From Octopus bimaculoides (taxonomy: Eukaryota): DNA of 64,000 nt. The position numbers and the translations under genes were made by a program. A model generated the notes under the pieces. The model did not search any database. It was not told the DNA's origin and saw only the letters and a list, made by a program, of their open reading frames with translations. Positions 1 through 64,000 of this stretch are shown piece after piece. The stretch covers positions 93,702,021 to 93,766,020 of the forward strand of contig NC_068983.1 of the NCBI RefSeq assembly GCF_001194135.2. The letters are read 5' to 3'. Every line of letters begins with the position of its first letter. The stretch's first letter is position 1.

Positions 1-10
1 TATATATATA

Positions 11-638
11 CAGGGTGTGATAGGTAAATTGTCGCCATTTTATATTTTTTATTTTGTGCATGCAAATTGTTTGTTTTTGATACAGTATAGTAGGGTCAGT
101 TGGGCACCATCTGTGAGAAAAACAGCATCATGACAAAATTCACTCTGCCAGAAATTTGAAAAGGACATGCTGTACTGCTTGGCATTCACACCAGAAGTTC
201 CAATATGAACATTTCAGTGTGTTTGAGTATCAATCTGAGGACATGTATTGAGTGTAATAAAAGTCAAACATCCAGTCAACATCATGGTGTTTGGAGTGAT
301 CACTAGTGATGATGATGTTATGCTTCAGACTCAATACAGAGGTGTACATCAAATGCCAGGAGGAGGTAGTGCTGCCCTGGATCAAGAGGGTGGCTGTTGG
401 AAGACCCTATGTCTAGCAACAGGACTTAAACAATGAGACCATCCAGAAAAGTTGCAGGAGATTCCAAAATTATCTGGAGGCCGTGGTTGAAGCCAATGGC
501 GATTTTATTGAATAAATTAACTCTTTAGTATTTCAAGATATTTTTTTATGTAATTTTGATATATTTGTGAAAATGAGATGTCTGTGTTATTTTAATTTTT
601 GCAAAATTTAGATGACAATTTATTGGCCACACCCTCTG
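11..638 (+). mobile_element. Internally deleted Tc1/mariner-superfamily DNA transposon
   Basis: Imperfect TIRs CAGGGTGTGATAGGTAAATTGTC (11-33) and GACAATTTATTGGCCACACCCTCTG (614-638); TA on the left. Transposase remnants KHPVNIMVFGVITSD (about 266-310) and C-terminal CRRFQNYLEAVVEANGDFIE* (stop 513-515). Confidence 0.8.
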
Positions 639-1571
639 TGTGTGTGTGTGTGATTGTCATATATATATTCATGTGAGTATATCTATCTATTTATATGCGT
701 ATATATATATCATCATCATCATTGATGGCGATGTGTGTGTGTGTGTGGATGGGTGTGTGTGTGCATGCATGCGTGTGACTTTAGAGGGATAATTATATAT
801 ATTTATCCATGTTTATATAGATAGATAGATAGATAGAAAGATTTATATCGATATGTAGATACGTATAGATATATATAGATTTATGTGCGTGTTTATGTAT
901 GTATGTGTATATGTAGTGCTTTATTAAAATGTTCACCTCTTCTCACTAATGGAGTCTTCAGATTCCATAAAGTAAAACTTAGTTATTGACCCTGCAGGTT
1001 GTAACAGTTTTGTAAAAGAATGCTTGGGGAAAAAGAACACATGTTGCTTCCAGGTATGTGGTACTACTGAAACCATCAGCCTACAGAGGCACTGCAATAT
1101 AGTTTAATGTTTAACGTATATCTCTGTAGTGTAATAATTAATGCAGTTTTATAATGTAATAGTCAGAATGAATTATTCTAGTGAAACTGGTTAATATGCT
1201 TTCATGCACTCTAATGGTTAGCATGTATTATTCTTGTGTAACATTAGATATTAGATATTGAGCTATCTACCCTTATTCTCCAATGGTGTCACTGCATTGT
1301 TTCAGAGCAGAATATTTTGTTCTCTACTTTATTCACTGAATTGTCAGGAATACCTGCAATGTTAAGAGAGAGCAACTGATAGCATAATTCATCTGCTCTG
1401 TTATCAAAGTTATCTATTACACAGTACCCAACTTTTTAAACCTTTTACACTTCAATTCAGTGAACTGGACACAAACAGAGACCAAGGGAGTTACATGACT
1501 CTTGCCTCTTTCTACAACAAAAGAATGTAATCACTTCACCTGTCAAGAAAGTATTATTGAACCTTCTTCCC

Positions 1572-1799
1572 TTAATCCATTGGCATTTAAACTGGCCATA
1601 TCCAGCCTAAATATTCAACCTGTTTTATGTTGAAACTGGCCAGATCTGTCCTCTCACACCTATTCTACAATGTCATTCTATAAATATATTATCACATAAC
1701 CAAAATTTTGAAGGTGTGAGATAATGTATGATTAATTCAAAACAATTTGAATAAATAAGCTTTAGATTTCATGGAGTTATCCGAATGCTAAAGGGTTAA
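1572..1799 (+). mobile_element. TTAA-flanked MITE (piggyBac-like ends), copy 1
   Basis: Begins TTAAtccattggcatt, ends gaatgctaaagggTTAA; internal sequence shared with copies at 42190 and 62011-62448. Confidence 0.7.
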
Positions 1800-2055
1800 C
1801 CTGAGCAACATATATCAAGAAACTCCGTGTTTACTTCAAACAATAGTTGTCTCTAATAATGAGGTTCTCTGCTGGCAAACACATGCATCCTTAACAAAGC
1901 AAAGATTGCATCCCAAAGACTGGCCTTTCTCTTTAGAGCTAGAAAATATTTCAACCCAATCAATCCCCACCAACAAGTTTGTTAGTTATTGTGTATACTA
2001 GCATATTCACATATATGTACCTATCTATCTATCAATATATATATGTATATATATG

Positions 2056-2118
<63 letters not shown>

Positions 2119-3054
2119 NNNNNNNNNNNNNNNNNNNNNNNNNNNNNNNNNNNNNNNNNNNNNNNNNNNNNNNNNNNNNNNNNNNNNNNNNNNNNNNNNN
2201 NNNNNNNNNNNNNNNNNNNNNNNNNNNNNNNNNNNNNNNNNNNNNNNNNNNNNNNNNNNNNNNNNNNNNNNNNNNNNNNNNNNNNNNNNNNNNNNNNNNN
2301 NNNNNNNNNNNNNNNNNNNNNNNNNNNNNNNNNNNNNNNNNNNNNNNNNNNNNNNNNNNNNNNNNNNNNNNNNNNNNNNNNNNNNNNNNNNNNNNNNNNN
2401 NNNNNNNNNNNNNNNNNNNNNNNNNNNNNNNNNNNNNNNNNNNNNNNNNNNNNNNNNNNNNNNNNNNNNNNNNNNNNNNNNNNNNNNNNNNNNNNNNNNN
2501 NNNNNNNNNNNNNNNNNNNNNNNNNNNNNNNNNNNNNNNNNNNNNNNNNNNNNNNNNNNNNNNNNNNNNNNNNNNNNNNNNNNNNNNNNNNNNNNNNNNN
2601 NNNNNNNNNNNNNNNNNNNNNNNNNNNNNNNNNNNNNNNNNNNNNNNNNNNNNNNNNNNNNNNNNNNNNNNNNNNNNNNNNNNNNNNNNNNNNNNNNNNN
2701 NNNNNNNNNNNNNNNNNNNNNNNNNNNNNNNNNNNNNNNNNNNNNNNNNNNNNNNNNNNNNNNNNNNNNNNNNNNNNNNNNNNNNNNNNNNNNNNNNNNN
2801 NNNNNNNNNNNNNNNNNNNNNNNNNNNNNNNNNNNNNNNNNNNNNNNNNNNNNNNNNNNNNNNNNNNNNNNNNNNNNNNNNNNNNNNNNNNNNNNNNNNN
2901 NNNNNNNNNNNNNNNNNNNNNNNNNNNNNNNNNNNNNNNNNNNNNNNNNNNNNNNNNNNNNNNNNNNNNNNNNNNNNNNNNNNNNNNNNNNNNNNNNNNN
3001 NNNNNNNNNNNNNNNNNNNNNNNNNNNNNNNNNNNNNNNNNNNNNNNNNNNNNN
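2119..3054. other. Assembly gap inside (TA)n microsatellite (other gaps: 3508-3985, 5350-5405, 17935-17944, 26510-27008, 30154-31130, 41162-41392, 52828-52978, 55627-55680)
   Basis: Runs of N, most bordered by (TA)n. Confidence 0.99.
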
Positions 3055-3121
<67 letters not shown>

Positions 3122-3468
3122 TATATATATAGTTCGAATTAACAGAAAACAAAAGATGAAGACAGGTGAGGGAACAACAAGCAGGTGCATTAGTTTGACA
3201 CTCAGGAAGAATGGAGAAGTGTATGACATTTTGAACCTACACTCTTCGACAGAAAGGGATGAGAGGAAAAAAATGGAGAGAGAATGAAAAAAACCAGAAA
3301 AAATATGTAAGGATTAACAGTTCAATATATGTATATATATAGGCGTCTCTGCATTTCTAATGAATAATACATAGTCTATTGACTGTTTTTGCTCTCGCTA
3401 GACCACTGGTGGTAAATAAAATTTCTAAAATTTTCTTTGCCACCCTATAATTTATTAATAATGATAAA

Positions 3469-3507
<39 letters not shown>

Positions 3508-4119
3508 NNNNNNNNNNNNNNNNNNNNNNNNNNNNNNNNNNNNNNNNNNNNNNNNNNNNNNNNNNNNNNNNNNNNNNNNNNNNNNNNNNNNNNNNNNNNN
3601 NNNNNNNNNNNNNNNNNNNNNNNNNNNNNNNNNNNNNNNNNNNNNNNNNNNNNNNNNNNNNNNNNNNNNNNNNNNNNNNNNNNNNNNNNNNNNNNNNNNN
3701 NNNNNNNNNNNNNNNNNNNNNNNNNNNNNNNNNNNNNNNNNNNNNNNNNNNNNNNNNNNNNNNNNNNNNNNNNNNNNNNNNNNNNNNNNNNNNNNNNNNN
3801 NNNNNNNNNNNNNNNNNNNNNNNNNNNNNNNNNNNNNNNNNNNNNNNNNNNNNNNNNNNNNNNNNNNNNNNNNNNNNNNNNNNNNNNNNNNNNNNNNNNN
3901 NNNNNNNNNNNNNNNNNNNNNNNNNNNNNNNNNNNNNNNNNNNNNNNNNNNNNNNNNNNNNNNNNNNNNNNNNNNNNNNNNNNNNATATATAGGCGTCTC
4001 TGCATTTCTAATGAATAATACATAGTCTATTGACTGTTTTTGCTCTCGCTAGACCACTGGTGGTAAATAAAATTTCTAAAATTTTCTTTGCCACCCTATA
4101 ATTTATTAATAATGATAAA

Positions 4120-4152
<33 letters not shown>

Positions 4153-4157
<5 letters not shown>

Positions 4158-4320
4158 CACAGTATTACTGAGTGGTAAGAAGCCTGCTTCCCAACCACAT
4201 GGTTCAGTCCCACTGCATGATACATTGGACAAATATCTTCTATAGCCTCTGGTTGACCAATGCCTTGTATATAAACTTGGTAGATGGAAGCTCAAAGAAG
4301 CTTGGCATGTGTTTGTGTGA
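4153..4320 (+). mobile_element. tRNA-derived SINE fragment (CORE-like family)
   Basis: Head GGCACAGT..GTGGTAAGAAGCCTGCTTCCCAACCACATGGTTCAGTCCCACTGC shared with copies at 14121, 16590, 34440, 52370 and 55683. Confidence 0.7.
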
Positions 4321-5054
4321 ACATGTGTGTGTATTTATATATACATGTGACATCTGGTCATGACCACACCATTAGCAGCCCGTCCCCACCAACAGCTGAT
4401 AATCCCCTACCAACCTTGGGTTTGAAAAGTACCTCAACTGATTGACATAAAATCACTCACAAACACACTTACAAAGACATCTGCTCCTTGGAAGTAGGTG
4501 GTTACTCTACTGCCACTTCTATTCAGGGACTCAATGGTCACTCATTATTTTATCCAGCTTTCCTCTGGTAGAATGCGATGATTAAGTGCGGCTGTCTGGA
4601 TGATGTTGATTTGGCAGAAGTGAGTGGATATTAAACCTGTATTGATGTCAGTAATCTTTGACAGTGGAGGGAAACACGCAAACACACCTGCACACACACA
4701 CACACAGAGACTGAAACTGAAAGAAGCCTATTGTGTATATATTTGAGTATGTGTGTCTGTCTCCACCCCACCTACTGCTTAACAACTGGTGTTAATGCAT
4801 TTTCATCCCTACAACTTAGCAGTTCAGTAATAGAGTCTGATAGAAATATGCACATAGAGAGACAGGCAGACAGACAAAGGGAGAGGGAGATAGAGAGGAA
4901 AAGAGAGATGTTACAATTTATTAGTTCAACATGACTAACATAAACACCTTCCATCTCTTCATAAACACAGAGAAATTCATTTACACATATAAAGAGCAAA
5001 ACAGAGAGAGAGAGAGGGTGGAGGGAGATAGAGAGAGGAATGAAGAGTACGAGG

Positions 5055-5565
5055 GAAATACTGGTTTCAAATATTAGCACAAGGCCAACAATATCGTGAG
5101 CTGAGGTTAAGTCGATTACATTAATCCCAGTGCTCAACTGGTACTGTTTTATCCACCGCAAAAGATGGAAAGGCAAAGTTGACCCATGTGGCATTTGAAC
5201 TCAGAATGTAAAGTAGGAAGAAATGCCACAAAACATTTTGCCCCACATGGTAATAATTCTGCCAGCTCACCACCTTGTATGAGAGAAATATTGGTTTCAA
5301 ATTTTGGCACAAGGCCAGCAATTTCAGGGGAGGGAGCAAGTCGTTTACANNNNNNNNNNNNNNNNNNNNNNNNNNNNNNNNNNNNNNNNNNNNNNNNNNN
5401 NNNNNCCCCCCCCGGTTTAACTGCTAGTACTTATTTTATCGAGCCTAAATGGGATGAAAGGCAAAGTTGACCTTGGCAGAATTTGAACTCAGAACATTAA
5501 GACAGATGAAATGGTGCTAAGCATTGTGTCCAGCATGCTAATGATTCTGCCAGCTTGCCACCCTA
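5055..5565 (-). mobile_element. Two head-to-tail copies of a roughly 220-bp tRNA-derived SINE
   Basis: Minus strand has GGTGAGCTGGCAGAAT (A-box-like), GAGTTCAAAT (B-box-like) and a CTTTGCCTTTCATCC..GATAAAATAAGTAC core; repeated twice with a small N gap in the second copy. Confidence 0.75.
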
Positions 5566-6759
5566 TATGAGAGAAGATATTAAAATGAGAGAAACATTGA
5601 AACATTTGATATCAAATTTGTCAGTTGGAATCAGCAACACTAAATAGACAATACCTAAACAGCTGTACCAAAATGTCTCATATTCTTCCCCTTGGTACCA
5701 AGATAAAATCATTATTCCCAGAATGTCAGCCTTTTGGGATTCTCTCTGAGCACATATCTTTCCTGCAGCAGTTTTAGTGAGCTGGTAACAACATTGATTT
5801 GATTTTGTCAGTCTCAGACAACACTGAAGGCTACAGGTATATTCCTTTCTTCCAGACATTTTTCCAGAAAAAAACAAAAATCTGGTATGGAACACATTTT
5901 TCTACATTATCTCAGTTCACTTAACTGTCAGAAATAGGTTTCAGTTAATCTCATTTAGTTATCAGTGATCAATTAACAATTCTGAAGAGAGTGGTTGGAG
6001 GAGATTTTTATGGTAAAATATAAAGAAAACGTTGTAAAAAAAAAGAATTCTCAGCTGTCTTAACCAACCATATTTTTCATTTTTCTCCTTGATATATTTT
6101 GTTTTGTAGACATCCTTCATATGCATGTTTTTGTACATTTTATATATATATATACATATATATATATAGAGAGACAGACAGACATATATATAATGTATAA
6201 ATGCTGTATATATATATATATATTTGTAAACGCACATACTTATATACATACTTTGACCTTTGACATTTGTTATTGGATTTATGCCTACCTGACCTGAAGC
6301 TATGCTTCAGCAAATACAATACATTTATCATTGGTTTGTTGTTGTTTGGGTTTTTATTTTTTTTTATGAAATCATTTCTGTCTAACTTATATATTACATA
6401 TCATTGGTTAGCAAGGCAGTTCAACAGTGCTCATTTCTGCCAATAATGTAGGTTTTCTCTCTGTCTTGAAGTCTCTGTAAATCTACTATTGTAGACCTGT
6501 TTAACTTTGTATGCAGTTCATTGCCGCTTGTCATCTTATTCATGAAGCCCAGCATCCTGAGATTTCACTTCCCATATCTTCCTCAGTTTTCCTCTTTTAA
6601 CCAGTATTTTCAACTCACAGTACATGATTCCTTTTTAAAATGTGTTCTTTGTCAATTCATTTTACATCTTGATACTAGTTTAGTCATCTCACATGTATCT
6701 TATGCATATATCATTTATCTTTTATTCTTTTGCTTGTTTCAGTCATAAGACTCCAGATA

Positions 6760-7010
6760 TGCTGGAGCATCATCTTGAAGGATTTTTAGTCAAAAGTATT
6801 TAATTTTGTTAAGCCTGGTACTTATTCTATCAGTCTTCTATTGCTGAACCACTAAGTTACAGGGGCATAGCCACACTAATGCCAGTTGTCAAGTGGTGGT
6901 GGTGGTGGGGCGGGGGACACAAACACACATGATGGGCTTCTTTCAGTTTCTGCCTACCCAGTGCACTCACAAGGCTTTAGTCAGCCCAAGGCTATTGTAG
7001 AAGACATTTG
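6760..7010 (-). mobile_element. SINE fragment (CORE-like family, 3' part)
   Basis: Reverse complement of TTAGGCCAAATGTCTTCTACAATAGCC..GAAACTGAAAGAAGCCC..GTAACTTAGTGGTTCAGCAA..GATGCTCCAGCAT matches other copies in the window. Confidence 0.65.
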
Positions 7011-7509
7011 GCCTAAGTTTGACGGGATCTATGCACACACATATACTTCATTTTTGTATTTGGTTCACAAGATTCTTGATGTGAATTTGTGTGTTAAAAC
7101 AAATGTTATTGTACTTTGGGAGAGTCATTACACTAATAATAATAACACACACACACATATATATATATATATACACCAGTTGGGCAGTAGTTACATTTTG
7201 TTATGTCCTACAGAAACAATGAGCCATAGTTTGGTGACTGATGCGCAAAGAACATTGGAATGAAGTACCTTATTTACAAAACTACCTGCTGATATCAAGA
7301 AGGGTATCTATCCATTGAATATTACCTCAAGAAATCACATCCAACTCATGAGAGAGTGGAAAAAAAGAAAAAAAAAATCATAGAAAAGATGATGGTTCAT
7401 ACACAACAGGCTTCTGTACAGTTTCTGTCTACCAAATTCTACTCAATAAGGCCACTCTAGAAGACACTTGCCTAAGATGGTGTGTAGTGGTATCATCTTT
7501 GTAGCATGC

Positions 7510-7870
7510 CAGGCAAAATGCTGAACAGCGTTTTGTCCATCTTAACATTCTGAGTTAAAGAGTTCGAATCCTGCTAAGGTCAACTTTGTCTTTCATTCTT
7601 TTGACTGAATAAAGTATCAGCTGAGTACTGGTCTTGTGCCAAAACTTGGAACCAGTATTTTGTAACATCAAGGTGGCAGAATCGTTAGTACATCGGGCAA
7701 AATGTTTAGCATTTTGTCTGTCTTAATGTTCTGAGTTCAAATCCCAGAGGTCAACTTTGTGTTTCATTCTTTCTCCTTAATAAAATAAGTTCCAGTTGAG
7801 TACTGGGATTGATGTAATCAACTTACCCCTCCCCTGAAATTGCTGGTCTTGTACAAAAATTTGAAATCAA
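7510..7870 (+). mobile_element. Two tandem partial copies of the 220-bp SINE
   Basis: Each has GTTCTGAGTT..AATCC..AGGTCAACTTTG..TTTCATTC..AATAA..GTACTGG..TGTACCAAAA-like blocks. Confidence 0.7.
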
Positions 7871-8753
7871 TGTTATGTAACATCACATTTCTCTCTTATA
7901 CACATTTCATACAGTTTGCCTTTTGTAATAATAAAAAAGCAACCCTTGTTACCAACAAAAGCATCAGTGTCTTTCTCAGTCACAACCATTATTTTACACT
8001 TTCTAGTTTCTCAGTTCTGCTTTTACCTAGCTTGTTAGCTCAAACAAAGTAAGCATCTACTGCATTCTAGGAAGGCCTAGAAATGTCATGGATTGTCTCT
8101 TCCTCTTCTGACTAAAAAAACATCTCTCAGTAGCCAATGCAATGAGTACCAGGCATGCACTGTTGTCATACTTCTGTCAGTTTTAGCTAAGTGCTTCTAA
8201 AGTGTTGTCTTTTGTCTTTATGCACTGCAGGAAATAATTATTTAATATAAAAGAGACGAGCTGACTCCATCTGTTAACATTTAACTGTGGATGGTGGATA
8301 TTGGGTGTGGTTGTTTCAGTTCAGATTTGGCTCTGCAGTTTTAGTAACTAACTGTTGCTAGAAATACAAATGTAAGTAGGAAGTGGTAGAGAAATACATT
8401 TTTAAATGGCAACTGTTCTTGTGTCAGTCTGCTTCTGTTCTTACTGTATAAAGTACACATTGTTGGGGAAGAAAAATAACAAACCAACTGCAAGTAATGG
8501 GTTGGACTGTTAGTTTATATTTATATACATGCTCCTGAATATGTGTGTGAGAGCATGTGAATATATATATATGACATTCTTCATGTGTGAAATAACTGTG
8601 CTGTGCACACAAACATAACACATGTAAAGAAATATATCATATCCAGAAAGCTAGCTGAATATTCATACATACATACATATGTTCACACACACACACACGT
8701 GTATATTCAGCAGTACATATACGAAAATGGAATGTTATAAAGTACATACATAC

Positions 8754-8794
<41 letters not shown>

Positions 8795-8979
8795 AAAAAT
8801 GTGTATGTGTGTGTTTGTATGTATGTATGTATGTGTGTGCATACAAATTTAGCAGTGCATAAATGCGATTATATATATATATTCAAGGTTGAATATGGTA
8901 CTTATGCATAGGCACCCGAATATCGTATCCCAAAAGGATAGGTGATCAAAAAATAAGCAACACGGATTTCAAAGGTGAT

Positions 8980-9068
8980 TGCAGTACGCACATTTCATGC
9001 TACTCCAATTTATTTAAGTAATGCGAGCATTACATTAAATGCAATATGAAGAGCAATCTTCAGCTGCA
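8980..9068 (-). ncRNA. Candidate minimal type I hammerhead ribozyme (probably decayed)
   Basis: Minus strand: UGCAG-CUGAAGA-UUGCU..AGCAU-GAAA-U-GUGC-GUA-CUGCA. Stem I UGCAG/CUGCA, both core blocks intact, cleavage triplet GUA. Confidence 0.6.
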
Positions 9069-9689
9069 CGAAAATGCAGAAAATTACAGTAGAATAGACA
9101 TATTATAAATGTGGCAACATTTCAAATCCAAGTGGGAGAGAGAATACATAAAAATCCAAGTGGGAGGAAGAATACATAAATCCATCTTGACATAGCTGAG
9201 TCTATCAGGCTAGTAATTGATTCTAGACAAAAGTTCTGTCTCAGATTTTATTGTTTCTTATCTAGTGGTGATAGCATAAGGGACAATTACTTCTAAAGAG
9301 AGGGAAGGTGTAAGCAATATGCATGGACAAGGCTATAAAATGTATTAGAATATAAAGGTTTCACTGGTCAGAGTAGTATCAGGTCATTTTACTATCAAAA
9401 TGTTGAGGAATTAAAACCCTAGGTATATGGGTCAAATAGGTTTTTTTCTTTTAGTCTGAATAGAGTAACAGTAGTGGTACAGATAACAATAATATTTTAA
9501 CCAATATTTTCACAATAAGAGGTATGTTAATAAAATAAGTAAAATGAGATGTAATTATTTTCTATATATATATAGTAATATGATGAAGTAAAAAAAGAAA
9601 CTCAGTAGCTAAGGTAAAGTAAAGTTTTAATATACAGGTTTATATTTCCAATTTGCCATATTCTGCTACTCAAAGTTTCATGTCTCAGT

Positions 9690-10700
9690 CCTTAGACATT
9701 TCTCAAAACCTACAGGCTTTTTCATATGATTGCAAGCTTAGCAAATATACTAACCCTATTAAAGATTAAATTCATTAACTCCAGCTTCAGCATGTACTAA
9801 GTGTCATATCATAAGGACAGTCATACTCTCGTTGCCTTTATATAGATTCTCATTACATTTTATATCTTAGCATTTAAAACTACTGCAGCTACCAATCTTC
9901 CTAATGTAAACTTCTTAGAATCAGATATTTACAGACCATTCCATAAAGCTATTGAGGAACTAAGTTATCAAAATAAATACACCTGCTGTCTTAGTTCTTA
10001 TAGTTTTTAGAAATTTGATAAAAAATATGAACAGAATTTCTAACCCCCTCCTCACTGAAAGGAGTTTTTAGTGTGTTGGTGCCCTACAACAATGGAAGAA
10101 GAAATTCTCTATACCTTCAATGCACAGCCCTTACGGACCCAGGAAAATCATTTGGTTCAGGTCTCTTTCTCCTTAAATCTTAAAACCAATGTAGGTAAGA
10201 AATTTCTGGCCCTTATAGCTTAGCATTATTTGATAAATCATAGATAGAGAAAGATTTTCAACAAACTTTTTTTTTTTAATCGGCTACAGCTGCTCTTTGC
10301 TCATGAAAATACTTAACACCAGTGAGTCATTCAAACATTATGTTCTAAGTTTTTCATGCTGGAAGATTGAAATATGCTTTTTAAACCAGGCATACAGTGT
10401 ATGATCAGTTGTATATATGACACTAATGTTATCCCAACTATACCACATCAGCCATCTCAGAAGAAACATTACATAAGTATGGTTGAGGATAACTTTTCTC
10501 AGAGGTTGTATAACCACAACATGCCTTCTGATACTTTCCTGACACTGGCCAATCATACTTGGAAAATGAGAGAGTTCAGCACAAATTGCAATATCAAGTG
10601 GAAAATTCTCATAAGGTTCAGACCTTAAACTAATGGGACAAGAAAATGCTAACTTTGTTGAAAAGCTCTAACTGCTAAAATATCAGAATTGCCTTTTTTT
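9690..10700 (+). mobile_element. Degraded Penelope-like retroelement (RT C-terminus plus GIY-YIG endonuclease)
   Basis: In-frame block from 9873: FKTTAATNLPNVNFLE..IYRPFHKAIEELSYQNK; RKIIWF then FSLNLKTNVGKKFLALI (10141-10218, frameshifted); CMISCIYDTNVI..HYISMVEDNFSQRLYNHN..WKMREFSTNCNIKWKIL..RKC*LC (10390-10660), matching the PLE GIY-YIG domain and CxxC tail. Confidence 0.85.
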
Positions 10701-11179
10701 AATAGTGCTCACCTGCTGACAAGTTCATGCTAGCCTACTAGAAAACTCAATCTTCATCAGACTAACACCTTGGGGTGCACAGATCTTTCAATCTGCATTA
10801 TACATCTCTATAATCTAGATAGCACTTATTAGATGAAATTTTGCAAGTGATATCCTGATGACATGGTACAGCAGAGAGCTAAAAGAGGAGTCAGTTTCTA
10901 TCTGCCAAAATCACATGGCTTTGATTGACTTAGGGCTATAGTAAAAGACACTTGCCCACATCTTCCCATGACTGGACAGCCAATTGTTGTGGTTAACAAT
11001 CACCACTGTTCTTTCCCCCTAAACACACATTACATCTGTGTATGTGTATATATCTATATTATGTATGTATATATATCTGTGTGTATATATGTGCATATAT
11101 ATCTGTGTGTATATGTGTGCATATATATATATCTGTGTGTGTGTATATGTGTGCATGTCTGTGTATATATCCTTGTGTG

Positions 11180-11335
11180 TTTGTTTGTGTTCTGAGTTCA
11201 AATGCCTCCTAGGTCAACTTTGCCTTTCATCCTCTCAGCGTCAATAAAATAAGTACCAATTGAGCACTGGGGTCGATGCAACTGACTTACCTCTCCCATC
11301 GAAAATGATGGCCTTGTGCCAAAATTTGAAATCTA
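11180..11335 (+). mobile_element. 220-bp SINE, 5'-truncated
   Basis: GTTCTGAGTTCAAATGCC..GGTCAACTTTGCCTTTCATCC..AATAAGTACCAATTGAGCACTGGGGTCGATG..CTTGTGCCAAAATTTGAAA. Confidence 0.75.
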
Positions 11336-11883
11336 TATATCTGGGTGTGTATAAGTGTGTGTTATTCTGATCATAGTTCAGACTATCATATGGTGGTAAT
11401 ATACATTAGTTTTCTATGTTTGATTTTGATTCATATTGTTGTTGCTTCTTGCAGCAAAGGCAGAGAGTTTCTACAGCTCTATGATATACAGAATAGAAAA
11501 TCTCTCAAAATTTATTATAATCATAACATTAATTACACAGCACACTGCAAGGTGCATTAGTTGGTCTGGCAATGAAACTGTCACAGTTCTGATGAGTCTC
11601 AGCCTGTTGCAATGTAGTCAGGTCTACACATGCTGCAATCAGGTTTTATTCATCTTGTATAGATTAATTCTGCATAAGAATAGGTTGAAGTAATTTGAAT
11701 TTTATTACTTGGCAATTGAACATGTGAATTTGACAACTGAACACAATTTTGACCTCTCTGTTTGGGTGTCAGAATTCAATCAGAACCATGCATATTCAGT
11801 CAGACAGACCATATACATATATGGTCTGTATGCATGCATACATGCATATATGTATGTATGCATGTATGTATATATATATATAT

Positions 11884-12402
11884 ATGGATGAGGACAGCCG
11901 TGTGAAGAAGTGTCACACCCTAACAGTGGAGGGAACCTATGAAAGAAGTAGACCCAGGAAGACCTCGGATGAAGTGGTAAAGCATGACCTTCAAATGTTG
12001 GGCCTCACAGAGGCAATGACAAGTGACTGAGACCTTTGGAGATTGTGCTTGAATAGACCTGTTGAGTCAAGTGAAATCATTGTCATGGCCGATGTCAGTG
12101 CCACCTGACTAGCACCTATACAGTGCTAGTAAAAAGCACCATTTGAGCATGGCCAATACCGGTGCTGGTGAGCCCCATTCATGCGTGGTCAATGTCAGTG
12201 CCACCTGATTGGCTCTCATGCTGATGGCATGTAAAAAGCACCCACTACACTCTTTGAATGGTTGGCATTAGGAAGGGCATCCAGCTGTAGAAACCTTGTC
12301 AGATTAGATTGGAGCCTGGCGCAGCCTCCTGGCTTGCCAGTCCTCAGTCAAACTGTCCAACTCATGCCAATATGGAAAGCAGACATTAAAGATGATGATG
12401 AT
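11884..12402 (+). mobile_element. 5'-truncated RTE-clade LINE (ORF C-terminus, 3' UTR, (GAT)n tail)
   Basis: MDEDSRVKKCHTLTVEGTYERSRPRKTSDEVVKHDLQMLGLTEAMTSD*DLW matches the RTE C-terminal motif G-R-G-R-P-x-K-T-W; 3' UTR TTAGGAAGGGCATCCAGCTGTAGAAA..ATGGAAAGCAGACATTAAA(GAT)n; sits in a (TA)n tract. Confidence 0.85.
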
Positions 12403-12835
12403 AACAATAATCCTTGGATGGAATTTATTTTAATGCATTACTATGTGAATTTCCACAAATCACGTCTCTTAAGATTACAGTCCATATTCTTGGGATGGTT
12501 ACAGTGTAGTCCATAGTATCTGTTAGCATTAGGTAGATCATCTTCATGGATTCATTTCTTCAGGCGATATTGAATTAATGGATGTTTAACTGAAGGTTAT
12601 ATTGGCACAGCCCCGCCCCAAAACTAGTTCACCCATCAGCATCATTAGACTGTAGTTGGCATAATGGAACAGGAGATTTATTTGCATATCCACAACGTTT
12701 CTCATAAACAAATTTAAAAGATGTGTTTGTATGTATCTATATGTACACCTATATACATATATTCACACACACATTATCTACATACATACTTACATGCATA
12801 CATACATACCTGCACATCAATTTAATGCACGATTA

Positions 12836-13172
12836 CAAAGAGCTATTAATAGTTAGTTTCATGCTTTTACGATACTTTAAATTTGCAGACTTATAAACAC
12901 ACCATTTATCTGCAAGCAATCTTTCGGGTTCTGTTCATGCATTAGATTTATTTTAAAATAATCGAGTTTTATTCATCTTGTATTGATTAATTGTAAGAGT
13001 AGGTTGAAAGTAATTTGAGGTTTGTTACTCAAAGAGTGAACATGTGAACTTATTCTAAAATAAATCTAACACATTAACAGAGCCTGAAAGATTGCTTGGA
13101 GATACATGGCATGTTTAATAAATCTGTCAATTTATAATATCATAAAAGCATGAAACTATTAGTAGCTCATTC
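12836..13172. repeat. Fold-back element: about 125-bp diverged inverted arms, each carrying a hammerhead-like motif, around a 90-bp spacer
   Basis: 12931-12960 CTGTTCATGCATTAGATTTATTTTAAAATA matches the reverse complement of 13051-13080; GAGC..TTTCATGCT (12840-12865) mirrors AGCATGAAA..GCTC (13147-13168). Confidence 0.7.
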
Positions 13173-14292
13173 ATGGTAGTGTATTAAATTGATATTTATC
13201 TCTCACTGATTGGAGTACTTTTTTTATGTTGATTGTACCTGTGTGTGTGTGTGTGTGTGTGTATTATAATAATAAAATCAATAATATTAATACATTTAGT
13301 TTTGTTTGCTTCTGTACGTACCTGTGGTGTGTGTCACACTTACTTCAAAGGAAGAGGTAAAAAGGTTGAAGGGAGAGGTACAAAGAAAAAGAGAAATAAA
13401 AGGTATTAAGCGGGAGAGAGGGGAGGGGCAGAAGCAGAGGAAGTATAGTTGAAGTGAGATGCTAAGTGAGAAAAAAGAGAAAGTAAGAGGGAGTGAAAGA
13501 GAAAGAGTGGAAGATTGATAGCGCTAAGAGGTAAGAAAAATATAACACATTAAACGCAAGAAATGACAGTTAGAGGCAAGGAGAGAGAGGAGGGAAAGGG
13601 GAGGGAGGAGGACAGGGAGAGAGAGATTTAGAGAGATAGATTGAATGAAGGAAGGGAGTGGATAGAGAATAATAGTGAAAACACTTGAAATCTTTCCGTT
13701 TTCAATGTTATGCGCTGGGGTTGATGTAATCGACTTAATCCCTCTGTCTGTCCTTGTTTGTCCCCTCTATGTTTAGCTGCTTGTGGGCAATAAAGAAATA
13801 AGAATAAGTACTAGGCATACAAAAATAAGCCCTGGGATTGATTTCTTTAACTAACCCCCTTTAAGGCAGTACTCCAGCATGGCTTCAGTCAAATGACTGA
13901 AACAAGTAAATATAATAAAAAAAAAAGAGAAAATGAATACTCCAATGGCAACTAGAATAACTTTAACTTTTACTGTTTGTCACCCCCACATTCTTGATAT
14001 TTTTACTTTTAAATATTTATATATTAATGTACAGCTACCTTTATTCAATCATTTATTTATGTGTCTGTATTCAAAAACATCTATGACTGAAATTTTATTT
14101 CTGTTTATATTGATATATGAATAGGCGTAGGTGTGGCAAAAAGCTTGCTTCCCAACCACATGTTTCTGGGTTCAGTTCCACTTCTTGGCACCTTGGGCAA
14201 GTGTCTTCTACTACAGTTTCAGGCAGACCAAGGCCTTGTGAGTGGATTTGATAGACAGAAACTGAAAGAACCCATCGTGTGTATATATACAT

Positions 14293-14388
14293 AGTTTGAA
14301 TTTTTTGACTACAGATGGTCGAACGTCTGTTGTAGTAAGCCAAACGACTGGTTTCGACAGCAATTCTCTTGAACAAATCATTAACAAA
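14293..14388 (-). pseudogene. H2B: Histone H2B fragment (C-terminal part of the histone fold)
   Basis: [32 protein letters not shown] versus canonical [32 protein letters not shown] (23/32 identical by hand); stops before AVRLLLPGEL. Confidence 0.9.
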
Positions 14389-14480
14389 GGTTCCCCAGGC
14401 CTAGATAATCTTCTCACTAGCCATAAATAGTCAGTTGCCTGAGATCAGCTAAGCTTTCGTCTAGTTTGCAGTGATCGTGG

Positions 14481-14667
14481 ATGACGTCAGACAGCGAAGA
14501 TATCAAGAAACCTGTCAAGCCAAATTTAGTCAGATCAAAAAGCAAGAAAGTAAAGCTATTCCAACTACATCTATAAGGTTATGAAACTGGTCCATCCTAA
14601 TACTGGAATATTCAACAAAGCCATTGTCATAATGAACAGCTTCATTAACGATTTGTTCGAGAGAATA
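14481..14667 (+). pseudogene. H2B: Histone H2B fragment (N-terminal tail plus first half of the histone fold), disabled
   Basis: 14554-14667 [38 protein letters not shown] versus canonical [38 protein letters not shown] (28/38). TAA at 14551-14553 where Glu is expected; ATG 14481 is out of frame by 1 nt; ends in (TA)n. Confidence 0.9.
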
Positions 14668-16589
14668 TATATATATGTATCTGTGAGTGTGTGTCTTTGT
14701 GTTTGTTCCTCTATCACCACTTGACAAAAGGTGTTGGTGTGTTTACATCCCCAGCAAAGGAGATCGATGGAATTAGTACTTGATTAAAAAAAAAAATAAG
14801 GTCTGAGGTTGGTTTGTTCAAGTAAAACCCTTCAGTCAAATGACTGAAACAAGTAAAAGGAGTAAAAGAATAGAAGAACATATATTCATATGTATATGTG
14901 TGTATGTGTTCATGTGTACATATGTATATATATTTATATACAGAAATGCATATGCAAACATATGTACATATATGTATGGGTGTGTATGTGTTTTTTGTAT
15001 GTGTGTGTGCACTTTATGCTTTTATTTAGATATATAATATTTATATATATTTATATGTATATATATATCTATATCTATATATATATACACACACACATAT
15101 ATATATATATAAATGTGTGCATATATTTTCTTTTTCTTTTCTGTTTACCTTATTTGTTATTTTAGCTTATTTATTTAAATATTCATGTATTGAACTACTT
15201 AACAGGTGAACTACTTGAAAAATTATGCACTACTCACATGAGCACAATGTTTTCTAATTTTTTCTAGAACAATCCCAAGATAATTATATTTACCATTTCA
15301 GTTGGTCTTTATAGATGTAATCCCCCCTAATTTGAAACCAGTTTGGTTAATGATTTTGGCCCTTTGAGTCACTTGGAAACTTCTGTAAGACACACACATA
15401 CATTTGTGTGTATCTGTGTGTGTGTGTGTGTAGTCTAGTGGTTTGGGAGTTACACTCACAGTTGCTAGATCATGGATTTGATTTCCGGATGGAGCAGCAT
15501 GTTGTTTTCTTGAGCAAAACACTTCATCTTCCATTGTTCTGCAATCATTTCAACATCTGACACATGGCATACTTGTGCATCTGGACAGACAATGTTGATT
15601 TGATGGAGGGTGTGAGCTAATGTACAGCACATACAATTTAATCACTATAAACAAATCTTTTGTGCAGGTTCGGTGGGAGAGTCATATATATATATATATA
15701 TGTATGTTTTATTTTCCTGTTTGTATCACCAAACCTGTACTTTTTAATCATGATATATTTAGATCTTTTCTGTGTCTTTGTCTGCAAAGTTTTTGTTTGA
15801 AAGTACTGCAGCATCTATTATGATGTATTCTACTTTTTAATGTCATGTATAATGATATCTGGTCTGCAGTGCTCAGCTGTTTTGTTGTCTGGATGTCAGA
15901 ATCCAACAGAACAATTAAATACTGCATTTTTGGCTCACCAGTTTCATTATGAACTTTTTTCTGGTACATGTACCACTTGTCTGCTGTGTTGTATCCATAT
16001 TTTTTTACAAAGCAACAAGAATAAATTATCATCATCATCGATATTATCATTATCATCGTCGTCATCATTATTTACTGCCCTGAACAAAATACTGAGTGGT
16101 ATTTCTTCTGACTTCACATTCTGAGTTCAGATTCCACCTGGGTCAATTTTGCTTTTCATCCTTTCAGAGTTACGTAGATAAGTGCCAGTGAAACACTGGT
16201 ATCAATGTAATTGATTAGCATTTTCCACCAGAATTTTCAGGCTTTGTACCTGTAATAATATATTTACTGTTTTGGATGAAATGCAACTAAGCATTTTGTC
16301 CAAAAAGTAAATATATGATTATTTGCATGTTTTGAGTTCAAATTTGAACAGAGTCAGCTTTGCCTTTCATCCTTTTGGGGTCAATTAAATAAGTACCAGT
16401 TGAGCACTGGGTGAGGGGTCGATGTAATCAACTAACCTCTTACAGTTTCTTGCAGCAGTAAGCTCCACTCATCAAACTTCTTGCTATTGTGTAAACAATA
16501 ATCTTTGAACACCCGAGTCACTACAAACATGTTTTGCTTAAAAAAAAGAAAAAAACTCCTTTCAGTTCAAATAAACATAAAATGCACAT

Positions 16590-16835
16590 GCAGCCACATG
16601 ATTTCTGGTTCAGTCCCGCCGCGTAGCACCTTGGGCAAGTGTCTTCTACTATAGCCTCAGGCTGACCAAAGCCTTTTGAGTGGATTTGGTAGACGGAAAG
16701 TGAAAGAAGCCTTTCATGCATGTGTGTATGTGTTTGTGTGTGTATTTGTGTATTTGTCTTTGTATCTGAGTTTGTCCCCTACTGTCACTTGACAACTGGT
16801 GTGGGTGTATTTATGTCTCTGTAACTTAGCAGTTT
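16590..16835 (+). mobile_element. CORE-like SINE, 3'-truncated next to the Gypsy fragment
   Basis: CAGCCACATGATTTCTGGTTCAGTCCCGCCGCGTAGCACCTTGGGCAAGTGTCTTCTACTATAGCC..GACGGAAAGTGAAAGAAGCC..GTAACTTAGCAGTT. Confidence 0.75.
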
Positions 16836-16892
16836 AAATATGCTTCTTTTACTGTCTAAACTGACAATCTCTTCTCTGCAATGTATATTCAG

Positions 16893-17478
16893 TCATAGTT
16901 TTATCTTTAATTGACAAGACTTGCCAAGAATATCATTGTTAGACAAAGGAGAGGACTGCTGTGCAGCATCCGAGGAGGTCTCAGTACACGGACAAACAGC
17001 GCGAGAAGGGTTTCCCGAGAATTCAAGAACTTTATCGGCCATTGTGGCCACTTGGTCCACAGTGTTGGACTCAAATGCCGTCGCTAGAATTGTTTGTACG
17101 TGCGACGGTAGGCGAGAGAAAAAAAATCTTGCGGAGAAGTGGAGCATCTTTTGACTCTCCGCTCAGATCTCGCAAATGGCGCAGAAATTCTGTGGGGGTC
17201 CTGTCACCGAGCTGCTCGTCTGCCATCAACTCAGTAAATCGGCTGGTGGCAGACCTGGTGGTCCGACGTAGGATCTCGTTCTTCACCTCGTCATATGTGG
17301 CGTCGTCTTTGGGAGATGTAATTAGGTCTCTAGCCGCTTTTGCAAGCGATGGAGGCAGATTGCAATAAAGCAACTTTAATCTCTTGGACGGCGAGATGTC
17401 GTAGACCTGGAAATAGGCCTCCAATTGAGCGAAATAGACATCGGTATCACCGATGAATGTGGGTAAACCATGCGACAT
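16893..17478 (-). pseudogene. Ty3/Gypsy gag with one frameshift
   Basis: MSHGLPTFIGDTDVYFAQLEAYF..YDEVKNEILRRT..LMADEQLGDRTPTEFLRHLRDL..LLRKIFF / SRLPSHVQTILA..VDQVATMADKVLEF matches the Gypsy gag pattern WFAQVEAQF..LGDRKPSQLLRRM..FLQRLP..LADK. Frameshift in the A8 run at 17119-17126 (A7 restores the frame). Confidence 0.9.
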
Positions 17479-17742
17479 GTCTACTGGGATGACTCCGTCA
17501 AGGTAGGAAAAGGGAATGGAAAGAAACAATGAAAACGAAGTCGTAGAAATATACGAGAGGTCAAAAAGAAAAGACAATATTTTTCGTGTTCTTGTTTTTG
17601 TGTTTTGTAAGTTAGTGTGCACAAAAGAGAGAGAGAAAAAAAAAAATTTGTAAAAACAATTTTGTTTTGTTTGCTTTTTTTTTTTTCTTCGTGAGGGGTG
17701 TTGCTTTGTACTGTCTAGAAAAAAATATTGTTGACCAACCTT

Positions 17743-18071
17743 ACGTCGTTGCTGCAAGGAAAAAAACAGGCAAAACAAAAAGGTTTTTTTTATGTATGTG
17801 TGTAATATTTTTTTTCTTTTTTTGTAAGACAATAGATGGAAGCAACGTTGTTTGTTTTGTTTTTTTTTCGTTTCAAACCACGTGGAGTCAGACAGAAAGA
17901 GAAATCACTGTTCGCTTTTTTGTTCTTTCACCAGNNNNNNNNNNACGTCGTTGCTGCAAGGAAAAAAACAGGCAAAACAAAAAGGTTTTTTTTATGTATG
18001 TGTGTAATATTTTTTTTCTTTTTTTGTAAGACAATAGATGGAAGCAACGTTGTTTGTTTTGTTTTTTTTTC
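17743..18071. repeat. 127-bp direct duplication (17743-17869 = 17945-18071) across a 10-N gap in the Gypsy leader
   Basis: Same ACGTCGTTGCTGCAAGG..GTTTTTTTTTC block, offset 202 bp. Confidence 0.85.
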
Positions 18072-18072
18072 T

Positions 18073-18093
18073 GAATCACGTCGGGAGTCACCA
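18073..18093 (-). other. Primer-binding site complementary to the tRNA-Trp 3' end
   Basis: Minus TGGTGACTCCCGACGTGATTC; the + strand GAATCACGTCGGGAGTCACCA equals the eukaryotic tRNA-Trp 3' end GAATCACGTCGGGGTCACCA plus one extra base; lies 2 nt after the LTR end. Confidence 0.85.
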
Positions 18094-18095
18094 GT

Positions 18096-18475
18096 TATAA
18101 GAATTGGATGAGATATGATGGCTTGGCCATCTCTCCCCAGTTCTCATATTAATCATTAAATTCAGAAATACAACACGAGGGATAACGGTAACAACAGATC
18201 AATAATTTATTCCTGGTTGGCGTAGAGCCGTTTCGTTCCTGGGTGAACAGGCATGCCGCTAGAATACCAAAGGAAGCTTCGACCGCATGTCGGTGCCGAG
18301 TTGTCAGAGAGTTTGAAAGAACGTCTTGTTACGACGCCGGCTGGATGAAAAAGAGCGGGAACGCTGTTGCTTTTTTCTCCACCTGTTGCATTGCGCATGC
18401 GTGCTCGGGTACTTCCGCTGACGGCAAATTCCTTGCACATGTGCAATGGCACTTCCCAAGATGGCGGCCACTACA
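18096..18475 (-). mobile_element. Ty3/Gypsy LTR (5'-LTR position), about 380 bp
   Basis: Starts TGTAGTGG (18475), ends ..CTTATA (imperfect inverse of TGTAG), has AATAAA at 18206-18211 on the minus strand, and is followed by the PBS. Confidence 0.7.
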
Positions 18476-18720
18476 ACTTTAAAAGGTCCAGTGTATTTAT
18501 ATTTCAGTGAATTATGAGTAGCATCGTTATGTACGAAAACAGTCCAAGAATTAATATCAGAGGGAATGAAACTTTTAACATTCTGTAATTTTCTCGCAAA
18601 AGCAGGAATATCAGTAAGAAATCTTTGAAGACGAGTTACATAATCATTAACATCTCCATCAAAAGAATTGTTTTCTTCAAACATTTGACCAGTTAATGTT
18701 GTTCCGGTGGAGACGGACTA
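18476..18720 (-). pseudogene. Ty3/Gypsy integrase C-terminal fragment
   Basis: GTTLTGQMFEENNSFDGDVNDYVTRLQRFL..SFIPSDINSWTVFVHNDATHNSLKYKYTGPFKV matches the IN tail YGTTLRLPGEFF..DYV..FIPKDL..HVFVRHD..LQPPYDGPFKV (GPY/F motif). Confidence 0.8.
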
Positions 18721-18854
18721 TATGTAATCTGAACCCCCCCCCCTTATTTATTGTTTTTTTTTTTTTACGGAATCCCACGTTTTAGGCTATAGAGATTCCG
18801 ATTCTGAAAAAAAATTTTCAAAAATCTCAATTTCAAAATTTCAAGGTGATAACG

Positions 18855-18985
18855 TTAGGAATAGCATCCAGCTGTAGAAACCATCAGACTAGAGTCTGTA
18901 ATAGCCCCCACCAGTTTGTTAGCTCTGATCACACTGTCCAACCCATGCCAGTATGGACAACAGAGGTTAAATGATGATGATGATG
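18855..18985 (+). mobile_element. RTE-type 3' tail fragment
   Basis: TTAGGAATAGCATCCAGCTGTAGAAA..GTCCAACCCATGCCAGTATGGACAACAGAGGTTAAAT(GAT)n. Confidence 0.7.
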
Positions 18986-18989
18986 TAAG

Positions 18990-19700
18990 GCGATGAACTG
19001 GCAGAACCATTAGCTTGCTGTGCAAAATGCTTAGCAGCATTTCATCCATCTCTGCTGAGGTCAACTTTGCCTTTCATCTTTTTCGGGTCACTAAAATAAG
19101 TACCAGTTGAGCACTGCAGTCAATTTAATCAACCCCTTCCCAGGAACTGCTGGCCTTGTGCCAAAATCTGAAATTAATGTTAATGAAGACTGTAAAGGTG
19201 GCAAGCTGGGAGAATCATTAGCATGCCAGGTTAAATGCTTAATGGCATTTTGTTTGTCTTCACTTCCTGCATTCAAATTCTACTGAGGTTGACTTTGCCT
19301 TTACATCCTTTCAGAGTCAATAAAATAAGTACCAGTTGAGTGCTGGGGTCAATGTAATCAACTTACTCCTCTCCTGAAATTCCTGATCCTCTGCCAAAAT
19401 TTGAAGCTAGTATTAATGATGATGGTAAGGTAGTGAACTGGCAGAATCATTTGCATCACTAGTGTAGCTAGGGGTAGGAGCAGTCTGCCCTGGATGGCAC
19501 TTTTAAGCTATTACTGTAGGCAATATGTGTTTTTTGTGGGGTCTGGGGGCAGCAAATGGAAGGGCCACCCCAGGTAGCACACACTCTAGCTATGCTAGTA
19601 GTTAGCACACTGGGCATTTTGTCTATCTTCATGTTAGGAGTTCAAATTCTGCTGAGGTCCTCTTTGCCTTTCATCCATTCAGGGTTGATAAACTAAGTAC
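18990..19700 (+). mobile_element. Three head-to-tail copies of the 220-bp SINE, the third interrupted by a MITE
   Basis: Heads AAGG(C/T)G..GA(A/G)CTGG(C/G)AGAA(C/T)CATT at about 18987, 19195 and 19426, each followed by the GAGGT(C/T)(A/G)ACTTTGCCTTT core. Confidence 0.75.
19458..19599. mobile_element. 142-bp MITE nested in a SINE
   Basis: 14-bp TIRs ACTAGTGTAGCTAG (19458-19471) and CTAGCTATGCTAGT (19586-19599); the two mismatches are consistent with CpG decay. The SINE resumes afterwards. Confidence 0.65.
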
Positions 19701-21865
19701 ACTATGCAATGAAACTTAATGCATGCCCTAAATATATATCGTTGACATTCTTTGAAAGGAATCTATGGTAGCTGTGTTAACATTCGATCCACTTAAGTAG
19801 ATGTAAAGCTTTCAAAACTGTGTAAGTATCTGTTTGTCTGCATATGTATATGTAAACATATACATACATGTTTTGTGTCTGTATGCATGTGTAAACATAC
19901 ATTTACTGATAGATGCACATTTATTCTTACAAATAATCATGTGTGTTCTTGCACATATGAATAAGTTAGAGGCTATGTGAGTAAACACACAGATATGTTG
20001 TGCATGTGTGCGTGTGTGTCTGTTTGGTAAACTCATAAATATTAATAAGAAACTTCATTGCCATGACAGTCAATCTCAAAAGACAAAATAGAATTTAGCA
20101 TTAAAGATATTCAAATTATATATATATATAATCAAATATCTCTAAATAAGATAAAATATATTAAATTGAAAATTTTCAATTATTTAATAATGAATCTCTT
20201 TTTATGGTTGCTTGCCTGGATTAGTTTTGGACTTGATTACAGAATGCTAATGACAGGAGTCAAATATTCAAATATGCTAAGATGATGTGAAAGAAGTTTT
20301 AAAACCTTAAATATCCCTAATGTTCTGATATTAATTGACATGAGATGATGCCTGCTTCAAGGTAAACATCAAGGAATAATTGAAAAGTGAAGCCCCAGGG
20401 CTGTGGTGATCTTTCCACTTTGAAGTCCAATCAAGAAGTCAGAAGTGGTAGGCTGATGAAGCAATCAGTAATTCAGAAAAACTCTTGAGAACAAGGAAAA
20501 TTAAGATAGCAATGAAGAAGAGTTAGAGAAAGTTGGATACTTTGCCTTGGGTGACAAATATCATTAAACTGATTATTAAATAAGGATTAAAAGAAAGTGA
20601 TAAGGGTGAGGAAAATTCATGGTATACTTAACCACCTTGCTATTGGTATTCAGTGTCTGAAATGGTCAGCTGTAATTTAGACTGATTCGCTGCACTATAA
20701 TTAACTATGCTCATGTATAGCTAATGACAGGGCAGAACCAATCATTGGTATTGATCAAGAGAAACTGAAAGAATTGATTAAGTGTCAGTATATACCTGGT
20801 TTAAATTCAGTTTAGTTGTTTGGTGTTTCCCATGCTCATCATCTTAGCATTGATCATCATCGTTTTGATGCTTTCTGTGAAAAATGTATCTAGTCACAGT
20901 GAAAATATTAGCTTGCTTGGAAACAGGGGAGGTTTGGTGACATGAAGGGCACCCAACTGTAGAAAATCTCCCTTAACAAATTCCTTCTGCAAGTATAGTA
21001 AAGTGGATGTTAAATGAGGATGATGATGATTATAAAGACCTTATTGATTAGGACAGGTGTTGCACCTAAGGTAAGCACACTTAAAAAAAAAATTGTGTAT
21101 GGCTATGTCAGAGAGCTTCTAACAGGGATGTTGCAGAGATTCTTGTCTCTTATAAAAGAATAGGTAAGTTCTCCAGGAAGATTAGAGTGCTTATAGAGTA
21201 AGAGATTGTAGATGAATTGGCTTTGCAAAGCTAAGATAGCTAGTTGGAAGTTGAAGGAGGGTTAGGGTTTGAATGAATGAATATGATGATGATGATGATG
21301 GTGATGGTAGGGGAGAGATTTGATAATAATGGTTGTTGTTGTTGTTGTTGCTACTGCTGCTGCTGTTGTTGTCTGACTTGACTCAGGACTGGTTTTATTT
21401 CTTGTAGAATTTATGTTGGTAGTGGAATACTACCTGTGACCTTAAATATCCACATGACTTAATAAACCTTCAAGTGCTCAAAACCCTTCTGATGACCTTG
21501 GGCAGCCTAGAGCAGTTATTTTCTTCTCTAAGTCATTTTGGGATTTATTTCTAAAACTGACCATGTTAAGTACAATTTCCTTCTTTACATTTCATTGCTT
21601 ATTTTAAATTATAAGCAATATTTTTACCTTAAATTAAATAAATTACATTCCTATGAAACAGTTAGTAGACATACAAACACTATATCTTAGTGGAATATAG
21701 AATGTGGAATGATTTATGTTGTTATTCATCATTGCAAGACCTTACAAAAGAAAAACCTAAATATGAACTCAAACAAGGCATACACTTTATGAATTTTTAT
21801 TTGGAAGTATTTGGTCTTCTATTATTTTTCATAACAAAATGACATTAAATGAAACTATATTAAGG

Positions 21866-21900
<35 letters not shown>

Positions 21901-23649
21901 ATGAAATGAGATGCCTTAGGATTGAGATACATGATGCAGGGTACTACATTACAGATCCATTTAACCCCAACTTTCATGGGTAAATGGGTACTGAATGATT
22001 GATGAGAAGGATGGTAAGATACTAGCTGTAAGGAAGATAATGATATGACAGCTCAAATAATGTCCCGTTACTACATTTCAGTTAACCACCACATGGTAAT
22101 AAATTATAGGGAAGTATCTGTTAATCATGCTACTTCTTGCAAAAGAGTTTAGCAAAATAAATGGCTATATCTTACTGCACTGCTAGTTGTCTGTTCGATA
22201 CTACTAAAGTCAATGCTATTTACATCACATCAGTGGAAGCTGAATACTTCTAGAAAATCTATTAACCTGTTTAAGGTTCAGCTTTTCATATTCATGGCCA
22301 GTTTATATGATTTGTTTATTAGTTGCTGCTGTTGTTGTTTATTTAGCCCTGGGCCAATCCTGATTGAGCAGACTTGCAATCAAAAACATTCCAGACATGA
22401 CCATCCTACTTTATTTTTTTTTCATATATTGTGTATTTTAGATTTCATCCCATGTGTCCTTTTCTATTATCATTAGATGTGATTTGAGCAAGATTTGACT
22501 GCTATTTCTTGTATTTCGTGTGACCACGTAGAGGCTTCCTTGTTGGCATGTAGCTAGTTAGTATAAAGAGGAAGTGTTTTACAGTTCCTATGCTTAAAGG
22601 AAGTTAACACAGCTCCTGATTATGCCTATAACCATTCTCAGAGTATGAAAGTTAAAAAGGCAAATATTAACGATAGTAAATATACAGATGTTGTTTTTTC
22701 TTGATGTTTAATCCCAGGTTAGCCTTGACTGAGCATATCTATGGTCAAAGGTTTCCAGTTGTCATCATCCTGTCTTTTTTTTTTATGTGCAGCACACATC
22801 TCCATTGACACTAACCATCTTATTAATTATTCATTCCTCTCTCTTCTGTTCAGGACTAGGATTTTAGTTCTTAAAGACAACATTTTTAACAACAGCCTCT
22901 AATTCAACTCTATACAACATTCTCTATGGGTTGTCATTTAGAAATCTTTACATGCTTAATATTCTGCTTATACTATGTGCTGTTTCTCTTTTTACATGTT
23001 AAAAGTTTCATCAGCACAGTCGCAGCTTGCTTACTGGTTGTTACAAGTAAATGAACAAGAGTGCTGTAAACTTCCATATCTCAACTCTTATCTTATTTCA
23101 TGTGCCATTGCATATGGTGATATTTTCTTTGTCTAACATGTGTTCACTAACTCCTAAGCAAAACAACAACCTTGTTGACAAATACAGGTGGTGTTGAAAT
23201 GCTTGCAATCAACTGTAAAAGCATGTCTGGGCTTCTTGACATGTCTTGCCATGTTGAGTAACCTTTGCAAACACAAAAGCTTGTAACTGTATCTGGACTG
23301 TACATTGCTTGACAGATTGAGGGAAATATCTTGCCAGGAAACAGGTGAAGGATGGTAATAGGAAGAGCATCTGAATGTAGAAAATTTGCCTAAAGAATTC
23401 CATCTCACCCATTCAAGCATAGAAAAGTAGACATTAAAATGATGATGATGAAACACACACAACCCTTCACATCTGTGTATGTGTTCTTAAAAAAATCGAG
23501 AAAATCTAGAGCTATACAAACAAACAAGAAGTCAAACAAATCCAGAAAACAAACTTCATCTAGTTCCAATCACTCTTTAACCTAAATGTTGCAGTAAACA
23601 TGGCAAAGAACTTCTTAATAGTAATCTCCAAACAATCAACAACTGGAGG

Positions 23650-23816
23650 ATCAGTTAATTATGATTTTACTCAACATATTCCCCTCTCAGATTCACACAA
23701 TTATTGCAGCGGTCTTTCAGTTTTTCTAAGCCCTGTGAAAGAACTCATAAGGTTGGGCCTCCAACCAGGCCTTTTGCAATACTCTTAAAGCCAGGAACCT
23801 TTGAGCACCCCCTGTA
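23650..23816 (-). mobile_element. Mariner-type non-autonomous fragment
   Basis: Minus TA-CAGGGGGTGCTCAAAGGTTCCTGGCTTT (TIR-like, 23814-23787) followed by the transposase C-terminus GLEKLKDRCNNCVNLRGEYVE* (stop 23667-23669). Second TIR not found. Confidence 0.7.
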
Positions 23817-24909
23817 TATTTTCTTTTAAATGGCACAGACCACAAGCTAGTTACATACAGTAATGTTAGAAGTAGTAGTAAAGGTATAATATTTCCAGTA
23901 CCAATGATAAACAACCAACCAAACCAGTGTGCAGAAAAATAATAACGTCTGGAGACATCAAAATGCATAATACATTAAAAAATAGAAATCACTTAGAGAA
24001 TGATTACCTCTTGCATTAAGCATTAATTATTAAGTAACAATTATAAAAACGTTCACATACCTCAGTATATATGCAGATGTGCATAGAACTAATTAACAAA
24101 AACAGCATTCACATACATATATGTACACATGTAAACAAATATGCATGTACTCATGCATAAAAGCACATATGATCATACATGTGTATGTGTATCTACTTAT
24201 AGATATGCACATAAAAGCCTATGTATGTAAGTGTTTACATGCAAATATTCAGATGCACTTATATGCATACATATTCACATACAAGAGCAAGTGTAAATAC
24301 ACAAGAGTGTCTGTATCCTAACAGCTAAGATAAATAGTTTTCTGGCAGTAATCTACAAGCATATGCATACACATGTACATATACATAATTCATATAGATT
24401 ATTGCCTGAAAGAAGATATTTTTTAGATTAATATTAATTATGTTTTCATTTTTATAAGTATTAATTAGATATTAATCATCAACTTCTTAAATGTCAAAAA
24501 ATTTATGCTAGCTTGAGGTACATAGAGAAATATCATTTAACTTCAGAATTTACTCTCAGTAGATACTACATACAAACAGTGGTTGTTGCTATGGGCTATA
24601 TAGCCTTGCATATCTCTAATATATTCCTCCTTTTGTATTTCATAAGTTTTAGTTATATTGTTTTCAAACTTTCCTTGCTCCAGCTTTGTTTCATGATCAT
24701 GTAGTTCCAGCAATGATCCCACTATGCAACAACTTCTATGCACTTTCTACCATAGCTTCAGTTTAACAAATCCTCTATGAGTGGTTTATGATTGCAAGAA
24801 ACAGTACAGCAATCTGTTATGTGTGTGTTGTGTGATGAGTCAAACTGTCCAACCTATGCCAGCATGGAAAACAGATGTTATATGATGATAATGATGATTT
24901 ATAATAACA

Positions 24910-25150
24910 TGTCTTGAGCCTTAAGATTCATAGGGCCAGTTACCCAGTTTCTATAGCATAAAGTGACCACAATCACAACAGTTTTTCCTGAATAGGATAC
25001 CAGTCCATCACAGGGTTATTCATTACAGCTGAATGGACTGGAGCAGCATGAAATGAAGTGTTTTGCTTAATACAATACACCACCTGGCTCAGGAATTTAA
25101 ACTGCAATTGCAAATCATGAGAGTGACACCCTAACCACTAGGCCATGTGC
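24910..25150 (-). mobile_element. tRNA-derived SINE (third family)
   Basis: Minus ATGGCCTAGTGGTTAGGGTGTC..AAGCAAAACACTTCATTTCATGCTGCTCCAGTCCATTCAGCTG..GATGGACTGGTATCC; related copies at 32740, 33980, 45190, 51845 and 53700. Confidence 0.7.
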
Positions 25151-25199
25151 CATCACACATGCGTGCACACACACACATACACATATATACAAGCAATAG

Positions 25200-25465
25200 A
25201 AAGGCTAAGTGAAATCATGGTCATGGCCAGTGCTAGTGACATGTGAAAGGAACCCATGCTGGTGACACGTAAAAGACACCCATGCCGGTGGCACATGAAA
25301 GACATCCAGTACACTCTGTAGAGTGGTTGGCATTAGGAAGGGCATCAAACCATAGAAACCAAGCCAAATCAGATTAGAACTTGGTGCAGCTCTCAGGCTT
25401 ACCAGCTCTAGTCAAGCCATTTAACTTATGCCAGCATAGAAAACAAACATTAAATGATGATGATG
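25200..25465 (+). mobile_element. RTE 3' UTR fragment with (GAT)n tail
   Basis: GGTGACACGTAAAAGACACC..GAGTGGTTGGCATTAGGAAGGGCATC..GCCAGCATAGAAAACAAACATTAAATGATGATG. Confidence 0.75.
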
Positions 25466-26449
25466 TTGTTGATGTTGATTGTCTGCTTGTAAATGCCTCA
25501 TATATTTGAACTATAAATATGTATATACATAAATATGCATTTATGTATGTATGTGTATATACCATTTTTTTAATATCTTTTATTGATATACATTGGTGAA
25601 TGATGTAAAAACTGGGGAAAAACTAGTGCTCTTCAAATGAAACCGTTTGCAAGAACACAGTCCTTGGTGCCTTAGTTTTCAGAAGTATAATGAATCAGTG
25701 ATTTACCATTTGTAAATCTACACCCAGTACATTCTGTCAAATTGTCGGCATTAGGAAACCATTGGCTTGTCAGCTCTTGCCAGACCCTCCAACCCATGCC
25801 AGCATGGTAAACAGATGTTAAATGACAATGGTGGCAGTGGCAGCAACATTGTTGTTCTTGTTGTTACCACCACTGATGTTACAGTTTGTCAGTTGCTATA
25901 TAAGATCAAAGTTATCATTTCCCAAAACCTTATTATGGCTTCTCAGCAGCAATCTTATTACTGTTTATTTCTGTAACAACTTATAAATACTAGTAAGATC
26001 TTGGTATTCTTCAGTTTTATTTAACTGATAATCACCATAAGGTGATTTGTATTATCTTTCCCAGTTTCAAATTAAAAAAGCTCTAGCTTTATTAACTCAA
26101 CTTATAAATATTTACTGTTTTCTAATACATGAAATGAATTAAATAAAACTTTATTTACTCTCCTCATGAATATTTACTATTTTTTAAATCTTAAATTGAT
26201 GAAATTCATGCATTGGAATTAGATTAATGTTATTTTTAGTTTCATAAGTTGATTTTTTGTTTTGTTTTTGGCAACCCCCTTACCACACCTACCACCACCA
26301 AGCAACTACATTTTGTTTCACTTGCAAAACCACAAGTGATATCAGTGAGAGTATGGATTCAACATAAAAGCGACAGCAGATATCTGAAAACTCATGCACA
26401 GACAAGTTTTTTTTTTTAAATTAAGAAAAGATGTGTAAGTGTGTGTGTG

Positions 26450-26509
<60 letters not shown>

Positions 26510-27119
26510 NNNNNNNNNNNNNNNNNNNNNNNNNNNNNNNNNNNNNNNNNNNNNNNNNNNNNNNNNNNNNNNNNNNNNNNNNNNNNNNNNNNNNNNNNNN
26601 NNNNNNNNNNNNNNNNNNNNNNNNNNNNNNNNNNNNNNNNNNNNNNNNNNNNNNNNNNNNNNNNNNNNNNNNNNNNNNNNNNNNNNNNNNNNNNNNNNNN
26701 NNNNNNNNNNNNNNNNNNNNNNNNNNNNNNNNNNNNNNNNNNNNNNNNNNNNNNNNNNNNNNNNNNNNNNNNNNNNNNNNNNNNNNNNNNNNNNNNNNNN
26801 NNNNNNNNNNNNNNNNNNNNNNNNNNNNNNNNNNNNNNNNNNNNNNNNNNNNNNNNNNNNNNNNNNNNNNNNNNNNNNNNNNNNNNNNNNNNNNNNNNNN
26901 NNNNNNNNNNNNNNNNNNNNNNNNNNNNNNNNNNNNNNNNNNNNNNNNNNNNNNNNNNNNNNNNNNNNNNNNNNNNNNNNNNNNNNNNNNNNNNNNNNNN
27001 NNNNNNNNATATATATATATATGTATATGTATGTATAAACGTATACACACACACACACAAACATATATAAACACACACACACTGCATCCTTTTTTTTACT
27101 ACCAAATTATTCACTAGTC

Positions 27120-27650
27120 ATTGGTCAACCTGAGGCTGAGCAGAAGAAACTTGCCCTCATAATGACATAGAGTGGGACCAAACACCAGATCATGTTGTTT
27201 CAGATATACATGTGTATCTGCTTCAGTGATGCTCATATTTCCATCAGTCAAACAGAATTTGTCCTGCCAATTATTGTGTATGGCAGTGAAATGGGGGAAA
27301 GTATCAGCAAAGCTAGCCATGAAGTGGGATACTGTCCTTGATATAGCTATAGAAGAGCCTCACAGTCACCTGACAAGATGGAATTACAAATAAGGAAATC
27401 TTTTTTGCAAAATCAATCCTAGGCATTGAAAAACAGTTTTGGCTGGCAAGTGATGTTTTATACCTACCAACACTACTTGGCATGCAAAAACTGCAAATAC
27501 ATGGATGCCAAAAGAAAGAAAAGAGCAAAGGAGTCAGCCCAAGAATGCCTAGTGTCAGGCATTCCAGAAAGAATTCAAATGCACAAAGACCAATCAGATA
27601 AGAATAGTAGCAACAGTAGATCAAACATGTTGGAGGAAGCTTGCTGCATT
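27120..27650 (+). mobile_element. Degraded RTE-clade LINE RT C-terminal region
   Basis: VLPIIVYGSE (VLPxLLYGSETW motif) near 27260 and TWMPKERK..QPK..QKEFK near 27500-27580; multiple stops and frameshifts. Confidence 0.65.
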
Positions 27651-28482
27651 ATGCATCTCACAATGTGGGAAGGGCTCAGTTTAAGTTTAATATATATAAT
27701 GTTAGGTATTCCTTTTTGAAACAGTGGATTGCGGAGAACATAAAGCTTTAAGAAATAGCATGTAAATATTAGATTGAAAATTGCTTTTGAATAGAAAAAC
27801 TTGCAGGCTGCCCTTGGGACTCAAACACAAATCTCTTGTAGAAATACCAGCAAGAATTGTATGTCATTGGTGTCATATGAGAACATGAAATAATAATTTT
27901 TTTGAATCATGAAGCACATAGGTCTATTCTATTTTTTTCTCTCCCATCATTTTATTGTTCTTCTGTGAAGCACAGAGTGAAGTTTCAAATCTAATTGAAG
28001 TTTAGAATTTTATTCTCTATTGTTTTCTCAGTTTTCATAATTTGTAGACAGACATCAGTGCACCTAATGGACAACTAAGGAATTTAAAATTAAGTTTAGT
28101 TTTCCAAAGTCATATCTGAATAATTATGTATATACAGAGTTATGTCTGACAACATATATATATGCATAACTCTGAAAAATTTGAGTTTGGTTTAAATTTA
28201 TTTATTGTCTATGAGGTATACCAATGAAATTTGAAGATTGAAGAATGCACCATCTGCAGGTGATGGGGACTAAAATAGAAACAACAGTACAGAATAGAAT
28301 ACATAATGTTAACTAGATTTGAAACTTCCAATCTATGCTTTACATTCAAAATAGATATGATAAGAGAGGAAAAATGACTTTTTCATAAATAATCCTTTTG
28401 TACAGACAACACAGAATGCTAAACTTTACATGCACATATATAATGTGTATGTCTACATGTATGTGTGTGTGTAAAAAAAAAT

Positions 28483-28701
28483 GTGCTATTTTAGAAAAGT
28501 CAAACAGGCTGCAGTATCAAAATTAATCTTCAAAGTTTCAAAACACCCTAACGCAAACTATTACACTTGTTATTATCTATTGCTTTTAAATTTAGATTTA
28601 GCAATAGATAATAACAAGTGTAATAGTTTGCGTTAGGGTGTTTTGAAACCTCAAAGATTGGTTTTGATACTGCAGCCTGTTTGACTATTCTAAAATAGCA
28701 C
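28483..28701. repeat. Long near-perfect inverted repeat (102-bp arms, 15-nt loop)
   Basis: 28483-28584 versus the reverse complement of 28600-28701: 6 mismatches, with about 50 bp next to the loop perfectly paired; flanked by an A-run and a T-run. Confidence 0.97.
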
Positions 28702-28733
28702 TTTTTTTTTTCTTAAATCTTTCCATTATTTGC

Positions 28734-29168
28734 CCGAGACCTTTGGAAATGTGCTGTGCGTGAGAAGACCCGGCAAGCCAAGTAAGATCGTTGCCAGTGC
28801 CCCTGGACTGGTTCTTGTGCGGGTGGCACATGAGATGCACCATTTTGAGCGTGGCTGTTGCCAGTACCGCCTGACTGGCTCCCGTAGGATTTTCGAGCGA
28901 GATCGTTGCCAGTGCCCCTGGACTGGCTTGTGCGGGTGGCACATAAAAGACACCATTTCGAGCATGGCCGTTTTCATGCGGGTGACACGTAAAAGCACCC
29001 ACTACACTCTCTGAGTGGTTGGTGTTAGGAAGGGCATCCAGCTGTAGAAACTCTGCCAAATTAGACTGGAGCCTGGTGTTGCCATCCGGTTTCACCAGTC
29101 CTCAGTCAAATCGTCCAACCCATGCTAGCATGGAAAGCGGACGTTAAACGATGATGATGATGATGATG
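28734..29168 (+). mobile_element. Short, relatively young 5'-truncated RTE LINE with probable TSD
   Basis: Last codons RDLWKCAVREKTRQAK*, internally repeated 3' UTR (GATCGTTGCCAGTGCCCCTGGACTGG twice), CpGs retained, tail GGACGTTAAAC(GAT)n; ATTTGC at 28728-28733 and 29169-29174. Confidence 0.85.
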
Positions 29169-29281
29169 ATTTGCATGGGCTTGTCTAAGGCTGGTCCATA
29201 TTGACTATATAAACTTGCTCATATATATAAAAAATAATTTTTCCTTTTGTGCATGTCATGACATTTGTATGTAAGTTTGCC

Positions 29282-29354
29282 CTGACGAGGGGTTCATCAC
29301 CAGTTTGCACTCTATTGTGTTTAGAATACAGTGGTGTACCCCGAAATGGCTGTA
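29282..29354 (+). ncRNA. Hammerhead-like core with an extended stem II (stem I not evident)
   Basis: CUGACGA-GGGGU..CACC..GGUG.ACCCC-GAAA-U-GGCU-GUA. Confidence 0.4.
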
Positions 29355-30096
29355 ATTGTATTTTGACGCATGTGTTGTGAACTTTTGGACATGGTGAGCG
29401 GAATTAAATTTTACATGTTTTACCTGCTGATACCTGCTGGGTGCCTGTTATTCACTCTTGTATATATCTAACTGGTGCGGACTTGCTTATTGGTGTCTAC
29501 TGTTTTTGAGTTGTAAAATGTACCCGAGGGAGATGAAGAACTTTGTGCTTTAACTCTAAATGGTGTTAAATCATTTCTGTCCTTGATTTTTAACCGATGG
29601 ACAACTTTATGGTACTTCATTTCTTTATTTTATTTTACTTTATTTTATATCGACTTATATTATATTATATATTTGAAATTTTTATTCCTTTTATTCGTAT
29701 TAATTTTAACTTATATGAAATGATATTTATGTGTATTGTATTATACCTTTAACTCAATTTTTTTCATTTGTATGTTATCGGTTGAAACAATATATTCGTG
29801 TATAAAATTTTTTATACTATATGTTCTATTTCTTGCATCTTACTTCTTATATATTTCCTATTCTTTTATTTCTTATTTCTTCTTATGTTATTTTTTTAAT
29901 GTTATATCTTCTTATTCCTTATGTTTGACGGATTATATTGTATATCTTATATATGTTCATTGAGGGGGCGTGATATGTTGAGTCGGTAACCCAGCGTTTT
30001 TATTCTATAACTTGTCTCACTTATTCTGAGCACTTCTCCTTGCAGCCCTGTATAAAATCTATTAGTTTCTTAATAAGAAACCATTAATATTACATA

Positions 30097-30153
<57 letters not shown>

Positions 30154-31130
30154 NNNNNNNNNNNNNNNNNNNNNNNNNNNNNNNNNNNNNNNNNNNNNNN
30201 NNNNNNNNNNNNNNNNNNNNNNNNNNNNNNNNNNNNNNNNNNNNNNNNNNNNNNNNNNNNNNNNNNNNNNNNNNNNNNNNNNNNNNNNNNNNNNNNNNNN
30301 NNNNNNNNNNNNNNNNNNNNNNNNNNNNNNNNNNNNNNNNNNNNNNNNNNNNNNNNNNNNNNNNNNNNNNNNNNNNNNNNNNNNNNNNNNNNNNNNNNNN
30401 NNNNNNNNNNNNNNNNNNNNNNNNNNNNNNNNNNNNNNNNNNNNNNNNNNNNNNNNNNNNNNNNNNNNNNNNNNNNNNNNNNNNNNNNNNNNNNNNNNNN
30501 NNNNNNNNNNNNNNNNNNNNNNNNNNNNNNNNNNNNNNNNNNNNNNNNNNNNNNNNNNNNNNNNNNNNNNNNNNNNNNNNNNNNNNNNNNNNNNNNNNNN
30601 NNNNNNNNNNNNNNNNNNNNNNNNNNNNNNNNNNNNNNNNNNNNNNNNNNNNNNNNNNNNNNNNNNNNNNNNNNNNNNNNNNNNNNNNNNNNNNNNNNNN
30701 NNNNNNNNNNNNNNNNNNNNNNNNNNNNNNNNNNNNNNNNNNNNNNNNNNNNNNNNNNNNNNNNNNNNNNNNNNNNNNNNNNNNNNNNNNNNNNNNNNNN
30801 NNNNNNNNNNNNNNNNNNNNNNNNNNNNNNNNNNNNNNNNNNNNNNNNNNNNNNNNNNNNNNNNNNNNNNNNNNNNNNNNNNNNNNNNNNNNNNNNNNNN
30901 NNNNNNNNNNNNNNNNNNNNNNNNNNNNNNNNNNNNNNNNNNNNNNNNNNNNNNNNNNNNNNNNNNNNNNNNNNNNNNNNNNNNNNNNNNNNNNNNNNNN
31001 NNNNNNNNNNNNNNNNNNNNNNNNNNNNNNNNNNNNNNNNNNNNNNNNNNNNNNNNNNNNNNNNNNNNNNNNNNNNNNNNNNNNNNNNNNNNNNNNNNNN
31101 NNNNNNNNNNNNNNNNNNNNNNNNNNNNNN

Positions 31131-31174
<44 letters not shown>

Positions 31175-32201
31175 TTTATGTATTTGCACATAGCTTCTGT
31201 AAGATGTCAGCACAAAGAAATCCACTATCACATCATGACAGTGGATCTGATGTTTCCACCACTGAAAACAAATAATTTAGAGAAAAGAGTGAAACAAAAC
31301 AAATAGACAAGACAAAAAAGTTGTGTGTGTGTATGTGTGTGTGAGAGAGAGAGTGAAACAGACAGAGACAGACAGACAGACAAACAGAGACAGAGTGATT
31401 TTAGTTTGATTAAATGAACAGTTAGCTTTGAATTATTTAAAATAATGTAGAAAGTGATTTTAAAAAATGATGTCTGACATTTCAATCTAACTTCATTTAT
31501 GTGTATTTATGTTTTTTCCTTTAAATATGATTGTACATTCTCACAACATATTTAAAGTTAGAATTATTGATATTCTAAAAGATCTTCATTGCTTATATCC
31601 ATGTTTTCTTTTCTCTTTTCTTTCATTTTCTTTTATTTCATTTTCATCATTACATCTCCAAAAACATAACGGACATTATTTGTAAGAAAAATTGTCAATT
31701 TTCAAAAGAACTCTAAAGAATAATTGTTTAAAGAAATGGTAAAATATAAAATATGATTTAATGTACATACATACGTACTCATCATCATCACCATAATAAT
31801 AATAATAATAGTAATAGTAATAATAATAATAGTACTAGTAATAATAATAATAATACTTTTAATGTCTACTTTCCATGCTTGCATGGATTATATGAGTAAG
31901 TTAGAGCAGAATTTTCTAAAGCCCGATGCCCTTCCTGTTGCTAATTCCCATTTGTTTTGAAATAAGGTAATGATTCCCCAATCTGTTGAACAACAAACAG
32001 CCCAGACATGTTTTTTCTATGTAGAAAGCTGAAAACAGGTAGGGTAAAATCTAAACTTTATATTATTTGATTCTCTATAAGAAGAATTTCTAATAAGAAA
32101 TTTCTTACATGTTTATCCAACATGTACAACTTTGTGATTCCTATTAGCAATTGAAGCATGTGTAATGGTGAATAAATGATACCAAAAAAATTTCAACTTC
32201 T

Positions 32202-32259
<58 letters not shown>

Positions 32260-33979
32260 GGATGTGTGCATGTGTGTGTATGAGTGTGGTCACAGGAAGT
32301 ATAGGTAAGAGTGTATGGTGTACATAAGACAAGGTCCTTCATGCATATACCTTGAGATGGACAAGCGAGCTACGGGGATAAAGATGAAAAATAGAGGAGT
32401 CGAATGTTGGAGGAAGAACCAGATGAGTCCTTTTAAGTTATACTGGAAGCAATGTATTGTGAGCAGAAGAGTCATGACAGCAGTTTAATGCCTTAATAGT
32501 GAGGAGGAGAAGGAGGAAAAGAAGAAGAAGAAGAAGAAGAGAGTGATTGAGAAATGAGTATCAGCAACATGCACATTAGACAGTTAAGTGATAGACAGAT
32601 GAATGATAAAAGAGGTCTAATAAGAAGGATGTGCAATAGAGAAGTGAGTGATAGATGTGCTAAAGAGATGAGAGGCTATCAAAAAAGTCTTGTAGACTTG
32701 ACTGTAACAGTATGAATACACACATATATCAAACTAGGATCAAAGGTCCTTCCTGAGCCATAGGCTCATAAGATTCTGCGGCAGTTATATTCCACCCTTA
32801 CCCGGACAAGACACTAGTCGATCACAGGATTATTTATTTTTGCCAACTGAGTGGACTGGAGTAATGTGAAATGAAGTGTTTAATTCAAGAACACTATACA
32901 TTGTCCAGTCTGGGAATCCAAACCACAATCTTCTGATCATGAGTGCAACACCCTAAGCCATGTGCCTATGCATACACACACACATACATACATGGATATT
33001 TCTACTCACATATACATATATATATTATCATTGTTATTTTAACATCTCCTTTCCCATGCTTGGATGGAGTATATTGAGACTGATTTTCTGTGGCCGAATG
33101 CTCTTCCTGTTACTAACCCTCACCTGTTTCCAAGCAAGGTAATATTTCCCTATGGCCAAACATGATTTTGCAGAAGATTGAAAATGAATAACACTATATG
33201 ACAGTGACACTCATTTACAACTAACAATGCCAAACAATAATACACAAACATAAAATGGTCTTTCAGTTTCCATCTACCAAATCTATTCACAAGGCTTTGG
33301 TCGGCCCAGGACTATAGAAGAAAACATTTGCTTAGCAGTTTGATATCTGTAATTACCACTATATTAGGCATCTCCTTTATCCTTGTAATAGCTAACTATA
33401 ATGATGCCTACACCAGTCATTGGATATGACACCGTGTAGAACCTGATTAACTATATGGGTGAATACTTCTATAGAGCCACTTAGGCATTGGTGAGAGTCT
33501 ATTTTGGATGTGCTTTAGTAATCATTGCCTTGTACACTTGCAGCATGCAAAGTCTACCTTCTCTGCTAACCTCCAAAGGAATACTCTCATTATGAAAAGC
33601 AACCTTCAATGCAGAGAATTCAATATCTCAGCATGAAAAAGGTAAATATATGCTCTTTCACAGCTATATTTCAAAAGAAGTTTAGCAGGGGCCTAGTGGT
33701 TTGGTGGTTAGTGTTACTATTATAGCTGAAATATTGGAAGAATGTTTCCAATTCATAACATGTTTCCAATGAATAAACAAATGTACGTCATGAATGTTGA
33801 GTTGTGAGAAAGTTATTAATAACATAGCAGCAGTCTTCTAGGAATTTATTCAGAATCATTATTACATGACATCTTTTAATCTAGCAAAATGAATAATCTG
33901 GCACAGGTCTGGAACCAAGGCTGCAGGAAAATTGGTGTTGTATCATACTACCACTCCATTAAAAGAGTAAAAACCCATT

Positions 33980-34305
33980 TCAGTCATGAATGACTATGGG
34001 ATTGCACTAAGAATGTTCCTCTCCAAGGCACAAGTCTGGGCAAGGTTGTTTATGAAAGACTAATAGTTGCCCATACATACCAGCCTCCCCTCTCCTTGCC
34101 ACCGATGTTATCCAAGGGAAAAGCAAAGTCCAATACAACTTGGCACCAATGACATCGCCACTCATTCTACAGCTGAGTGAACTGGAGCAACATGAAATAA
34201 AGTGCCCTGCTCAAGAACACAATACACAGCCCAGTCTGGGAATCGAACTCACTACTTCATGATTGTGAGGCTGACACTCTAACAACTGAGCCGTGCGCCA
34301 ATGCT
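33980..34305 (-). mobile_element. tRNA-derived SINE (third family), near full length
   Basis: Minus TGGCGCACGGCTCAGTTGTTAGAGTGTCAGCCTCACAATCATGAAGTAGTGAGTTCGATTCCCAGAC..CTTGAGCAGGGCACTTTATTTC. Confidence 0.8.
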
Positions 34306-34439
34306 ATGATAACACAAGAATTACAAATTTCATTTTTCTCATTGCACTGGGAATTTACATATGTGGAAGATGTAGCTGCACCAGTACTGGTCACCACACA
34401 CTACAGTCAAATATTACTTTGTTCTATATTGCTTTTATT

Positions 34440-34643
34440 CTTTTATTTGTTTCAGTCTTTTGACTGCAGCCATGCTGGAGCACCACCTTTAATTGAACAT
34501 ATCGACCCCAGGACTTATTCTTTGTAAGCTTAGTACTTATTCTATTGGTTTCTTTTGCCAAACTGCTAAGTTACAGAGACATAAGCACACCAGCATTGAT
34601 TGTTGAGCGACGATAGTGGGGGGACAAACACAGACACACAAAC

Positions 34644-34689
<46 letters not shown>

Positions 34690-34830
34690 GATGGGCTTCT
34701 TTCAGTTTCCGTCTACCAAATCCACTCACAAGGCTTTGGTCGGCCCGGGGCTATAGTAGAAGACACTTGCCCAAGGTGCCATGCAGTGGGACTGAACCTG
34801 GAACGATGTGGTTGGGAAGCAAGCTCTTAC
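34440..34830 (-). mobile_element. CORE-like SINE, near full length, with an internal (TA)n
   Basis: Minus GGTAAGAGCTTGCTTCCCAACCACATC..GGCACCTTGGGCAAGTGTCTTCTACTATAGCCCCGG..(TA)n..GTGCTCCAGCATGGCTGCAGTC..ACTGAAACAA. Confidence 0.8.
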
Positions 34831-37773
34831 CACATAGTCATTCTTGCAAACCTTGTATTAGTTTCCCTGCTAGACTTCACTTGACTGATGTTAAAGCCTT
34901 AAAAGGTTAAAAAGATATTGCAAGTGAGAGATGTCAAATGTCTCAGCCAGTTATGAAATGAATTAGATTAATTGATTTTAGTAAATTTACAAGTGTTTCA
35001 ATAGATTTACATTTAATTTTCTTTTTAGCAAGATTCAGTCTGCAAAATTTCCTAATTGCATATAAACAGATGTTTTATTCAGCAATAATTACATAGATTA
35101 CGGTAGAGAAAATTATCAAACCTACACAACCAAATCATAAATGTTGATGCTTTCACAGTGTAGATGACCTCAAACTGAAGCTGAACTTAGTGAAAATTGT
35201 GATATTTTAATTTTCAGAGTCACATACTCTCAATGCAAGCTTTAATTTTGAAATTACATTAAATTATATCGTTTTTATACAAGTCACCACTCTCCACCTC
35301 CACACCATTGTCATCCTCCTCTTCATTGTCATCATCATCATGTTCACTTTTCTTGTAAGCATGAGGTGGAAGTGTCTTTTTTTCATCTTTTTTTTCATCA
35401 TGATCATCATCATTATTTTACATTTGCTTTCCTTGCAAGCATGAGTTGGAAATGTTTTTTGTTTTTTTTGTTTTTATTTGAACAAGTTTTTAAAGATGCA
35501 TTAGCATTGGAAGCATCACTAGAGATACTTTATTATTTGGAATATATAAAATAATTGTTAAACTCTGTAACAACTAATCAATTTTGTGAAGCCATTGAAG
35601 CTATTGGATCACAACTAATGCTGTGGATTTCATTTGTATACATAATTATTCTTAAAATGTTCTATGTTGAAGCCATTTAAATTCAATTTGATAAGGGCTA
35701 CTGCCAAAAATAATTTGTGCTATTAGAATTTCAGATTAAAATATGTAAAAAAAAATTATATTTATGAAAAATAATAATAATGATGATGATGATAACGATG
35801 ACAACGAGGAGGAGGAGGGGGAGCATTATTTCAAATTTTAGTTCAAGGCTAACAGTTTCCAGTGACGGAAAGCTGATATCATTGTCCCCACTGCTCAACC
35901 GGTATTTATTTTATTGAGCCTGAAAGGATGAAAGACAAAGTTGACCTCAGCAGAATTTGAACTCAAAACATAAAGCCAGACAAAATGCTGCTAAGCATTT
36001 TGCCTGATGTGCTAACAATTCTGCAAGCTCACAGCCTTATTGTAATAATATGAAATTCTTATTCAAAAAAGAAACTTATCAAATGAAACTTCAACTATAT
36101 TTTCAAATTTGTTATAAATGTCTTTTATCAAGGGAAGATTTTTAGTGTTTAAACACCTATTAATTTCTTTTTCTCTTCTTTGCTCTCTGTTTTCTATATT
36201 TAAGCCTGTCCTAGAATTATTCAGTATTTGTTATATGGATTTCTATAAGCTGTAAAATAATCAGTGTAGTCTTGAAATTGCATAATTCTCCAAGTATACC
36301 ATTGTCTATGGCAAAGAAGACTTACATCAGTAAATCAATAAATTGGGAATATTTACTCAAATTGTTATAGAAACATAAATTTTATTTTTCCTTCCATATT
36401 TCTATAAACACATTATATTACCTAACTAGATCACAACATCAAGATAGCAATATGAGAAAATACAAAGACAAGAAAATAGAACAGAGTATATCTATAATGG
36501 GAAATAACAGTTAGTTTACATCATTTTCAGTAAAATATACTAAATCTGACCAAATCTGGCCTCTTTCTTTTTTTTAGGTTCTTCCTAAATTCCATAATAG
36601 AAGGCTACAACAAAGCCATTCTTGAATTGTTTATATTCACTACAAGGTATTTGATAAATGTCAGAAGAATAGTCATAGTGTATGAATAGCCATGTCAACT
36701 TAAGATTTATCATAGAATATGTTGTTAATTTTGCTTCACTGCTATTGTTCTCATAAACAAAATTTTTTCCCATTTACTTATAATTCTCCCCATTAAGCAA
36801 AAATTTTTATAATTCATAAATTTATGTTTAAGATCTTTCCCAGGTCAGCAAAACAAGCACATATATTCTGTAATGGAAAAACTACAAAACAAAGGAAGTG
36901 TATTATATTAGACAAAACAGTTTTTTTTTATATATTAAATTTCCCAAGATTTAAACATTTAATATCATTGCCTACATTTCTGTTGATAAGGAGATTGAAA
37001 TACCAGACATTTGAGAAAGTAAAAAAAATCATCATCTAAATTTATTGTTGAATTAATAATTTTTTTTTTCTTATTTTCCTTAGTTTGTCAAAATGTTAAT
37101 TCTCTTTCTCAGGAGTAAAATATTTTTCTGAGTTTTCTCTTAGAGTAGAATTTAAAGTAAAATGTAATGTTATATTTTGTTTAATTTGGTTCCATTTTCT
37201 AAGATTTAATTTCATCATATCACTGAGAAATCACTCTCAGTAAATATCATTTCGGTTATAATAGTTCAGTGAGTTTTCTCAAAACTTTTCACTCTGATTG
37301 GCAATTTTCAAGCTGCAATATGTTAAAATTGTTCTTCATTATAGTGATGTATTTTTTTTAAAGCTACTGATAATTGTTTGCTCTCCAAACCATACAGAAA
37401 GTTTTTATGACTACCATCTTACATGAATAATACATTATTATACTGTTTTTTTGCTGCTGGCTTGAAATAAAGAATTTTATGTGTTTTCTTAAACAAAAGA
37501 AATTAAATAAAATATATATTTTTATTACAGCTGCATAAAATATGGAATTTTTACATTATTTTTATTAAATTATGTGTATTCTTTGAAAACATATTGTGTA
37601 TGTGTTAATGTGTATATGTACATGTGTATGAGCATAAGTTTATTGAATTTTATGTGATATTTGAATGTAAGATTCTATATATTGCAATATTTGTGCCTTT
37701 GAATATTTTGTTCAATGTATCTTATTTCCTTTCAACTGGTGAGATTTTAACTGCTATTTCTGCTTCTATTCAG

Positions 37774-38130
37774 CAGACAAAGAACCTTCTGACAGCCCTA
37801 TGTATGCAGCTTTTGCTATGCTAACAACTCCAAAGAGTACACCAACATTACAACGACGTACTCCAATAGAAGAATTACCTACAGAGGGGACTTCAACTGA
37901 AGCCAGTGGTAGCGGTGATACAAAAGCAAGCAAAGCCAAGTCTCTTTCTGTTGCAAGTCAACCTCCTCACCAAGAAAGGAAGAAAGTCAAGACTAATCAG
38001 CATCGTTCTTTAAGTGACCAATGTTTTATTGCTCTGTTTTGGGCATTTGTCCTCGTACGACTTTGGATGCATGCATGGATTCTTCTACTTATACCTATTC
38101 CAGTGCTGTTTATGATTTTCAAAAAACTCT
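37774..38130 (+). CDS. TMEM245: TMEM245 internal coding exon (phase 1 to phase 1)
   Basis: Acceptor TTCTATTCAG|, donor |GTAAGT. DKEPSDSPMYAAF..LSDQCFIALFWAFVLVRLWMHAWILLLIPIPVLFMIFKKL aligns to vertebrate TMEM245 [40 protein letters not shown] (recalled). Confidence 0.88.
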
Positions 38131-39090
38131 GTAAGTATAATTCATAGCTATGATTGTAATCCTTATGCTAAAGTGATATAGAGAATTTGTCCACAGTAAA
38201 AAATAAATATATTCTAAAACAAGTATAGAGCAGAATTTTTGAAATATTATGTATTTCAAATGTAGTTGTATAATCAAGAAGTTTACTTCCCAACCACAAG
38301 GTTTTAGGTTCAGTTCTATTGCATGATACCTTGAGCAAGTGTCTTCAACTATAGCCTTGAGCCAATCAAATTAAGTTAAATAGAACTTGAAAAGTGCCCA
38401 TTACCTTTCAGACCCTCACAGACTAGTGAGGTTGCTATGACTGATGTCCAGTGTGAACATCTTCAAAGCAATATCTGCATGAAATAAAACATAGGCAACT
38501 CAGAAGCTAGGTGAGAGTCTTCTCCAAAATCTTACAACAAAGTGAATTCAGTCAATGATGTCAAACCAGTTAGTGTGTAAGCCTCTCACCAAACTACATG
38601 AATCTGTTGGTGCTGTTAAAGTGGGCAGCACATTAAGCATACCACCATCAAAAGAATGGGAAGGTTTTGAAATGTAAACTTCAAAACAGCAGATTGTACA
38701 AAGTGACTTTGTTAAAAAAGGGTTTTGTAGCAAAAGTATTGAGCACAGCTGTACTGAGGTGCGTATGTATTAGGAATGCTTCATGTATGTTAGGTAAAAA
38801 CAACATTATTAGTTCCCAATTAACTAGCATCATCATTAGCATCATTTTCTCCTCTCTTTTTTTTTTGCTGGCATGAGTTGGATGAGTCATCATGGACTGA
38901 ATCAGCCCTCATTTGGTATTGCTACCCTCTTAGATGCATCAGGGATACTGTTCCACTCTTACATTTAATTTTTTATATAATTTCTGTTGGATGCCATTCC
39001 TATCACTGACAATATTAGATAAAAAAAAAAAAATGAAAAATCAAAGATTTTACTAAGGTGAAAGCATATAATGCACAACATTTAACAATT

Positions 39091-40170
39091 AACATTTTGA
39101 AATTTTGTTAGAATATGTATAACTAACATGAATGCTTAAATGAGCAGTTTACAATGTATCATTCACTTTTAAAAATATTTTTAATTTTGTGTATTCACAC
39201 ACACACACACACAGACACACACACATATTTACAACCATATTACCTCTTGAATGCACAGTCACATAATATCCCATAATCTTATATAAATTTTTAAATTTCA
39301 ATTTTAATTCTCTACTACCTCCCACAGAAATAATGATTTCATATATTTATAATCTTTATAACCATACTTACTTTTACAGACAATTTTTATAACATAAAAT
39401 TTTGACAAAATTAAGGAAAAAATATCAAAATATATTCTAGGATAAATGCATATCATATATAAATTTAGCATTTAACATTTTGAAATTTCACTGTAACTTA
39501 TATAATTGGTATAAAACTCAAACGAGCAATTTACAACCTATTCTTCAGTTTTCTTAAATATTTAAAATTTTGCATATCTACTCATACAGACACACACATA
39601 TGCACATATAATTTACAATCATGTATCCTTATGAATGCATAATCACGTATCTTATAATCTTAAATCTCTTATTTAAATGTTAAATTTTTAATTTTGACTC
39701 TCTATCCACAGACATAATGATTTCATAAATTTATAATCCTTTAACTTATCTCTACAGATAATTTTTATCATATATAATCTTGACTATGTTACAAAAAAAT
39801 GACATTTAATGAATAAACTAAGCAACCACATACCACATGTAATGTATGACATTTTGAAATTTTACTGGAATGTGTGAAACCAACATGCACATGTGAAAGT
39901 GTAATTTACAAATCAATCATCTCTCCCAAAGCTCTACTTATCAAGATTCATTCAAACACATGCAATTTGCACATAGACAGATCTACACTTACAACCACAT
40001 AACCACATGAGCACAGTCACATAATTACATATTTTAATTTTCATTCATTATCTATCTCTTAATTTATTTACCTCCCACAGATAATCTCTACAATGTATCT
40101 GACATACATAAGAGTCCATTGGTATAAAAGCAAATCACCTGCGATATTCATCACTTAGAAATTCCACTGA
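39091..40170. repeat. Old diverged tandem array, about three units of 370-385 bp
   Basis: ACATTTTGAAATTT at about 39092, 39475 and 39849; CCACAGA at about 39322, 39706 and 40075; a CA-rich patch in each unit. Confidence 0.8.
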
Positions 40171-40830
40171 AATATGCATGATTTACAGTGAATGTAAACA
40201 CTTTACCGCACACTTTGCAGTCTATCAATCACCCTCAGTTTAATCCTGAAGGTCAACTAGCAGATAAGTGTGTAGTTGTCTTACCTTCACCATTGTCCTG
40301 ACCATTACTAGAAAAAGTATGACTTCTCTCTCTCCCCTTTCTTTTTATTTTCTTCTCTTTCCCTTTCCAGCAATAATCTATTGTTCCTATTCAGTGGGTT
40401 TTGACACACTTGCCTATGTATTCTGAAAATAGAACACCTAAATTGCACTACCTACCTTAATGATCAGGCACATGGGCTCTTGTTAAATTTCTTCTTAAGA
40501 TAAACTGGTGAAAATATTTCAACTTTTCACCAGGTTATCTTTAAAAAAAAGTAGTTTTGCATGCAGGTGATGAAAATTGCATAAATTTTTTTCAGGAAAT
40601 TCTCTATAAAAAGATTCTCCTTATTGATTCTTTCTTGTGTGGAGATTCTGTCTTTACATTGATAGAAAGGGAATATAAGGAATTTAGGGTTTTTGTTTCC
40701 AACCACTTCTTAACACACAAACCCCTCGGTGACCAAATTTCTCTAAGAACAGACATAAACTTCCTGTTGACAAAGAATCCAGAACTCCAACTAAAGAATA
40801 TAAAACCCACAGAGTTATCTTCCCTTACAC

Positions 40831-40900
40831 ACACTTCCTGTTTTGACACCACACTTCTTGTTTTGACACCACACTTCCTGTTTTGACACCACACTTCCTG
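40831..40900. repeat. 20-bp minisatellite, 3.5 copies (ACACTTCCTGTTTTGACACC)
   Basis: Units at 40831, 40851 (one C>T), 40871 and a partial unit at 40891. Confidence 0.95.
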
Positions 40901-42028
40901 CTTAACACATAAACTTTCAACACCCTTTATTTTTTAAACAAAACACGACTCTCAATTTCAGGCATCTTAATTTTTCCAACTATTATCTACATGGATTACC
41001 ATTGAACTTTAAAAGCTCAAAGACAATATAATGTATTGGTATATTTATTTTTTTATATATTGTTTTAAACTTTTTTGTAAAAATCATTTTCATTCTCCCT
41101 CTTCTTGAAAATTTGCCAAGCAATGAAAGCCGGTTAGAAATCCTTTTTACACATCTATATTNNNNNNNNNNNNNNNNNNNNNNNNNNNNNNNNNNNNNNN
41201 NNNNNNNNNNNNNNNNNNNNNNNNNNNNNNNNNNNNNNNNNNNNNNNNNNNNNNNNNNNNNNNNNNNNNNNNNNNNNNNNNNNNNNNNNNNNNNNNNNNN
41301 NNNNNNNNNNNNNNNNNNNNNNNNNNNNNNNNNNNNNNNNNNNNNNNNNNNNNNNNNNNNNNNNNNNNNNNNNNNNNNNNNNNNNNNNNNNNTATATATA
41401 TATATATATCAAAGTCATATGATTTGAATAGTCAATGGTAAATGGATATGAAGGCAGGAAATAATTAATGAGCCTACTTTGATGTACTAAGTATTGAACC
41501 TTCAGTTGTGTAGTGTTATTTCTTTTGTTATAAATATGTTACTTTTTGAAGCACTTATTGTTATAACTATATTCTGAGCTTTTATGAAATGTTTCTCTCA
41601 TAACAAGTACTTGAGGTAAAGTGAGAATATATAAGACTTGTGCTGAAATAGTTAATTAGATCTTAGAATTATTGTACTTCACTGTTTAGATTATTGTAAG
41701 ATGATTCTGTATTGTAATCCCATTGAGTAAAGCAACATTGAAGTAATGGAATTTAATGCAACAACAACAATACCTGTTGTTAAAAGTATTTAAAAGAAAA
41801 TCTTTAGAGCTGAATAAAAAATAAAATAAAATAAAACTGTGAATCAACCCTTTCTAAAACAATATTTGATTTCATGACATGTGGCCAAGTGAAATACAGG
41901 TGTAATGGTATTGAATAATGATGTGGATATCTGATTGATTTAAGTGGTTTTATTGTGTTTGGAATGCACCCAAGTACTTGATATTTATAAATGTTTCTCA
42001 TTTTTGTTTTCTTTTCCTATTCTTTTAG

Positions 42029-42159
42029 TGAAACGATTCAACTGCAAATTTGGGTGTATTAGGGAGTGTTGTAATAATTGGTTCCAAGCCAGAAGAGATG
42101 TGTTGTTTCCTGCTCCAGTCAGAGGTGTAATGAAATTATTATCAAATGCTGACAGAAAA
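42029..42159 (+). CDS. TMEM245: TMEM245 internal coding exon (phase 1 to phase 0)
   Basis: TTCTTTTAG| .. |GTGAGT; (L)KRFNCKFGCIRECCNNWFQARRDVLFPAPVRGVMKLLSNADRK resembles [27 protein letters not shown]; phase-compatible with the upstream exon. Confidence 0.88.
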
Positions 42160-42189
42160 GTGAGTATAATAGTTTCCATGTAACCTGTA

Positions 42190-42409
42190 TTAACCCTTTT
42201 GCATTTCAACTGCCCATATCTGACCAAAACATTCTACTTGTTATATTCAACCCAGTTTGATCCAGCTTCTTACACCTACCTTGTCACTGTAAAATAAGCA
42301 GTCACATCATTGAAATCTCAAAGCTATGAGATAACGCCTGATTAATTCAAAACAAAGTAATTAAATAAGCATTACATTTGACAGAGTAATCTGAATGCTA
42401 AAGGGTTAA
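42190..42409 (+). mobile_element. TTAA-flanked MITE, copy 2
   Basis: TTAACCCTTTTGCATT .. GAATGCTAAAGGGTTAA. Confidence 0.8.
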
Positions 42410-42767
42410 GGGTTTGCAAGTTCAATATTGCTTGGCCTGTCACTTTTCTTTCCCCTTCTTATATCTTCTCTTCACATCAGGTTCCCTACTGAAACACTAT
42501 CTAAATTGAGCCTATTAAACATTCTGGAAAGTAGGAATGATTGAAGTTTACTATTGTCTAAAGACCATCATAATGCTTACTTAGATAAAATAATTGAAAC
42601 CTCAGAACCTTTCCCCTGATTGCTATCAATTTGTCCAAGAGTTTCCATTAAGAAAATGACATCTATCACATTTACATTAGAAATAATCAAAGCAATTTTA
42701 GCTGTATTTCTGAAGCATTAATATATGAGTGTGTGTACTATGTGTACACACATATGCATGCATGCAT

Positions 42768-42809
<42 letters not shown>

Positions 42810-43182
42810 TTAGTATATATGCATTGTATGCAAGCATGTATGCATGCATGAATTTACTCACATTTGTTAATTGCAATTAATCTATGTTCAAGAACGCATT
42901 ACATTACAAATATAATTAAATTTTGGTCAACAAATGCTGTGATTTGTTAATGATATAATGAAAGTATCCTGTTAGTTTTGTTCCATAAGTCTGCTGCAGC
43001 CCCCTATTTCAACCATCTTCAATTATTTGAATTCATCTTATTACTCTACCCTTTAGTCTTCCTTTATATCAATCTTTTCTCTTTTCTTCCTTCCTTTAAA
43101 GTTGTTGTTACATATCAATATATCTACCTCTATATGTATTCATGTACGCACTCATACTTCTCTGCAGCACACAAACACTCAC

Positions 43183-43186
<4 letters not shown>

Positions 43187-43268
<82 letters not shown>
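43187..43268. repeat. (AC)n microsatellite, about 40 units
   Basis: Direct reading. Confidence 0.98.
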
Positions 43269-43270
<2 letters not shown>

Positions 43271-44319
43271 ATATGCATAACTGAAGAGGAATAAAAACTG
43301 TTTATTGATTTAGTAATTGGTTTTGAATGAGATGAGTGCAGCCTATTGATAAGTGGTGTCCAACATAGTTCATGCTGATTCACAGTTTAAAGGAAATGTT
43401 TTGGTTTTGTCTGTTTCCTATGCCTACTATGTAAGGAGAACAGAGGGAAGTCTTACTGAAAATACAACTTTTGTTGTCCTTGCCAGGGAAAGTATGTTTG
43501 TGGAGCATATCTGGTTAATGTACAACATAGTAGTTGTTATTGTTGTTGTATAGCACTAATCTATCAACCCTGATCTAGCAGATGATGATGTGTTAGTCAT
43601 AGTGATAGACAACAGATACTGACTTGACATTTTATTCTATGAGTGCAGGTATAGTTGAGTGGTTAAGAACATTGTTTTGCAACCAAATGGTTCCAGGTTT
43701 GATCTTATCATGCAGCAACAAGGGCAAGTGTCTTCTAATATGCCCTTGTGTCAATCAAATCTTGTGACTGCTATTTGACTGAGAGAGACTGTGTATCAGC
43801 AGCAGCAGTGGCGGTGACAGTGACATCATCATTTAATGTCCACTTACCTGTGCTTGCATGGGTTAAATGGAATTTGACAAGATAGATTTTCTATGGTCAA
43901 ATGCCATTACTGTTGCCAACCATCAGCTGTTTCCAAGAAAGGTAATATTCTCCCTGAGCTGGACATGTTTTTCATGTAAGACTGGAAATGAACAACCTTT
44001 CTTGTATAATGATGATGATGATGATGATGATGATGCTCATTCATAACCATCACATGATGTCATGGCAAAGGTACACACACAAACACAAACACACACATGC
44101 ACACGCATGCACACTGAGTCACACACACATACACACACATGCATGACACACATGCATTTCAGGTCCTATCTACCAAACCCATTCACAAGGCATTTTTGAC
44201 TTGGTGTTAGAGTAGAAGGCACTTACCCAAGGTGCTGTGCAGTAGGACTAAACCCAACACCACATGTTTAGGAAGCAAGCTTCTTAACCACACAGCCATG
44301 CTTCATCATCATCATCATC

Positions 44320-44590
44320 ATCATCATTGTCATTGTTTAATATCCACTTTCCATACTGGCATGGGTTGAACAGTTTGACATGGAGCTGGCTAACAGGGGC
44401 TGTCCAGACTCCAACTGTTTATCGTGACAGGATTTCTACAGCTGGATGCCCTTCCTAATGCCACCCACTTAAGAGAGTGTGCTGGGTGCTTTTTACATGC
44501 CATCAGCAGAGGTGCATTTATGCCACACCAGCATGAGTTCATTAATGCAGTACCAGCACAAGTGCTTTTAAAGTGGCACCAGTACCTGGA
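44320..44590 (-). mobile_element. RTE-tailed repeat fragment
   Basis: Minus TAAAAGCACCCAGCACACTCT..GGCATTAGGAAGGGCATCCAGCTGTAGAAA..CAACCCATGCCAGTATGGAAAGTGGATATTAAAC(AAT/GAT)n. Confidence 0.75.
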
Positions 44591-47500
44591 AGGAAATCTT
44601 GTATGCATGGAAGGCAGCAATTTTACTTATCTTGATGTATATAGCCTTCACTGATATACATCAGTGAAAAATAGAAATCATTGGTGAGAAAACTGGTGCT
44701 TTATGAATGAAGTCCTATGTGGTATTTCTTCTACAAAGAGAGATACTTTGTTGTTACTCTCACCATTAGAAATGCTGTGAACCAGTGATTGACTCAAAAA
44801 AAGCTTTTTACTAAAAACACTATGTTTCATAAATTTCAATATAAATTAAATAAGTAAACAACATTATACTGAAGCAACTTGAAATTTTAGTTTGAGTCAG
44901 TTTCATCTTGCTTTTCTTCAGCCTCAGGTCAACCTTGATTCAGTGGTTTCTAATCAACTACGATTATCTTATCTCTTTAGTAGGTGGATTGCAACCAGAC
45001 CATATATGACTCAGTATGTTTCTTTTTTTAAGGCAGAAGTGCATGATTTGAAGCAGATTTAGCTGTAATTTCTAGCAAGTCAAGTGACTGATTAAAAGCT
45101 CTTTTGTTTTCTTGTTAATGTTCTGTTAATGTTAAGTGTAACAAGTTGTAGAGCTATCTTATTTATTTAGGTTTTCCCTCTGTGACTTGGTGGTTGGAGC
45201 ACCAGGCTTACATACCTGAGGTTGTGAGTTCAATTCTCAAACTAGGCTGTGCATTGTGTTCAAGACACTTTATTTCACATTACTTCAGTTCACTCAGCTT
45301 TAGAAATTATTTGCAGCATCACTGATGCCAAGCTATATCAGTGGCATGGAGAGGGGACACTGGTATGCATGGATGACTGCTGGTCTTCCACGAAACAACC
45401 ATGCCCAGATTTTATGTCTAGGTGCAATCCCATGGTCATTCATGACTGAAGGGGGTCTTTAAAACCTCTGAGCAATATAGAAATGCATTAAAAATTTAGC
45501 CATTTAAAATGTTTCTGTCTTTTGCTCAAAACATAATTGGTAGTTAAACATTGAAGTTTATTCTTTTAATCTTTTACTTGTTTCAGTCATTAGACTGCGG
45601 CCATGCCGGGGCACCACCTTGATGAATTTTAGCCAAATAAATTGACCACAGCACTTATTTTTATTTTTTAAGCCTGGTACTTATTCTACCAGTCACTTTT
45701 GCCCAACTGCTAAGTTACAAGGATGTAAACACACCAACACTGATTATCAAACAGTGATGGTGGACAAATACAGACACAAACACTCTCTCTCTCTCTCTAT
45801 CACACACACACACACACAGTGGCTTCTTTCAGTTTCTGTCTACCAAATCCACAGCCCAAGACTATAGAAGACACTTACCCAAGATACTACACAGTGGGAC
45901 TGAACTCAGAACTATGTTGTTGGGAAGCAAACTTCTTACCACACATCTGCATTTGCAGAAATACTGAACATATCAGATTTATGTTATGCAATTTAAAGTG
46001 ACTGGAATAGGAGAGATGGGGTATAGTTCAAAAGGTAGACTATGGCATACTAATCTGAGGCTAAAACTATTGGTTCAAATAAGGAGTTAGTAAACAGTCA
46101 TTTATTATGTCATTAAAAAAAAATCTCTCACATCAAAGGAGATGGATGGCAAGGGTGAATAAATAAAAGAGAATGAAGCCAGTATGAGCTTGTGGAAGTT
46201 TTGAGGAAGCTAGTAGCAGAAATATTATGGATTGGCTTGGGAAAAAAAGTCATAATGATGCATTTAAGACTGCACTAAACTGCTAAGGAAATATTGAAAG
46301 AAATTTTTAATAACTAAAATGAAAAAGTAGAAAATGAAGCCAGCTTCATTCTGAGTAGTCATTATTGATTTTTATTTTCTGGAACTAATCACAGACAATT
46401 TATAAAGTAGAATAAATGTTACAACTTTAACTTCTAATAGAATATTTTATTAATCTCATTGAAGTGTCAAGGGCTAGCCTATTGAATAAAGGGGGGAAAT
46501 ATTAACATTTTCAAGGAAGGCGTTTTTATACACTATCTTCAAGAAAACAGCTGTTTTTGTTGTTTGTTTCTAATATAAGCACCAAATGATGTGGAAGGAA
46601 AATCTAGCTTTATGTCAAAATAGTGTGAATGATATTAGAGATGTTTCATGTGAGAACAGTAATACTTCCTTGAAAAGATTTCTGTTTCTTCATTCATTAC
46701 ATCTGTCAATTTATTACAAATTATTTAATTTATAGATTTAAAAGTATTTCTTTTGATATTTCAGGGTAATGAAAGATATCTGAAAGTTGTAAAATTATCT
46801 TAATAACTGTAATTGTCTTCTATGGTCATATTAACATTTCAAAATAATACATGTCTGATATTGTAAGTCTGCCACAATGCTATTAGTTCATTAAGGATCT
46901 CATTAGGGATAACTTCAAATGAAATATTGCAATTTAATGTGTCTACTGATTAAATATTTAATAGAAATTGGCTTGAAGACTTGTTTTAGTACATTTAATG
47001 AATTTTATTCCTTAGAGATCAAATAATTTGAGATAATAATCATAAAATGTATTGGTGTCAGACTAGAAACTCAAGCTTTGAACTTTGAAATATAGTTAGG
47101 TATGTCCACAGTAGTAACACTTGAAAAAACACCATCAGCCCTCAGAAAGCATGGATAAGATATTGCTGCAGCAAAGCATCTGCTGCCATGAGTGTGTTAA
47201 AAGAGAGATGTTAGTTACCAAAACAAATTCTCTACTCACAACTGGCTAGCAGTGTGAGAAGTGAAGGTAAACCCCATCTGAGATATTAGAATATGGTTAA
47301 ATGGAATTGAGTAGATTGAATGATGACAGTAACAGCTGAACCACTGCAGCATGGAATGGAAACTACTGGAAGACAGCAATCTACTTCTGGTAATATGATT
47401 TACCACTTTGCATATGAGCTGTCATCCTATTGACAGACAGCCAATTACACACAAACAATAAATAAACAAAACCAATAAGAGAGCCTTTTATGTGTTACTG

Positions 47501-48026
47501 AATCTGAGAAAATTGCAGTCAATTCCCCATACAGTTATGTCCTGTTGTCTTAAAGAAGGAAGGATACAATGAATAATAGTTGCAGCTAAAATACCTTTGG
47601 TCATAGGTTAGCATATGTCCTGCTGTCTTAAAAAAGGAAGGATACATGAAATAATGGTTACAACTGGAGTACCTTTAGTCATAGGTTAGCATGCTTCAGG
47701 ACTGAGCTGGACTAAACAATGACAGCAAATAAATAATTTAGTAGAAATTAATATGACATATGAACACGTTTTTGTGCTGTTTTCATGTTGTTAGTACTTC
47801 ATTGGATCTTATACACTAACATTTAAAGACCTGCTTCCTGTTAAAACAGCAACTAATATTTATTCTGCAGAATGATTTCAGCTTTGATACACTTGAGGCA
47901 GTAAACTACAGTATTTATTGGTAATTTTCTTTAAATTTCAGTTTTTTAAAAATACAATCAGTGTATTTATTGATTTCATATATCTAAATTATCATCTGCA
48001 TTGCATTTTTTCTCTTCTTTTTCTAG

Positions 48027-48131
48027 TTGATCTCCATTCTTGAACAATCCTTGGATAGTGCCACTAGTGTTTTGTTCATTTTTATCCTGCTATTCGGAAC
48101 AGCCTTGTTTACTGTATTCTTTGTATTTCAA
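48027..48131 (+). CDS. TMEM245: TMEM245 internal coding exon (phase 0 to phase 0), transmembrane segment
   Basis: TTTTTCTAG| .. |GTAAGT; LISILEQSLDSATSVLFIFILLFGTALFTVFFVFQ resembles [35 protein letters not shown]. Confidence 0.88.
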
Positions 48132-48902
48132 GTAAGTTCTGATTACATTTTTCTTTCTTTTATTTAAAATTTTCTCTGTTCATTAATTCTATAATTCATT
48201 TACTTTCATCCTCTGAATTAGTGAAACTAATTCATGTAGTCTTAAAGAGAAATAAGTTGTAAATGATAATACTAAATGTATACCCTGCTCAGCAAATCTC
48301 TCTCTTTCTTTTTTATTCCCCTTTAGAATATGAACTGTAAAACTTCAGCTAATGTGTTCGCAAATTATTAAACCAAGCAGCGAAAACTACTTTTAAAAAA
48401 AGATTGATAATTTTCACTGCACCTGTATTTTTATAGTAAAACATCTCATGCATTGATATTGACTTGATTCCAATCTGGGAATATATTATAGTTATTAGAT
48501 TAACCACAATACCTCTTTGTAAGTTTCCTCTATGTTCTTTGTATTTGATAACATGTCAATGAAACATTTAATGTGTGAGGAAATAGATGTAAATTTCATG
48601 TGACATCGAAACCTCTAAGTCTTGATTTGACATGCAATATTCCCCTCAGGGGACATTTAAAGGCAAGCATTCTTGAACTGTGGCTAAGAAATATTCCAGA
48701 TCTGAAAGTATCATAGATTGATTTTTATGATATAAAATGTCTGAAAGAATAGGGAAACTGATCAAACACTAGAATACAAGATCACTCACATGCATTCTCT
48801 ATTATCACTGCATGGAAATTTTATGGTGGCTTTGAAGATTTTTTAACAATTTATTATTTATTTATTTATTTATTTATGCATTTATGTATGTGTATGTATG
48901 TA

Positions 48903-48999
<97 letters not shown>

Positions 49000-49118
49000 T
49001 ATACAACATCTCTGATAAAGAGAAAAAAAGCAATAAATAATATTTCTTTTTGTTGTTGTTGATTTTCTTGTTGATAAAATAATTGTATCTTCACATCTCC
49101 AATATTCTGACATTGTAG

Positions 49119-49195
49119 GTACACCAAGAAAGTATGCACCTTGTACAAGTTACAAGCAATGTTTTGAATAAATCTGTCAACCCTGAGATTAGCCA
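49119..49195 (+). CDS. TMEM245: TMEM245 internal coding exon (phase 0 to phase 2)
   Basis: CATTGTAG| .. |GTAAGT; VHQESMHLVQVTSNVLNKSVNPEIS(Q) resembles [20 protein letters not shown]. Confidence 0.92.
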
Positions 49196-49764
49196 GTAAG
49201 TTGTCATCTTTCTTTTCTTTTTCTCTTTTTTTTATAATGTTTTCAATTTCATCTTATATTGCAACAGAGAGAAATGGATTTAATACTACCATTCCATAAA
49301 AGTAACAATAAAAAATTTTTTATTGTTAACTTCTTCAGGTCAATACAACAAGAGAAAAAAGTTTATAAATAGATAAATCAGTTCTGAGAATATTCTAGTG
49401 TGGTAGATATTTCCTTGGATGTATAATATCCTGATAGGTGTTATTGTTATTCAAATGACAATCTTTCAGATTATTAAACTTATCTTTAATAGATATATAT
49501 ATATATTCATACTTTCACTATGTCTCAGTTGGTTTAATTTCCAATCCTCAATAAGTGTCTTATTCCCAAAGATGTGTATCTATCCTAGATTGCATTTGAA
49601 CTTTTGTTTGCAACCAAAATGTACTATCATACTTATCCACTGAACATGTACCTGTAATATACGCATACCTAATGCACAGGTAGTTTAGTGAGCAAATATT
49701 CATAGCATAACCATCACTCACTAGTAAATATGACTTTGTAATATGTATCATTATTTTTTTTTAT

Positions 49765-50069
49765 GCGCCCTTTTCAAGCCTAGCCAGGCTCATGAGCCTG
49801 GTTTCCCAGTTTCTATGGCATATGTGTTCCCCCCAGCTGGACAGGGTGCCAGTCCATCACAGCATTACTCAAGAAACAGGAAGAAAGAGTGAGAGAAAGT
49901 TGGGGCGAAAGAGTACAACAGGGGTCGCCACCACCCCCCTGCTGGGGCCTCGTGGAGCTTTAGGTGTTTTCACTCAATAAACACACACAATGCCCGGTCT
50001 GAGAATCGAAACCGTGATCCTCCGACCGCGAGTCTACTGCCCTAACCACTGGGCCATTGCGCCTCCAAT
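49765..50069 (-). mobile_element. Relatively young tRNA-derived SINE (fourth family)
   Basis: Minus GGAGGCGCAATGGCCCAGTGGTTAGGGCAGTAGACTCGCGGTCGGAGGATCACGGTTTCGATTCTCAG (A and B boxes), tail GATGGACTGGCACCCTGTCCAG; GC-rich with CpGs retained. Confidence 0.8.
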
Positions 50070-50149
50070 ACGTATCATGGCTTCACTAATTGTCTTAGGT
50101 GCCTACATAGTTGCAAGTTCAGGTCCTGTTTTATGGTGGGTTTGACCTC

Positions 50150-50420
50150 AAGCAACAACATCTGAGAACAATGCCAGCAATAGCCAACAATTGAAGACCA
50201 AGTCCAACAGTGAAAAGCTGCAGTGGTTTGGCTATGTCTGCAGGATGAGCACTAAAAGGCTACAACATCAACTTTTGTAGTGACAGCAGTGTATGCACTG
50301 GAGAATCAAGTACAGCACATCAAAGAAAGCATTGGCAAAATAAATTGAAGAAGACCTGAAGTTGTGGCACCTCAACCAAGCATGCTAAGGTCAGCGCCAT
50401 GGATTGGAAACCATTGAATA
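50150..50420 (+). mobile_element. Degraded RTE-like LINE C-terminal fragment
   Basis: KLQWFGYVCRMSTKRLQHQLL (RLRWFGHVxRM motif) and IEEDLKLW. Confidence 0.6.
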
Positions 50421-51844
50421 ACATCATCACCAGAGCCTGTCATCCAACAGCATCTATAGCTGTATATTGGTTGAGAGGACAGTCTCTCCCTCTGGTCGCA
50501 CACTCATGCACACACTCATGCACACACACATACACACACACACACAACATACACACATGCGCACATATGTATGTATGTATGTCATTATTCAATTTTATTT
50601 CAAGATTTCTTGCCAATTGAGAAAGAACCATTCAGGTGCCATGCAGTTAGACTAAATCCAAAACCACACATGGTTGCAAAGCAATCTTCTTTACCACACA
50701 GCCATGAACATGGATATATATATATATAATGGAATTTCAGCTGATAATATGGAAAATTATTTTCTGTTATCTTCTTAATTTAATAGCAACATAGTAGGTT
50801 TATGTTTAAAATAACAGATACACTCAATTATCCTGTTACCTTGGAATGAAACTTGTTGATAAAATGACTTCTCTCAATCTAATAAGTAAATAAATGTCGA
50901 GCCTAGTCAAACATTTTGGAAAATAACTGAAATCAAATATGTTGCTACATAGAAGACATGAATTTTCGTAATGGATTGTAATACAGACAACCTCACTTAT
51001 AGGATCTTTGGCTTTTATTCCATTATTAAGGAAATATTTGTTTCTAGATATAGGGTCACAGTTTGTAGGGAGGTATACAGTTGATTGTATAACTAGTACC
51101 TATATAACTAGTAGCATCAAAAGGATAAAATGCAAAGTTTATCTCAGCAAGATTTGAACTCAGAACGTAAATGGAACCTGGTAAATACTAAAGGAAATGT
51201 TGTCAACCACTCTACCTGTTTGACCATTTCTCCACCATAATAATGAAAATGATTTCTAACATAACAAGGTCACTAATCTTGTAAGGAAGGGAAGGATTTT
51301 GTCAATTTAGGTCCTAGCAATTGATTATCTCATATTTTATTAACTCTGAAAAACTGAAATGATTTGAACATAGAATATCATCATCATCATCATTATCAAC
51401 ATTTAACATTCATTTTTCATGCTGGCATGAGCTGGACAGCTTTGCAGGAACTGGTAAGGCTACGAGCTTGACCAAGTTCCAGAGTCTGTTTTGGCTTAGT
51501 TTCAATGGCTGGATGCCTTTCCTAACACCAACCACTTTACAGAATGTACTGAGTGTTTTTTCATGGTATCAGCACCCATACCAATGCTTTTTACAAGGCA
51601 CCTTAGTTTTAGGATCTCAATTCTGTTATGGTGGGCAGGTATTCTCAAGTACAGAAATGCTCCATATGTCTCGGTTCTCTGTAATCTCCTTTGTAAGGTT
51701 CTGCATTTTGAGATCAGCCTTCAATACCTCATCTCATGTCTTCATGGGTCACCCTCTTTTTCGGCTTCCCTCAGAGTCCTAACTAAATACTGCAAAGAAT
51801 TTTGCCCTCAACTCTACAGACCCTGCTGATTTACCCACGAAGAT

Positions 51845-52180
51845 GCATGGCTCAGTCATTAGAGCATCAGGCTCACAATCATGAGATAGTGAATTTGATT
51901 CTTTGACTAGACTGTGTTGTGTTCTTGAGCAAGACACTTTATTTCACATTGCTCCAATTCACTCAGCTGTAGAAATGAGTTGTGACATCATTGGTGCCAA
52001 GCTGTATCAGCCTTTGCCTTTCCCTTGGATAACATTGGTGTTGTTGAGAGTGGAGGCTGGTAAGCATGGGCGACTGCTGGTCTTCCATAAACAACAATGA
52101 CCGGACTTGTGCCTCAGACAATAACTTTCTAGGTGCAATCTCATGGTCATTCATGACTGAAGTGGGTCTTCATCCTTTAC
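51845..52180 (+). mobile_element. tRNA-derived SINE (third family), near full length
   Basis: GCATGGCTCAGTCATTAGAGCATCAGGCTCACAATCATGAG..CTTGAGCAAGACACTTTATTTCAC..CATGACTGAAGTGGGTCTT..TTTACC tail. Confidence 0.8.
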
Positions 52181-52203
52181 CCTTTTATTGTAAACTCTTT
52201 CCC

Positions 52204-52351
52204 CTAAGTACTGGGAATCAATGTAATGAACTAACCCTGACCCCTCAAAACTGTTGGTGAACAACTGTTTTGAGGGGAGGGCAAGTAGATATCATCAACC
52301 CCAGTACTTGACCGGTACTTTATTTTATCAATCCCAGAGAGATGAAACAAG
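52204..52351. repeat. 148-bp segment identical to 56132-56279
   Basis: CTAAGTACTGGGAATC..GAGATGAAACAAG at both positions, offset 3928 bp. Confidence 0.95.
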
Positions 52352-52369
52352 TAAGGAGATTGTAATATA

Positions 52370-52800
52370 GGTACAGGTATGGCTGTGTGGTTAAGAAGTT
52401 TACTTCCCAGCCATGAGATTTTGGATTCAATCTCACTTCATGGTATGTTGGACAAGTGAATTCTACTATAGCCCTGGGCCAACCAAAGCCTTGTAAATGG
52501 ATTCAGTAGATGGAAATTGAAAGATGACTATCATATATATATATATGTGTGTATATGTGTGCATGTGTCTGTATCTTTGTGTGTGTTTCCCCCCCACCAC
52601 CACCACCACCACCACTTGACAGCTGGTGTTGGTGTCTTTATGTCCCTGTAACTTAGCAGCTTGGCAAAAGAGAGTGATAGAGTAAGTGCCAGACTTAAGA
52701 AAATAAGTATCAGGGTCGATTTGTTCAACTATAATTCTTCATGGTGGTGCCCCAGCCTGGCTGCTGTCTAATGACTGAAACAAGTAAACGATAAAAGATA
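52370..52800 (+). mobile_element. CORE-like SINE, near full length
   Basis: GGCTGTGTGGTTAAGAAGTTTACTTCCCAGCC..CTACTATAGCCCTGGGCCAACCAAAGCC..GTAACTTAGCAGC..ATGACTGAAACAAGTAAA. Confidence 0.8.
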
Positions 52801-52978
52801 AAGATATATATATATATATATATATATNNNNNNNNNNNNNNNNNNNNNNNNNNNNNNNNNNNNNNNNNNNNNNNNNNNNNNNNNNNNNNNNNNNNNNNNN
52901 NNNNNNNNNNNNNNNNNNNNNNNNNNNNNNNNNNNNNNNNNNNNNNNNNNNNNNNNNNNNNNNNNNNNNNNNNNNNNN

Positions 52979-53012
<34 letters not shown>

Positions 53013-54285
53013 CATCGTCGTTGTCGTCATCGTCGTCATCATCATCAGCATCATCATCGTCGTCATCATCATCAGCATCATCATCGTCGTCATCATCATC
53101 ATCAATGGTCCATTTTCCAAGCTGACATAGTTTGACAAGATCCACCAAGCTACAGGACTGTGATGCGCAGGATGTGATGTCAGCTCTGACGTGGTTTCTA
53201 CAGCTGGATGCCCTTCATAATGCCTCCACTTTACAGAATGCACTGGGTACCTTTTTTTTTTCATGCCACCTGCACTATTGAGGTTGCCAAGTAACTTGTC
53301 CTGCAAGTAACTTGCAAGACAAGAAGACAACAGGAAAAAGAGAAACACTTCCTTGACTAAATGGAGGCAGAGTATTTGAGAGGGAAAGAAGGAGCAATTG
53401 TTCTATGCCTGGTGTTGAGAGGCTAAAGTGTGATAGAGGGACAAGCCTAGATGTTTTGCTATTGAGGAGATACAAGGCTACCCTATATGAGGGAGTAGCT
53501 GGAAAGAAGATAGATAGAGATGGTGGTGATGTGATGCCAGGGCATCTTGAGATACAAGAAGATGGGCATAAAGGAATATATATAAACAGTAGATGAAGGG
53601 AGAGCAATAAAGGTAAAGGTACCCACCCCTGTGGAAGTGTGTAGCTTAGTGGTTAGGGTGTTGGATTCATGATTGTAAGATTGTGGAGAGTAATAAAGGT
53701 AAAGGTAAAATTACCTTCTTGAGTCATGCAGACCCTCAAGGGCCAGTTTCTTGGTTTCATGGGGTATAAACCTGGACAGGATGCCAGTCCATCACAGGAT
53801 TACTCATTTGGACTGGAGCGATATGAAATGAAGTGTTTTGCTCAATAACACAATGCATTGATTGATCCAGGGATCGAAACCACAATCTTACAATCATGAG
53901 TCCAACACCCTAACCACTTAGCCACACCTGGTTAGAGATAGGATAGAGGTGACTGTGGTCTGACCAAGGACAGAGGTGCAGTTGATAGGAAATACCAGTA
54001 TGGAAAGGGGAGAATGTGTGTATGTTTGTGTCTTCTCTTGACATCATATGATAGTTGTATATGAGCATCATTGTCATACAAGCTGTGTCGTTCATTTCCA
54101 GTAATCTGCAAAAATATGTCTGGTCATAGGGAATTATAATCTTGAGGGTTGGCAGCAGGAATGCCATCTTGTTCTACATAAACTTCATCTGTCTCAATAA
54201 CCTTCATCTTATCCATGCAAGCACAGAAAAGTGGACATTAAAATGATGGTGATGAATTGTAATGAATTTTTAATGTAATCAACTT

Positions 54286-54356
<71 letters not shown>

Positions 54357-54772
54357 TATATATAATCTCGCCCATGGAAAGCGGTCGTTAAACAATGATG
54401 ATAATGATGATATATATGTAGAAGATAACCTTCAAGTTAATTAATTATTATGTAGCTTTGACCTGAGAAAAATAAAAACCACCAAAATAGGAATTACAAA
54501 ACTATGCTATGATTAACTAAGATGTTTTCCATCAATTTTGTTTCTGCTGATTAAAATTTTTGTTAAGAATGCCTATTTATAAAAGTTCTTCGTCACTGAG
54601 CTGCCATTTCTAATATAAAATTAATCATTTTTTTTCCCCCTGAAATCATCTTATTTCATTCAGTCAATCAAAGAATAGAATACTGTATTTCAATGATTTA
54701 TTCTAGCATCTATTTAGACCCTTTGACTATCAACCTTACTTCTCTTAAACAAATCAATTTTTCTCACTCTAG

Positions 54773-54863
54773 ATGGCTTCCCAATGGCAATGCTATGCAA
54801 AAAGCCATGGATAGTATGGTAGCAAATGCTTATTTCTATGGAAGAGACTGGATTGCCTCAAAG
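54773..54863 (+). CDS. TMEM245: TMEM245 internal coding exon (phase 2 to phase 0)
   Basis: TTCTCACTCTAG| .. |GTAAGT; WLPNGNAMQKAMDSMVANAYFYGRDWIASK resembles [30 protein letters not shown]; completes the split Gln codon from the previous exon. Confidence 0.92.
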
Positions 54864-55845
54864 GTAAGTTCTGTAAAGATGATCTTGAGAAATGAATGCC
54901 AGATCTTTTGTCTTCTAGCAACTATGAAATAATTTAATAAATGCAGCTTAACATGCAAACCAACACCATGTGACATGTCTCAATAGGATTGCCTTTCTTT
55001 CTCTCTCTTTATTTTTTCTTTATTCCTGCCTTTTCCAGTTTCATCTAGTCTTTCCTTCTCTGTTTTTTTTCACTATCTGAAGAAGGACAATGTTCAAATC
55101 GTTATAAAAGTCTGAAAACAAGTGCATATAGTTAAAACAAACTTAGGAAAATGCTCTGGGTAGGCAAATTATTAAGACTTCCTCACTGACCTATGATGAT
55201 CCTTTTAAAAGATTAGAAATACTGGGTCTTTGAATTCACTTTTGCTATTTTTATCAAAATAATATGTTAGTTTCCTTTCAAATAATTCTTTAACACCAGA
55301 ACATAAAGATAATATTGCAAGTGAAATGTGTCACCTGTCTGAAGCAATTAGTTGGTTGAGTTTCCTGCGCTTGATAACTCAGTAGAATCAATGGCAGTTA
55401 TAAGTGAAAGAGGCATACAGACAAAAAGCAAGTTATCCAAGGACAACCTCTGTCAGTGACCTCTGATAGACAAAACACAGATGTTGTTTAGTCATAAATC
55501 AGCCCTAACTAAAAACATTGATTGTAAATCACATCTTGTTATTTTTGTTTTTATGTTCATTGCTCTCTTGCTCTCACCCTCTCTCTCTTTACCTCTCTTT
55601 ACACACACATATATATATATATATATNNNNNNNNNNNNNNNNNNNNNNNNNNNNNNNNNNNNNNNNNNNNNNNNNNNNNNAGTAAGGCACAGGCATGGCT
55701 GTGTGATAAGAAGTTTGCTTTCCAACCACATGGTTCCAGGTTCAGTCCCACTGTGTGGTCTTTGGGCAATTGTCTTCTGCTATATATCCTCAGGCTGGTC
55801 AAAACCTAGTGAGTGGATTTCAGAAACTGATACAAGCCTGTCATG

Positions 55846-55876
<31 letters not shown>

Positions 55877-56399
55877 ACTTGTTTTGATCTATGGCTCACT
55901 TCCTGGTGGAATCAGTGAAGGGAATCTTCACCTCAAAAGACAAGAACTGGTATCAGTGTGGAATCAAAGAACTGACAGAAAGGTGGCATCAGATGGTGCA
56001 ACATAATGGCCTCTACTTGGCTGCTATTGTAACTTGATGAATTAGGTGGATAAGTGACCAAAATATTGCAAAACTTAAGACTACTAATAATTGTCTTTCA
56101 TCTCGCCAGGATTGATAAAATAAAGTACCATCTAAGTACTGGGAATCAATGTAATGAACTAACCCTGACCCCTCAAAACTGTTGGTGAACAACTGTTTTG
56201 AGGGGAGGGCAAGTAGATATCATCAACCCCAGTACTTGACCGGTACTTTATTTTATCAATCCCAGAGAGATGAAACAAGGTTGATGTCAATTGAATTTGA
56301 GCTCACATGATAAAAAGCTAGAGCAAATACCACAAGGCTTACCAGCTCACCATCTTAAAGAAGACTCCCATCCCAGAGGTACCCAAAAGGTGACTAAAA

Positions 56400-57050
56400 C
56401 AATAGAATTCAAAGAGAAAAGGGAGAACAACAGAACAAATAAATGGAAAGAAATAGATTTACATGGCTGATTCATGCATCAAACTGAGGATGATAGAAGT
56501 AAAAAAACACTGGCTTTAGTTGACAGACAGGAACTTGAAATGAGAGCCTGAAGTAAAAATTATAACCACTCAGGAACAAGTCATTAGAACAAATCTTATA
56601 AAGGCAGTCAAACAGCAAATGTAGAATCTGCAGAAAAAGAGATAAAGTATCAATCACCTTTTAAGTGAGTGCAATATACCAGCACAAAAGGAATATAAAT
56701 GTAGGCATGACTGTGTAGGCAAAAGACTTATTGGGATGTTAGCCAAGTGTGTGGCTTCAAAACAATAGAAAAATGGTATGAACATGAACCAGAGACTGTG
56801 ACAGAAAATTAGAATTATAGGATCTTTTGGGACTTCCCCATTGGAGCAAGAAGACCAGATATGATTATAGAGGACAAAATAAACAAACAGTGTAAGATCA
56901 TAGATTTTGTAATCCCCTATGATAGCAAAGTCACCAGAGATATCATAATCTAGCCAGAGAGCTGAGGAGACTGTAGAAGGCAAAGACAACAAATTTTCTT
57001 GTGATAAGTGGTGCACTTGACACAACACCCAAAATGCTACATAAAAGTCT
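56400..57050 (+). mobile_element. Degraded R4/Dong-clade (RLE) non-LTR retrotransposon, fragment 1
   Basis: NKWKEIDLHG, QEQVIRTNLIK, CRICRKRD (CCHC region), ILWDFP, RRPDMII..KII D..IPYDS and VISGALDTTPK, matching the R4 C-terminal zinc knuckle plus PD-(D/E)xK endonuclease; many stops. Confidence 0.75.
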
Positions 57051-57275
57051 AATAATGGTTTCAAATTTTGCCACAAGGGCAGCAATTTTAGGATAGGGGA
57101 AGTGTTGATTACATCAACCCCAGTGTTTAAATAGTACTTATTTTATTGACCCCAAAAGAATGAAAGGCAAAGTTGACCTCAGTGGGTTTTGAACTCAGAA
57201 CGTAGCGACAGGCAAAATACTGCTAAGCATTTTGTCCAGTGTGCTAACGATTCCACCAGCTTGCCACCTTACCTA
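57050..57275 (-). mobile_element. 220-bp SINE, full length
   Basis: Minus AAGGTGGCAAGCTGGTGGAATCGTTAGCAC..GTTCTGAGTTCAAAACC..AGGTCAACTTTGCCTTTCATTC..CTTGTGGCAAAATTTGAAACC. Confidence 0.85.
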
Positions 57276-57284
57276 AAATTTTAA

Positions 57285-57313
57285 TGATGATGATGATGAT
57301 GATAATGATGATG

Positions 57314-57365
<52 letters not shown>
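57285..57365. repeat. Compound (GAT)n(AAT)n microsatellite
   Basis: Direct reading; pure (AAT)n from 57315 to 57365. Confidence 0.97.
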
Positions 57366-57367
<2 letters not shown>

Positions 57368-57368
57368 G

Positions 57369-58260
57369 TTAGAATCAAAACTGGTGAGAGTTAATATTAC
57401 CATAGCAATTATTACACAGACCATGCTAGCATTGAGATACTCTACTTTTCTTTTTTAAAAGTGGACAAAGACAAAGCTACAAGGATTAGATTAAAAAAAA
57501 AACTAGAAAGCTCTTCACAATGCAAAATACATACTTCCCTAAAGGTAGGCTCTATTTACCATAAAGGGAAGGAGGCAAAAGATTGTTAAATGCAGAAGAC
57601 ACCATCAGTGCAGCAATTTTAGGTCAGAAAACTATGTTGTGCATAAATGAAGAAAGAGTGTTTTTCTGGTGTTAGAAGTAGTCAAAGAAGTCACTGAAAT
57701 AGTGAAAGAATTCAAGAATAGAAATATGAATCGTAGGACGAGTAGCTGGAAAGCATAAGAACTACATGGCTAAATCATGCCACAAACTGAGGATGGTGAA
57801 AATGAAGAGTGGCAACTGTGGCTGAGAAATGGACATTAAAACAAGAAACTTAATTGCGAACTGTAGTCACTCAGGAGTGAATTTGATGAAGACAAAAATT
57901 AATAAAAAGTCAATCAGGAAGCAAACACAGAATATTTGGAAAAGGGGATGAAAGTATATAATGTCTTTTAAGTATTTGCAGTAAAGTAGCACAAAAAGAG
58001 TTTAAATGTAGGCATGTCTGTATTGGTAAAAGAGTGCACTGAGATGTTAACCAGATTTGTGAATTTGAAGTAGCAGAAATATGATACAAGCATGAACCAG
58101 AGGTTGTCATGGTAAATGAAAATTACAAATTTCTCCAAAGAGATTGCTCATACTATTAAAGCAAAGAGATCAGATATGATCATGGAATAGAAGAGGAAGT
58201 GTAAGATCATTGATTTTTGCAATCCCATATGATGATAGTAGAGAGGATATTAAAAGATTG
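57369..58260 (+). mobile_element. Degraded R4/Dong-clade non-LTR retrotransposon, fragment 2
   Basis: LESKL..NITIAI..ALRYS..KWTKTKLQGLD*KKTRKLFTM..RLYLP*REGGKRLL (LDRKTRK..RLYLPRKEGGRGL motif), then LHG, YKHEPEVVMVNENYK and KIIDFAIPYD. Confidence 0.8.
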
Positions 58261-58359
58261 GTAGATGGGGACTCAATAATAGGCAATAAACCCCATCATA
58301 CATACCAACTGTCATTGCTACAACAGTTATTCAGATGATCATTCTTGCATTAGTGGATA

Positions 58360-58690
58360 AGCCTTTTCTGGCACTGCATATCACCAGTGATTACTGTTCT
58401 TTGTCATCCCTTCTTAAAGATTAACATATTGAGATCAGTCTTCACTTTGTTTATGGCTCTCTAAGTATTCCCTTTCACAGAGTTCATCCTTTTCAAGTGC
58501 TTAACACTTCTTATACAACTAACATCTTTCGTACACATCACATGCTTGTAATAGTGTACCCTTCATTCTTACATACTATGTCTGTTTCCATTTATATTCA
58601 GCTTTTCTCTTATTTGTGTTCTGTTTTTCAGACCCATTAACATGTAAATCTTCCACATTCAAGGCCCAAGATATAGTATCACACTTTGTG
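58360..58690 (-). mobile_element. Degraded RTE LINE C-terminal fragment
   Basis: Minus WALNVEDL..IREKL and KVKTDLNML..MTKN resemble the RTE consensus seen at 11884. Confidence 0.55.
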
Positions 58691-61600
58691 CTGAAGCATC
58701 ATGAGAATCTGAGTTTAACTTTCTAAGAGAAACCTTTTGTTACAAGAACTATAGTAATAAATAGCTCCTTGAACTTTTCCATTCCATTCTAAGTCTGAAT
58801 TTTAAAAGAAATTAATCTACGCTGGATTGAGCTCAAAGCTCATGTCTAAGCTTAATATCATATCCACTTACACATTGAGTATCTCATATGCACACTTGTA
58901 TGTATGCACCTCACATTTGTATATACACATTCATAGTAATTTTGTTCTTGACAAAGAACTTGATCTTTTCTTCTTGTATCATTAAACATTGTTTGAGGAT
59001 ACTCATAAAGTGTGTGCATTAGTGTTTTGTTAGTGTTTTTCTCTTTCTTATACCTTAGTTTTATTTTAATCTTCTTTCTATTTCTATAAATTTCTTGCTT
59101 CTCTATCTTTCTTTTATAACACCAAAATATGTTTCCCACATAGTCAGTCATCTAAGTACAAAGCATGTTCATTATTGCTTAATATTGATTAATCTGTGAA
59201 AGGAACCAATATTTTCAAGAGATGATTAGCAGTAGTTCAAACACTAACTTATATTTATCAGATGGCTTAGATATTGAATTATCCATCAATTAATAATATT
59301 GATTTATACTATTTATGGATTAACAATGTTATTTCTAACTTGCATTGCTTAGAAAAATATTGTGAGTGTCTGAAGTTAAAAACCAACAACTCAATAATGA
59401 AATTAACAGTTTCTAATTAGTATGCTTTATTAGAAGCTAATGTTTTAACAAACTTAATTCTAACCATTATTACTGGTTCAATTTATGGTAGACCACCAGA
59501 CTCGTATGGGAAATCATGAAATAACATGTCTGATATTCTACTACTAAATCATTCTCTGGTCTTCATATTTTTATCATCATATTGTAAGCTGACTGCATGA
59601 GCTAGTTTTATTTCTGATAGAAGCCATTAGATATTGCTAAATGTTATTCTTCCCCACTCCTTATAAAATTTGTGGCCTGGTGTTTAAGTAAGAAATCAAT
59701 AATAACCCTGGAAATATTTATATCATCAATTGAATGTGATAAGCTGACATATCTTTTCTGTGTGTTTCCATTTAAGAAATGCTAATCCCATAAGCTGGTA
59801 CCTATCATTGCTTCATTTCATTAGCTGCACAGATATGAGTTGTTGAAGTAGTAATTCTCAGTCACTCTCATGTCATTACTGACATTATTAAAGTAACTTG
59901 TCTTGTTAAGCTAGAAGCTTGCTTCCTTTTGCCTCATGCCATCATGTTTGATACAAGGTTCTGGTTACTTGATATAACCAGCCCTGCACAGATTCACTTA
60001 GCCTATGCTTTAAAGAAGCCATTTCAGGTTTGCTTATTACTGCCACCAAATGCAAGAAGCTATCGTAATGGCTTCCAGAAATTTCTCAGTAACTGACATT
60101 GGATAGAATGTATAGTGTTTTTTTTTTTCTATACATCACAAAATGTTCTAAACATTAATGTAAGAATGATGTGTCTCTAGGTACTGCCTCAAGAATTACG
60201 CTGTTTGGCTTTCAATGTGAATTTTATTAAAGACCAAATAAGTATCACTATCATTTTAAAATCTATGAAAATAATTTTTCTTTACCTTATATTTGTCTCT
60301 GCATCATTAAATGCTTGGCAGCACAAAGCTGACAATTTGGTGTCTTTTGATTACCATGTCTGAATACTGAAGCACTACCTGATTAATCTCCTGCCAAGAT
60401 TAATGCCTTGTCTGATCATATTAAGTATTGATTGAATATGAAATATTACTGATAACAAAAACAAAAAATCTTCTCACAGACAAGTGGGCACACACATTTA
60501 CACATAATACGATAATATATACTCAGTCATATTACCTTATATACACCCACCATCATTGCTGTCTGTGCAAGTCAAGTTTCCATTTGCTGAAAACTAAGAA
60601 TGGTTTTATAATGATTTTGTGTATTTTTCCCCCCTCTCCTTGGTGTCATATCTTCACTGATAGATATATATCTAGCATAACTCCACTTACAATCTAAGTA
60701 AATATATGATCTCTGTTCAATAACACTTGCAAACAAAGCAGTTAGCAGATGTTCTATAAATGAAAAAAAATATAGAGAGAGAAAAAATGAAATGTTTTTA
60801 TAAAACTTCTTTTAGTGTTTTTAGATGTAAAGTTGAAGGATACTCAATTTGTATATTCTGACATTAGTTTACTGAAGAAGGAAAAAAAATATCAAAACAA
60901 CATTCCTGAAAGAAAGAGAAATGACAGGATGTTCTCAATGTTATTGATTTCTTTTGTCAATCATTATTGTAACCCAGAGCATAATCTCTCATGAAAGAAC
61001 TGGTTTCAAGAATATTTTTTTGTTATTATCTTCAAATTATTCTTCAATAATTTTGGAAATCTCTCATTCATTCTACACTTTGATACAAATCAAGTGAAAA
61101 TGAAGTAAAAACAAGGATAAATATTAAAATGTTTCTGCTAATTTCCTCTCTTCCATTTTATCTATTTATTTATTTTTTTTACCATTTTCATTTTATGATT
61201 TTTTTTCTTTTTGAAATAAATGAGGGCTGTTCAACTAATTGATTTTGACTAATTACTTAACAATTCAACCATGAAGTTGAGAAAACAGATTTAACCTTAA
61301 CTGGCTAAAATATATCTTCATTGATTTTTCAAATGTTGATTTGCTGATGCTAGTGTAATCCCGGCTGGTTTGTGGAGATTAATTCCACTTATCTGCCTAT
61401 ATTTTTGGTTGTCAATGTGTTTGTTGTCACCCAAATGATAAGTAGACAGATTCAATTAATTTTAGTACTAATTAACAGAGTTGTTAGAGCACTCAGAATG
61501 ATTTGCAGCTTCTGGCATTCTGAGTTCAAATCTCAGTCAACTTTGCCCTTCAGCCTTCCAAAAGTTCTAGTCTAGTGTGATGGACCTGCGAAATTGCAAG

Positions 61601-62010
61601 TATGTTAAGCAAGTCACCTTGAAATATTTATTCCAGTTCTCTGCATTCTGAGTTCAGATCATGCTAAGACCTGTTTATGTCGTAGATTTCATTCATTGCC
61701 TGGTTTAACACCGCCATTGCCATCATTGCCACTACCACAAACACCTGGTCCTTAGGTTCCTATAACAGAGCCCACTCTATAGTAAGCATTAAGTCAGATC
61801 TCTAATTTGAAGATGATACCTTTCTCTCTCCTTCCAACTAGTCTCATTGTCCCAATAAAAAAATCAGGGGAACTTCCCTTCTCTCCTGACTAAGTACAAA
61901 AATAAAATGTGCAGTTCACAACATCAGTTTATTTCTAGGTAAAGAGAAATAAAAAGAGTGGCATTCTAAAACATTATTATGAGAATTTAAACAATTAGAC
62001 AGTTAAACTT

Positions 62011-62448
62011 TTAACCTTTTAGCATCCTGAGATACTTATCTATTCATATTGTTTTGAATTAATCATAATTTTTCTTATAGCTTTCAGATTTTTATGAGAT
62101 AATTGTTAATTTTTAGAATGATATTGTAGGGTAGGTGCAAGGAGCCAGATCTGGCCAGTTTGAACATGAAACAAGTAGAATGGTTTGGCTGGATATGGCT
62201 GATTTGAATGCTAAAGGGTTAAACTGTCATATCTTTTAGCATTCAAACCAGCCATATCTGGCCTAAATATTCTACCTCCTTTATGTTCAGACCAGCCAGA
62301 TCCAGCCTCTCACATCTAATCTAAAATTTCATTCCTAAAGTAAAGAGTCACATCACAGAAATCTCACAGCAAATGCATAGCTAATTAAAAACTACATGAA
62401 TAAATAAGCATTATGTTTGACTGAGTACTCTGAATACTAAAGGGTTAA
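62011..62448. mobile_element. Two adjacent TTAA-type MITEs in opposite orientation (62011-62222 minus; 62233-62448 plus)
   Basis: First ends GGCTGGATATGGCTGATTTGAATGCTAAAGGGTTAA; second starts CTTTTAGCATTCAAACCAGCCATATCTGG and ends GAATACTAAAGGGTTAA. Confidence 0.8.
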
Positions 62449-62684
62449 GCAGTTAAACAGTCTCATTGTTAGACAGCTGTTAGAAAAATATAAACAGTCA
62501 GAGATTTAAAGTGGGTGACCTAAGAAACTGGTGACCATTTATGGTTAGCAAAAATTAATTCATAAAAGAAATTACAGAAGATGCTTCCCTCATCATAGCA
62601 ATTAAACTTATTGAACTTTTCTTCAATTTCTCTTAATGATTTAGACATTCAACGTATTGGATACTTAAACTTATGTATTTCAGC

Positions 62685-62876
62685 TAGTAAACATTTGAGC
62701 TGCTAAACATTGAAATAGTTACACATTTAAACAATTACATGTTTAAACTGTTCAAATTTTGAATAGCTAAACATTTGAACTGTTAAACATTTAAGTTGAT
62801 CAACACTTAAACTTAGACATTTAAATAGCTAAACATTTAAACAGTTATATATTTTAAAAGTTACACATTTAAAGTT
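62685..62876. repeat. Degenerate minisatellite with a unit of about 16 bp (AAACATTTAAACAGTT-like)
   Basis: AAACATTT(G/A)A recurs about every 16 bp. Confidence 0.75.
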
Positions 62877-62939
62877 CAGCATTATGTGATTGATAAGAAA
62901 TTCATCCAGTAAGTTGATCCTCTAAATTTATCTTATAAG

Positions 62940-63066
62940 TGGTGGTGGTGGTTGTGGTAAAGGCTGTGGCAGTGGCAGCAGCAACAGTTGTAGTATTTGT
63001 TGTTGTTGCTGTTGCTGCTGATGCTGTTGTTGTTGCTGTTGCTGCTGATGCTGTTGTTGTTGTTGT
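62940..63066. repeat. Compound GGT/GCA/GTT/GCT trinucleotide tract with a duplicated 27-bp unit
   Basis: GTTGCTGTTGCTGCTGATGCTGTTGTT occurs twice. Confidence 0.9.
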
Positions 63067-64000
63067 TCAGGCCCAAATCTGCCTTGATTAAACAGGCTTA
63101 TGATCAAAGATATTCCAGCTAAAACAATCCTATCAGTCTTGGGAAATGCAGCACATTATTTAATGTATGATTAATGTATCATTATTTATTGTATCATTGT
63201 ATAAGATGGCAAGTTGTGATATGAGGGAGATTGGATCGGCTGCTATTTTTAGCATGTTGAACAATCCTATAGAGGCTTTTTTATGAGTTTTGACTGGAGA
63301 TGGAATAAACTTAGCAGGTTCAGAAACACTCACTTCTTACACAAACAACAGAAGAGACAAGAGAAAAGTTACTGATTCATGATGTATGAAAGTGCAAAGA
63401 TTGATGATATTGGAGGCTTTGTCAACAAGATAAATGGCTGTTTCTGTAAGTGATGCTCATTGTTTCAGCTTAGTCAAGAAGAGCTGAGACTTCTGAGAGT
63501 TAGTTTTAGCCAAAAAGTTCCATCCATCATGATATCTGAGAGGAAAAGAAAGTGTTTAAGATATTACATTCTGTTTTACTGTTGGAAGTCAGAAAAAAAA
63601 AGAAGAAAAGAAAAGAATAGAAAAAAGAAAAATCTAAGAACTTCTCAATAAAAAATAAAATGGAGAAATTTGAGACAGTATAGGAATTTTGCCTTGAGAT
63701 ATATAGTGTTATGTACACTGATCTGCCTTGTCTACAAGTACAATGTAGTGCCTATAGCAGGAATTGAATTCATGTCCTATTATTTCTGTCCTATTAATTT
63801 AGTTCTTTGACCATTGAATTACTATATTTCACTGTCACTTCCTGCTTATTGTTAAACAGAATATCCAACTGTAAGACAAGATATGTTTAAACGAAGTGTT
63901 CAAATTTCTGTAGAGATATGTGCAACTCATACTAATGTATATTTCCACATCATATCTATATAATAAAAAGGATACAATTTCACATGATGCAATAACTTAA

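What the first reader, a model, noticed from the sequence alone, without database searches (positions are those of the whole stretch)
14293..14667. Split, inverted histone H2B fragments captured inside a SINE's internal (TA)n
Seen: the H2B N-terminal half on + (14481-14667) and the C-terminal part on minus (14388-14293) point away from each other. They overlap by nine codons (F-x-N-D-L-F-x-R-I in both; 5 of 27 nt differ) and both carry Leu where canonical H2B has Ile. The whole block of about 375 bp interrupts a single CORE-like SINE. The geometry (inverted 5' segment whose 3' breakpoint nearly coincides with the start of the sense 3' segment) is the twin-priming pattern of non-LTR retrotransposition. 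However, there is no poly(A) and no clear TSD, replication-dependent histone mRNAs normally lack poly(A), and the insert includes a TATA-like sequence, which favours templated DNA repair. The differences in the overlap imply either an old event or two paralogous donors.
Basis: partly seen in the sequence, partly recalled or inferred. Interest (0 to 1): 0.7.

Follow-up and report, generated by a model that had tools for sequence, protein, structure and literature searches.

The report
Dead histone H2B patch inside SINE
A 375-bp, long-dead copy of a histone H2B gene, in two pieces that face away from each other, was patched into a break in the TA-repeat in the middle of a SINE; it is a real and tidy molecular fossil of DNA-break repair, with no sign of function.

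Summary
tblastn finds two H2B pieces and no other histone in the 64 kb. Codons 1-70 lie on + (14481-14666). Codons 62-93 lie on - (14389-14293). The pieces overlap by 27 nt with 4 mismatches. The joined flanks align as one contiguous SINE, and the block sits in its internal (TA)n.

The ATG at 14481 aligns with the ATG of four reference H2B genes, three of them gastropod. A TATA-like CATAAATAG lies at -58; the three gastropod genes have their TATA at -60 or -61. The chance of this placement is about 0.06-0.08. So the copy probably includes about 60 nt of untranscribed promoter. It also lacks the last 29 codons, the 3' stem-loop and any poly(A).

The geometry matches twin priming: both break ends primed on one template strand. 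The content argues against canonical LINE retroposition of an mRNA. It fits a templated patch repair of a break in the (TA)n, probably copied from DNA.

Both pieces have decayed by about 0.10-0.12 changes per site, and the host SINE by about 0.14. One old event therefore explains the differences in the overlap.

I could not obtain the donor gene, so DNA versus RNA template stays unsettled. A T6 run argues against the SINE having mobilised this cargo. Interest is low to moderate.

The parts
14122..14292 (+). Host SINE, left arm (tRNA-like head plus CORE-like centre), ending in a short remnant of the internal TA tract (TGTATATATACAT)
   Evidence: Aligns with intact copies c34 and c45. 14.2% substitutions against the consensus of 11 copies in the window.
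14293..14389 (-). H2B piece B: codons 62-93 ([32 protein letters not shown]), antisense to the SINE. It may extend 4 nt further (GTTC, 14390-14393 = Asn60) across a 2-nt deletion.
   Evidence: tblastn E 8e-12. Codon alignment to four reference H2B CDSs. At least 7 nonsynonymous changes over 74 sites.
14301..14306 (+). T6 run on the SINE's sense strand, about 10 nt into the insert; a Pol III terminator
   Evidence: Read directly from the sequence. That Pol III stops at T runs is established knowledge.
14390..14480 (+). 91-nt stretch directly upstream of the H2B start codon; probably the 5' UTR plus proximal promoter of the donor gene
   Evidence: Contiguous with the ATG that aligns to the reference ATGs. 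No H2B coding similarity on either strand. No sequence similarity to the four reference H2B promoters, which also do not resemble each other.
14422..14430 (+). TATA-like CATAAATAG, 58 nt upstream of the ATG
   Evidence: TATA boxes of the Haliotis, Aplysia and Pomacea H2B genes lie at -61, -61 and -60. Chance of such a motif in a 9-nt interval is 0.06-0.08.
14481..14666 (+). H2B piece A: start codon to codon 70. The N-terminal tail is shortened by about 23 nt, which gives a frameshift and an in-frame TAA at 14551-14553. The histone fold reads [38 protein letters not shown].
   Evidence: tblastn E 6e-17. Alignment. At least 10 nonsynonymous changes over 91 sites.
14363..14389 (-). Overlap arm 1 (codons 62-70 in piece B)
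   Evidence: Inverted repeat I1: 27 nt, 85% complementary, 250 nt between the arms.
14640..14666 (+). Overlap arm 2 (codons 62-70 in piece A)
14667..14866 (+). Rest of the internal (TA)n/(TG)n tract and the right arm of the same host SINE
   Evidence: Continues the alignment with c34 and c45 exactly where the left arm stops.

Best explanation
The block is a dead relic of one old, complex, templated 'patch' insertion. A double-strand break, or a staggered pair of nicks, arose in the internal (TA)n tract of an already resident CORE-type SINE. The two 3' ends of the break each primed copying on the same strand of an H2B gene template. The + strand end of the left flank started at codon 93 and copied back to codon 62. 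The - strand end of the right flank started at codon 70 and copied back through the start codon to about 91 nt upstream. The two products were then joined. This gives two H2B pieces that point away from each other and share codons 62-70. The template most likely was DNA of the histone gene unit, for example a fragment, a displaced strand or an extrachromosomal circle from the tandem histone cluster. The reason is that the copy seems to contain the TATA box and about 34 nt beyond it, and lacks the mRNA 3' end. Nothing was functional afterwards, and both pieces decayed neutrally. Shown: the anatomy, the interruption of a single SINE, the decay, and the TATA position. Inferred: the break, the two-ended priming, and the DNA nature of the template.
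For: Two H2B pieces and no other histone in the 64 kb. The flanks join into a single SINE at its (TA)n. The ATG aligns with the reference ATGs, and the pieces end at codons 70 and 93 directly against TA repeats. The 27-nt overlap has 4 mismatches. The TATA-like motif lies at -58, against -60 or -61 in three gastropod H2B genes, p about 0.06-0.08. There is no histone 3' stem-loop, no poly(A), and codons 94-122 are missing. Decay is 0.11 and 0.10 per nonsynonymous site in the two pieces, 0.148 between the overlap copies and 0.142 in the host SINE. That fits one event after the SINE inserted. Both copies share the two-step ATC to TTG change at codon 66, so they have a common source. In the literature, class 2 templated insertions have no TSD or poly(A) and show end-joining features (PMC5110952). 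Tandem histone clusters shed extrachromosomal circles that may reintegrate as orphons (PMC3225859).
Against: The species' own H2B gene was never obtained. Calling the 91-nt stretch a promoter therefore rests only on its contiguity with the ATG and on the position of one TATA-like motif in a 67% A+T genome. The stretch shows no sequence similarity to the reference promoters, though this is uninformative because those promoters do not resemble each other either. Microhomology at the three junctions is at most 2-4 nt and cannot be scored without the donor. Two-ended priming is inferred from geometry alone; template switching by one polymerase gives the same product.
Confidence: 0.5

Rival explanations
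1. RNA-templated twin priming. A LINE reverse transcriptase, either by target-primed reverse transcription or by endonuclease-independent use of a pre-existing break, copied an H2B transcript from both ends of the lesion. This would be a 5'-inverted retrocopy of a histone RNA.
For: The geometry is exactly that of 5'-inverted L1 copies (PMC2912911). The target is AT-rich. The genome is full of SINEs, so LINE reverse transcriptase has been active. Class 2 templated insertions in humans are thought to be reverse-transcribed RNA patches (PMC5110952).
Against: The copy reaches 91 nt upstream of the ATG, about 60 nt beyond where a TATA box at -58 would place the transcription start. The 3' end stops inside the coding region at codon 93. 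There is no stem-loop, no poly(A) and no recognisable TSD. LINE retrocopies are typically 5'-truncated, not 3'-truncated (established knowledge). The RNA would have to be an upstream-initiated or read-through transcript that was primed internally.
Confidence: 0.2
2. Two steps. A contiguous H2B gene fragment (promoter to codon 93) was first inserted in minus orientation. Later its promoter-proximal part was inverted in place by staggered breaks, one in codons 62-70 and one in the palindromic (TA)n. Such staggered breaks duplicate the 27 nt as an inverted repeat.
For: Staggered-break inversions leave inverted duplications at their ends (established knowledge from Drosophila inversions). The second breakpoint would be invisible in (TA)n. 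Both copies share the Leu66 TTG. The overlap divergence (0.148) is somewhat lower than the sum of the two pieces' decay (about 0.21). That is the direction expected if the duplication is younger than the insertion.
Against: It needs two rare events at one 375-bp site. The difference between 0.148 and 0.21 rests on 4 of 27 sites and is not significant. Leu66 may simply be the donor's residue, since NDLF occurs in some natural H2Bs (P0077 and P0081).
Confidence: 0.13
3. The inverted arrangement was not made here. Either a single contiguous patch was copied from a donor locus that was already rearranged, or two separate fragments from two paralogous H2B units were ligated into the same break.
For: Histone genes are multicopy, so several near-identical templates exist. 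Three of the four overlap differences are transitions, and two are at synonymous sites that also vary among the references.
Against: Neutral decay already accounts for the differences. Two independent fragments whose end points happen to fall within 27 nt of each other in twin-priming geometry would be a coincidence. No second copy of any part of the block exists in the 64 kb.
Confidence: 0.1
4. Assembly artefact. The block was mis-joined into the SINE at TA repeats.
For: The window is a gapped assembly. It has nine N runs, seven of them flanked by (TA)n.
Against: The TA tracts at the two junctions are only about 8-13 nt, shorter than any assembly k-mer or read. No gap lies within 3 kb of the block; the nearest are 5350-5405 and 17935-17944. 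The two flanks are the two complementary halves of one SINE. The insert is a decayed pseudogene, not a collapsed functional cluster.
Confidence: 0.04

Closest known systems
Class 2 templated sequence insertions: 'patch' repair of double-strand breaks with filler DNA, including NUMT-type capture (PMC5110952; PMC2567098)
   Same: A short sequence templated from a distant locus sits at a single site. It has no poly(A), no poly(A) signal and no recognisable TSD, and its junctions have little or no microhomology. It has no function.
   Different: This one is made of two pieces of the same gene in inverted order with a 27-nt overlap. Human class 2 events are thought to be reverse-transcribed RNA, whereas this one appears to include promoter DNA. 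The break lay in a SINE's internal microsatellite.
5'-inverted L1 and mRNA retrocopies made by twin priming (PMC2912911; Ostertag and Kazazian 2001, cited from memory)
   Same: The topology is identical. An upstream segment is inverted and a downstream segment is in sense. The outer end of the inverted segment nearly coincides with the start of the sense segment, here overlapping it by 27 nt.
   Different: The 3' end of the transcript, the poly(A) and the TSD are missing, and the inverted segment runs past the expected transcription start into the promoter.
Histone orphons: dispersed solitary copies derived from tandem histone clusters (Childs et al. 1981, cited via PMC3225859)
   Same: A histone gene copy lies outside any cluster, carries non-transcribed flanking DNA, sits next to repetitive elements, and is degenerate.
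   Different: Orphons are usually whole genes or whole repeat units. This one is 375 bp, truncated at both ends and internally inverted.
Microhomology-mediated template switching (FoSTeS/MMBIR; own knowledge)
   Same: Short inverted and overlapping segments copied from one nearby stretch of template are typical products.
   Different: Those events usually copy from near the break. Here the template is a gene that does not lie within at least 14 kb on one side and 49 kb on the other.

Membership tests
Histone H2B (pseudogene) | Significant similarity to the H2B histone fold | tested here: met
   tblastn E 6e-17 and 8e-12. phmmer with the 61-aa composite finds ordinary H2Bs at 69-74% identity, E about 1e-20.
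Histone H2B (pseudogene) | Loss of coding capacity | tested here: met
   The gene is split and inverted. The N-terminal tail has a frameshift and a TAA. Codons 94-122 are missing. At least 17 replacements fall at residues that are near-invariant in 116 H2Bs.
LINE-mediated processed retrocopy (including twin-priming 5' inversion) | Inverted 5' segment next to a sense 3' segment, with nearly coincident break points | tested here: met
   Codons 1-70 are inverted relative to codons 62-93.
LINE-mediated processed retrocopy (including twin-priming 5' inversion) | Contains the 3' end of the transcript with a poly(A) or other 3' tail | tested here: not met
   The copy ends at codon 93 against the TA repeat. 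There is no stem-loop (Rfam, E up to 1) and no A run.
LINE-mediated processed retrocopy (including twin-priming 5' inversion) | Target-site duplication | tested here: inconclusive
   Both flanks are TA repeats, so any TSD of TA units is invisible. The only direct repeat (14275-14293 and 14657-14675, 79%) includes H2B sequence.
LINE-mediated processed retrocopy (including twin-priming 5' inversion) | Copy limited to transcribed sequence, with no promoter | tested here: inconclusive
   A TATA-like motif at -58 matches the TATA position in three gastropod genes, but p is only about 0.06-0.08 and the donor was not available.
Class 2 templated insertion (DSB patch) | Templated from a distant locus; no TSD, poly(A) or poly(A) signal; end-joining type junctions | tested here: met
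   No histone gene elsewhere in the 64 kb. No poly(A). Junction microhomology is at most 2-4 nt. Definition taken from PMC5110952.
Histone orphon | Solitary histone copy away from the cluster that carries non-transcribed flank | tested here: inconclusive
   The copy is solitary. Whether its flank is non-transcribed depends on the TATA inference.
CORE-SINE (host element) | tRNA-related head plus the conserved CORE central domain | tested here: inconclusive
The local alignment has z about 2.8. ARAGORN finds no tRNA. Octopus OR1 is listed as a CORE-SINE in PMC4824008, but I did not compare it with this element.
SINE carrying cargo (transduction or mobilised chimaera) | Further copies of the chimaera, and a transcript able to span the cargo | tested here: not met
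   No second copy of the insert in the window. A T6 Pol III terminator lies at 14301-14306 on the SINE sense strand. The genome-wide test could not be done.

The most novel reading that the evidence does not exclude
The internal (TA)n tracts of this very abundant SINE may be recurrent fragile sites. Their breaks would be mended by two-ended, twin-priming-like copying of highly expressed S-phase gene units such as the histone cluster. The SINE family would then be a genome-wide trap for promoter and exon fragments, giving a route to shuffling gene pieces in cephalopods without LINE endonuclease. In the RNA variant of this reading, non-polyadenylated, upstream-initiated histone transcripts serve as reverse-transcription templates.
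Probability: 0.1. Interest if true: 0.5.

Novelty: new member of a known kind. Interest (0 to 1): 0.25.

Why it matters
The block is a clean natural example of a complex templated insertion in a mollusc, probably a cephalopod. One gene was copied in two overlapping, oppositely oriented pieces into a microsatellite break. It shows that twin-priming geometry alone does not prove LINE-mediated retroposition, because the same topology appears here together with apparent promoter DNA and without the transcript's 3' end. For annotation, it should be labelled a fragmentary H2B pseudogene inside a SINE, not a gene. Beyond that, a single decayed event has little wider consequence unless a genome-wide census shows that the SINE's (TA)n tracts capture such patches repeatedly.

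Tried and rejected
1. Two homologous-protein searches, one with the 61-aa composite and one with the 93-aa junction ORF, found nothing. The fragments share too few exact 5-mers with real H2Bs.

It returned 120 H2Bs, none named as cephalopod. The species' own H2B locus therefore could not be fetched.

3. The look-up of encoding contigs on three window ORFs (14095-14376-, 14581-14724+, 37800-38147+) found nothing on record. That left no independent assembly of the locus and no species identification.

4. A metagenome scan for the inner junction 24-mer gave 0 hits.

5. Local alignment of the 91-nt stretch against the 100 nt upstream of the four reference H2B genes gave p of 0.3-0.87. The test is uninformative, because those promoters do not resemble each other either.

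6. The tblastn extension of the minus piece to 14418 ('SEKII*AWGT') looked random when I compared the bases by eye. Only GTTC at 14390-14393 may belong to the piece.

7. The direct repeat D3 (14419-14434 and 14518-14533, 13 of 16) is at chance level by my own rough estimate, and the tool warns that short two-copy families are often chance. I saw no terminal inverted repeats at the ends of the block, so a DNA transposon is unlikely (sequence).

8. Rfam found no histone stem-loop, only sub-threshold miRNA hits in TA/TG microsatellites.

9. The representative search cannot exclude a divergent H2B paralogue as donor. Its library is clustered at 50% identity.

10. The Ostertag and Kazazian 2001 paper could not be retrieved.

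Full report
**What is there**

Reading 13600-15400 and translating all frames shows two stretches of histone H2B.
- On the + strand, 14554-14667 reads [38 protein letters not shown].
- On the - strand, 14388-14293 reads [32 protein letters not shown].
- tblastn of a canonical H2B against the 64-kb window scores them at E 6e-17 and 8e-12.
- H2A, H3 and H4 find nothing credible, and there is no further H2B hit.

So the block is solitary. The nearest possible histone cluster is more than 14 kb away on one side and more than 49 kb on the other.

**Extent of the pieces**

I fetched four reference H2B loci. Three are gastropod: Haliotis rubra L004, Aplysia californica L005 and Pomacea canaliculata L006. 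One, L003, is of unknown origin. I aligned their coding sequences with both window pieces.
- The ATG at 14481 falls on the reference ATGs.
- The N-terminal tail is about 23 nt shorter than in the references. This shifts the frame and creates a TAA at 14551-14553.
- From Ser33 (14554) the piece is colinear with the references up to GAG AGA AT (codon 70, 14666). The TA repeat follows directly.
- The minus piece is colinear from codon 62 (14388/14389) to ACT (Thr93, 14295-14293). TA-rich SINE sequence follows.
- It may extend four more bases (GTTC, 14390-14393 = Asn60) across a 2-nt deletion.
- Codons 94-122 and the 3' UTR are absent. Rfam finds no histone 3' stem-loop in 12000-17000 even at E up to 1.

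The two pieces share codons 62-70 as an inverted repeat, 14363-14389 against 14640-14666: 27 nt with 4 mismatches.

**The host**

The joined flanks (14110-14292 plus 14668-14880) align from end to end with two intact repeat copies in the window, at 34850-34415(-) and 45960-45545(-). The join falls in their internal (TA)n/(TG)n tract. About a dozen copies or fragments of this element occur in the window.

Its centre contains ACCTTGGGCAAGT, which I recall as the core of MIR-type CORE-SINEs. PMC4824008 lists the octopus OR1 element among CORE-SINEs. "CORE-like SINE" is therefore plausible but was not rigorously tested. The species was not identified; I suspect a cephalopod from memory of its SINEs.

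**The 91 nt between the pieces**

The stretch 14390-14480 has no H2B coding similarity on either strand. It is contiguous with the start codon, so it should be the gene's 5' flank unless it is unrelated filler.
- It contains CATAAATAG at 14422-14430, with ATAAATA starting at -58 from the ATG.
- The three gastropod genes have TATATA, TATAAA and TATAA at -61, -61 and -60. L003 has TTAAATAG at -63.
- In this window (32.5% G+C), a match to TATAWAWR with at most one mismatch falls in a given 9-nt interval with probability 0.06-0.08.
- The evidence is therefore suggestive, not conclusive.
- Sequence similarity to the reference promoters is absent. It is equally absent among those promoters themselves.
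- If the TATA is real, transcription would start near 14450-14455. The copy would then extend about 60 nt into untranscribed DNA.
- In the three gastropod loci H2A lies head to head with H2B, 235 bp upstream in Haliotis and 341 bp in Aplysia. Position -91 is then inside the shared intergenic promoter.

**Age, and one donor or two**

At residues that are near-invariant in 116 H2Bs, the two pieces have decayed by similar amounts.

| Sequence | Changes | Sites | Per site |
|---|---|---|---|
| Plus piece | at least 10 nonsynonymous | 91 | 0.11 |
| Minus piece | at least 7 nonsynonymous | 74 | 0.10 |
| Two overlap copies | 4 differences | 27 | 0.148 |
| Host SINE left arm vs window consensus | 22 substitutions | 155 | 0.142 |

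- Independent neutral decay of two copies made at the same time predicts a difference of about 0.2 in the overlap. The observed 0.148 is within sampling error of that.
- The insert is somewhat less decayed than the SINE it interrupts, as it must be.
- A second, paralogous donor is therefore not needed.
- Both copies share GAT TTG TTC, where all four references have ATC. That is two base changes, so the copies have a common source. Either the donor encodes Leu66, as some natural H2Bs do (P0077 and P0081), or the 27 nt were duplicated from an already mutated copy.
- A HMMER search of 1.84 billion representatives with the 61-aa composite finds only ordinary H2Bs at 69-74% identity. This fits a decayed canonical gene. 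The library's 50% clustering could hide a closer paralogue.

**Mechanism**

On the + strand the block reads: antisense codons 93 to 62, then sense -91 to codon 70.
- The 3' end of the left flank's + strand is continuous with an antisense copy that starts at codon 93.
- The 3' end of the right flank's - strand is continuous with an antisense copy that starts at codon 70 and runs to -91.
- So both ends of one break appear to have primed synthesis on the same (sense) template strand, and the two products were then joined.
- This is the topology of twin priming as described for 5'-inverted L1 copies (PMC2912911).

The content does not fit canonical LINE retroposition of an mRNA.
- The 3' end of the transcript is missing.
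- There is no poly(A).
- A TSD cannot be seen.
- The copy seems to pass the transcription start.

It does fit class 2 templated insertions. These are patches that repair double-strand breaks, with no TSD and no poly(A) (PMC5110952). The probable difference is that the template here was DNA. Tandem histone clusters are known to shed extrachromosomal circles and rolling-circle intermediates, which have been proposed to reintegrate as "orphons" (PMC3225859). That is a plausible source of template but was not tested here.

My best explanation is a single DNA-templated, two-ended patch repair of a break in the SINE's (TA)n (confidence 0.5). The rivals are:

| Rival | Confidence |
|---|---|
| RNA-templated twin priming on an upstream-initiated transcript | 0.2 |
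| Simple insertion followed by an in-place staggered-break inversion, which would also duplicate the 27 nt | 0.13 |
| Copy of an already rearranged donor, or two donors | 0.1 |
| Misassembly | 0.04 |

**Assembly**

The window has nine N runs, seven of them flanked by (TA)n, so long TA tracts defeated this assembly. The tracts at the H2B junctions are only about 8-13 nt. The nearest gaps are at 5350-5405 and 17935-17944. The flanks are the complementary halves of one SINE. I therefore regard the junctions as probably sound, but only long reads can prove it.

**Function and mobilisation**

Nothing suggests function. The gene is split, frameshifted, truncated and riddled with replacements at invariant residues.

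A run of six T (14301-14306) lies on the SINE's sense strand about 10 nt into the insert. By established knowledge of Pol III termination, it would stop a SINE transcript there. No second copy of the insert occurs in the window. A genome-wide search could not be run.

**Verdict**

The block is a new example of known kinds of event: a templated patch insertion and a histone orphon or pseudogene. Its twin-priming-like anatomy is instructive. Interest is low to moderate (0.25). The one decisive test is aligning the 91-nt stretch to the species' own H2B promoter, and that needs the genome, which these tools could not reach.

Noticed in passing
window 2119-3054, 3508-3985, 26510-27008, 30154-31130, 41162-41392, 52828-52978, 55627-55680 (also 5350-5405 and 17935-17944): The window has nine runs of N, and seven are flanked by (TA)n. 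It comes from a gapped assembly that could not resolve long TA microsatellites. There are 43 (TA) tracts of 5 or more units in 64 kb.
   Followed up: partly
window 17071-17832 (-), with neighbouring ORFs 16961-17368 (+) and 18304-18684 (-): A 253-aa ORF matches Pfam DUF7041 (E 1.6e-10, above the curated cut-off). It is probably a remnant of a retrotransposon gag-like gene, and a 10-N gap at 17935-17944 lies just beyond its upstream end.
   Followed up: partly
window 4161-4348, 16591-16835, 55695-55872: Several SINE copies have the left arm and the microsatellite, but unrelated sequence follows where the right arm should be. Either the family has modular 3' parts, or the internal microsatellite is a recurrent breakpoint or insertion site.
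   Followed up: no
window 13700-13925: A 3' fragment of another copy of the same SINE family, with an A-rich tail, lies about 200 bp upstream of the host SINE.
   Followed up: no
window 12728-12799 and 14893-15110: Rfam gives sub-threshold matches to mir-297, mir-466 and similar families (45 bits against a gathering score of 90). They lie in TA/TG microsatellite and are low-complexity artefacts, not miRNA genes.
   Followed up: yes
L004, L005, L006 (gastropod H2B loci) and L001-L003: In Haliotis, Aplysia and Pomacea, H2A and H2B are divergently arranged, with intergenic regions of a few hundred bp (235 bp in Haliotis, 341 bp in Aplysia). The H2B TATA box sits at a fixed -60 or -61 from the ATG, although the promoter sequences are unalignable. 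The unidentified L001/L003 gene has an ATTTGCAT octamer about 15 nt upstream of its TATA-like motif.
   Followed up: partly
window 52725-53348 (-): ORFs here carry long runs of Asp or of Met/Thr next to a TA-flanked gap. This is translated low-complexity DNA, not a gene.
   Followed up: no
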